The notes under the pieces are model-generated. The model made no database searches, was not told where the DNA came from, and worked only from the letters and a program-made list of their open reading frames with translations. Source: Sphaerochaeta sp. (GTDB lineage Bacteria > Spirochaetota > Spirochaetia > Sphaerochaetales > Sphaerochaetaceae). Taken from it: a stretch of DNA of 24,000 nucleotides. The stretch's first letter is position 1, and each line of letters starts with the position of its first letter. A program made the position numbers and the translations under genes. The stretch is from positions 45,256-69,255 of the forward strand of contig JBQNAT010000010.1 in the NCBI GenBank assembly GCA_052170315.1, read 5' to 3'. Positions 1-24,000 of the stretch are shown in pieces.

Positions 1-1
1 G

Positions 2-1381
2 ACGGTAAACACCGCCTATAAGATACATGAAGCAGAATATCTTCTAAGGCAGTCTGATACGCATACACTTGTTATGATAGACGGGGTCAAGGGCACCAGC
101 TACAGTTCAATTATTAAAGAACTTTGTCCCGAACTGGAAAATCACAAAAAGGGGGAGCCTCTGTTTTCAAAGAGGCTGCCTTTTCTAAGAAACGTGGTTA
201 CAGTGGGTTTTGAGATGGAAGGAGCTCTGGACTGGGACGGTATGCTTGACAGAGCATCCTCAGTTCCAATGGATGAAGTAAGACGCCGTTCTTCAGCGGT
301 ACGCCCGGATGATGTCTGCAATATGCAGTATACCTCAGGCACTACGGGATTTCCGAAAGGTGTAATGCTGACTCACAGTAACATAATCAACAACGGAAAA
401 ATCATTGGAGACAGGATGGACCTTTCCAGCGCGGACAGGATGATGATACAGGTTCCGATGTTCCATTGTTTCGGTATGGTACTGTCTATGACAAGTATTA
501 TGACTCATGGGGGTACTGTTTATCCAATGCCTTACTTTTCTCCGAAGTCATCCCTTGCCTGCATAAATCAGGAAAAGATAACCTGCTTCAACGGTGTCCC
601 TACCATGTTCATTGCAATGTTCAGTCATGAGGATTTTAAGAAAACGGATTTTTCCCATATGAGGACGGGCATCATGGCCGGGGCCAACTGCCCTCCTGAA
701 CTTATGAGAAGGGCGTCAAAAGAGATGAACATGAAGGAAATCCTGTCCGTCTACGGTCAGACGGAAGCCTCTCCCGGCTGTACTATGGGAAACGTTGATG
801 AAGACCTTGACCACAGGGTGGAAACGGTGGGGACGGCCTTCGAGGGCGTGGAATGCAGGATAATCGACCCCGAGACGGGGAGTACTCTGCCTGACGGTGA
901 GAACGGGGAGTTCGTTGCGCGCGGATTCAACATCATGAAGGGCTATTACAAGATGCCGGAGGCTACCGCAAAGACCATAGACAGTGACGGTTGGCTTCAT
1001 ACGGGGGATATCTGCTGCAGGACGCCGGAAGGTTATTTCAGAGTGACGGGACGCCTGAAAGACATGATAATCCGCGGCGGAGAAAATCTGTATCCGCGTG
1101 AGATAGAAGAGTTTTATCTGACGAACCCTAAAATCAGAGATGTGCAGGTTGTAGGCGTTCGCGACAGGGTTTACGGGGAAGAAGCCTGCGCCTGGGTAAT
1201 CCTTCACGAGGGTCAGAACGCAGATGAAGAGGAGCTTAAGGCTTACGGCTATAAATCAATGGCAAGACATAAAGTGCCGCGTTATTTTACTTTTACGGAC
1301 AAATTTCCCATGAACGCCGCAGGCAAGATTTTGAAGTATAAAATGAAAGAGGAGACGGAACAGCGGCTTAAATTGATATAA
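2..1381 (+). CDS. AMP-forming acyl-CoA synthetase / fatty-acid--CoA ligase (ANL family), 5'-truncated by the window edge
   Basis: The frame of ORF 74..1381 stays open back to nt 2 (TVNTAYKIHEAEYLLRQSDTHTLV..., typical ANL sequence upstream of the P-loop), so Met74 is not the true start. ANL core motifs present: YTSGTTGFPKG, VYGQTEAS, WLHTGD, GRLKDMIIRGGENLYPREIE, C-terminal AAGKILK. Confidence 0.9.
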   Translation, partial: TVNTAYKIHEAEYLLRQSDTHTLVMIDGVKGTSYSSIIKELCPELENHKKGEPLFSKRLPFLRNVVTVGFEMEGALDWDGMLDRASSVPMDEVRRRSSAVRPDDVCNMQYTSGTTGFPKGVMLTHSNIINNGKIIGDRMDLSSADRMMIQVPMFHCFGMVLSMTSIMTHGGTVYPMPYFSPKSSLACINQEKITCFNGVPTMFIAMFSHEDFKKTDFSHMRTGIMAGANCPPELMRRASKEMNMKEILSVYGQTEASPGCTMGNVDEDLDHRVETVGTAFEGVECRIIDPETGSTLPDGENGEFVARGFNIMKGYYKMPEATAKTIDSDGWLHTGDICCRTPEGYFRVTGRLKDMIIRGGENLYPREIEEFYLTNPKIRDVQVVGVRDRVYGEEACAWVILHEGQNADEEELKAYGYKSMARHKVPRYFTFTDKFPMNAAGKILKYKMKEETEQRLKLI

Positions 1382-1406
1382 TTTGAAGAAAATGCGGTTT
1401 CTTTGA

Positions 1407-1435
1407 TTGACAATAGTTGTCGTAAGTGATAAAAC
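1407..1435 (+). promoter_or_regulatory. Candidate sigma70-type promoter for the T-box operon (TTGACA - 17 nt - TAAAAC with upstream TG)
   Basis: TTGACA at 1407-1412, a 17-nt spacer, TGaTAAAAC at 1427-1435. A weaker alternative has -10 TATAAA at 1481-1486 with a poor -35 (TTCAGT, 1458-1463). No TSS data. Confidence 0.4.
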
Positions 1436-1442
1436 CAACGCA

Positions 1443-1481
1443 AATGTTAAACGCAATTCAGTTTGATTTGGGTTTAACATT
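1443..1481. repeat. Perfect 10-bp inverted repeat AATGTTAAAC-N19-GTTTAACATT between the promoter and T-box Stem I (candidate operator or 5' leader hairpin)
   Basis: 1443-1452 AATGTTAAAC is the exact reverse complement of 1472-1481 GTTTAACATT. It sits just downstream of the -10 at 1430-1435 and brackets the alternative promoter's -35. Confidence 0.6.
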
Positions 1482-1500
1482 ATAAAGGCTTTGACGAAGA

Positions 1501-1758
1501 CGGAGCGGGAAGATAGCAAAAGCGAACTGGGTACGGTGTGAGCCAGCTGCGAAGGGCCTGTAAACCTATCACTTCCGAGCCGGAGAAAGAAAGCACGCTG
1601 TGTGAGTAGAGATCTCCCGTGACTGCCGCGTAAGAGCATAAGGCTTGTTGGAGCCTGAGGGGCGCGAAAGCGCAATTTGAGTGGTACCGCGGGTACATAT
1701 CACAGACAGATATGCGGCTCGTCTCAAGGAAAGCAGTCTTTGGGACGGGCTTTTTTTT
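1501..1758 (+). promoter_or_regulatory. T-box riboswitch leader, probable Ile (AUC) specifier, with antiterminator/terminator switch
   Basis: T-box consensus AAUUUGAGUGGUACCGCG at 1674-1691. Stem I base has a GA/K-turn-like motif (CGGAGCG 1501-1507 vs GAGCCG 1577-1582) and helix GGAAG 1508-1512 : CUUCC 1572-1576. The triplet AUC (1568-1570) followed by A1571 lies immediately 5' of that helix, the position of the specifier codon plus conserved purine in characterised T-boxes. Antiterminator: GAG 1679-1681:CUC 1718-1720 and CCGC 1687-1690:GCGG 1714-1717 flank a UGGUA bulge. Its 3' strand overlaps the terminator 5' arm. Confidence 0.85.
1717..1758 (+). terminator. Intrinsic terminator of the T-box expression platform
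   Basis: 5' arm GCUCGUCUCAAGG (1717-1729) pairs with 3' arm CUUUGGGACGGGC (1738-1750), including G-U wobbles, around an 8-nt loop. A U8 run follows at 1751-1758. Confidence 0.8.
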
Positions 1759-1775
1759 ATAGTCGGAGGGGTATC

Positions 1776-4037
1776 GTGGATACTACAAAAACGCAGCTTC
1801 TGGAAGTTGCAGCGCGAATCAGGGAAATGCGGGAAATTCTGAGCCTGTCTCAGGAGGAAATGGCGCATAAGACGGATTTAAGTCTTTCCGAATATCAGAC
1901 TTATGAAAGGGGCGAGTGTGATCTTCCGTTTTCTTTCATTCACAAATGCGCAATGGCGTTCGGTATTGATATTACCGACCTTCTTGAAGGACATTCCACA
2001 CGGCTCACTTCCTATACCGTCACAAGACGCGGCCACGGTCACCAGACTGCCAAGGAGATGGGCATAGACATCCAGAATCTGGCTCCAAAATTCAAAAACA
2101 AAATTGCCGAGCCCTACTGGGTTAAATATGACTACTCCGAGGAGCTTCAGGGCAAACCTATCCAGCTTCAGACTCATGCCGGTCAGGAATTTGACATAAT
2201 CATAGAGGGCTCTCTGCTGGTACAGGTGGGCCTTAATAAGGAAGTTCTGCATGAGGGCGACTGCATTTACTACAAGTCTTCCACACCCCACGGAATGATT
2301 GCCATTGAAGGCCGTGACTGCCTGTTTGTGGCTGTAGTCCTTCCGGGCGAGGACGAAAGCGGCGACTCAAGCATTGCCGCGTCCCTTGCTCCAGTTCCTT
2401 CTACCAACAAGCTTGTCGCCAACAAATTCATAGAGTGCGCAGAAGACAAAAACGGCAGCCTGCAGGCCGTAAAATACAAAAATACTGAATCTTTTAACTT
2501 TGCATACGACATTGTTGACGCAATCGCGGATAAATATCCCGATAAGCTTGCGATGATACACCTTGACATAAACAAGTCGGTAAGGCGTTTTACCTTTATG
2601 GACATGAAGAAGGAAAGCGCACGGGTTGCGAACTACTTTGCAGCCTTGGGAATTGGCAAGGGCGATAAGGTAATGCTTGTTTTAAAAAGGCATTATCAGT
2701 TCTGGCCTGCAATTATAGCCCTTCATAAAATAGGAGCCGTAGCCATACCTGCAACCTACCAGCTTAGAGAGCATGACTTTATTTACAGGTTCAATTCCGC
2801 AGGTGTAAAGGCTATAGTCTGCACCGCTTCCGGAGACTGCGCGGAGATAGTGGACAGGGTACAGAGTCAGTGTCCGACGCTGGAGATTAAGATGCTGGTA
2901 AACGGGACGCGTGAAGGCTGGAGGGATTTCAACAGGGAATACCCGATGTTCAAGAGCTCTTTCAGGCGCGGCCCGGATACTCCTTGCGGAAATGACAGCG
3001 CTCTTATGTTCTTCTCTTCCGGCACAACCGGCAATCCCAAGATGGTTGAGCACAGGCATACCTACGCGCTGGCGCACTATGTCACTGCAAAATACTGGCA
3101 CTGCTGCCGGCCTGACGGCCTTCACTTTACAATTTCGGATACGGGCTGGGGCAAGTCCCTGTGGGGCAAGCTTTACGGGCAGTGGATGTGCGAAGGAGCG
3201 GTTTTTGTCTATGACTTTGACCGCTTCCACGCGGACGATATCCTGCCTCTGTTCGCCCAATATCATATAACTACCTTCTGCGCCCCGCCCACGATGCTCA
3301 GGATGATGGTCAAGGAAGACCTTTCAAAATACGATTTCTCTTCCGTAAAGCACATGACTACTGCAGGCGAAGCGCTGAATCCTGAAGTAGGCAGTCAGTT
3401 CTATAAGGCTACGGGTCTTGAGATATGCGAAGGCTTCGGACAGACGGAGACAACGCTTACCGTCGCGAATTTCGGCGGCAATGTCAAAATCGGTTCAATG
3501 GGCAAGGCGTCTCCTCAGTACAGTGTAATGCTTGTTGATAGTGACGGACTTCCCGTGGCTCCGGGTGAAGTGGGCGAGATTGCGATAGATATCTCCGGCG
3601 GCGCCCCGATAGGTCTTTTCACGGAGTACTACAGGGATAAGGAAAAGACGTCCGAGGTAATGCGCGGCGGTCTGTACCATACCGGTGATACCGCATGGCA
3701 GGATGAGGACGGCTATTTTTTCTATGTTGGCCGCGTTGACGACATTATCAAGTCTTCCGGTTACAGGATAGGGCCTTTCGAGGTCGAGTCCGTAATAATG
3801 GAGCTTCCATATGTGCTTGAGTGCGGAGTTTCGGCTACTCCCGACCCTGTAAGAGGACAGGTTGTAAAGGCCTCTATAGTACTTACACGGGGTACGGAGC
3901 CCAGCGAAAAGCTCAAAACGGATATACAGGACTATGTGAAAACACATACTGCGCCGTACAAATACCCGCGTCAGGTGGTTTTCAGGGATGAACTTCCCAA
4001 GACCGTAAGCGGAAAAATAATCAGAAGCGCCCTTTAG
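1776..4037 (+). CDS. Tri-domain fusion: XRE-family HTH + cupin sensor domain + medium-chain (MACS/ACSM-like) AMP-forming acyl-CoA synthetase
   Basis: GTG at 1776 lies 6 nt after GGAGG (1765-1769) and just after the terminator; the ORF-track start at 1677 lies inside the T-box. HTH: LSLSQEEMAHKTDLSLSEYQTYERGE. Cupin: THAGQEFDIIIEG...GDCIYYKSSTPHG. ACS domain: FNFAYDIVD, FFSSGTTGNPKMVEH, EGFGQTETT, YHTGDTAWQDEDGYFFYVGRVDDIIKSSGYRIGPFEVES, PKTVSGKIIR. The frame is continuous, with no internal start or RBS at the junction. Confidence 0.85.
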   Translation: MDTTKTQLLEVAARIREMREILSLSQEEMAHKTDLSLSEYQTYERGECDLPFSFIHKCAMAFGIDITDLLEGHSTRLTSYTVTRRGHGHQTAKEMGIDIQNLAPKFKNKIAEPYWVKYDYSEELQGKPIQLQTHAGQEFDIIIEGSLLVQVGLNKEVLHEGDCIYYKSSTPHGMIAIEGRDCLFVAVVLPGEDESGDSSIAASLAPVPSTNKLVANKFIECAEDKNGSLQAVKYKNTESFNFAYDIVDAIADKYPDKLAMIHLDINKSVRRFTFMDMKKESARVANYFAALGIGKGDKVMLVLKRHYQFWPAIIALHKIGAVAIPATYQLREHDFIYRFNSAGVKAIVCTASGDCAEIVDRVQSQCPTLEIKMLVNGTREGWRDFNREYPMFKSSFRRGPDTPCGNDSALMFFSSGTTGNPKMVEHRHTYALAHYVTAKYWHCCRPDGLHFTISDTGWGKSLWGKLYGQWMCEGAVFVYDFDRFHADDILPLFAQYHITTFCAPPTMLRMMVKEDLSKYDFSSVKHMTTAGEALNPEVGSQFYKATGLEICEGFGQTETTLTVANFGGNVKIGSMGKASPQYSVMLVDSDGLPVAPGEVGEIAIDISGGAPIGLFTEYYRDKEKTSEVMRGGLYHTGDTAWQDEDGYFFYVGRVDDIIKSSGYRIGPFEVESVIMELPYVLECGVSATPDPVRGQVVKASIVLTRGTEPSEKLKTDIQDYVKTHTAPYKYPRQVVFRDELPKTVSGKIIRSAL

Positions 4038-4057
4038 GGCTTTTGACGGGAGTAAAA

Positions 4058-4849
4058 ATGAAGATTTCGTGCATTCAGATGGACATGAAATTTGCCTCAC
4101 CAAAAGAGAACTTCGAAAAAGCCGAAACGCTTATACGTAAGGCTGCTTCTTTCGGTCTCGATACGGTTCTGCTTCCCGAAACATGGAACGTCGGCTTTTT
4201 TCCAAGGGAAAACCTTTATGCCCTTGCGGACAGGGACGGAGCCGAAGTCCGGCGTGTTTTCTCCTCATTGGCAGAGGAACTTGGGATAAACATAGTCGCG
4301 GGAAGCGTAGCGAATATTAAGGACGGCGGAGTATACAACACAGCTCTTGTCTTTGACAGAAGCGGCAGGTGCGCTGCGGAGTATGATAAAACCCATCTTT
4401 TTTCACCTATGGATGAGGATAGGTACTTTAAAAAAGGAGAACATGCCTGTGTCTTTGAACTTGACGGGCGCAGGTGCGGCCTTATCATCTGTTATGATGT
4501 GCGTTTTCCTGAGTTTACAAGGACAATGGCGGTACAGGGCATTGACATTCTTTTCATGGTATCGCAGTGGCCTCTTGCAAGGGTTGCCCATCTTGATGCT
4601 CTTACAAAGGCAAGGGCAATAGAGAACCAGATGTTTGTTGTCTGCTGTAATTCGGCAGGAAAAGCGGGCGATACCGTTTACGGCGGAGCTTCTTCCATAA
4701 CCGACCCATGGGGAGTAACGATAGCTCATGCGGAAGGTCATGGTGAAGAAATTATAACGGCGGAATGTAATATGGACATTCTAAATGGAATAAGAAACAG
4801 CATAAACGTCTTCTTTGACAGAAGACCGGAACTGTACGGAGTAAACTGA
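4058..4849 (+). CDS. Carbon-nitrogen hydrolase (nitrilase superfamily), omega-amidase (YafV/MtnU/Nit2)-like
   Basis: ATG at 4058 lies 5 nt after GGGAG (4048-4052); the track's TTG at 4043 is less likely. Glu-Lys-Cys triad contexts: LPETWN, YDKTHLF, GLIICYDVRFPE. About 263 aa, typical of small Nit-branch amidases. Confidence 0.8.
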   Translation: MKISCIQMDMKFASPKENFEKAETLIRKAASFGLDTVLLPETWNVGFFPRENLYALADRDGAEVRRVFSSLAEELGINIVAGSVANIKDGGVYNTALVFDRSGRCAAEYDKTHLFSPMDEDRYFKKGEHACVFELDGRRCGLIICYDVRFPEFTRTMAVQGIDILFMVSQWPLARVAHLDALTKARAIENQMFVVCCNSAGKAGDTVYGGASSITDPWGVTIAHAEGHGEEIITAECNMDILNGIRNSINVFFDRRPELYGVN

Positions 4850-4873
4850 TTTTTTTAGGCAAAGGAGATATTT

Positions 4874-5968
4874 ATGGACTACAATTTTCCGGTTACAAGG
4901 ACAACACATCCCAGGCCTAGGCCTCAGGACCAGACAAAGCTGGGATTCGCGAAGTATTTCACGGACCACATGTTCTGCATGGATTGGGATGAAGGACAGG
5001 GCTGGCACGACGGAAGAGTTGTTCCTCACGAGGCTATCCTGATAGAGCCCGCGTCCTGCGTTCTTCACTATGCGCAGATGATGTTTGAAGGTATGAAGGC
5101 ATACAGGACGGCAAAAGGAGAAATCCAGATTTTCAGGCCCGACATGAATGTCAGAAGGATGGCAAGAACCAACGAAAGAATGTGCATTCCGGAGCTTCCG
5201 GGAGACATACTTCTTGCAGGTATAAAGGCCGTCATCAAGGAAGACATTGACTGGGTGCCTACGGCTCAGGGAACGGCGCTTTATATCAGGCCGTTTATCT
5301 TCGGAGATGAGGTTTCCTTCTCCGTTCTTCCTGCAAAGCATTACAGATTCATGATAATCCTTTCTCCTACAGGCTCGTACTATGCTGCAAACGACGGAGG
5401 ACTTTCCGCGACAAGAATATATGTGCAGGATAAGTACATCCGTGCGGCGAAGGGCGGCACAGGCTATGCCAAGGTGGGCGGCAACTACGGCGGAGGCATG
5501 AGAGCCAGCCAGGACGCTATGAAATACGACTGCAAAGATGTACTATGGCTTGATGCGGCGGAGCATAAATATGTAGAAGAAATCGGAACCTCCAACGCCT
5601 TCTTCGTTCTTAACGATGAAGTTATAACAGCGCCGCTGGATTCCGAGACAATTCTTCCGGGCATCACAAGAGATTCTGTAATAAGGTTGCTGAAGAAGTG
5701 GGGAGTGAAGGTAACGGAAAGAAAGCTTTCCATTGATGAAATAATGGAAGGAAGCCGAAGCGGTGCCCTTAAGGAAATATTCGCTTCCGGTACCGCCGCT
5801 GTAATTTCCCCTATAGGCACACTTTGCGTAAAGGGCAGCGACTACACTGTAGGTGACGGGAAAGTGGGGCCGATTGCCCAAAAGCTTTACGACAACATTT
5901 ACGGTATGCAGACCGGTAAGATTGAAGACTACATGGGCTGGATTTACAAACTGGGGCTTAAAGCGTGA
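4874..5968 (+). CDS. ilvE: Branched-chain amino acid aminotransferase (fold-type IV, long ~360-aa form)
   Basis: RBS AAAGGAGA lies upstream of ATG 4874. N-terminal LGFAKYFTDHMF signature, PLP-lysine context GGTGYAKVGGNYG, length 364 aa. Confidence 0.9.
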   Translation: MDYNFPVTRTTHPRPRPQDQTKLGFAKYFTDHMFCMDWDEGQGWHDGRVVPHEAILIEPASCVLHYAQMMFEGMKAYRTAKGEIQIFRPDMNVRRMARTNERMCIPELPGDILLAGIKAVIKEDIDWVPTAQGTALYIRPFIFGDEVSFSVLPAKHYRFMIILSPTGSYYAANDGGLSATRIYVQDKYIRAAKGGTGYAKVGGNYGGGMRASQDAMKYDCKDVLWLDAAEHKYVEEIGTSNAFFVLNDEVITAPLDSETILPGITRDSVIRLLKKWGVKVTERKLSIDEIMEGSRSGALKEIFASGTAAVISPIGTLCVKGSDYTVGDGKVGPIAQKLYDNIYGMQTGKIEDYMGWIYKLGLKA

Positions 5969-6609
5969 AGAGGCTTTCACTTTTCTGCGGACACTACGGC
6001 AGCGGGAAAACCAACCTTGCCGTGAATTACGCTCTTTATCTTCGGAAGCTGGGTTTGGAGGTAACAATAGCCGATTTGGATATTGTTAATCCGTATTTCA
6101 GGTCAAAGGACAGTTTTGAGACCCTTGAAGCCGAGGGCGTTAAGGTCATTGCCCTGCCGTTCGCAAACAGCAGCGTGGACCTTCCCGCCCTGCCAAGCGG
6201 GGCCTATGCTCTTGTTCAGGATAAAAGCCGCTATGCCGTTTTGGACATAGGCGGCGATGACAGAGGAGCATATGCCCTTGGGCGTTTTGTTCCTTATATC
6301 CTTGAAGAAAACAACTATGACATGTTCTATGTTGTCAACTTCTACAGACCTCTTACATCAAACGCAAAAGAGGCTATGGAAGTGATGAGGGAAATTGAAG
6401 GCGCCTGCGGACTTGAGTTTACAGGTATCATCAACAATTCCAATCTTGGGGCGGAAACCACGGCGGAGAAGATACGCTTTACCTTTCCTGAGGCGGAACG
6501 GCTTTGCGGTCTTTCGGGACTTCCGCTTACCGCGGTAACGGCAGAAGAGAGCGCGGCGGAAGGCGCAATGGTGAAAATAAAGCTTCAAAAGCGTCCCTTT
6601 GAGGTCTGA
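5965..6609 (+). CDS. Uncharacterised P-loop NTPase (SIMIBI/MinD-ParA-CobQ-like ATP-binding protein)
   Basis: GTG start overlaps the ilvE stop (GTGA, 4-nt overlap), implying translational coupling. Walker A GHYGSGKT at residues 9-16; Walker B-like VLDIGGDD. No recognisable catalytic domain beyond the NTPase fold. Confidence 0.65.
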   Translation: MKRLSLFCGHYGSGKTNLAVNYALYLRKLGLEVTIADLDIVNPYFRSKDSFETLEAEGVKVIALPFANSSVDLPALPSGAYALVQDKSRYAVLDIGGDDRGAYALGRFVPYILEENNYDMFYVVNFYRPLTSNAKEAMEVMREIEGACGLEFTGIINNSNLGAETTAEKIRFTFPEAERLCGLSGLPLTAVTAEESAAEGAMVKIKLQKRPFEV

Positions 6610-6655
6610 GAGACGGAAATTAAAGGAATTTGATTCTTCAAAAGAGGTGAGCTGT

Positions 6656-6862
6656 ATGGCGAAAGTAACATTCAACGAAGACATTTGTAAGGGGTGCGGA
6701 CTATGTATTGACGCATGTCCCCGGCACATACTCGCGCTTGATAAAAACAAGATTAACAGGAAGGGACATAACCCTGCCGTGATTACCGAGCAGTCTAAAT
6801 GCATAGCCTGCGCCTTTTGCGCTGTAATGTGTCCTGACTGTGTGATAACCGTGGAGAAGTGA
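6656..6862 (+). CDS. 2x[4Fe-4S] ferredoxin-type delta subunit of 2-oxoacid:ferredoxin oxidoreductase
   Basis: ATG 6656 is preceded by AGAGGTGA; the track start at 6599 is rejected. Two CxxCxxCxxxCP motifs (CKGCGLCIDACP, CIACAFCAVMCP). 68 aa, ending 1 nt before the alpha subunit. Confidence 0.85.
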   Translation: MAKVTFNEDICKGCGLCIDACPRHILALDKNKINRKGHNPAVITEQSKCIACAFCAVMCPDCVITVEK

Positions 6863-6863
6863 T

Positions 6864-7931
6864 ATGACAGAAAAAGTTTTGATGAAAGGAAACGAAGCCA
6901 TTGCCGAAGCCGCCCTTAGAGCGGGTTGCCGTCATTATTTCGGTTATCCGATAACTCCGCAGACGGAGCTTACAGCCTATATGGCAAAGCGTCTTCCAAA
7001 GTTGGAAGGCGGTGTTTTCCTTCAGGCGGAAAGCGAGGTCAGCGCAATAAACATGGTTTACGGCGCATCCGGCGCGGGAAAGAGAGTCATGACAAGCTCA
7101 TCTTCCCCGGGGATATCGCTTAAACAGGAAGGCATTTCCTATATTGCCGGAGCGGATCTTCCCGCAGTGATAGTAAACGTCCAAAGAGGCGGTCCGGGTC
7201 TGGGAGGAATCCAGCCGTCACAGTCCGACTATTTCCAGGCAACCAAGGGCGGCGGACACGGAGACTATCATCTTATAGTACTGACTCCAAGCTCCGTTCA
7301 GGAAATGGCTGATTTGACAAGCCTTGCCTTTGATCTTGCAGATAAGTACCGCTGTCCGACAATGCTGCTTGCAGACGGGACAATGGGACAGATGATGGAG
7401 CCGGTACTGCTTCCCGAACCTCATTGCTCAGCTGTTGCCAAGCCGTGGGCGCTTACCGGAACCGGAATGAAGAGAGAGCACAACGTCATAAATTCACTTT
7501 ATCTTGTACCTGAGGTGCTGGAAAAAATGAACCTTGAACGCTTCGAACGCTATAAAGAAATTGAGGAAAACGAAGTCCGCTTTGAAAGCTATCTTATGAA
7601 TGACGCGGACTACTGCCTTGTAGCCTTCGGTATTGCTGCCCGTGTAGCCAAGAATGCCATAACAATTATGAGAAAAGACGGTATTAAGGCAGGTCTGATA
7701 AGACCTATTACTGTTTGGCCGTTCCCGAAGAAGGCTATCAGTGAAGCAGCAAAAAAAGTCAAAGGCTTTGTAAGTGTTGAGCTTTCAATGGGGCAGATGA
7801 TAGAAGACGTCAAGCTTGCGGAAGAGTGCCTTCGTCCCGTAGCTCTATGCAGAAGAGTCGGCGGAATGATTCCCGGCGTTGACCAGATAATTGACGTAAC
7901 AAAAAAACTGGCGGAAGGAGGCGTGCGATAA
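6864..7931 (+). CDS. 2-oxoacid:ferredoxin oxidoreductase alpha subunit (VorB/KorA-type)
   Basis: N-terminus KGNEAIAEAALRAGCRHYFGYPITPQTE is characteristic of OFOR alpha subunits. 355 aa, in a delta-alpha-beta-gamma set. Confidence 0.9.
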   Translation: MTEKVLMKGNEAIAEAALRAGCRHYFGYPITPQTELTAYMAKRLPKLEGGVFLQAESEVSAINMVYGASGAGKRVMTSSSSPGISLKQEGISYIAGADLPAVIVNVQRGGPGLGGIQPSQSDYFQATKGGGHGDYHLIVLTPSSVQEMADLTSLAFDLADKYRCPTMLLADGTMGQMMEPVLLPEPHCSAVAKPWALTGTGMKREHNVINSLYLVPEVLEKMNLERFERYKEIEENEVRFESYLMNDADYCLVAFGIAARVAKNAITIMRKDGIKAGLIRPITVWPFPKKAISEAAKKVKGFVSVELSMGQMIEDVKLAEECLRPVALCRRVGGMIPGVDQIIDVTKKLAEGGVR

Positions 7932-8683
7932 TGGCCGTTGTTTTTCAGAAACCGAAAAGTCTTACATCCAAAGAGATGCATTACTGCCCGGGCTGCCCTC
8001 ACGGGATTATCCACAGGCTTGTGGCGGAGGCTATTGACAGCCTTGGCATAGAAGGAAAAACCGTAGGCGTTGCCCCTGTAGGCTGTGCGGTTCTTGCATA
8101 CGATTATTTTACCTGCGATATGGTTGAAGCGGCTCACGGAAGAGCCCCGGCAGTTGCGACGGGTCTTAAAAGAGCCTTGCCTGAAAATATTGTTTTCACT
8201 TATCAGGGCGACGGGGATCTTGCCTCAATAGGTATGGCTGAAACAGTCCACGCGGCTACCAGAAACGAGAATATCACAATCATTTTCGTTAATAACGCCA
8301 TTTACGGAATGACAGGCGGCCAGATGGCGCCCACTTCGCTTCCGGGTCAGATAACTCAGACATCTCCATACGGACGTGACGTGAAAACCGCCGGTTATCC
8401 GATACGTGTATGCGAGATGCTTGCCGCCCTTGATGCTCCTTACTATATTGAGCGCGTTGCCGTGAACAGCGTGAAGAACGTCCTGAAAGCAAAAAAAGCC
8501 GTTGAGAAGGCCTTCCGCAATCAGGTCGAGGGCAAGGGCTTCTCTCTGATAGAGCTGATTTCGGCCTGTCCTACAAACTGGGGACTTACGCCTGCAAAGG
8601 CGCTTGAATGGGTAAAAGATAAGATGATTCCTTACTATCCGCTTGGGGTTTTCAGGGACAAAGATACGGAGGCGGCGAAATGA
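7931..8683 (+). CDS. 2-oxoacid:ferredoxin oxidoreductase beta subunit (TPP-binding)
   Basis: Start overlaps the alpha stop by 1 nt (TAATG). HYCPGCPHG cysteine motif and TPP-binding GDGD...NNAIYGMTGGQ. Confidence 0.9.
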   Translation: MAVVFQKPKSLTSKEMHYCPGCPHGIIHRLVAEAIDSLGIEGKTVGVAPVGCAVLAYDYFTCDMVEAAHGRAPAVATGLKRALPENIVFTYQGDGDLASIGMAETVHAATRNENITIIFVNNAIYGMTGGQMAPTSLPGQITQTSPYGRDVKTAGYPIRVCEMLAALDAPYYIERVAVNSVKNVLKAKKAVEKAFRNQVEGKGFSLIELISACPTNWGLTPAKALEWVKDKMIPYYPLGVFRDKDTEAAK

Positions 8684-9210
8684 CTACACAGATTCTTATA
8701 GCAGGCTTCGGAGGACAGGGTATTCTGTTTTCAGGAAAACTTCTTGCGTACAAGGCGCTTTCAGAAGGAAAAGAGCTTTCATGGCTGCCTTCCTACGGAC
8801 CTGAAATGAGAGGCGGCACAGCCTCCTGCTCCGTAACGGTAAGCGATGAACCTGTAGGTTCTCCTATTATTGACCATCCTGATGTGCTTATAGTTATGAA
8901 CCTTCCGTCTTTAGACAGATATGAGGACTCAGTAAAGCCCGGAGGCATGATTTTCGTGGATTCCAGCCTTGTTGAAAGAAAGGTGAAGAGAACAGACGTA
9001 AAAGCTTTTTACATACCCGCAACCAGGCTTGCTCAGGATATGGGCGCAGGAAACCTTGCCAACATAGTCCTTCTTGGAAAAGTCATGAAAGACTGTTCTG
9101 CGGTTTCAGGAAACGGACTTGAAGAGGCTCTTCGCAAGGTTGTTTCCGCAAAGCACCCCGAAATGTATGAAATTAATCTTAAGGCCATTGAAACCGGGTA
9201 TAGCTACTGA
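8680..9210 (+). CDS. 2-oxoacid:ferredoxin oxidoreductase gamma subunit
   Basis: ATGA overlap with the beta stop. ILIAGFGGQGILFSGKLLA N-terminus is typical of OFOR gamma domains. 176 aa. Confidence 0.9.
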   Translation: MTTQILIAGFGGQGILFSGKLLAYKALSEGKELSWLPSYGPEMRGGTASCSVTVSDEPVGSPIIDHPDVLIVMNLPSLDRYEDSVKPGGMIFVDSSLVERKVKRTDVKAFYIPATRLAQDMGAGNLANIVLLGKVMKDCSAVSGNGLEEALRKVVSAKHPEMYEINLKAIETGYSY

Positions 9211-9229
9211 TTTATATTAGTCGTATAAT
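9201..9229 (+). promoter_or_regulatory. Possible internal promoter for the PucR-family gene (perfect -10 TATAAT, weak -35)
   Basis: TATAAT at 9224-9229. The only -35 candidate at 17-nt spacing is TAGCTA (9201-9206). No terminator separates the gamma subunit from the next gene, so read-through is equally possible. Confidence 0.25.
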
Positions 9230-9248
9230 CAGGTTATGGAGGTGAATC

Positions 9249-10874
9249 GTGAGTTTTAATGTTGAAGATGCGATGAAACTTCCTTCCATGAAGGGCGCCA
9301 GGCTTGCCGCGGGACAGAACGGCGTTAAATCAAACATTCTGGCCGTTACGGTTTTTGAATACAAAGGTTCAAAAGACCTTCAGAACAGGTTCATGGCTTT
9401 AAATTCCGGAAAACTTAACGGTAAGCTTGTTCTTGCAAGCTTCGCGTCAATGGAGAGAGATACGGAGCTTCAGCGAAGATGTCTGGAGTATATGGCAAAA
9501 GGGGGAGCTTCCGCTCTTGTCCTTTATTATGTAGGCGTTATTCTTAAAGAAGTAGGCAGAAGCCTTAAAGATACTGCGGATTCCCTGTCTCTGCCCGTTA
9601 TTGTAATGCCTGAAAACAAGCTGGATATTGGTTATGACGCTCTTATTTCGGAAGTATCGGAATCCGTGCTGACAGCGGGCGCAGATTATAACGAAAATCT
9701 TGCCACGGAAATAATCGGTCAGGTTTCAAAGCTGCCTGCCGACAAACAGACAGTAGATTCGGTTTTAAATCTTCTAAGTTCAAAGCTTAATGCCGGTATA
9801 ATACTTACAGACGGCAGTCTTAATAATCTTGGGGAGTCCTTTAAAGGCGGAATTTCTGTTCAGGGTGTCCTGAACGAAGAAAATGTCCCTCATCATATAA
9901 AACGCAAAAAGGCTTTCGCCCCGGTTCCCGGCAGTTTTATATGGTATGCCCCTATACATGACAGAGGCGTTGAGCCCATGAGGCTCTTCCTTATTGAAGA
10001 CGGAAATTCTCTTAATGAGATGCGTGTAGATATGGCCCGCGCCGCAGTTCAGCTTGCTGTGGAACTTTGGAGCAACAGCCACAGCGAGGTTTTGACATCG
10101 GAACTTGTTAAAGCAATCCTCAATGACGAACCAATAAGGATGAGAAGGCTGAGCGAAGTGCTGCGCATTGATATCAAGTCCATCCACAACTCCTGGTTCA
10201 TACGCTGTACCGACGGAAGAAGTCATTTTTCCTATGAAATGATAAAGGCTGTCAGGGATGTTATGAACAATCTTGATTCCGAGATACTTCTGGAATCCTA
10301 CAGACCCACGCCGGGCAATTCGGATGACCTGATAATGTTTTTCAGAAATCCGCTGGATGCAAAGCTTCTGAATAACTGCGCGCGCTCTATAATTGAAAAT
10401 CTCCACGGCCTTGGCTGCAATCATGTTTATCTTACCATGCTGGATTACAAGTTCACTACCGCAGATGTGAGAAATGCCTTTTCCATATGGAATGAGAACG
10501 AGGCTAAGGCCAGAACCGTTTTCCCCGCTCTTGAAATATTTCACGAATCTGAAATAGAGCTTGCAAGACAGTGCGATGCGATAATAAAGCTTGGGGAAGC
10601 AAGCATAGCTTCCGCAACCGACTGTCTGTACGCGCTTGAAGAGCGACACGGCTCGGAAGAGTTTTTAAAAACGCTTGAAGTTTACTTCCTTGACGCGGAC
10701 ATGAACATGCAGAAGGCCTCCGAGATTCTGGGTGTTCATAAAAATACAATAAAGTACAGGATAAATATTGTATGCGACGCGCTTGGTCATTCCGTAAATA
10801 ATCCTGTTACAACCTCTCGTCTTACCATAGCGCTTGCAATCAGGCGTCTGCTTGATAAGGCAGGCGCAATTTAA
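9249..10874 (+). CDS. PucR/CdaR-family transcriptional regulator
   Basis: GTG 9249 lies 6 nt after GGAGG (9238-9242). N-terminal PucR-like domain (LPSMKGARLAAGQNGVKSNILAVTVFE). C-terminal PucR-type HTH (MQKASEILGVHKNTIKYRINIVCDALG). Confidence 0.8.
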   Translation: MSFNVEDAMKLPSMKGARLAAGQNGVKSNILAVTVFEYKGSKDLQNRFMALNSGKLNGKLVLASFASMERDTELQRRCLEYMAKGGASALVLYYVGVILKEVGRSLKDTADSLSLPVIVMPENKLDIGYDALISEVSESVLTAGADYNENLATEIIGQVSKLPADKQTVDSVLNLLSSKLNAGIILTDGSLNNLGESFKGGISVQGVLNEENVPHHIKRKKAFAPVPGSFIWYAPIHDRGVEPMRLFLIEDGNSLNEMRVDMARAAVQLAVELWSNSHSEVLTSELVKAILNDEPIRMRRLSEVLRIDIKSIHNSWFIRCTDGRSHFSYEMIKAVRDVMNNLDSEILLESYRPTPGNSDDLIMFFRNPLDAKLLNNCARSIIENLHGLGCNHVYLTMLDYKFTTADVRNAFSIWNENEAKARTVFPALEIFHESEIELARQCDAIIKLGEASIASATDCLYALEERHGSEEFLKTLEVYFLDADMNMQKASEILGVHKNTIKYRINIVCDALGHSVNNPVTTSRLTIALAIRRLLDKAGAI

Positions 10875-10889
10875 AAATAAGGAGAAAAT

Positions 10890-11378
10890 ATGGACCATTT
10901 AAAATATCTGCTTGCTGCCAACGAAACCGCACGAAAGGCCCGTGAGAACGGGAATACTCCGTTCGGAGCCGTGCTTGTAGACGAAAACGGAAACATAGTA
11001 ATGGAGCAGGGCAACGCGGAACACGACCTGCATGATGCCACTGCCCACGCGGAGCGTTTTCTTGCTTCCCGCGCAAGCCGGACATTCAGCCGTGAGTTTC
11101 TGTGGAAATGTACGCTTTATACAACATTTGAGCCCTGCTGTATGTGTACAGGTGCCATATACTGGGCCAATATCGGAAGGATAGTATATGGTGTTACAGA
11201 AGAGAAGCTCCTTGAGCTGACAGGCTCCGATGATAAAAATCCTACTTTCAACATTTCCTGCAGGACAATAATCGCGGCAGGTCAGAAACCTATAGAAGTT
11301 CTTGGCCCGTTTCCGGAGATAGGCTACGCCATTGAAGAAGTGCATGCAGGATTCTGGAATCCTGAAAAACCGGAATAG
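10890..11378 (+). CDS. CMP/dCMP-type zinc deaminase (cytosine/guanine/nucleoside deaminase-like, FCY1-like)
   Basis: RBS AAGGAGA. Zinc motifs HAE (TAHAERF) and PCxxC (TLYTTFEPCCMCTGAIYWANIGRIVYG), the latter closely resembling the yeast-type cytosine deaminase core. 162 aa. Confidence 0.8.
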   Translation: MDHLKYLLAANETARKARENGNTPFGAVLVDENGNIVMEQGNAEHDLHDATAHAERFLASRASRTFSREFLWKCTLYTTFEPCCMCTGAIYWANIGRIVYGVTEEKLLELTGSDDKNPTFNISCRTIIAAGQKPIEVLGPFPEIGYAIEEVHAGFWNPEKPE

Positions 11379-11383
11379 ACGTT

Positions 11384-12757
11384 TTATTTATATTTTTCTG
11401 AAATCTCTCTTGCCACAAATACGCCGCTTGCGGAGGCATGTGAAAGAGAGTGCGTAACTCCGCTTCCGTCTCCTATCATGTACAGGCCCTTATATTTTGT
11501 TTCCAGATGCCTGTCAACCTTTACTTCCATGTTGTAGAACTTGACTTCAACGCCGTACAGCAGAATATCGTCGTTTGCCGTACCCGGGGCAATGCGGTCA
11601 AGGGCATGTATCATTTCTATTATGCCATCAAGGATTCGTTTTGGCAGAACAAGGCTTAAATCTCCCGGTTCGGCCTGAAGGGTGGGACGAACAAAGCTTT
11701 CTTCAATTCGTTTCCTGTTGCTGCGCCTTCCTCTGATAAGGTCCCCGAAGCGCTGTACAATTACTCCGCCGCCAAGCATGTTTGAAAGCCTTGCGATGCC
11801 TTCGCCATAGCCGTTGCTGTCCTTGAAAGGCTCGGTAAAATGCTTGGAAACAAGAAGCGCGAAGTTTGTATTTTCGGTTCTCCGGGACGAATCTTCAAAG
11901 CTGTGTCCGTTTACGGTAACTATGCCGTTGGTGTTTTCGTTTACAACTATACCATAAGGGTTCATGCAGAAGGTGCGCACGTTGTCTTCAAACTTTTCAG
12001 TTCTGTAAACTATCTTGCTTTCATAAAGGCTGTCCGTCAGGTGCGAAAAAATCTCTGCCGGAAGCTCAACCCTTACTCCTATATCCACTCTGTTTGAAAG
12101 CGTTTCTATGTCAAGCTCCCTGCAGATTTCTTCCACCCACTTGCTTCCGCTGCGTCCTACGGAAACTATGCAGTGCTTGCATTCAAAAGTTTCATTGTCA
12201 GTGACTGCCTTGAAACCGCCGTCTATAACTTCAATCTTTCTTACAGGGTCACGGAAAACAAAATGAATTTTGTCTTTCATTTTCCTGTAGAGGTTCTGAA
12301 GTACAACATAGTTTTTGTCCGTACCAAGATGCCTTACGGACGCGTCAAGGAGCTTGAGCTTGTTCTGCATGCACAGTCTCTTTATATCCGAGCCTGCGGT
12401 GGAGTAGAGTTTTGTGCCTTCGCCGCCGTGTGTCATGTTGATATGGTCAACATACTCCATAAGCTCCGTGGCCTGCTGTTTCCCTATGTATTCGCACAAA
12501 GTTCCGCCAAAGTCGTTTGTTATGTTGTATTTACCGTCCGAGAACGCGCCGGCGCCTCCGAAGCCCGACATTATGGAGCAGGTTTTGCAGTTTATGCAGG
12601 ATTTGATTTTAACACCGTCTATGGGACATTTTCTCTTTTCAAGGGGATTGCCCATTTCTATTACGGCGATATTAAGCTTCGGGCTGCTCTTCATAAGTTC
12701 ATAGGCAGAGAATATTCCGCCGGGACCCGCCCCAATGATTATAACATCGTACCTCAT
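11384..12757 (-). CDS. FAD/NAD(P)-binding oxidoreductase (COG2509-like uncharacterised FAD-dependent dehydrogenase)
   Basis: N-terminal Rossmann motif MRYDVIIIGAGPGG and cysteine-rich insert KCPIDGVKIKSCINCKTCS. 457 aa. No Shine-Dalgarno sequence upstream. Confidence 0.7.
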   Translation of the reverse strand: MRYDVIIIGAGPGGIFSAYELMKSSPKLNIAVIEMGNPLEKRKCPIDGVKIKSCINCKTCSIMSGFGGAGAFSDGKYNITNDFGGTLCEYIGKQQATELMEYVDHINMTHGGEGTKLYSTAGSDIKRLCMQNKLKLLDASVRHLGTDKNYVVLQNLYRKMKDKIHFVFRDPVRKIEVIDGGFKAVTDNETFECKHCIVSVGRSGSKWVEEICRELDIETLSNRVDIGVRVELPAEIFSHLTDSLYESKIVYRTEKFEDNVRTFCMNPYGIVVNENTNGIVTVNGHSFEDSSRRTENTNFALLVSKHFTEPFKDSNGYGEGIARLSNMLGGGVIVQRFGDLIRGRRSNRKRIEESFVRPTLQAEPGDLSLVLPKRILDGIIEMIHALDRIAPGTANDDILLYGVEVKFYNMEVKVDRHLETKYKGLYMIGDGSGVTHSLSHASASGVFVAREISEKYK

Positions 12758-12918
12758 GGCTTAAATCTACAATTATGAGGCTTTTAGTTCAATAAGTTCA
12801 GCCGGTTTGCCTCTTTTCTTTGATATCCGTACTTTTGCCGAAAACCGCGAATATGTCCTTACTTATCTTGCCCTGAGCGTTTTATTTGTTTAAATTCTAA
12901 AGCATACGGAGGCATAGT

Positions 12919-13671
12919 ATGTTCTTCTGGTCTGTTATGACGCCTTTTCTCACTTACCGCTGGCTTCTTCTGGCTTCAGCCGTTATTCCCGCCGTTTTTC
13001 TTCTTGTAAAAGTCTACAGGTCCGACAGGCTTGAAAAAGAATCTCCCTATCTGATTTTGGGCCTTGTAATCAGCGGAATAATATCAACATTTTTTGCCCT
13101 TATTGCGGAGCGTATTCTGGGAACTTTCCTGAACCGCGCTGTTGAAAACGGCACAATGCTTTACAATCTTATCCTCTACTTCGGAGTAGTGGGTTTGTCA
13201 GAGGAGCTTGCAAAGTATGCGCTTCTGAAAAAACGTACCTGGAACAGCAGTGAATTCAACTGCCAGTATGACGGCGTGGTTTACGCCACAGCTGTTTCCC
13301 TTGGCTTTGCCCTGTGGGAAAATATCTCCTACGTTACCATGTACGGTTTCGGCACTGCTCTTGTAAGGGCTGTCACGGCAGTTCCGGGGCATGCGTGTTT
13401 CGGTGTTTTCATGGGTGTTTTCTACGGCCTTGCGAAGGGCGGGGATTATATGGGAGACCGCAGTCTTTCAAAGTTCTACAGTTTTCTTTCCGTCGCTGTC
13501 CCCGTGTTGCTTCACGGGACATACGACTACATAGCATCCATGGGTTCCGGTTACGATTTAAGTTGGATTTTCATAATTTTCGTTCTGATTCTCTTTTCCG
13601 TTTCCATTTTTCTTGTTAATCAGATGGCAAAGAACGACAGATATATATCAAGAAACAGGAGAAGGTCTTAG
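12919..13671 (+). CDS. PrsW-family intramembrane metalloprotease
   Basis: GGAGG lies 6 nt upstream of the ATG. Polytopic membrane protein with PrsW signature elements: EELAKY (EExxK), FALWEN, and LLHGTYDY (HxxxD). Confidence 0.75.
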   Translation: MFFWSVMTPFLTYRWLLLASAVIPAVFLLVKVYRSDRLEKESPYLILGLVISGIISTFFALIAERILGTFLNRAVENGTMLYNLILYFGVVGLSEELAKYALLKKRTWNSSEFNCQYDGVVYATAVSLGFALWENISYVTMYGFGTALVRAVTAVPGHACFGVFMGVFYGLAKGGDYMGDRSLSKFYSFLSVAVPVLLHGTYDYIASMGSGYDLSWIFIIFVLILFSVSIFLVNQMAKNDRYISRNRRRS

Positions 13672-14598
13672 TCATAAAAGAATCAGTGCCAGCAGGGGCA
13701 GGGTGACTGCGCAGAGTATTGACGAAATAAGCACTGTATAGGCGGCGTTCTTCTGTTCAGAGCCGTGGAGCTCGGAAAGAGACTGAATGACGGCGGCGCA
13801 CGGAGTACCTGAAATTATAAGTACGGACGTTTTGAAGGTTGAGTCGAACCACGGAAGAAAATAGACCAGAGCATAGGCAAAGAGGGGGAAAACAAGAAGC
13901 TTCATTGCGCTTACAAGATAGGCGAAAGGCTCTGTGAAAACCTCTTTCAGCTTCATTGAGGCAAGGCGCAGGCCAAGTATCAGCATACATATCGGCGCGG
14001 CCATGGCTCTAAGTGTGAGAAGTACGCTCTGAATTTCGGAAGGAAGCTTTATGTTCATGAGATACAGCGGTACAGCCACGAAAACCGAAAGGACGGTAGG
14101 GTTGATAACGGTGCGCCTTATGGAGATATATTTCCTGTCTCTTGTTATCATGAACTCTCCTACAGTGAAAATAAGAAGATTCATGCTTGTAGCAAACAGC
14201 ATGCAGTAGCCGGAAACAATGGGCTCGGTCGGGATGAGGGCGCTTATGAGCGGCTGGCCGAAAAAGCCTACGTTGCCCAAAAAGGAGCCGATTGTAAAGA
14301 TTCTGTACTTTCCGTCGTTAAGTCGGTTTTTTAGCACGGCAATGAGTATAAGAAACATCAGAACCTGGGCAATAAGGCTTACAAGAAAAAACCATAGCAG
14401 TTTCAGCGCATCCCGGGCATTGTATTCCATGCTCTGGAATGAGCTTATTATCATGCCGGGTGTGATGAAGTAGACAAGAAAAGAAGAAAGGCTTTTTCCG
14501 TGGTCGGCTTCAGCGAGTTTAAATTTTGCAAGAGCGTAGCCCATTGCCAGGAAAGAGAGCATTACAAGCTCGCTTTTGAGTATTACAGAAAATCCCAT
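13672..14598 (-). CDS. AEC-family (auxin efflux carrier-like) membrane transporter
   Basis: About 10 predicted hydrophobic segments in 308 aa. C-terminal SGTPCAAVIQSLSELHG...LISSILCAVTLPLL resembles the AEC/Mem_trans signature. Confidence 0.65.
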   Translation of the reverse strand: MGFSVILKSELVMLSFLAMGYALAKFKLAEADHGKSLSSFLVYFITPGMIISSFQSMEYNARDALKLLWFFLVSLIAQVLMFLILIAVLKNRLNDGKYRIFTIGSFLGNVGFFGQPLISALIPTEPIVSGYCMLFATSMNLLIFTVGEFMITRDRKYISIRRTVINPTVLSVFVAVPLYLMNIKLPSEIQSVLLTLRAMAAPICMLILGLRLASMKLKEVFTEPFAYLVSAMKLLVFPLFAYALVYFLPWFDSTFKTSVLIISGTPCAAVIQSLSELHGSEQKNAAYTVLISSILCAVTLPLLALILL

Positions 14599-14627
14599 GG
14601 CTTAAATTAGACTTTGCGTCAAATCTT

Positions 14628-14684
14628 GTAAAGAGGGAAGCTCGGGCGTTTAAGCGGATTCCTTTTTACAAAAGCCCTCTTTAC
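14628..14684. repeat. Perfect 10-bp inverted repeat GTAAAGAGGG-N37-CCCTCTTTAC in a divergent intergenic region
   Basis: 14628-14637 is the exact reverse complement of 14675-14684. It lies between the AEC transporter (-) and flavin reductase (+) starts. Confidence 0.55.
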
Positions 14685-14750
14685 TGTTATATTATTTATT
14701 AACCATACCATCATAATCATATAAGACATAAAACATATAAGGAGTAAAAC

Positions 14751-15314
14751 ATGAGAAAGAATTTCGGAGCAAAGCCTTATTCATATCCTCAGGCCGTTTA
14801 TATAGTATCCACCTACAACGAAGACGGGAGCGCGAATGCCATGAACGCCGCATGGGGCGGCATCACGGATGATAGTCAGTTTACATTGTGCCTGAGTTCC
14901 ACGCACAAGACAGTGAAAAACCTTCGCAGGACGGGAGCCTTTACCGTGAGCATGGGTGATGCGGAACACGTGACCGAATGCGACTATCTTGGAATCGCAA
15001 GCGGAAACAAAAAGCCGGACAAGCTGAAAGAAGCAGGCTTTACAGTGTCAAAAAGCGAATTTGTGAATGCGCCTGTAATAAACGAGCTTGCAGTATGCGT
15101 TGAATGCGAGGTTTTAAGCTACAATCCCGACACGGGCCTGCTTACAGGCGCTATAATCAATGTATCCGTAGATGAAAAAGCGCTCACGGACGGAAAAGCG
15201 GATATAAATAAGATAAAACCCATTGTCTTTGACCCGTTCAACAACGATTATCTTGTTATAGGACAGAAAGTCGGGAACGCTTTTAAAGACGGGGCAAAAC
15301 TTATGAAGAGATGA
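14751..15314 (+). CDS. Flavin reductase-like / flavoredoxin family protein
   Basis: AAGGAG lies 6 nt upstream. The N-terminal region PQAVYIVSTYNEDGSANAMNAAWGG is typical of the FMN-binding split-barrel flavin reductase family. 187 aa. Confidence 0.7.
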   Translation: MRKNFGAKPYSYPQAVYIVSTYNEDGSANAMNAAWGGITDDSQFTLCLSSTHKTVKNLRRTGAFTVSMGDAEHVTECDYLGIASGNKKPDKLKEAGFTVSKSEFVNAPVINELAVCVECEVLSYNPDTGLLTGAIINVSVDEKALTDGKADINKIKPIVFDPFNNDYLVIGQKVGNAFKDGAKLMKR

Positions 15315-15444
15315 GTAAGCCTGTCTTCACCGTTTCCGGAAAACAAGTTTCAGAGGTTTGTCGGTTCTTCTGAATCCGATTGCCCTTACTCCGTAAATTA
15401 GGTTATCATTCTCTTGGCATTTGGAATACTTGTTATCGGGATGG

Positions 15445-17190
15445 ATGATGGACTTTTTTAACATTCTTAGCTTAATCGGCGGCGTCAGCCTTTTTCTGTT
15501 CGGTATGAGCGTAATGGGGCAGGCGCTTGAAAGAAGGGCCGGCAGCAGTCTCAGGTTTTTCCTGGGAAGAATAACTGACAGGCAGTTTACCGGGTTTCTC
15601 ACAGGTATAGTTATCACGGCGGTTATGCAAAGCTCTTCCGCAACCACCGTTATGGTTGTGGGTTTTGTAAACTCAGGCATGATGACTCTGAGACAGTCCA
15701 TAAGCGTCATTATGGGCGCAAACGTGGGTACAACTATAACCTCATGGATACTGAGCCTTGCGGGAATTTCAAGCACCAACTTTTTCATAAGGCTTTTAAA
15801 GCCTTCTTCATTCATGCCGGTACTTGCGCTGGCGGGCATAATAATGTACACAACCTGCAAGGACAAAAAACGCGATACCGGTCTTGTGCTTCTTGGCTTT
15901 TCAACAATGATGTTCGGCATGGAAACCATGGCGTCGGCTGTTGTGGGTCTTAAAGAAATACCTCAGTTCCAGCAGCTGTTCCTAAGGTTTCAAAACCCCT
16001 TCCTTGGTGTTCTGGTCGGAGCGGTAATTACCGCGATAATCCAGTCAAGCGCAGCATCAATAGGAATTTTACAGACTTTGGCCTCAACCGGTTTGATACC
16101 CTACGGTGCTGCTATTCCCATAATAATGGGACAAAACATAGGAACATGCGCCACCGCCATGATTTCTTCCATAGGAACAAACAAGAATGCAAAACGCGCG
16201 GCGCTTATCCACCTCTGCTTCAATATCATAGGCACTGTAGTGCTTCTTACAGCCTTCACGGTTTTAAGGAAGCTTCTTTCTCCCGCTATCCTTTCACTGT
16301 CCGCAAGCCTGCTTGGTATTGCTGTATGCCATACAATATTCAACGTCCTCTGCGCCATGATTCTCTATCCGTTCAGCGGGGCTCTTGAAAAGCTCGCCTG
16401 CCGTATCATTCCGGACTCGCCCTCCGCTGAAAAGAAGGTGGAGCTTGACGAGCGTCTTCTCAAAACCCCTTCAATTGCGCTTGAACGCGTAAGCGTGCTC
16501 ATGGACGATATGGCAAAGGAAGCTATGACATCCATGGAAGAAAGCCTGGACTCTCTTGACGGCTATACGGCCGAGCTTGATGCCCTTGTCAACGAAAAGG
16601 AAAAGCTCACCGACCATTATGAAGACATAATAGGCACCTATCTTGTAAAGCTCAGCAGCCTGAACATAGAGGATTCGGATACAATGAAGGCGGCCGAGTA
16701 TCTAAAGATGATAAGCGACATAGAACGCATCGCGGACCACAGCGTAAAGATTCTGGATGCCTCGCGTGAGATGCAGCAGAAAAAGATTATATTCTCAAAC
16801 GAGGCTTCAGCTGAGCTTAAAGTTCTTATAAAGGCCATAAGACAGATAACTGAAATGGCCTATAACGCCTTTGCGAAGCATGACCTTGAAGAGGCTTTCA
16901 GAGTGGAGCCTCTGGAGCAGGTTATTGACTACCTCAAGGAAGAAATCAGAACACGCCACATAAGGCGCCTTCAAAAAGGCGAATGCAGCATAGACGCGGG
17001 CTTTGTGCTGAATGACATTCTGACAAGCATTGAAAGAGTCAGCGACCACTGCTCAAATATCGCGGGTTGTGTCATAGACGCCAACATGAACAATCTGAAC
17101 CTTCATGAGACGCTTAACGAATACAAGCACAACAGTGAGAAATTCAATGCAACTTATACGGCATTCAGGGCAGAGTACGAGCTTCCTTAA
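15445..17190 (+). CDS. Na+/phosphate cotransporter family protein with C-terminal PhoU-like repeats (NptA/YjbB-like)
   Basis: MMDFFNILSLIGGVSLFLFGMSVMGQALE and a second repeat GAVITAIIQSSAASIGILQ. C-terminal PhoU-like ERIADHSVK and ERVSDHCSN. The start is chosen at ATG 15445 rather than the track's TTG 15421; start uncertainty is about 3-24 nt. Confidence 0.85.
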   Translation: MMDFFNILSLIGGVSLFLFGMSVMGQALERRAGSSLRFFLGRITDRQFTGFLTGIVITAVMQSSSATTVMVVGFVNSGMMTLRQSISVIMGANVGTTITSWILSLAGISSTNFFIRLLKPSSFMPVLALAGIIMYTTCKDKKRDTGLVLLGFSTMMFGMETMASAVVGLKEIPQFQQLFLRFQNPFLGVLVGAVITAIIQSSAASIGILQTLASTGLIPYGAAIPIIMGQNIGTCATAMISSIGTNKNAKRAALIHLCFNIIGTVVLLTAFTVLRKLLSPAILSLSASLLGIAVCHTIFNVLCAMILYPFSGALEKLACRIIPDSPSAEKKVELDERLLKTPSIALERVSVLMDDMAKEAMTSMEESLDSLDGYTAELDALVNEKEKLTDHYEDIIGTYLVKLSSLNIEDSDTMKAAEYLKMISDIERIADHSVKILDASREMQQKKIIFSNEASAELKVLIKAIRQITEMAYNAFAKHDLEEAFRVEPLEQVIDYLKEEIRTRHIRRLQKGECSIDAGFVLNDILTSIERVSDHCSNIAGCVIDANMNNLNLHETLNEYKHNSEKFNATYTAFRAEYELP

Positions 17191-17192
17191 GT

Positions 17193-18188
17193 TCAAAGAA
17201 GCCCGACTCTCTTTTTTGCCCTGTTAAGTGTTCTGAGCGATACTGAAAGGGCGGTCTGCGCTCCGTTTTGCGCAACTTCGTCAAGATAGGCTTTATCTGC
17301 GCTGTAGCGTTTGTAGTTCTCCCTTATGGGGCGCAATGCGTCCGCAACCGTTTCGCCTACGGCAAGCTTGAAGTCCCCGTAGCCCCTGCCTTCAAATTCC
17401 GCTTCCGTTTCCGCGGTGCTTTTCCCTGTTGTTACGGAGTATATCGTAATCAGGTTGTTAATTCCGTCTTTGCCTTCTCTGAAAACAATTTCCTTTTCAC
17501 TGTCCGTTACCGCGCGCCTGAATTTGCTTATGATTACATCAGGCTCGTCAAGTATGGATATGAAAGCGTTCGCGTTTTCATCCGACTTTGACATTTTCTT
17601 AAGAGGGTCCTGGAGAGACATGACCTTTGCGCCGGCAGCCGGTATGTAGGGCTCAGGCACTTTGAAAGTCTGACCGTAAAGGTTATTGAAACGCTCCGCT
17701 ATGTCTCTTGTGAACTCCAGATGCTGCTTTTGGTCAACCCCGACCGGAACCATATCCGCCTGATACAGAAGAATATCCGCCGCCATGAGAACGGGGTAGG
17801 TGAAAAGAGCGGCATTTACGTTGTCGGCATGTCTTGCCGCTTTGTCCTTGAACTGGGTCATGCGTGAAAGGTCTCCGAATTGGGCAATGCCTGAAAGTAT
17901 CCAGGAAAGCTCCGTATGGGTATGGACTTGGCTCTGGATAAAAACCAGACTCTTTTTCGGGTCTATCCCGCAGGCCAGAAGGAGCGCAATGGCTTCGTAG
18001 CGTCTTTTTCTGAGATTAGACGGTTCCTGGCGCACGGTAAGAGAATGGAGATCCGCTATAAAATAAGCACAGTCGTAGTTGTCCTGCATTCTTCCCCAGT
18101 TCTTTACGGCTCCAATGTAATTTCCAAGTGTGAAAATGCCTGTAGGCTGGATACCGCTGAGGATGATTTTCTTTTTTTCCGCTTCCAT
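17193..18188 (-). CDS. trpS: Tryptophan--tRNA ligase
   Basis: Class I aaRS motifs GIQPTGIFTLGNYIG (HIGH-type region) and KMSKS. 331 aa, with GGAG-type RBS (AAAGGAGCG) upstream. Confidence 0.95.
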   Translation of the reverse strand: MEAEKKKIILSGIQPTGIFTLGNYIGAVKNWGRMQDNYDCAYFIADLHSLTVRQEPSNLRKRRYEAIALLLACGIDPKKSLVFIQSQVHTHTELSWILSGIAQFGDLSRMTQFKDKAARHADNVNAALFTYPVLMAADILLYQADMVPVGVDQKQHLEFTRDIAERFNNLYGQTFKVPEPYIPAAGAKVMSLQDPLKKMSKSDENANAFISILDEPDVIISKFRRAVTDSEKEIVFREGKDGINNLITIYSVTTGKSTAETEAEFEGRGYGDFKLAVGETVADALRPIRENYKRYSADKAYLDEVAQNGAQTALSVSLRTLNRAKKRVGLL

Positions 18189-18217
18189 ACCGCGCTCCTT
18201 TGCTTCATAATCGCTTA

Positions 18218-18246
18218 ATGATAAGAATCTGAGGACATTACTTCAA
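18218..18246 (-). promoter_or_regulatory. Candidate trpS promoter (TTGAAG - 17 nt - TATCAT on the minus strand)
   Basis: Reverse complement of 18241-18246 is TTGAAG and of 18218-18223 is TATCAT, with an exact 17-nt spacer. This implies a short leader (~20-25 nt), too short for a T-box. Confidence 0.4.
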
Positions 18247-18274
18247 TAGGTGTCAGAGCATAAAAAGCGTTTTG

Positions 18275-18303
18275 TTGACGGATGAAAAGCTTCATGCTAG
18301 ACT
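18275..18303 (+). promoter_or_regulatory. Candidate promoter for the beta-barrel protein / SPT-like gene cluster (TTGACG - 17 nt - TGcTAGACT)
   Basis: TTGACG at 18275-18280, a 17-nt spacer, extended -10 TGcTAGACT at 18295-18303. Confidence 0.4.
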
Positions 18304-18394
18304 CAAAACAGGGTAGGAAGGATGTGAAGGGAAACCGGTCTGCGTCATGCCTGCGGGACATGCCCTGCCTATTCGCTCCATGGGAGGAGTATAT

Positions 18395-19105
18395 ATGAAA
18401 AAGACACTCACGGTGTTACTGCTTGTTCTGATTCTTATTCCGTCGTTCTGTTTTGCGAAGGAACTTTCCGGTATCAAAGATAAAATTCTTGAGCCCATTG
18501 CCGCTGTTCAGCTTGGCGCGGGGTACGATTTTTTTACACTCAAAGGAAAATATGACAAACATGAATTGACATCAAACAGGATGAGCGCCCTGGGAATAAA
18601 CCTTGCCGTGACGCTGGATCTTTCAAAAATAGACAACTTTATGAAGGAAGGCTGGTTCGGTTATTTTGACATTGGTACAGGTTTCTCCGGCAAGATTCAT
18701 TTTGCCGGTTCTGATTACAGCAGTAAAACTGCCCCCAAACTTTCAAACGCGACGGACTTCAAAACTCATCTTGTTATAATGAAGCGTTTTAACTTCCAAA
18801 TTCCTCTTGACGTTTATCTTGGCGGAGGTCTTGCGTACAACAGTTTCACTGGAAATACAAAAACCGATACCTCAAACGTGAAACTTTCCGCAAAAGCCTG
18901 GGGTATAGCGCTTTACGCTGAAGGGGACTATAAGTTCACTAAGCATCTTGCTATATGCGTTTCCCTTAATCCCGATATCTCGTTTATAACAAAACTTCAG
19001 AGAAAGAGCCGCGATAATACCGGATATGTTACTATAAAAAAACATATTTCCATGGGTTTCGGTTTATGTGTTACCGCGAAGGCCTCTATAAAGTACATTT
19101 TCTAA
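18395..19105 (+). CDS. Secreted small beta-barrel-like outer-membrane protein (porin/OmpW-like), hypothetical
   Basis: ATG 18395 follows GGGAGGAG; the track start at 18347 is rejected. Signal peptide MKKTLTVLLLVLILIPSFCFA|KE. Alternating hydrophobic/aromatic pattern and C-terminal ...IKYIF (terminal Phe), typical of OM beta-barrels. Confidence 0.5.
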   Translation: MKKTLTVLLLVLILIPSFCFAKELSGIKDKILEPIAAVQLGAGYDFFTLKGKYDKHELTSNRMSALGINLAVTLDLSKIDNFMKEGWFGYFDIGTGFSGKIHFAGSDYSSKTAPKLSNATDFKTHLVIMKRFNFQIPLDVYLGGGLAYNSFTGNTKTDTSNVKLSAKAWGIALYAEGDYKFTKHLAICVSLNPDISFITKLQRKSRDNTGYVTIKKHISMGFGLCVTAKASIKYIF

Positions 19106-19173
19106 AAACCTGATAAGGGGTGATACTTGACCTCTTTGCCAAATATCTGAAAAATCTCGTACAAGAGGTACAA

Positions 19174-20370
19174 ATGGATCTTTTTGAAAAACTTAACGAC
19201 AAAGCCAATTCTTACAACCTGGCTGTCGAGGTTAGAAAAATGGGAATATATCCCTATTTCCACTGTCTTGAATCAAGGCAAGCCCCCGAAGTCATTATGG
19301 AAAAGAAACGCCGGATAATGCTTGGTTCCAATAATTATCTGGGTCTTACAACACAGCCTGAAGTTATTGAAGCCGGTATTAGGGCAATGGAAAAGTATGG
19401 GACGGGCTGTTCCGGCTCAAGGTTTCTCAACGGGACTCTTGACCTTCATCTTCAGCTTGAAAAGGAGCTTGCGACTTTTCTCCACAAACAGGCCGCAATG
19501 ACGTTCTCAACAGGATTTCAGTCAAATCTGGGAATCCTGAGCTCCATCTGCGGCAAGGGTGATTTCATTATCTGCGATAAGGAAAACCATGCCAGCATTT
19601 ATGACGGCGCCAAACTTTCCTATGCGGAAATGCTGCGTTATCAGCACAACGACATGGACTCGCTCAGAAGAGTTCTTGAAAAAACGGGAGCGGATTCTCC
19701 GAAGCTCATAGTGACGGACGGAGTTTTCAGCATGAGCGGGGATATCGCGAATCTTCCTGACATAGTTGAGCTTGCTTCCCGTTACGGGGCAAGGGTAATG
19801 GTAGACGACTCCCACGGAATAGGAACAATAGGCGATGGCGGCCGCGGAACCGCCTCTTACTACAATCTTGAAAACAAGGTTGATATCATAATGGGAACTT
19901 TCAGCAAATCCTTTGCAAGCCTTGGCGGCTTTGCTTCCGCGAATGCCGAGATAATTGACTTTATGTGCCATATGTCCAGACCGTTCATCTTCTCCGCAAG
20001 CATGCCGCCCGCAAACGCGGCAGCGGCTCTTGCTTCGCTTGATTATCTGAATGCAAATCCGCAGATTAAGGAAAAACTTTCTGACATTGCGGGTTTCTTC
20101 CGCTCTGAGCTTAAGAGGCTTGGGGTAAAGTTCAAACCTACACAGACGCCTATAATCCCTATCTACACTTCCGACAAGTTTACAACTCTTAAGATAGTGC
20201 ATGAGCTTTTTGAAGAAGGAGTTTTTGTAAACGCGGTTCTTCCTCCCGCGACGCCCGAATCCGAATGCCTGATAAGAACCAGTCTTATGGCAAATATTAC
20301 AAAGCCCATTCTCACAGAAGCCGCCGAAAAGATTTCAAAGATTCTTAAAAGGAATCACGTTAACGAATAA
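19174..20370 (+). CDS. PLP-dependent alpha-oxoamine synthase, serine palmitoyltransferase-like
   Basis: ATG 19174 lies 4 nt after AAGAGGT; the track's GTG 19120 is rejected. MLGSNNYLGLT, KYGTGCSGSRFLNGTLDLH (the RFLNGT variant recalls bacterial SPTs rather than Kbl or BioF), DGVFSMSGD, DDSHG, PLP-lysine context GTFSKSFASLGGF. 398 aa. Confidence 0.7.
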   Translation: MDLFEKLNDKANSYNLAVEVRKMGIYPYFHCLESRQAPEVIMEKKRRIMLGSNNYLGLTTQPEVIEAGIRAMEKYGTGCSGSRFLNGTLDLHLQLEKELATFLHKQAAMTFSTGFQSNLGILSSICGKGDFIICDKENHASIYDGAKLSYAEMLRYQHNDMDSLRRVLEKTGADSPKLIVTDGVFSMSGDIANLPDIVELASRYGARVMVDDSHGIGTIGDGGRGTASYYNLENKVDIIMGTFSKSFASLGGFASANAEIIDFMCHMSRPFIFSASMPPANAAAALASLDYLNANPQIKEKLSDIAGFFRSELKRLGVKFKPTQTPIIPIYTSDKFTTLKIVHELFEEGVFVNAVLPPATPESECLIRTSLMANITKPILTEAAEKISKILKRNHVNE

Positions 20371-20379
20371 AGGAATAAC

Positions 20380-20799
20380 ATGAAAAAAGCATTTATGGTT
20401 TTAGGTATGTCGGTTTTACTGGCATTGCTGGGATTCACACTTATCGGCTGCTCACGCGCGGGCAATACGGATGAAATAACCAAAATGGAATACAAACATA
20501 TTTCGCAGGAAGAAGCTGCGCGCATTATGGCCAATGAAAAAGATATAATCATAGTTGATGTAAGGCGCCCGGATGAGTATGCATCCGGCCATATACCCGG
20601 CGCTATAAATATCCCAAACGAAACCATAGGTTCCGCGTCTATTCCTCAGCTGCCGGATAAAAACCGGAAAATACTTGTTTACTGCAGAAGCGGAGCAAGA
20701 AGCAGGCAGGCTTCTTCAAAACTTGCAGACATGGGTTATTCAAATATTTTGGAATTCGGCGGCATAATTACATGGACCGGCGATATAGTTACGGACTAA
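20380..20799 (+). CDS. Rhodanese-domain lipoprotein (sulfurtransferase-like)
   Basis: Lipobox L-I-G-C in MKKAFMVLGMSVLLALLGFTLIGCS. Rhodanese active-site loop YCRSGARS and GHIPGAINIP motif. 139 aa. Confidence 0.8.
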   Translation: MKKAFMVLGMSVLLALLGFTLIGCSRAGNTDEITKMEYKHISQEEAARIMANEKDIIIVDVRRPDEYASGHIPGAINIPNETIGSASIPQLPDKNRKILVYCRSGARSRQASSKLADMGYSNILEFGGIITWTGDIVTD

Positions 20800-22112
20800 A
20801 GGTCAAACCCGAACTTCATACCAATGAAAAATGACATGCAGAAAGGCTTGAAAATAAAATCTTCAGAGTGATAGCTGTCTCCTCGGACATAAGAGGTTAT
20901 CAGATTTGAATCCGGATAACAGCCGATATCAAGAGCCGCTTCAAGCATGAAGTTTATCCAGTCAAAGCATATGAGACCTTCCGGAAGCAGCGTAGTGCCA
21001 ATACGTATCTGCGTAAACGGCGTAAAAATTGCGTCTCTTGAAATCCTTGGGCTTCCGTCCGTGTTAATAATGTCTATCTGCCATTTTGCAAGTCCGAAGT
21101 CCATTTCACAGTAGGGTCTGAAAATCCATAGTTCCTGAAAACGGTAGCGATAGCCTGCAGCAAGCTGCAAATGGTTTCTCTGTACTCGGATATTTGGGTC
21201 ATGGCTCTTTTTCGGATTGGGTATGCCGGATGTGTAACGTGAAATTATACACACGGACGAATACCCGGAAAAAGGCAGTTCAAGGTAGTTTGAGTGAAAC
21301 CGGAAGCTCTGTATCTTCTGCCTGCCGGAAGAAAGGCTTACATCGGATTTCTTCCATGTGGGTTTTCTGAAAAAGGACATGACGTCAACGCCTACGGTTC
21401 CGTAGCCGAATGTCCCGTCAAGTTCCCTCTCATAGTTGAATGTGATAGCTCCGAAATCAATGTACGATGAAATTTTCCACTTTGTATCTTTATTCAGAGC
21501 TATCCCGAAGGCTTTGTAGAACATTGAAAGCTGAAAGCCGAAAATAAATTCACGGCTGTAGATAACACTTGCCCCGCCGCTGAAGGAAAGACCCTTTACC
21601 GGAGAATAGTTTGCTTCCATTCCAAGCTCGGAAAGGGGATAAAATTCAGGAATTGATATGTACGGAACGTGTACCGAAGCCACACGTATATATTTGTGAT
21701 AGTTGTTCTGAACAGCATCAAGCCCCATATAGCCTCTGAAGCCAAGGCCCGCGGAGGTATCAAGGTATAGTGAAAAATTCCTTATGTTATACAGAGCAAT
21801 TTTATAAGATGTTTCCAGCATAAGCTCGTCATACCTTGTTTTTGCTATCCTGTTTGTATAAGCGCTTAAATCAGCTTTTAAACTGAAATTCCTGTATGTG
21901 AAAATACCGACAAAACTGAAGGTGTGATGGTCATCGTCATTTTTTGCTATACCAAGAGTAAAGTTATCGTTGCCGTTAGCCCAGATAAGGCGATGGCTCA
22001 TCACCGAATGCTTTCCCATATCGTCCGCGCTTGACAGAGAAGTCGCAAAAACGAAGCAGTCCAAGGCGGCAAAGATAAGCAGAATTTGAAGGACAAATGA
22101 TATTTTCTTCAT
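20796..22112 (-). CDS. Secreted hypothetical protein, probable large outer-membrane beta-barrel
   Basis: Signal peptide MKKISFVLQILLIFAALDCFVFA. Aromatic-rich alternating pattern throughout, no recognisable enzymatic motif. 438 aa. The stop overlaps the convergent rhodanese stop by 4 nt. Confidence 0.45.
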   Translation of the reverse strand: MKKISFVLQILLIFAALDCFVFATSLSSADDMGKHSVMSHRLIWANGNDNFTLGIAKNDDDHHTFSFVGIFTYRNFSLKADLSAYTNRIAKTRYDELMLETSYKIALYNIRNFSLYLDTSAGLGFRGYMGLDAVQNNYHKYIRVASVHVPYISIPEFYPLSELGMEANYSPVKGLSFSGGASVIYSREFIFGFQLSMFYKAFGIALNKDTKWKISSYIDFGAITFNYERELDGTFGYGTVGVDVMSFFRKPTWKKSDVSLSSGRQKIQSFRFHSNYLELPFSGYSSVCIISRYTSGIPNPKKSHDPNIRVQRNHLQLAAGYRYRFQELWIFRPYCEMDFGLAKWQIDIINTDGSPRISRDAIFTPFTQIRIGTTLLPEGLICFDWINFMLEAALDIGCYPDSNLITSYVRGDSYHSEDFIFKPFCMSFFIGMKFGFDL

Positions 22113-22250
22113 TGCTTATTATGGAATTTTGCCTTGTTCAGTGTCAACATATCAGTTTTCATGATACCCCTATGCAATTTTAAGAATTCCCGTTTCTTTG
22201 AATAATATGTAGGCTTGTGCTGTTATTACCAGTTAACGGAGTATTCAAAA

Positions 22251-24000
22251 ATGGAAAAGAACTATGAGATTGTAGACAGCGTTGATTCGCTTGAAGCCTG
22301 TATCAGCCGTGTAAGGGCGGCTCAGAAAAGGTTCGCGTCATTTACACAGGAGCAGGTGGACAGGATTTTCCTTGCTGCCGCAAGCGCCGCGGACATGGCA
22401 AGAATTCCCCTTGCGAAGCTTGCTGTTGAGGAAACCGGAATGGGCATAGTGGAAGACAAGGTCATAAAGAACCACTTCGCCAGCGAATATATTTACAATG
22501 CCTACAGAGATGTAAAGACCTGCGGTGTAATAGAAGAGGATAAAGCTTACGGCTTTAAGAAAATTGCGGAACCCATAGGCCTTATCTGCGCCGTTATCCC
22601 GACAACAAACCCTACATCCACAGCGATTTTCAAGACCCTCATTTCTTTGAAAACCAGAAACGGCATAATCATAAGTCCGCATCCCAGAGCAAAGAAATCC
22701 ACCATAGAGGCATCCAGAGTAGTACTTGAGGCCGCAGTCAGGGCAGGAGCCCCTGAAGATATAATTTCATGGATTGATATACCCAGTCTGGATATGACCA
22801 ATCTTCTGATGAAGGAAGCCGATATCATTCTTGCAACCGGCGGACCCGGAATGGTAAAAGCCGCTTATTCATCGGGAAAGCCGGCCCTTGGCGTAGGACC
22901 CGGAAATACTCCGGCAATAATCGACGACAGCGCGGATATAGTTCTTGCTGTAAACTCCATTATCCATTCCAAGACCTTTGACAACGGCATGATATGCGCA
23001 TCCGAACAGTCCGTCATAGTCCTTGACGGGGTATACGGCAGAGTTAAGGATGAATTTGCCGCGCGCGGATGTTATTTCCTTAACCCGGAAGAAACCGAAA
23101 AAGTACGCAAAACCATACTGATAAACGGCTCTCTTAACGCGGCCATAGTAGGGCAGAGCGCTTCAAAAATTGCGAAGCTTGCAGGTTTTTCAGTACCCGA
23201 GGGAACTAAAATACTCATAGGTGAAGTGGAATCCGTAGAGCTTTCTGAGGAATTTGCCCATGAAAAGCTTTCACCCGTATTGGCAATGTACAGGGCAAAA
23301 GACATTACGGATGCCTTTGAGAAGGCCGAACATCTTATTGCGGACGGCGGGTACGGGCACACTTCATCTATCTACCTTAACGATACAACAGAAAGGGCTA
23401 AGCTTGACGAATTCGCTTCACGCATGAAGACCTGCAGAATACTGGTCAATACTCCTTCTTCGCAGGGCGGTATCGGAGATTTGTACAACTTCAGGCTCAC
23501 TCCTTCTCTTACGCTGGGCTGCGGCTCATGGGGCGGAAACAGTGTTTCTGAGAATGTGGGTGTAAAGCACCTTGTGAATATCAAGTCCGTTGCGGAAAGG
23601 AGAGAAAACATGCTCTGGTTCAGAACACCTGAGAAAGTCTATATAAAGAAGGGCTGTCTGCCCGTTGCCCTTGATGAGCTTAAGACCGTTATGGGCAAGA
23701 AGAGGGCCTTCATAGTTACCGATACCTTCCTGTATACCAACGGTTATACAAAACCCATTACCGACAAGCTTGACCAGATGGGCATTGTACATTCCACGTT
23801 CTTTGAGGTTGCGCCCGATCCGACGCTTGACTGCGCCATTCGCGGAGCCGAGCAGATGAAGGCCTTCAGACCGGATGTTATAATTGCCCTGGGCGGCGGC
23901 TCCGCAATGGACGCCGGAAAGATAATGTGGGTTCTTTATGAGCATCCGGAAGCCGATTTCATGGATATGGCAATGCGTTTTGTTGATATCCGCAAGCGTA
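22251..24000 (+). CDS. adhE: Bifunctional acetaldehyde-CoA / alcohol dehydrogenase, 3'-truncated by the window edge
   Basis: Absent from the ORF track because no stop lies within the window. Manual translation from ATG 22251 (GGAG 9 nt upstream) is open to nt 24000. It reads MEKNYEIVDSVDSLEACISRVRAAQKRFASFTQEQVD...PTTNPTSTAIFK...FDNGMICASEQS (ALDH catalytic Cys)...GCGSWGGNSVSENV...then the Fe-ADH domain with IIALGGGSAMDAGK. Confidence 0.93.
   Translation, partial: MEKNYEIVDSVDSLEACISRVRAAQKRFASFTQEQVDRIFLAAASAADMARIPLAKLAVEETGMGIVEDKVIKNHFASEYIYNAYRDVKTCGVIEEDKAYGFKKIAEPIGLICAVIPTTNPTSTAIFKTLISLKTRNGIIISPHPRAKKSTIEASRVVLEAAVRAGAPEDIISWIDIPSLDMTNLLMKEADIILATGGPGMVKAAYSSGKPALGVGPGNTPAIIDDSADIVLAVNSIIHSKTFDNGMICASEQSVIVLDGVYGRVKDEFAARGCYFLNPEETEKVRKTILINGSLNAAIVGQSASKIAKLAGFSVPEGTKILIGEVESVELSEEFAHEKLSPVLAMYRAKDITDAFEKAEHLIADGGYGHTSSIYLNDTTERAKLDEFASRMKTCRILVNTPSSQGGIGDLYNFRLTPSLTLGCGSWGGNSVSENVGVKHLVNIKSVAERRENMLWFRTPEKVYIKKGCLPVALDELKTVMGKKRAFIVTDTFLYTNGYTKPITDKLDQMGIVHSTFFEVAPDPTLDCAIRGAEQMKAFRPDVIIALGGGSAMDAGKIMWVLYEHPEADFMDMAMRFVDIRKR

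Follow-up and report, generated by a model that had tools for sequence, protein, structure and literature searches.

The window (the whole stretch of DNA that was analysed, 24,000 nucleotides) contains, at approximately 1482–1758 of its forward strand, a genuine full-length class I (transcriptional) T-box leader, followed by an operon of eight genes at 1776–9210. The features of the locus are as follows.

1407–1435, + strand: probable promoter, with −35 TTGACA (1407–1412), a 17-nt spacer containing TG (1427–1428) and −10 TAAAAC (1430–1435)
1443–1481, + strand: window-specific inverted repeat (hairpin) between promoter and Stem I, with 18-nt arms that are 89% complementary
1488–1580, + strand: Stem I (covariance model (CM) alignment; covariation in 78 leaders)
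1488–1489:1579–1580, + strand: Stem I base helix, GC:GC
1490–1495 and 1576–1578, + strand: Stem I K-turn, UUUGAC and CGA
1496–1499:1572–1575, + strand: Stem I helix, GAAG:CUUC
1521–1525, + strand: Stem I AG bulge AGCGA, aligned to the AGAGA columns of the model
1527–1530:1543–1546, + strand: Stem I distal helix, CUGG:CCAG
1531–1542, + strand: Stem I distal loop GUACGGUGUGAG, aligned to the GGUGNNA columns of the model
1568–1571, + strand: specifier AUC (Ile; 1568–1570) and then the purine A1571, in the CM specifier columns
1583–1616, + strand: Stem II, with GAAA...AGUA S-turn-type internal loop sequences (CM alignment)
1618–1638, + strand: Stem IIA (1618–1620:1628–1630) and IIB pseudoknot (UGC 1624–1626:GCA 1636–1638) (CM alignment)
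1641–1656, + strand: clade-specific extra hairpin AGGCU-UGUUGG-AGCCU, outside the Rfam consensus
1662–1673, + strand: Stem III, GCGC-GAAA-GCGC (CM alignment)
1674–1691, + strand: T-box sequence AAUUUGAGUGGUACCGCG (sequence, CM), essentially invariant in the 78 leaders
1678–1726, + strand: antiterminator (CM, covariation, RNAfold)
1678–1681:1723–1726, + strand: antiterminator helix A1, UGAG:CUCA
1682–1688, + strand: 7-nt antiterminator bulge UGGUACC
1689–1693:1718–1722, + strand: antiterminator helix A2, GCGGG:CUCGU, with an inner hairpin at 1696–1714
1716–1758, + strand: intrinsic terminator, with a 15-bp stem (1716–1730:1737–1751), loop AAGCAG and U8 (1751–1758)
1776–4037, + strand: first regulated gene, 753 aa, with HTH_XRE (residues 13–72), Cupin_2 (129–187) and AMP-forming acyl-CoA ligase (250–747) domains (Pfam, NCBIfam, PDB)
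4058–4849, + strand: carbon-nitrogen hydrolase, omega-amidase-like; the ORF opens with TTG at 4043, and the likely start is ATG 4058
4874–5968, + strand: IlvE, branched-chain amino acid aminotransferase type II
5965–6609, + strand: CbiA/ParA-like P-loop protein
6656–6862, + strand: 4Fe-4S ferredoxin (delta subunit), starting with ATG at 6656; orthologues are 68 aa long
6864–9210, + strand: 2-oxoacid:ferredoxin oxidoreductase, with alpha/VorB (6864–7931), beta/TPP (7931–8683) and gamma (8680–9210) subunits

We searched the window with the Rfam T-box model RF00230, a check that the initial annotation of this DNA had proposed. The model aligned over its full length (1–219) to positions 1482–1729 with a score of 49.3 bits and E-values of 5.6e-10 on a 421-nt region and 3.2e-8 on the whole 24,000-nt window. 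The match was significant by E-value but fell under the curated gathering score: it surfaced in E-value mode, at about half the cut-off (49.3 versus 93 bits), and no match to RF00230 in the window reached the cut-off of 93 when the gathering score was applied, so that standard annotation overlooks the leader. The full-length alignment, together with covariation in 78 orthologous leaders (below), bears out the proposal that the region is a T-box. The element starts at about 1482–1488 rather than at 1501, as was first thought, the 5′ strand of the K-turn and the GAAG strand both lying ahead of 1501. The sequence features of the leader were judged to be far beyond chance.

At the base of Stem I is a K-turn (GA motif); a specifier loop, in which a codon is followed by a purine, and a distal platform for the tRNA elbow are also present. 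In the 78 leaders, the helices flanking the K-turn were 100% paired, the distal helix was 99% paired with 3 covarying pairs, and the columns of the AG bulge and of the distal loop were invariant or nearly so. The initial annotation had drawn a helix GGAAG:CUUCC with its 5′ strand at 1508–1512; CUUC 1572–1575 pairs instead with GAAG 1496–1499, a helix that is 100% paired in the 78 leaders, with a compensatory change from AU to GC in 3 of them. GGAAG 1508–1512, which lies in a variable region, was rejected as the partner. The segment AUC-A-CUUCC-GAGCC was found at 1568–1581 as described, and the CM alignment puts AUC-A in the specifier columns, in agreement with the proposed Ile specifier. AUC (ATC in DNA) is kept in 78/78 leaders, while the base that follows it varies (A 46, C 29, G 3). 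Its location conforms to the rule used by TBDB, by which the specifier lies 2–4 nt from the 3′ end of the specifier bulge and ±1 frames are considered. On its 5′ side, the specifier loop has ACGG in place of the consensus AGUA S-turn motif; a GG:CC mini-helix may form there instead.

At the specifier position, sister T-boxes of this clade have GUA/GUC (Val) or CUC/CUG (Leu). ATC precedes ligase paralogue A, GTA/GTC precedes ligase paralogue B, and CTC/CTG precedes a LeuA-like gene; the protein of the window is 68% identical to the Ile-linked paralogue A versus 63% to the Val-linked paralogue B. The occurrence of paralogous leaders with GUA/GUC or CUC/CUG before paralogous genes confirms the assignment of the specifiers (Ile, Val, Leu). 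A specifier read in a shifted frame by another tRNA (UAU/CAU at −1, UCN for Ser at +1, or CUA at −2) is extremely unlikely. The +1 frame does always give a serine codon (UCA 46, UCC 29, UCG 3), and TBDB allows for such shifts, but the −1 frame (CAU 47, UAU 29 in the 78 leaders) and the −2 frame are not conserved, the third base of the +1 codon, and hence the isoacceptor, changes, and this codon abuts the helix without a spacer nucleotide. As textbook knowledge has it, tRNA-Ser, with G73, would need UGGC, not the invariant UGGU. Moreover, a +1 reading of the sister leaders yields UAG or UCG and makes no sense; read in the canonical frame, they specify Val and Leu, in keeping with the paralogous genes that they precede.

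The helices downstream of Stem I are similarly well kept in the 78 leaders. The basal helix of Stem II was 95% paired, with 4/4 pairs covarying; IIA was 98% paired, and IIB 95% paired with 2 covarying pairs. The extra hairpin at 1641–1656 was 98.5% paired, with 5/5 pairs covarying, and recurs in the majority of the Val- and Leu-class leaders. Column counts from the MAFFT alignment were uninformative for Stem III because its length varies; RNAfold predicted a hairpin here for the window, as it did for each of the 21 sister leaders that were examined.

The T-box sequence AAUUUGAGUGGUACCGCG is present at 1674–1691, just where it had been reported. UGGU (1682–1685) is invariant in 78/78 leaders and, as had been pointed out, is consistent with a tRNA having A73. 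As the 24,000-nt window has no tRNA gene, a cognate tRNA-Ile with A73 is assumed here on general grounds. The antiterminator had been drawn as GAG:CUC and CCGC:GCGG, in place of which we found the canonical UGAG:CUCA and GCGGG:CUCGU around UGGUACC. The CCGC:GCGG register, at −5.2 to −7.6 kcal/mol and with a partner in a non-conserved stretch, was rejected. The canonical antiterminator has −11.4 to −15.7 kcal/mol (RNAfold of 1674–1730 gives the same fold at −15.7), and its helices are 100% (A1) and 93% (A2) paired in the orthologues. A terminator followed by U8 and excluding the antiterminator is present, as had been claimed, but its stem is of 15 bp, not 11–13 bp. It is more stable than the antiterminator, at −22.8 kcal/mol, or −27.4 with the inner hairpin, and is 88.8% paired with 8 covarying pairs. 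The 5′ arm of the terminator holds the 3′ strand of the antiterminator, the strand CUCGUCUCA being common to both structures. The conserved T-box sequence, with its UGGN bulge, thus lies within an antiterminator whose formation precludes that of a U-tract terminator.

We analysed the covariation of the whole leader in a MAFFT alignment of the 78 orthologous leaders, using slid pairings and 500 shuffles as controls. As many as 86.2% of cells were paired, versus 32–47% in the slid controls; 27 pairs showed compensatory changes, and none of the 500 shuffles reached the observed value. Support from covariation spans the IIA/B pseudoknot, the antiterminator and the terminator. At four loci (L001–L004) the same T-box lies ahead of the same operon, with scores of 54.6–58.4 bits, and a T-box precedes the orthologous unit in 77 of 79 assessable clostridial loci. 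Clostridial leaders score 86–123 bits, versus 49 bits for the leader of the window, the lowest of the whole clade.

This low score would suit a decaying relic, brought in with a horizontally acquired operon and inactive as a switch, with expression constitutive or controlled by the HTH-cupin module or by a downstream PucR-type regulator, as would the results of an earlier survey, which saw no T-boxes in 6 spirochaete genomes, and the trpS gene of the window, which is without a T-box. We consider such decay very unlikely, as the K-turn, AUC-A, the motifs of the distal platform, the pseudoknot, UGGUACC and the terminator with U8 are all intact. In addition, the four spirochaete-lineage leaders have diverged, with compensatory changes that maintain their pairing (as in the extra hairpin, GGCU:AGCC against GGGU:ACCC), and if the antiterminator had failed, so stable a terminator would shut the operon off.

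The element at 1407–1435 is probably the promoter of the operon. A promoter of the form TTGACAAA / TGnTAnAAT precedes 60+ orthologous leaders at a constant distance; the consensus scanner skipped that of the window because its −10 ends in C. The inverted repeat at 1443–1481 adds about 30 nt relative to the orthologues and is missing from L001/L002 and from the clostridial leaders; it was rejected as an operator, not being conserved. We looked for an operator of the fused HTH, by k-mers and by eye, in 69 upstream regions; this crude test gave only the promoter hexamers and no conserved palindrome.

The unit of T-box and fusion gene occurs in hundreds of genomes of gut and rumen Clostridia and is unusual in a spirochaete; the fusion protein has at least 599 matches in a species-level genome collection. 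The whole unit was probably gained by the Sphaerochaeta-like spirochaete from gut clostridia. The base-composition profile showed no distinct island over the operon, so a recent transfer gains no compositional support.

We then considered the product of the first gene. The 786-aa ORF that had been set aside as an artefact is a 5′-extended reading of a real gene, which starts with GTG at 1776 after the ribosome-binding site GGAGGGG (1765–1771). An N-terminal HTH is followed by a cupin, with scores above the cut-offs (in brackets) for HTH_19 (35.0 bits (30.2)), HTH_3 (27.5 (23.0)) and Cupin_2 (37.9 (27.2)); in the predicted structure the pLDDT was 79–94 for the HTH and 66–85 for the cupin. In a fold search, the best structural match of the HTH-cupin module was 1Y9Q, an XRE-cupin regulator (E 1e-12), though HppE, HEPD and MPnS, non-regulatory enzymes of the same architecture, matched almost as well. 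A sequence search of the PDB with the module returned one marginal match, to the HTH alone. In the cupin module H134/E138/H172 are invariant, a set that we take to resemble a metal-binding triad. The description of the protein as a regulator–enzyme fusion therefore stands as far as the Pfam-significant HTH_XRE and Cupin_2 domains fused to a ligase are concerned, while its role as a regulator is putative; no conserved operator was seen in the 69 upstream regions.

The ligase domain (about 231–753) matches PDB 3ETC (MacsMa of Methanosarcina acetivorans) with an E-value of 2.9e-184, and its best NCBIfam family, of 100, is MbcS, at 429 bits, under the equivalog cut-off of 850, so that its substrate can be assigned only with caution. 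AMP-forming ligases act in the activation direction. Both MacsMa and MbcS of Staphylococcus aureus were reported to prefer 2-methylbutyrate. The ligase of the first gene is a probable 2-methylbutyrate-CoA ligase, because its relatives prefer this acid and because of the Ile specifier.

The remaining genes point to the metabolism of isoleucine. IlvE passes the equivalog cut-offs of NF009897 (444 bits versus 307) and TIGR01123 (359 bits versus 250), and the VorB alpha subunit that of NF005507 (542 bits versus 399), with the beta (TPP), gamma and ferredoxin subunits adjoining. The gene of the CbiA/ParA-like P-loop protein always precedes those of the ferredoxin and the oxidoreductase. The initial annotation had placed the T-box ahead of a regulator–enzyme fusion rather than an aaRS or a classical ilv gene, and had found it unusual that the first gene carries a DNA-binding domain. 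The domain is real, but the operon does lie within isoleucine metabolism, having ilvE and a VorB-type oxidoreductase, and for an operon of isoleucine supply the regulatory logic of the T-box is ordinary.

We propose, with a probability of about 0.78, that the element at approximately 1482–1758 is a tRNA-Ile-specific class I T-box that controls an eight-gene operon most likely making isoleucine from exogenous 2-methylbutyrate. By default, the leader would fold into the terminator at 1716–1751 with its U8, and transcription would halt. When isoleucine is scarce, uncharged tRNA-Ile(GAU) would contact the leader at three points: its anticodon would pair with AUC 1568–1570 in the specifier loop of Stem I, its elbow would dock onto the distal platform of Stem I, and its free A73-CCA end would pair with UGGU 1682–1685. 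These contacts would stabilize the antiterminator at 1678–1726, and RNA polymerase would continue into the operon (1776–9210). The ligase domain of the first protein would then form 2-methylbutyryl-CoA, which the VorB-type oxidoreductase and ferredoxin would reductively carboxylate to 3-methyl-2-oxopentanoate, and IlvE would aminate the latter to isoleucine. The omega-amidase-like hydrolase may pull glutamine-dependent transamination forward. In most clostridial loci the oxidoreductase and IlvE lie behind the Val T-box with its own promoter, not behind the Ile T-box; ‘one switch, whole pathway' fits, thus, only the spirochaete arrangement and less than half of the clostridial loci.

It is also conceivable, though improbable, that the Ile T-box is real and the operon supplies 2-methylbutyryl-CoA as a primer of anteiso fatty acids or ferments branched-chain amino acids, with IlvE and the oxidoreductase running oxidatively and the ligase providing parallel salvage, as MbcS does in S. 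aureus. MbcS, the best family of the ligase, feeds the supply of primers for membrane lipids, and it is textbook knowledge that IlvE and 2-oxoacid:ferredoxin oxidoreductases are reversible and run oxidatively in fermenters of amino acids. However, induction by uncharged tRNA-Ile would then drain isoleucine that is already scarce, and the T-box targets surveyed so far are aaRS, biosynthesis and uptake genes, all of which serve to increase the cognate charged tRNA. That three ligase modules each have a switch for a different amino acid also suits amino-acid supply better, and the adjoining omega-amidase-like hydrolase suits an amination pulled towards the amino acid.

More tentatively, going beyond isoleucine supply under the T-box, the fusion could be a trigger enzyme, in which the cupin would sense the branched acid, the acyl-adenylate or the amino acid, and the HTH would bind DNA. 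XRE-cupin proteins (ErfA, PsdR, PauR) are local repressors that sense a pathway precursor and adjoin the enzymes they control. Synthesis of isoleucine would then be under two controls: uncharged tRNA-Ile, acting through the T-box, would report demand, and the fused sensor would report the availability of substrate or product. The operon might, furthermore, be part of an undescribed but widespread gut and rumen regulon, in which Ile, Val and Leu T-boxes each license a dedicated branched-acid ligase, and from which this module crossed from Clostridia to spirochaetes. We regard this wider scheme as rather unlikely as a whole.

The specifier acts as a built-in label, which ties a widespread, unannotated gene cluster to isoleucine supply and, by extension, its paralogues to valine and leucine. 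With it, genes can be assigned, in a testable way, to a conversion that has long been known but is poorly defined genetically, that of branched-chain fermentation acids to branched-chain amino acids in anaerobes of the rumen and gut. This T-box clade lies at or below the Rfam threshold and is missed by routine annotation, and a T-box can move with its operon into a phylum where the earlier survey found none. The XRE-cupin module, conserved in its fusion to the ligase, may serve for regulation, for allosteric sensing or as a metal site. In the searchable open-access literature we found no published work that links a T-box with ferredoxin oxidoreductase, acyl-CoA synthetase, 2-methylbutyrate or Sphaerochaeta.

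We compared the locus with known systems. In common with MacsMa and MbcS it has the ligase domain, with MbcS as the best family; unlike them, the protein of the window has an HTH_XRE and cupin extension of about 230 aa at its N terminus and sits in a T-box operon of amino-acid synthesis. The two-domain architecture of the extension is that of the XRE-cupin transcription factors (ErfA, PsdR, PauR; 1Y9Q), but here it is covalently joined to an enzyme, and no conserved operator was seen at the promoter. 2-Methylbutyrate, isobutyrate and isovalerate are known precursors of isoleucine, valine and leucine in rumen fermentation, and the genes of the window would provide the activation, ferredoxin-dependent carboxylation and transamination by which anaerobes of the rumen and gut reductively carboxylate branched-chain volatile fatty acids. 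That pathway was defined physiologically; we infer here its tie to the gene cluster and to amino-acid-specific T-boxes.

The leader itself shares with the class I T-boxes of RF00230 (ileS and ilv-leu of Firmicutes) the K-turn, the specifier loop with codon and purine and the distal platform of Stem I, as well as Stem II, the IIA/B pseudoknot, Stem III and the 14-nt T-box sequence with a UGGN bulge; in both, formation of the antiterminator precludes that of the terminator with its U-tract. In known T-boxes, which prefer C in the third position, Ile is usually specified by AUC, and in both cases the target raises the supply of isoleucine. Unlike typical RF00230 members, the leader scores under the gathering cut-off, has an extra conserved hairpin between IIA/B and Stem III and a non-consensus 5′ side of the specifier loop. 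Its host is a Sphaerochaeta-like spirochaete, not a member of the Firmicutes or Actinobacteria, and its target is a route of acyl-CoA ligase, ferredoxin oxidoreductase and IlvE, not an aaRS, ilvBNC-leu or a transporter.

We searched the window with the Rfam T-box model RF00230. At the gathering score there was no match in the window; in E-value mode, positions 1482-1729 matched over the whole model (1-219) with 49.3 bits (E = 5.6e-10 for a 421-nt region, 3.2e-8 window-wide), the sole match with E < 0.01 in the 24 kb. The T-box proposed in the initial annotation thus corresponds to a significant hit, although one that threshold-based annotation would overlook. Clostridial orthologues scored 86-93 bits (Ile and Val classes) and 116-123 bits (Leu class), so that the T-box clade as a whole straddles the Rfam cut-off. 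As seen from the covariance-model alignment, the window element is a complete class I leader with the following parts:

1488-1580, plus strand: Stem I, with K-turn GC-UUUGAC-GAAG ... CUUC-CGA-GC, AG bulge and distal loop
Specifier loop, plus strand: AUCA in the model's codon-plus-purine columns
1583-1616, plus strand: Stem II
1618-1638, plus strand: Stem IIA and pseudoknot partner
1641-1656, plus strand: inserted hairpin
1662-1673, plus strand: Stem III
Antiterminator, plus strand: UGAG:CUCA and GCGGG:CUCGU around the 7-nt bulge UGGUACC

The T-box sequence AAUUUGAGUGGUACCGCG (1674-1691) and the segment AUC-A-CUUCC-GAGCC (1568-1581) of the earlier reading are both present, as is its terminator, a long GC-rich hairpin (1716-1751) followed by eight U. 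Some details of that reading had to be revised: the element starts ~15-20 nt further upstream; CUUC of Stem I pairs with GAAG 1496-1499 and not with GGAAG 1508-1512; and the CCGC:GCGG register of the antiterminator fails, being weaker (-5.2 to -7.6 kcal/mol) and having a partner that is not conserved. Part of the 5' arm of the terminator, CUCGUCUCA (1718-1726), doubles as the 3' strand of the antiterminator, making the two structures mutually exclusive. Evaluated on 1674-1758, the terminator has -22.8 kcal/mol (-27.4 with its inner hairpin) and the antiterminator -11.4 kcal/mol; RNAfold on 1674-1730 alone gave the same antiterminator at -15.7 kcal/mol. The greater computed stability of the terminator suggests that the default state is OFF.

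Stem I is separated from the probable promoter by an inverted repeat with 18-nt arms (AATGTTAAACGCAATTCA / TGATTTGGGTTTAACATT; 1443-1481). The repeat lengthens the window leader by ~30 nt relative to the orthologues, is conserved in no related locus, and may represent either a hairpin in the RNA or a site for a protein.

We compared the leader with those of related loci, using the N-terminal 318 residues of the first downstream protein as the query and one genome per species. At least 599 relatives were found, the best 80 of which are nearly all from gut/rumen Clostridia (Acutalibacteraceae, Christensenellaceae, Oscillospiraceae, Ruminococcus). Of the 79 loci with a sufficient length of upstream sequence, 77 have a T-box core ~100 nt ahead of the fusion gene; in the other two the fusion gene directly follows the upstream ligase gene. 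The window protein itself is 99% identical to a 'Spirochaetales bacterium' MAG protein, with further Spirochaetales and Sphaerochaetaceae MAGs at 77-85% identity. On three such spirochaete contigs the eight-gene module recurs between other flanking genes, each time with the same T-box (54.6-58.4 bits, AUCA-CUUCC-GAGC).

When the window structure was projected onto an alignment of 78 orthologous leaders, standard pairs occupied 86.2% of cells, versus 32-47% with partners slid by 1-3 columns, and in 27 pairs both partners had changed; the observed values were reached in none of 500 shuffles. The elements with strong support are the Stem I distal helix, Stem II, IIA, the IIB pseudoknot, the antiterminator, the terminator and the extra hairpin 1641-1656 (AGGCU-UGUUGG-AGCCU). 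The latter lies between Stem IIA/B and Stem III and is not in the Rfam consensus; all five of its pairs covary, its loop is conserved, and it recurs in most Val- and Leu-class leaders. By structure, the window element is a class I T-box, with tRNA binding predicted.

The AUC specifier read initially was borne out by its place in the specifier columns of the model and by the invariance of ATC (78/78 leaders). The bases around it vary, giving CAU (47) or UAU (29) in the -1 frame and A (46), C (29) or G (3) after the triplet. Neither CUA nor UAU, the shifted frames named as alternatives in the initial annotation, is conserved. The predicted specifier is supported most strongly by the paralogous leaders found in these loci, which share the flank ...CUUC[CU]GAGC and carry different triplets at the specifier position:

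ATC (Ile): followed by the window-type HTH-cupin-ligase fusion (paralogue A)
GTA or GTC (Val): followed by a second HTH-cupin-ligase (paralogue B), oxidoreductase and IlvE
CTC or CTG (Leu): followed by a LeuA-like gene and a third ligase fusion

The triplets track the downstream genes, so that one column switches among exactly the three branched-chain amino acids. The position agrees with the TBDB convention. The clostridial set cleanly shows how a T-box was duplicated and its specifier switched. The clostridial loci (L005-L083) hold up to three related T-boxes (e.g. L007:12309-12599, L007:19314-19604, L063:4580-4870), and their Val units have their own TTGACA promoters. In one of them, L029, a T-box (~12350-12640) directly before the P-loop and oxidoreductase genes has GCA-U at the aligned specifier and no Val codon, reflecting either misalignment or a different specificity.

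On its 5' side (1500-1504) the window specifier loop has ACGG versus the AGUA S-turn motif of the consensus. Pairing of G1502-G1503 with C1565-C1566, which is possible as GC/GC in 62 leaders, as G-U in 6 and once through a compensatory A-U change, would make the loop very compact; this pair is conserved, with little covariation. UGGU of the bulge is invariant (78/78). A73 is the discriminator of tRNA-Ile, tRNA-Val and tRNA-Leu, so the UGGU-A73 match suggested earlier is indeed compatible with tRNA-Ile.

The first gene of the operon starts at GTG 1776, after GGAGGGG. The 786-aa ORF dismissed initially as an artefact is over-extended at its 5' end, but contains this real gene. Its product has HTH_XRE, Cupin_2 and AMP-binding domains, all over Pfam cut-offs; the ligase part is most similar to the MbcS family at NCBI, and its closest solved structure is MacsMa (3ETC, E 2.9e-184). 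Both MbcS and MacsMa prefer 2-methylbutyrate. The second gene encodes a carbon-nitrogen hydrolase that best matches the YafV-type amidohydrolase family; it is followed by genes for IlvE, a P-loop protein, a ferredoxin and the three subunits (alpha, beta, gamma) of a VorB-type 2-oxoacid:ferredoxin oxidoreductase, IlvE and the oxidoreductase both being over curated cut-offs. A classical ilv gene, ilvE, is part of the operon as well. The gaps at the hydrolase gene are too short for a second attenuator.

To convert 2-methylbutyrate to isoleucine by reductive carboxylation, a route known physiologically from rumen fermentation, a cell needs an AMP-forming ligase, an oxidoreductase that depends on ferredoxin, and an aminotransferase, and these are encoded here. 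Induction by uncharged tRNA-Ile would be sensible only if the pathway runs towards isoleucine. Every surveyed T-box target is an aaRS, biosynthesis or uptake gene, and the operon would thus be an unconventional but logical isoleucine-supply target, within T-box logic.

The CbiA/ParA-like P-loop protein (5965-6609) has no NCBIfam match; its gene always precedes the ferredoxin and oxidoreductase genes of the cluster, in Clostridia and spirochaetes alike, and it could be a maturation or coupling factor. The hydrolase and window-type IlvE genes (4058-5968) co-occur in the spirochaete-lineage loci L001-L004 and in clostridial L006, L032, L042, L067 and L074, a pairing that suggests a glutamine-dependent transamination that an omega-amidase would pull forward.

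Members of the family normally carry the fusion, paralogue B included, so that it is not an assembly artefact. Among the regions upstream of 69 leaders, the only enriched motif was a strong promoter at a fixed distance (TTGACAAA, then an extended -10), and no conserved palindrome was found. The cupin residues H134, E138 and H172 (encoded within 1776-2465) do not vary among fusion proteins with identities as low as 44%, and their spacing would fit a 2-His-1-carboxylate metal site. The N-terminal 318 residues gave a model that is confident for both domains (pLDDT 79-94 for the HTH, 66-85 for the cupin) and best matched 1Y9Q, the template structure for XRE-cupin repressors, a family that acts locally and senses precursors. 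HppE, HEPD and MPnS, enzymes that combine an HTH-like domain and a cupin without a regulatory role, matched nearly as well. The regulator-enzyme fusion of the initial annotation therefore stands as a description of domains, not as an established function.

Upstream of the leader, 74-1381 encodes the C-terminal part of a fusion of AP_endonuc_2 (xylose-isomerase-like TIM barrel) and AMP-ligase. In clostridial loci the AP_endonuc_2-AMP-ligase gene lies behind the Leu-class (CTC/CTG) T-box, together with the LeuA-like gene that this T-box precedes and Amidohydro_2; in the spirochaete relative L001 the pair formed with the LeuA-like gene follows a MarR gene, without a T-box. At the other end, a PucR-type regulator gene (9249-10874) begins 38 nt after the gamma gene, with no convincing terminator between them. 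It is also a neighbour in L001 (18915-20540), and may be a further control layer of the cluster in the spirochaete lineage.

A 2008 survey recorded T-boxes in none of six spirochaete genomes, and we found no paper linking Sphaerochaeta with T-box riboswitches in the searchable literature. In several MAG submissions, independent of one another, the fusion belongs to Spirochaetales or Sphaerochaetaceae; these names are submitters' labels of metagenome bins and may reflect mis-binning. The window TrpS (17193-18188, minus strand; no T-box leader in the RF00230 scan) shares 100% identity with a 'Sphaerochaeta sp.' MAG protein; the relatives that come next (77-79%) are from Lachnospiraceae, consistent with either a genome rich in clostridial-type genes or uncertain binning. 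The window order (fusion, hydrolase, IlvE, P-loop, ferredoxin, oxidoreductase) is that of clostridial loci such as L006 and L032, from which it differs by lacking the Val T-box and paralogue B. This order and the distribution, which is overwhelmingly clostridial, together point to a joint transfer of switch and operon; base composition gave no independent support for transfer.

A limited search of the literature found no earlier description of this system, which would provide a functional annotation for a widespread gut/rumen gene cluster and raises the question of the role of the fused HTH-cupin module. The T-box mechanism itself is ordinary: by structure the window element is a class I T-box and would work as one, falling short only of the curated score threshold. 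What appears to be new is the target, a putative route for the salvage of branched acids in which paralogous ligases stand behind amino-acid-specific switches; the host phylum; and the clade-specific RNA features, namely the extra covarying hairpin (loop UUGUUGG) and the compact specifier loop with its GG:CC pair.

Follow-up and report, generated by a model that had tools for sequence, protein, structure and literature searches.

The window, a 24,000-nt stretch of the genome of a Sphaerochaeta species, contains an operon of eight co-directional genes (1776-9210) downstream of a full-length T-box leader (Table 1). Gene coordinates were taken from the table of open reading frames, the junction sequences and the genes called in locus L081, which covers this genomic region. 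The intergenic gaps measure, in gene order, 20, 24, -4, 46, 1, -1 and -4 nt, and junction and sequence inspection showed that the catalytic motifs of the operon proteins are intact. A preliminary description, made from the sequence alone, had claimed gaps of 46 nt or less with overlaps at 5965, 7931 and 8680, which the reading-frame table and junction sequences confirm; its domain assignments for all eight genes held in Pfam and NCBIfam, as did its prediction that public annotation would be generic. Around related loci, the neighboring genes are unrelated and variable.

Table 1. Positions of the operon genes and of the control elements and ligase upstream of them.
Feature	Position	Strand	Remarks
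Second ANL ligase	2-1381	+	C-terminal 459 aa of a fusion; Pfam, NCBIfam, L081 gene calls
Candidate sigma-70-type promoter	1407-1435	+	read directly from the sequence
T-box leader (RF00230)	1482-1729	+	transcription-attenuation type; local covariance scan
Intrinsic terminator of the T-box	1716-1759	+	stem 1716-1751, then U8
HCL1 (HTH-cupin-ligase fusion)	1776-4037	+	GTG start, GGAGG RBS; 753 aa
CN-hydrolase (CNH)	4058-4849	+	Pfam CN_hydrolase, NCBIfam
BCAT	4874-5968	+	class IV, IlvE type II; Pfam Aminotran_4; NCBIfam
P-loop NTPase	5965-6609	+	weak Pfam CbiA/ParA
OFOR delta	6656-6862	+	Fer4; 68 aa
OFOR alpha	6864-7931	+	VorB family; POR_N/PFOR_II
OFOR beta	7931-8683	+	TPP-binding; TPP_enzyme_C; Pfam, NCBIfam
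OFOR gamma	8680-9210	+	POR; Pfam, NCBIfam

In a local RF00230 scan, the leader matches the full T-box model (1-219; 49.3 bits, E 8.6e-10). A whole-window Rfam scan returned no match at the gathering score (49 for this T-box against a threshold of 93), and homologous leaders in relatives reach 69-124 bits with RF00230. The specifier, AUC for Ile, occupies 1568-1570 and is followed by A1571; the T-box sequence GAGUGGUACCGCG (1679-1691) contains the bulge UGGUACC (1682-1688). Once the 3' arm of the terminator is omitted from folding, the leader adopts an antiterminator fold that has a 7-nt bulge and a 3' arm overlapping the 5' arm of the terminator. The terminator stem has 15 bp (7 GC) and runs into the T-run; its fold has a minimum free energy of -37.7 kcal/mol (z = -4.3), and none of 200 shuffled sequences folds as well. 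At the level of RNA elements, the T-box anatomy is complete, comprising specifier, antiterminator and strong terminator, and the earlier claim of a T-box leader with an AUC specifier holds. The accompanying claim of one promoter held only in part. Upstream of the leader lies only a consensus-like site, predicted and without activity data, in which a -35 element TTGACA (1407-1412) is separated by a 17-nt spacer from a TGn extended -10 element TAAAAC (1430-1435). A promoter scan did not list this site because the last base of its -10 element is not T.

The first gene product, HCL1, joins an XRE-type HTH domain (aa 13-72) and a cupin domain (aa 129-187) to an AMP-forming acyl-CoA synthetase of the short/medium-chain class (aa 230-753), as read by the Pfam families HTH_19, Cupin_2 and AMP-binding/AMP-binding_C. 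The best NCBIfam model is MbcS, at 429 bits and under the equivalog cutoff of 850, and the ligase domain is 53% identical (617 bits) to MacsMa of Methanosarcina acetivorans (PDB 3ETC). MacsMa prefers 2-methylbutyrate (PMC10455477); MbcS of Staphylococcus aureus selectively activates 2-methylbutyrate and also isobutyrate, and uses isovalerate poorly (PMC10026030). HCL1 and MacsMa, both AMP-forming ANL ligases, have in common the YHTGD motif, the pocket tryptophan and a glycine at the preceding position. By contrast, the N-terminal XRE-HTH and cupin domains of HCL1 are missing from both MacsMa and MbcS, and its predicted role is amino-acid synthesis rather than the making of lipid primers. We predict HCL1 to be a 2-methylbutyrate-CoA ligase, an activity inferred from sequence alone. 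Speculatively, the HTH-cupin module may act as a sensor of the acid or of the amino acid.

Comparison with 80 related loci from rumen and gut Sphaerochaetaceae and Clostridia MAGs linked the specifier to the ligase paralogue. Every orthologous ligase (74/74) is preceded by an AUC T-box, and all 40 members of a paralogous sister clade are preceded by T-boxes with the Val specifiers GUA or GUC, a split by ligase paralogue on which the covariance-model alignment agrees. Another 28 T-boxes carry the Leu specifier CUC and lie upstream of a LeuA-like gene and a different, third ligase; the poor use of isovalerate by MbcS parallels this separate choice of ligase for Leu. The Ile, Val and Leu arms have one BCAT-P-loop-OFOR block in common, and of the 47 loci whose downstream sequence is long enough to tell, 40 contain the OFOR and 37 the BCAT. 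Only one position of the ligase domain separates the Ile and Val clades: residue 459, four residues before the acyl-pocket tryptophan W463, is glycine in the Ile class and alanine in the Val class. As inferred from the sequence, this difference goes in the direction that steric demands would predict for a C5 as opposed to a C4 acid.

The OFOR comprises the delta/alpha/beta/gamma set with the TPP and Fe-S motifs of four-subunit enzymes such as VOR; delta is a 2x[4Fe-4S] ferredoxin-like protein with two CxxCxxCxxxCP motifs. Alpha passes the VorB cutoff (NF005507; 542 bits against 399) and is the only subunit to clear that of a named family. A structure search with the OFOR found no close solved or characterized relative, the nearest being generic 2-oxoacid or 2-oxoglutarate enzymes. 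Its substrate is not readable from the sequence, and the use of a branched acyl-CoA is inferred. Characterized VORs are read as catabolic, whereas the OFOR of this operon is predicted to work reductively and is invariably paired with the gene for a SIMIBI-class NTPase. In all 40 OFOR-bearing loci, this P-loop gene lies directly upstream of the OFOR genes. The NTPase has the Walker A motif GHYGSGKT, and its AF2 model (pLDDT 83) resembles SRP54/FtsY G domains in Foldseek (TM ~0.6, 13-21% identity); a conserved cysteine was looked for in this protein and none was found. It may be an obligatory partner of the OFOR, perhaps for assembly or activation, although this remains speculative.

The BCAT contains the PLP-lysine motif and passes the IlvE cutoffs (NF009897, 444 bits against 307; TIGR01123, 359 against 250). 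The adjoining CN-hydrolase gene encodes a protein of the Nit2/YafV-like branch with an intact triad (E41-K111-C145), and its presence co-varies with BCAT type across loci. Glutamine transaminases are known to be coupled to omega-amidases, as in Nit2 or in MtnE-MtnU of methionine salvage. The operon resembles these couples in that a Nit-branch CN-hydrolase adjoins an aminotransferase gene and co-occurs with one BCAT type. It differs in its aminotransferase, a class IV BCAT for which no use of glutamine is known. The CN-hydrolase is a possible omega-amidase, its activity being inferred from sequence, and could conceivably dispose of a by-product of transamination, for example 2-oxoglutaramate. 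The co-occurrence could also mean no more than that the loci concerned descend from one operon variant.

Three branched-chain amino acid sensors on one BCAT-OFOR block fit a biosynthetic or salvage module and make no sense for catabolism. In a catabolic reading, branched-chain amino acids would become branched fatty acids via the BCAT, an oxidative OFOR and acid release. Oxidation by BCAT plus VOR is indeed standard in proteolytic anaerobes, and the OFOR reaction is reversible. Yet induction by the uncharged tRNA of the amino acid being degraded would be counter-productive. Moreover, AMP-forming ligases are effectively irreversible, and such an enzyme can neither conserve energy nor turn acyl-CoA back into acid; the block was found to contain neither ptb/buk nor an ADP-forming synthetase (Pfam, related loci). 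We consider this reading very unlikely.

Rather, the operon is likely (probability about 0.75) Ile-starvation-inducible and makes Ile from exogenous 2-methylbutyrate, with enzyme activities, expression response and carbon flow inferred. The genes induced by T-boxes act to increase supplies of the cognate aminoacyl-tRNA. Here, the anticodon of uncharged tRNA-Ile(GAU) would pair with the AUC specifier and UGGU of the bulge with the free NCCA end of the tRNA, and tRNA binding would stabilize the antiterminator over the 1716-1751 terminator, leading to transcription of the eight genes. This switch is inferred from the established T-box mechanism; only its RNA elements are shown. The HCL1 ligase domain would then convert 2-methylbutyrate to 2-methylbutyryl-CoA (ATP to AMP and PPi), the four-subunit VorB-type OFOR would combine this product with CO2 and reduced ferredoxin to give 2-oxo-3-methylvalerate, and the class IV aminotransferase would yield Ile. 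In related Clostridia, the paralogous ligase behind the Val T-box, with isobutyrate as its predicted substrate, and the Leu T-box unit would deliver their products to this same BCAT-OFOR block. In rumen anaerobes, reductive carboxylation of 2-methylbutyrate is an accepted route to Ile (cited in PMC2812497). The preliminary description had proposed this direction and route. The gene order with an upstream T-box recurs across the related loci, and the comparative evidence supports the proposal; activity, co-transcription and OFOR substrate are inferred.

A different precursor must be considered. The ligase could activate propionate, and the OFOR could act as a 2-oxobutyrate synthase (propionyl-CoA + CO2 to 2-oxobutyrate), with IlvBN/C/D encoded elsewhere and the operon BCAT completing Ile and threonine deaminase bypassed. 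An Ile T-box would be just as fitting a control for this route, the sequence leaves the OFOR substrate undefined, and propionate can be adenylated by MacsMa (PMC10455477). The rumen is rich in propionate, and some anaerobes are known to make Ile from it. However, the sister ligase behind the Val T-box uses the same OFOR, and valine has no equivalent short precursor besides isobutyrate, so a branched C4 acyl-CoA has to be among the substrates of the OFOR. In addition, the Ile-class glycine is smaller than the Val-class alanine, which argues for a substrate larger than isobutyrate, not smaller, and MacsMa completes the CoA step inefficiently with propionate (PMC10455477). We regard the propionate route as unlikely.

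The operon might instead have an MbcS-like role and provide the branched acyl-CoAs that prime synthesis of branched-chain fatty acids for the membrane. Exogenous 2-methylbutyrate would then spare Ile when Ile is short, and BCAT and OFOR would otherwise work oxidatively. In its favor, the best family model, MbcS, is a lipid-primer enzyme (PMC10026030), the T-box-ligase is monocistronic in 6 loci, and in one locus (L029) a T-box-less ligase copy adjoins a BKD-type E2-E3-E1 dehydrogenase complex. The solitary T-box-ligases and the BKD neighbor indicate that the ligase product can serve other ends. However, if BCAT and OFOR ran oxidatively, their induction along with the ligase during Ile starvation would deplete Ile, and the LeuA-like gene and the T-boxes for Val and Leu speak for a role in supplying amino acids. 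To our knowledge, no T-boxes control lipid-primer genes. This explanation, too, seems improbable, and we retain Ile synthesis from 2-methylbutyrate as the preferred reading.

The predicted chemistry (acid to acyl-CoA, ferredoxin-dependent carboxylation to the 2-oxoacid, then conversion to the amino acid) and the habitat are those of classical rumen reductive carboxylation, for which labeling biochemistry in Methanobrevibacter ruminantium is cited in PMC2812497. That work defined fluxes, not genes, and the pathway has been known only biochemically, since the 1960s. To it the operon adds a defined set of genes that has its own paralogous ligases, includes a P-loop partner and comes under T-box control, and together with the Val and Leu sister operons of gut Clostridia it points to genes for the pathway. 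The chemistry is old; the gene set, the T-box triad, the HTH-cupin fusion and the OFOR-linked NTPase are apparently undescribed, no account of them being found in the full-text literature searched. T-boxes of Bacillota branched-chain amino acid and aminoacyl-tRNA synthetase genes, of which the Leu T-box governing the Bacillus subtilis ilv-leu operon is an example, have in common with this one the specifier loop, UGGN bulge, terminator, attenuation and induction by uncharged tRNA. By contrast, the T-box described here belongs to a spirochaete, is predicted to control fatty-acid salvage instead of de novo ilv synthesis, and has the box GAGUGG rather than GGGUGG; a co-directional block can contain as many as three T-boxes in series (Leu, Ile, Val).

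Finally, the ligase noted earlier at 2..1381 was upheld and can be extended: it is part of an 818-aa TIM-barrel (AP_endonuc_2)-ANL fusion lying outside the Ile T-box, with a LeuA-like gene further upstream, beyond the window. This LeuA-like gene and fusion may constitute the Leu arm of the same system, a possibility we raise tentatively; in Clostridia, the corresponding unit sits behind a Leu (CUC) T-box.

The window comes from a rumen/gut MAG of a Sphaerochaeta-type spirochaete, and its operon comprises eight co-directional genes separated by 20, 24, -4, 46, 1, -1 and -4 nt, with a Shine-Dalgarno-like sequence in the junction before each non-overlapping start. The preliminary description had claimed an eight-gene block with gaps of 46 nt or less and three overlapping start/stop junctions. 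This claim held exactly against the ORF table, the junction sequences and the independent gene calls for the same genomic region (locus L081), on which our gene layout rests. Promoter-like and terminator-like sites inside the operon are no different in number from chance expectation. The aminotransferase (BCAT) passes both IlvE equivalog cutoffs (NF009897, 444.3 versus 307 bits; TIGR01123, 359.3 versus 250 bits) and contains the PLP-lysine motif GTGYAKVGGNY. Of the four subunits of the 2-oxoacid:ferredoxin oxidoreductase (OFOR), only alpha scores above a family cutoff. Homology does not inform on the substrate of this enzyme, as the PDB structures related to it are those of generic 2-oxoacid or 2-oxoglutarate enzymes; that it acts reductively on branched acyl-CoAs is inferred solely from genomic context. 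Public annotation of the exact proteins is generic as well ('AMP-binding protein', 'VorB', '2-oxoglutarate ferredoxin oxidoreductase subunit delta' and 'nucleotide-binding protein').

Features of the operon and its surroundings, with window positions unless stated otherwise
Feature	Position	Strand	Basis
C-terminal 459 aa of 818-aa TIM-barrel-ANL fusion	2-1381 (pair with LeuA-like gene: 1567-5417 of L081)	+	gene calls in L081
Candidate promoter	1407-1435		sequence reading
Inverted repeat	1444-1481		sequence reading
T-box leader, RF00230	1482-1729		local Rfam scan
Specifier AUC	1568-1570		
T-box sequence GAGUGGUACCGCG	1679-1691		
HTH-cupin-ligase fusion, HCL (HTH_19 + Cupin_2 + AMP-binding/AMP-binding_C)	1776-4037	+	Pfam, NCBIfam
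CN-hydrolase, E41-K111-C145 triad	4058-4849	+	Pfam 177.7 bits, sequence motifs
BCAT, class IV IlvE	4874-5968	+	two IlvE equivalog cutoffs passed
P-loop NTPase	5965-6609	+	ORF table, gene calls
OFOR delta, two CxxCxxCxxxCP motifs (2x[4Fe-4S])	6656-6862	+	domain present, below equivalog cutoff
OFOR alpha, VorB family	6864-7931	+	NF005507, 542.2 bits vs cutoff 399
OFOR beta, TPP-binding	7931-8683	+	domain present, below equivalog cutoff
OFOR gamma	8680-9210	+	domain present, below equivalog cutoff
PucR-family regulator (541 aa) and cytidine/dCMP-deaminase-like gene	9249-11378		
ORF, 252 aa	18347-19105	+	no Pfam match
ORF, 438 aa	20796-22112	-	no Pfam match

The operon is preceded by a T-box leader that is weak by profile score and complete in its anatomy. 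When the whole window was scanned with Rfam at the gathering score, no family reached it, and the T-box was seen solely with a permissive threshold. In the local scan, RF00230 matched over the full-length model (1-219) at 49.3 bits (E 8.6e-10; gathering score 93), and homologous leaders in relatives score 68.7-123.7 bits, two of them above 93. The specifier AUC is followed by an A and then by the closing helix of Stem I, in which CUUC pairs with GAAG. Folded with the downstream arm, the leader gives a 15-bp terminator stem with U8 behind it (z = -4.3; 0/200 shuffles as good); folded without it, the leader adopts the canonical antiterminator with its 7-nt bulge, UGGUACC. The antiterminator and the intrinsic terminator fold as alternatives, and the window holds every expected part (specifier loop, T-box sequence, antiterminator and terminator). 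Antitermination by uncharged tRNA is inferred. Read from the sequence alone, the candidate promoter upstream is consensus-like, with TTGACA and TGn-TAAAAC spaced by 17 nt.

Between the putative -10 element and the start of the T-box lies a perfect 10-bp inverted repeat, AATGTTAAAC-N-GTTTAACATT, which we considered as an operator for the fused HTH domain. The repeat is not found in the leaders of any related species, the closest spirochaetes included, so that nothing points to a conserved operator here.

With one genome scanned per species, 583 relatives of the fusion protein were found, and we compared the best 80 loci. They belong to MAGs of Sphaerochaetaceae and of many Clostridia (labelled Oscillospirales, Christensenellales and Lachnospiraceae), obtained from the rumen and from herbivore and human guts. 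Synteny was counted in the 47 loci with at least 6.5 kb beyond the last ligase gene: a same-strand OFOR is present in 40/47, the P-loop gene lies directly 5' of delta in all 40 OFOR loci, 37 loci carry a BCAT, and 23 have two tandem copies of the fusion ligase. Because the flanking genes are unrelated and variable, the conserved block is sharply bounded; no canonical ilv or leuBCD genes were found among the genes flanking it in these loci.

Apart from one in L029, all ligase copies have a T-box of their own some 100 nt upstream, and the specifier follows the ligase. In 74/74 alignable leaders before orthologues of the window ligase (HCL1) the specifier reads AUC (Ile), a column that is invariant while its neighbours vary. 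Before the paralogue (HCL2) it reads GUA (39) or GUC (1) in 40/40 leaders, both Val. A neighbour-joining tree built from 108 full-length ligases separates the Ile and Val groups into clean clades (74/75 and 32/33 terminals); one misaligned leader and the GUC case account for the two extra terminals. A third leader class, CUC (Leu), comprises 28 cases, nine found by motif and 19 by profile scan. Covariance-model alignments with Rfam place AUC, GUA and CUC at the identical model position, and neither alternative reading frame of the specifier is possible, -1 because of a variable base in the Ile class and +1 because of a UAG stop in the Val class.

Several smaller features of the leaders emerged from the same comparison. 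The Ile- and Val-class leaders (L001-L080) uniformly carry GAGUGGUACCGCG as their T-box sequence and not the canonical GGGUGG, which the Leu-class leaders retain; a majority of the latter have ACCGUGG instead of ACCGCG. The base 3' of the specifier, usually a purine, is C in 29/74 Ile-class leaders (L011-L080). Spirochaete leaders score lower against RF00230 (49-69 bits) than clostridial ones (84-124 bits).

The ligase domain suggests which acid would enter the pathway. HCL matches Pfam AMP-binding (208.6 bits) and AMP-binding_C (73.6 bits), and by far its closest solved relative is MacsMa (3ETC; 617 bits, 53% identity over 514 residues), with which its YHTGD motif and pocket tryptophan align. 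The preferred substrate of MacsMa is 2-methylbutyrate (PMC10455477). The best NCBIfam model, MbcS, scores 428.9 bits, under its equivalog cutoff of 850; HCL is a relative of MbcS and not its equivalog. MbcS is selective for 2-methylbutyrate and isobutyrate and uses isovalerate poorly (PMC10026030), a range that fits the HCL family in the Ile and Val arms and a different ligase in the Leu arm.

The two clades differ at twelve positions that are at least 90% conserved within each of them, and a single one of these falls in the ligase domain, where the Ile class has G459 and the Val class A459, within the motif DTGW-G/A-K..W. With the 23-residue offset derived from YHTGD, G459 corresponds to Gly255 of MacsMa, which precedes Trp259, a critical acyl-pocket residue, by four positions (PMC10455477). 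By analogy with the Acs motif DVGW-V/I-TGH, and from the measured four-residue distance to Trp259, we take G459 to be the putative acyl-pocket position of Acs enzymes (AcsMt Ile312, SeAcs Val310); AcsMt Ile312 is a pocket residue (PMC3477478). The smaller residue, glycine, occurs in the class predicted to use the larger acid, which is the expected steric trend. Propionate has to be considered as an alternative Ile-class substrate, and the Gly/Ala459 pattern argues against it. The identity to MacsMa, the Ile T-box and this pattern together lead us to infer that HCL1 prefers 2-methylbutyrate. Glycine versus alanine at one pocket-side position amounts to a natural experiment in ligase specificity.

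The remaining 11 of the 12 discriminating residues cluster outside the catalytic domain, in the HTH and pre-cupin region (HCL residues 8-114; window 1776-2120). This clustering suggests that the HTH-cupin module may have a class-specific ligand or DNA target, a possibility inferred from the residue pattern. Searched on its own, the module gave weak XRE and PuuR-cupin matches.

In Clostridia the elements typically follow the order T-box(Leu) - LeuA-like - TIM-ANL - T-box(Ile) - HCL1 - T-box(Val) - HCL2 - [CNH] - BCAT - P-loop - OFOR, where CNH is the CN-hydrolase. The TIM-ANL protein fuses a xylose-isomerase-like TIM barrel (AP_endonuc_2) to an ANL ligase and is preceded by a divergent LeuA-like gene (228 bits versus a LeuA cutoff of 532). 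This pair stands behind the CUC T-box in the 28 clostridial cases; in the spirochaete it lacks a T-box and adjoins the operon directly upstream. Possibly the pair serves as the system's leucine arm, perhaps acting on isovalerate, but its chemistry is unresolved.

We favor a reading in which the operon makes isoleucine from 2-methylbutyrate under the control of an Ile T-box (probability roughly 0.75). Its RNA elements, gene set, conservation and specifier triad are shown; the enzyme steps are inferred, as is antitermination. Uncharged tRNA-Ile would stabilize the antiterminator, the AMP-forming ligase would commit 2-methylbutyrate to its CoA ester, the OFOR would carboxylate the acyl-CoA reductively, drawing on reduced ferredoxin and on CO2, which is abundant in the gut, and the BCAT would finish isoleucine. 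If the operon instead served catabolism of branched-chain amino acids, the convergence of three sensors for these amino acids on one BCAT-OFOR core would be hard to explain, and a role in supplying lipid primers fits the same arrangement poorly. The ligase family is not limited to the biosynthetic pathway, however, since in six loci a T-box(Ile)-ligase stands alone, with unrelated genes after it, and since L029 (672-8170) encodes an HTH-cupin-ligase without a T-box. About 25 nt separate the latter from the ANL gene before it, and the genes after it encode a BKD-like 2-oxoacid dehydrogenase complex (E2, E3 and a fused E1); this setting is more like one of acyl-CoA or lipid-primer supply.

A bolder version of the biosynthetic reading posits a regulon for making branched-chain amino acids from isoacids in rumen and gut anaerobes. 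Each of three serial T-boxes (Leu, Ile and Val) would control its own substrate-specific acyl-CoA ligase, all of them supplying a single reductive OFOR-BCAT core; the class-specific HTH-cupin sensor of the ligases would add further control, by substrate availability or by end-product feedback; and the OFOR would need a dedicated SIMIBI NTPase, so far unrecognized, in order to carboxylate. As one joint claim, we consider this possible but less likely than not.

The P-loop protein was modeled confidently (pLDDT 83) as a SIMIBI-class NTPase. Foldseek places it nearest the SRP54/FtsY G domains (TM ~0.6, 13-21% identity), that is, a generic SIMIBI/SRP-GTPase fold; it has no NCBIfam match, and a PDB sequence search returned weak Walker-A matches only. 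From its constant co-occurrence upstream of delta, we consider it an obligatory partner of the OFOR, in a role that is unknown. A NifH/CooC-like Fe-S ATPase, acting as a NifH-like ATP-driven electron donor, is ruled out by the lack of conserved cysteine ligands: a comparison of 53 homologues shows no conserved cysteine (35/53, 29/53 and 4/53 at the three window positions).

The CN-hydrolase is Nit2/YafV-like, with the CN_hydrolase fold, a Glu-Lys-Cys triad and the PDB relatives 3p8k, 2w1v and 1f89. We do not file it as an omega-amidase because it scores below the cutoff of the YafV-type model NF007757 (130.3 versus 249 bits) and its activity is unassayed. Its presence correlates with the type of BCAT: 15 loci have both a CN-hydrolase and a BCAT that is at least 75% identical to the window's BCAT, and 21 have neither, their BCAT being 46-50% identical, with one exception. 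An omega-amidase that would pull glutamine-dependent transamination is an attractive speculation; common ancestry of one operon variant could account for the correlation instead.

The window's operon proteins are 65-86% identical to clostridial ones, across phyla (window 1482-9210 versus L012-L080). Such identity in a spirochaete T-box operon suggests horizontal acquisition, and we lean towards the whole block, riboswitch included, having been acquired in this way.

The chemistry has been known since the 1960s, and the riboswitch class is known too. Fibre-degrading rumen bacteria need or incorporate branched-chain volatile fatty acids ('isoacids'), as has been known for some 60 years, and isoacids serve as feed additives. 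Carboxylation of 2-methylbutyrate has been cited as the probable isoleucine route of a rumen methanogen (PMC2812497). To our knowledge, no standard annotation covers the genes for converting isoacids to amino acids. The open-access literature we searched held no link of T-boxes with VOR, a branched-acid ligase or isoacids, which is no proof of novelty; the gene module, its regulatory logic and its accessory parts are probably undescribed. The block offers a searchable genomic marker, from which one could predict the rumen and gut organisms able to make Ile, Val and Leu from 2-methylbutyrate, isobutyrate and possibly isovalerate. It would also bring a salvage pathway, and a spirochaete as host, into the T-box regulon, and it presents two uncharacterized parts worth biochemistry, the OFOR-linked NTPase and the enzyme-fused HTH-cupin domain.

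Beyond the operon, two further ORFs of the window lack a Pfam match (see table). The PucR-family regulator and deaminase-like genes begin 38 nt after gamma. Both are missing from the loci of other species and thus lie outside the conserved module; they are kept in the near-identical strains L081-L083. No terminator-like site separates gamma from the regulator gene, and the two genes may be co-transcribed with the operon in this genome.

Follow-up and report, generated by a model that had tools for sequence, protein, structure and literature searches.

A helix-turn-helix-cupin module fused to a MACS-type acyl-CoA synthetase in Sphaerochaeta sp.: DNA-binding repressor or partner of the enzyme?

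A gene on a 24,000-nucleotide stretch of Sphaerochaeta sp. DNA (hereafter, the window) encodes in one polypeptide, and in this order, an XRE-type helix-turn-helix (HTH) domain, a cupin and an intact MACS-type acyl-CoA synthetase, the last being joined to the cupin by a variable linker of ~23 aa. This locus raises the question of what the N-terminal HTH-cupin module acts upon: (i) DNA, as an operator-binding repressor; or (ii) the protein to which it is attached. The best overall explanation, to which about an even chance is given, is that of a fused enzyme whose module acts on the protein and is not an operator-binding repressor.

A real and widely conserved fusion gene

The gene (positions 1776-4037, forward strand) is one uninterrupted frame that runs from the GTG at 1776 to the stop codon at 4035-4037 and encodes 753 aa; its features and those of its surroundings are collected in Table 1. 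On this protein, all the Pfam matches lie above the curated cut-offs: (i) HTH_19 and HTH_3 at residues 13-72 (35.0 bits, cut-off 30.2, and 27.5 bits, cut-off 23, respectively); (ii) Cupin_2 at residues 129-187 (37.9 bits, cut-off 27.2); (iii) AMP-binding at residues 250-605 (PF00501, 208.6 bits, cut-off 29.9); and (iv) AMP-binding_C at residues 669-747 (PF13193, 73.6 bits, cut-off 24.5). The architecture that a previous, sequence-only reading of this DNA had proposed, with a single frame joining an HTH-cupin module to a ligase, is thus borne out, and the Ser/Ala/Pro-rich join quoted there corresponds to residues ~191-213. This linker is the least conserved segment of the family, with an identity of 31-33% within and 16% between the Ile and Val classes described below.

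Table 1. Features of the fusion gene, its leader and its operon (positions in the window)
Feature	Position	Strand	Basis
Promoter: -35 TTGACA 1407-1412, 17-nt spacer, TG 1427-1428, -10 TAAAAC 1430-1435	1407..1435	+	Read directly
Perfect 10-bp inverted repeat AATGTTAAAC-N19-GTTTAACATT, between -10 box and T-box; possible operator or 5' RNA hairpin	1443..1481	+	
T-box leader: AUC (Ile) specifier 1568-1570, then A; T-box TGGTACCGCG 1682-1691; terminator stem 1716-1751; T-run 1751-1758	1482..1759	+	
Ribosome-binding site GGAGGGG 1765-1771 and GTG start 1776-1778	1765..1778	+	Read directly; orthologue N-termini align from GTG 1776
XRE-type HTH, residues 13-72; acidic, net charge -7 over residues 9-74	1812..1991	+	HTH_19 35 bits; HTH_3 27.5 bits
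Cupin barrel, residues ~86-190; invariant H134-x-G-x-E138 and P171-H172	2031..2345	+	Cupin_2 37.9 bits; model pLDDT 88-96
Variable Ser/Ala/Pro/Glu-rich linker, residues ~191-213	2346..2414	+	Class identity comparison; junction from split-pair comparison
MACS-type acyl-CoA synthetase, residues 214-753, with native N-terminal extension; putative 2-methylbutyrate-CoA ligase	2415..4037	+	AMP-binding, AMP-binding_C and 3ETC match
CN-hydrolase	4043-4849	+	Pfam
Branched-chain aminotransferase (BCAT)	4874-5968	+	Pfam; NCBIfam 444, cut-off 307
P-loop NTPase	5965-6609	+	Pfam
Ferredoxin	6599-6862	+	Pfam
VorB/VorA/VorC-like 2-oxoacid:ferredoxin oxidoreductase	6864-9210	+	Pfam; NCBIfam VorB 542, cut-off 399

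The fusion gene is real and widely conserved. An identical protein exists in public data (MGP1508376.1, "AMP-binding protein [Sphaerochaeta sp.]") and is present on independent assemblies. The same architecture is found in >120 protein clusters of 753-781 aa, and the fused ORF is complete (751-763 aa) in 72 of 80 genome loci; of the remainder, seven run off the contig and one (L057) is interrupted. Since the identical protein occurs on independent assemblies and the 72 complete fused orthologues span two phyla, the assembly frameshift that had previously been a concern is excluded, and the phylogenetic spread of the architecture, a check proposed at that time, proves wide.

A standalone homologue of the module (37% identity, E 3e-38) lies directly 5' of an unfused MACS ligase gene in four otherwise unrelated neighbourhoods. 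This adjacency is seen in 70 of 76 testable metagenome loci (~95% of testable loci overall), and two of the six exceptions still have a downstream ligase, one behind a frameshift and the other past a larger gap. The cultured Christensenella timonensis also carries the split pair. As the standalone gene nearly always directly precedes an unfused ligase gene from the family of the fused one, the fusion joined two partner genes: the N-terminal module descends from a standalone acidic XRE-cupin protein and the linker, judging from the split pairs, occupies the former intergenic gap. This adjacency is not universal among related ligases, since one unfused ligase (P0126) has no HTH-cupin neighbour. 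A transcription-factor gene leading a two-gene operon with its target would produce the same adjacency, which counts against a role exerted at the protein level.

The ligase and the probable isoleucine-salvage operon

The enzyme part is complete. Motifs A3, A5, A7, A8 and A10, including the catalytic Lys, are intact in the translation (SSGTTGNPK, GFGQTET, YHTGD, GRVDDIIKSSGYRIGPFE and PKTVSGKI), as the sequence-only reading had stated; such a motif comparison discriminates, since a divergent paralogue (P0124) lacks the ligase core motifs. The best solved relative is the Macs of Methanosarcina acetivorans (MacsMa, 3ETC), with an E of 2e-184 over the whole ligase part. This enzyme prefers 2-methylbutyrate (PMC10455477), and the sequence-only reading was therefore right about such a preference in a Methanosarcina MACS. 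The equivalent of the MacsMa pocket Trp, W441, is retained. The top NCBIfam model is MbcS, with 428.9 bits against an equivalog cut-off of 850, so that the protein is a member of this family but not an MbcS equivalog.

Both MacsMa and the MbcS of S. aureus belong to the same enzyme family as the window ligase and very probably share its chemistry; 2-methylbutyrate is activated by the two of them, and isobutyrate also by MbcS (PMC10455477, PMC10026030). They differ from the window protein in two aspects: (i) they have no N-terminal HTH-cupin module; and (ii) their context is fatty-acid priming in the case of MbcS and an undefined role in that of MacsMa, whereas the window ligase would serve amino-acid salvage under T-box control.

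The fusion gene is the first of its operon, behind its own promoter and T-box leader. A simple promoter scanner omitted the 1407-1435 promoter because its -10 box ends in C; equivalent TTGACA-17-TGnTATAAT promoters with A/T-rich UP-like tracts precede 123 of 129 fused-gene leaders. The window leader matches Rfam RF00230 over the full model length with 49.3 bits (E 8e-10), short of the gathering score of 93; the specifier, the T-box sequence and a terminator of 15 pairs are present in the correct order. It is conserved in two related loci (L001 and L002), while the Val-type leaders of two others (L006 and L011) exceed the Rfam gathering score with 95-96 bits. A T-box motif precedes 135 of 142 fused genes.

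In Clostridia, the gene occurs as two tandem paralogues, one with an Ile and the other with a Val specifier: of the 132 leaders that were aligned, 77 of copy 1 have ATC and 54 of copy 2 have GTA or GTC. From the specifier class, the clade of the protein is predicted correctly in 113 of 113 cases. On the grounds of the Ile T-box, the operon content and this split between Ile and Val paralogues, the window enzyme is very probably a 2-methylbutyrate-CoA ligase of an isoleucine-salvage pathway. The AUC specifier, and the separation of Ile- and Val-type paralogues through T-boxes of their own, strengthen the earlier proposal of a connection with 2-methylbutyrate and isoleucine.

L001-L005 repeat the gene order of the operon downstream of the fusion gene (4043..9210), and most Clostridia loci do so partially. 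The following steps can be proposed: (i) a constitutive-looking promoter would drive transcription, which a T-box riboswitch reading uncharged tRNA-Ile would gate; (ii) this ligase would convert 2-methylbutyrate to its acyl-CoA in the first, ATP-consuming step; (iii) the Vor enzyme, with ferredoxin, would convert the acyl-CoA to the 2-oxo acid by reductive carboxylation; and (iv) transamination would yield isoleucine. This enzyme and pathway part of the explanation is proposed with high confidence. Rumen and gut anaerobes need isobutyrate and 2-methylbutyrate, which they carboxylate to valine and isoleucine, and dairy cattle receive such "isoacids" in their feed. In the literature consulted, no paper was found that names the genes of isoacid carboxylation in rumen or gut anaerobes, and no description of the fusion, of T-box control of Vor/ligase operons or of the rumen-bacterial gene cluster was found.

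The helix-turn-helix domain and the DNA-binding question

The XRE-cupin factors (PuuR of E. coli; PauR, PsdR and ErfA of Pseudomonas) have the same layout as the module, that is, an N-terminal XRE HTH and a C-terminal cupin. Those studied in Pseudomonas and E. coli are local repressors of neighbouring metabolic genes which sit on palindromes and are released by the pathway metabolites that they sense (PMC7901475). By analogy, the module might bind an operator at its own promoter and be released or bound depending on the acid, the acyl-adenylate or the acyl-CoA, in such a way that transcription would need both the substrate and the demand signalled by the T-box. This is the AND-gate of the sequence-only reading, in which the protein reports its substrate at the DNA level; as discussed here, it appears unlikely.

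An argument for DNA binding comes from the HTH itself, which exceeds the Pfam thresholds and whose closest sequence matches are true DNA-binding domains; this counts against a role exerted at the protein level. These XRE domains of the PDB are matched by profile search; searching the PDB directly with the module sequence gave a single weak HTH match. The HTH is modelled with a pLDDT of 87-95. By BLASTP, only the HTH region of PuuR aligns with the window protein (24% identity), and the putative DNA-facing residues of the latter (S,Q,S,L,S,E,Q,T,R,E,C) show no drastic difference from those of PuuR. Purifying selection on the HTH also speaks for DNA binding, as do (i) the paralogue P0124, which retains the module despite its decayed ligase motifs; (ii) relatives of the MACS ligase family that are fused elsewhere to signalling modules, such as PAS-histidine kinase-receiver; and (iii) an acyl-CoA ligase reported as a transcription factor (PMC12754631). 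Finally, the perfect inverted repeat just 3' of the window promoter counts against a role away from DNA.

Against these points stands the charge of the domain, which is ~-6 to -7 in fused and standalone proteins alike. The mean net charge of the HTH is -6.4 in fused proteins of the Ile class, -5.6 in those of the Val class and -7.4 in the standalone proteins, as compared with -2 to +4 in a reference set of only five DNA-binding XRE domains and +1 to +3 in PuuR. Hydrophobic, acidic or variable residues (L/V/E/P; E; E or variable) occupy the positions that correspond to the base contacts of the 434 repressor, with Glu predominant at positions 38 and 39. Neither the window HTH nor its family combines a neutral or basic HTH with a polar or basic recognition helix, the features by which a DNA-reading surface was judged. 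The acidic charge would argue against DNA binding, but it is an argument, not a proof.

The search for operators points in the same direction. Conservation profiles, longest inverted repeats compared with shuffles, and shared dyads and 8-mers yielded, over ~190 promoters in total, promoter boxes, UP-like A/T tracts and ribosome-binding sites alone, bearing in mind that a conservation-based search would miss operators differing between species. At 129 fused-gene promoters, promoter-anchored profiles revealed nothing conserved beyond the -35, the extended -10 and the UP-like tracts; the median distance from the -10 box to the T-box is ~20 nt, and inverted repeats hardly exceed the shuffled expectation (5.9 vs 5.4). 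A dyad and 8-mer search upstream of 66 standalone genes found no shared dyad or operator, and certain split pairs lie within housekeeping operons, without a promoter of their own. As for the inverted repeat of the window, none of the related loci L001, L002, L004 and L005 has it, which makes it lineage-specific and not a family feature; its 10-mer shows no further enrichment within the window.

With an acidic HTH, such residues at the base-reading positions and no conserved operator found at the promoters searched, the AND-gate is unsupported, and the module is probably not an operator-binding repressor. The general statement from which it had started, namely that HTH-cupin proteins are small-molecule-responsive repressors, does not extend to every such protein, since HppE, HEPD and MPnS, which are enzymes, figure among the nearest solved two-domain folds. 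Compared with the XRE-cupin factors, which are free-standing and bind palindromes as dimers through a neutral to basic HTH, the window module is fused to an enzyme (or, in its relatives, paired with one) and strongly acidic, and no operator was found for it in the promoters searched.

A DNA-binding fold and a pathway enzyme share one polypeptide, as they do in the window protein, in BirA, NadR, PutA and archaeal RbkR. Like the window ligase, BirA makes an acyl-adenylate, in its case biotinyl-AMP, which serves as its corepressor. Archaeal RbkR is an enzyme-repressor fusion (PMC5397151). The differences with the window protein are the following: (i) BirA-type fusions have demonstrated operators and DNA binding, while none was detected for the window protein, whose candidate operators were searched by sequence; (ii) their DNA-binding fold is a winged HTH or a ribbon-helix-helix, instead of XRE plus cupin; and (iii) the window gene is already under riboswitch control.

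The module as a possible partner of the enzyme

The conservation of the module suggests a function. Within classes, identity reaches 0.59-0.70 in the HTH, 0.70-0.72 in the cupin and 0.72-0.75 in the ligase N-domain, as opposed to 0.31 in the linker. By this measure the N-terminal module is under purifying selection and functional, not decayed, and the previously considered possibility of a vestigial HTH does not hold. Across the family, H134, E138 and H172 are invariant, together with several polar cupin residues. The cupin motif aligns with those of PuuR, with which it has HxGxE...PH in common, and 1Y9Q, which the fold model of the module also matches. Another relative (P0123, 706 aa) was dropped: its N-terminus is a different one, in which no Pfam domain is found and which does not resemble the module. 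Of the 18 positions that distinguish the Ile and Val classes, 16 fall within residues 1-213 (binomial P 1.4e-7), and several of the changes are hydrophobic swaps (I97M, I99Y, Y114L).

From the conserved His/Glu/His pocket of the cupin and these class-specific residues, a sensing role at the protein level is inferred. The polypeptide would work mainly as an enzyme, with the module as a partner that senses a small molecule or activates the ligase; on the most economical reading, a ligand specific to the pathway, whether its end product or the acid, would control the committed step allosterically. Such a role as protein-level sensor or partner is given somewhat less than an even chance. It resembles the fallback of the sequence-only reading, in which the cupin modulates the enzyme and the HTH is vestigial: cupin modulation is closer to the data, while the HTH is conserved. 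The length, flexibility and variability of the linker fit an independent, tethered domain better than one packed tightly for allosteric control, which counts against this reading. A full-length AlphaFold model from a 17-sequence alignment (mean pLDDT 65.5, pTM 0.58) was too poor to judge contacts between module and ligase. A broader proposal, speculative and rather unlikely, is that the acidic XRE-cupin subfamily may have abandoned DNA binding and become sensing subunits of short-chain acyl-CoA ligases, separate or fused; the Ile and Val modules would then read the end product or precursor of their own branch and throttle the first step.

In other systems, a small partner is encoded beside a catalytic gene, separately or as a fusion; this is the case of the MbtH-like proteins and of IlvN/IlvH. 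MbtH-like proteins assist adenylation domains, which fall within the same adenylate-forming superfamily as the ligase, and IlvN, the small subunit of acetohydroxyacid synthase, mediates valine feedback on the branched-chain amino-acid pathway. This is an analogy: these proteins have no sequence or fold kinship with the module, whose own partnership is suggested by gene order and fusion only. Following the MbtH-like example, the module might be a structural partner that senses no ligand (a dimerisation, solubility or activation subunit), with class-specific residues that prevent mixed Ile/Val dimers. Split and fused forms of one tightly spaced gene pair do suggest a stoichiometric complex, cupins commonly dimerise, and the concentration of class-specific residues in the module is expected for paralogues that avoid cross-pairing. 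Nevertheless, the invariant His/Glu/His and polar residues suggest a metal or ligand site, needless in a pure scaffold, and the hydrophobic swaps, which may lie in the putative pocket, are of the kind seen in binding pockets, which makes a purely structural role distinctly unlikely.

By Foldseek, the solved two-domain folds that come nearest include the phosphonate-pathway iron enzymes HppE, HEPD and MPnS (E 1e-9 to 6e-13), and HppE is the best full-length two-domain sequence-profile match after 1Y9Q. Each of these enzymes pairs an HTH-like helical domain, for which we know of no reported DNA-binding role, with a cupin whose aligned positions form a His/Glu/His metal site; H134, E138 and H172 align with positions of HppE that we take to be its metal ligands. 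The module could accordingly be imagined as a second catalytic domain, namely an HppE-like cupin enzyme that depends on a metal and takes the acid, the acyl-CoA or the adenylate as its substrate, for instance in proofreading or in the hydrolysis of wrong substrates. MacsMa reportedly deals abnormally with non-preferred acyl-adenylates (PMC10455477), which makes fidelity a genuine concern for enzymes of this family. But PuuR, a proven repressor, has the same motif, and the His/Glu/His triad is therefore no indicator of catalysis; moreover, the pathway requires no further reaction, identity with the phosphonate enzymes is only 17-19%, and these act in unrelated pathways, by oxygen-dependent chemistry and without any association with acyl-CoA ligases. 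Phosphonate genes are absent from all the loci read, where the window has BCAT, ferredoxin and Vor genes as neighbours. The hosts are gut and rumen taxa, presumably anaerobes, in which oxygen-dependent cupin chemistry is unlikely. A catalytic module is, then, very improbable. As to a fusion arising from frameshift or mis-assembly, or an N-terminal part that is a functionless vestige, its chance is negligible and it was rejected: aside from its prior probability, it has in its favour the interrupted L057, and against it the independent assemblies, the complete fused orthologues in two phyla and a module with 59-72% identity versus 31% in the linker.

The locus and its relatives constitute a testable gene set: two riboswitch-labelled Ile/Val ligase paralogues, one shared Vor enzyme, a ferredoxin and a conserved P-loop protein. 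The partnership between XRE-cupin proteins and ligases is uncharacterised, with hundreds of cases, split or fused, whose public annotation is merely "AMP-binding protein" or "XRE family transcriptional regulator". Should the module bind DNA, it would be part of a rare adenylate-forming enzyme-repressor, comparable to BirA. If it is a sensor that acts on the enzyme, many annotated transcription factors would be mislabelled. Were the sensing-subunit reading true, there would be a fast protein-level feedback on top of the slower T-box control, and adenylate-forming enzymes would have gained a regulatory domain of a new type, built on a repurposed helix-turn-helix fold.

Architecture and spread of the fusion

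The window protein joins an XRE-type HTH and a cupin, through a linker (residues ~191-213), to a MACS-type acyl-CoA synthetase; HTH and cupin together are called here the module, and residues 214-753 the ligase. Four Pfam domains are recognized (see table), and the catalytic motifs of adenylate-forming enzymes, read in translation, are retained in the ligase: SSGTTGNPK, GFGQTET, YHTGD, GRVDDIIKSSGYRIGPFE and PKTVSGKI. The closest solved structure to the ligase is 3ETC from Methanosarcina acetivorans (E 2e-184), an enzyme whose preferred substrate is 2-methylbutyrate (PMC10455477). In consequence, the sequence-only reading was correct both in describing HTH, cupin and synthetase in one frame and in pointing to a Methanosarcina MACS enzyme with this preference. 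The top NCBIfam model for the ligase is Staphylococcus MbcS, but the score (429) lies under its equivalog cut-off (850).

Features of the window and of related genomic loci (L numbers); P0124 is a related protein
Feature	Location	Strand	Details
ORF of fused protein, 753 aa	window, GTG 1776 to stop 4035-4037	+	GGAGGGG seven bases before start codon
HTH_19/HTH_3	residues 13-72		Pfam, over curated threshold
Cupin_2	residues 129-187		Pfam, over curated threshold
AMP-binding	residues 250-605		Pfam, over curated threshold
AMP-binding_C	residues 669-747		Pfam, over curated threshold
Promoter TTGACA-17-TGnTAAAAC	window, upstream of fused gene		
Perfect 10-bp inverted repeat AATGTTAAAC-N19-GTTTAACATT	window 1443-1481		between -10 box and T-box
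T-box leader	window, upstream of fused gene		Rfam E 8e-10, 49 bits, below gathering score 93
CN-hydrolase	window 4043-4849		between ligase and aminotransferase genes
Branched-chain aminotransferase	window, downstream of fused gene		NCBIfam 444, cut-off 307
P-loop NTPase, 214 aa	window 5965-6609		weak CbiA/ParA matches only
Ferredoxin	window, downstream of fused gene		after P-loop NTPase
VorB, VorA, VorC	window, downstream of ferredoxin		VorB 542, cut-off 399 (NCBIfam)
PucR-family regulator	window 9249-10874; L001 18915-20540		after Vor genes; L001 is a Sphaerochaetaceae-type locus
Different acyl-CoA ligase, C-terminal part	window 74-1381		gene upstream of fused gene
AP_endonuc_2-ligases, 818-827 aa	L001 7140-9596; L086 2667-5150		
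Tandem fused paralogues (example)	L008 6007-8275 and 8650-10900		
6S RNA	L011 4809-4997	-	Rfam 55.5 bits, over gathering score
Fused paralogue P0124	L085 4493-6769		
Split pairs	L090 2904-5167; L091 8001-10215; also L093, L095, L096-L175		L091: Christensenella timonensis

An identical sequence is found in public databases under accession MGP1508376.1 ("AMP-binding protein [Sphaerochaeta sp.]"), and the four-domain architecture of the protein is common to more than 120 protein clusters (753-781 aa). When species-representative genomes were scanned with a profile of the module, at least 587 relatives were encoded among the 600 pattern matches listed. The best 80 loci of these matches belong to two Sphaerochaetaceae-like genomes and about 78 Clostridia (Acutalibacteraceae, Oscillospiraceae, Ruminococcaceae and Christensenellaceae). 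In 72 of the 80, one intact ORF of 751-763 aa carries both module and ligase; seven others are cut by a contig end and one has an interrupted ORF. Given this count and the recovery of the same protein on independent assemblies, an assembly or frameshift error is excluded, and the probability that the fusion is an artefact is practically nil. At 50% clustering, the full-length fused family has only about three representatives; on these counts, it is abundant, yet compact in sequence space.

Probable isoleucine and valine branches

The window T-box leader contains a 15-pair terminator and a T-run, and its specifier, called by alignment to the Rfam model, is AUC (an isoleucine codon) followed by A. 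Across loci, a T-box motif lies about 100 nt upstream of 135 of 142 fused genes, and two Val-type leaders reach the Rfam gathering score. In most Clostridia (L006-L083), the fused gene is present as a tandem pair of paralogues, and a separate promoter and T-box precede each copy. Among 132 leaders aligned with MAFFT, the specifier is ATC in copy 1 (77) and GTA or GTC in copy 2 (54), the Ile specifier always coming first and the Val specifier second; no Leu specifier occurs among them. The window holds the Ile copy alone. Since the specifiers split by copy, and since the class read from the specifier agrees with that of the nearest protein neighbour in 113 of 113 cases, there is strong comparative evidence that the window enzyme would serve isoleucine and the paralogue valine. 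In a Ruminococcaceae locus, a 6S RNA gene stands roughly 1 kb upstream of the two fused genes.

Members of one class share 0.59-0.70 identity in the HTH, 0.70-0.72 in the cupin and 0.72-0.75 in the ligase N-domain, and just 0.31-0.33 in the linker. When Ile-class proteins are compared with Val-class proteins, identity is lower in the module (0.45-0.53) than in the ligase (0.68-0.86). Among the 18 positions fixed differently between the classes, 16 fall in residues 1-213 (binomial P 1.4e-7), the ligase contributing only G459A and G474A; H134-x-G-Q-E138, D140, D162, S168 and P171-H172 are invariant across both. As judged from sequence conservation, the N-terminal module is in all probability functional and branch-specific. 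Structure prediction models the isolated module well (pLDDT 82.8) and the full-length protein poorly.

The gene order of the window operon is kept in related loci. Ile-type and Val-type ligases would activate 2-methylbutyrate and isobutyrate, respectively, as their putative substrates; the activated acids would then undergo reductive carboxylation by a shared Vor enzyme, followed by transamination. The carboxylation of branched acids to amino acids is long-established biochemistry in rumen bacteria. We infer that window-type genes belong to this pathway, for which a literature search found no description of a gene assignment. The enzyme and pathway reading of the window gene is strongly supported.

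Other genes of the region deserve mention: (i) the P-loop NTPase, for which no NCBIfam family was found, immediately precedes the ferredoxin and Vor genes in almost every related locus and may help to mature or assemble the oxidoreductase; (ii) the CN-hydrolase (nitrilase/amidase superfamily), found in Sphaerochaetaceae-type operons and a few Clostridia (L014, L017) and missing from most, could be an omega-amidase pulling glutamine-dependent transamination forward; and (iii) the PucR-family regulator might control the region as an ordinary transcription factor. The window operon proteins (window 1407-9210) are about 77% identical to their Clostridia counterparts (L002, L006-L083) and T-boxes are known mainly as a Firmicutes device; the occurrence of this T-box operon in Sphaerochaeta therefore suggests that the whole cassette, riboswitch included, was transferred horizontally.

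Split gene pairs and other ligase fusions

The two parts also exist as separate genes. The gene of P0131, an unfused ligase relative, is preceded at 26 nt by that of a 182-aa HTH-cupin protein, which is 37% identical to the window module over the whole length (E 3e-38) and equally acidic. This standalone protein has about 920 relatives, labelled "XRE family transcriptional regulator" or "cupin domain-containing protein". In three more, otherwise unrelated neighbourhoods, including that of the cultured C. timonensis with its 181-aa protein, a 552-558-aa ligase is encoded 10-22 nt downstream. In a metagenome scan, the ligase lies directly downstream of the standalone gene in 70/76 testable loci, with inferred gaps of -2 to 113 nt; in two of the other six it is still present, behind a frameshift or past a larger gap. 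Taking all split loci together, the acidic HTH-cupin gene (181-187 aa) directly precedes an unfused MACS-type ligase in about 95% of those that can be tested. No T-box was found at 68 split loci, nor any Vor or aminotransferase gene near the split pairs of the scan. Several pairs follow coding sequence without an intergenic promoter; in L093, this preceding gene is plsY (G3P_acyltransf). Such a setting may point to a function in lipid priming. The sequence before the window linker aligns with the C-terminus of the standalone protein, and that after it with the N-terminus of the neighbouring ligase; the fusion therefore united two adjacent partner genes, the intergenic gap turning into the linker.

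Further ligase fusions are found among the relatives. P0124, known from one contig, retains the cupin motif and has degenerate ligase motifs (A3, QSYSYGMAKP; A7, HTGT; A10, NGVV without the catalytic Lys); its gene is separated from an intact fused gene upstream by 72 nt that contain no T-box, and P0124 may be a pseudo-enzyme whose function is solely regulatory. The different ligase encoded upstream in the window has relatives with an N-terminal AP_endonuc_2 domain (a xylose-isomerase-like TIM barrel), whose genes adjoin a LeuA/HMGL-like gene; this is a second unusual ligase fusion. Since the ligase relatives P0125, P0137, P0129 and P0233 carry C-terminal GNAT acetyltransferase, glyoxalase/VOC or PAS-histidine kinase-receiver fusions, the family seems prone to gaining regulatory or signalling partners.

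DNA binding or a protein-level role

On the sequence-only reading, the protein could both activate the branched acid and report its availability at the DNA level, thereby forming an AND-gate with the T-box demand input; such a protein would be a BirA-like enzyme-repressor. The HTH matches over Pfam thresholds agree with such a repressor, and the module profile matches bona fide XRE repressors (PbsX-family, DdrO, C.AhdI, SinR and the 434 repressor). Moreover, the XRE-cupin proteins studied so far are local repressors released by metabolites (PMC7901475). The PAS-kinase-receiver fusions of some ligase relatives, the module kept by P0124 despite its degenerate ligase and the inverted repeat peculiar to the window speak for it too. 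The length of this repeat is matched but not exceeded among 74 promoter regions, and the closest relatives of the window lack it; a lineage-specific operator, a 5' hairpin and the remnant of an insertion are candidate explanations.

Nevertheless, an enzyme-repressor is unlikely. The net charge of the window HTH is -7; mean values are -6.4 and -5.6 for the two fused classes and -7.4 for the standalone proteins, against -2 to +4 in just five reference DNA-binding XRE domains, PuuR included. The residues aligned with the 434 repressor base contacts are L/V/E/P, mostly E, E and variable. In promoter-anchored profiles of 129 fused-gene upstream regions, the conserved elements are limited to TTGACAAA, an extended -10 box and an A/T tract resembling an UP element; from there to the T-box, the median distance is about 20 nt beyond the -10 box. 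The longest inverted repeats at promoters hardly exceed shuffled controls (5.9 vs 5.4), and no common dyad occurs upstream of standalone genes among 66 distinct loci. With so acidic an HTH and no operator in those 129 regions, the DNA-level AND-gate is unsupported. The two-domain folds nearest to the module include 1Y9Q, an uncharacterised structural-genomics protein annotated as a regulator, but also the enzymes HppE, HEPD and MPnS: HTH-cupin is not synonymous with repressor. The invariant His/Glu/His of the module aligns with HppE positions which we take to be metal ligands; since PuuR retains the same motif, it decides nothing either way. Of the remaining alternatives, it is rather improbable that the module is a pure scaffold or activator, and very improbable that it is a second catalytic domain.

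By an established rule of comparative genomics, two genes that nearly always sit side by side with little space between them, whatever their surroundings, and that also occur fused, usually encode physically cooperating proteins. Because of this split and fused adjacency, the acidic HTH and the lack of an operator in the regions compared, the most likely reading, at about even odds or slightly less, is that the module acts at the protein level and assists the ligase by sensing, regulation or activation. A metal or the common part of a ligand would sit in the conserved cupin pocket, and the class-specific residues (E94A, I97M, I99Y, K109R, Y114L and others) would tell the Ile branch from the Val branch; a putative feedback by the end product on the committed step, where ATP is spent, would add to T-box control. 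XRE-cupin proteins and short-chain acyl-CoA ligases form a widespread, uncharacterised partnership of which this fusion is one instance, a new form of known types of enzyme-regulator association.
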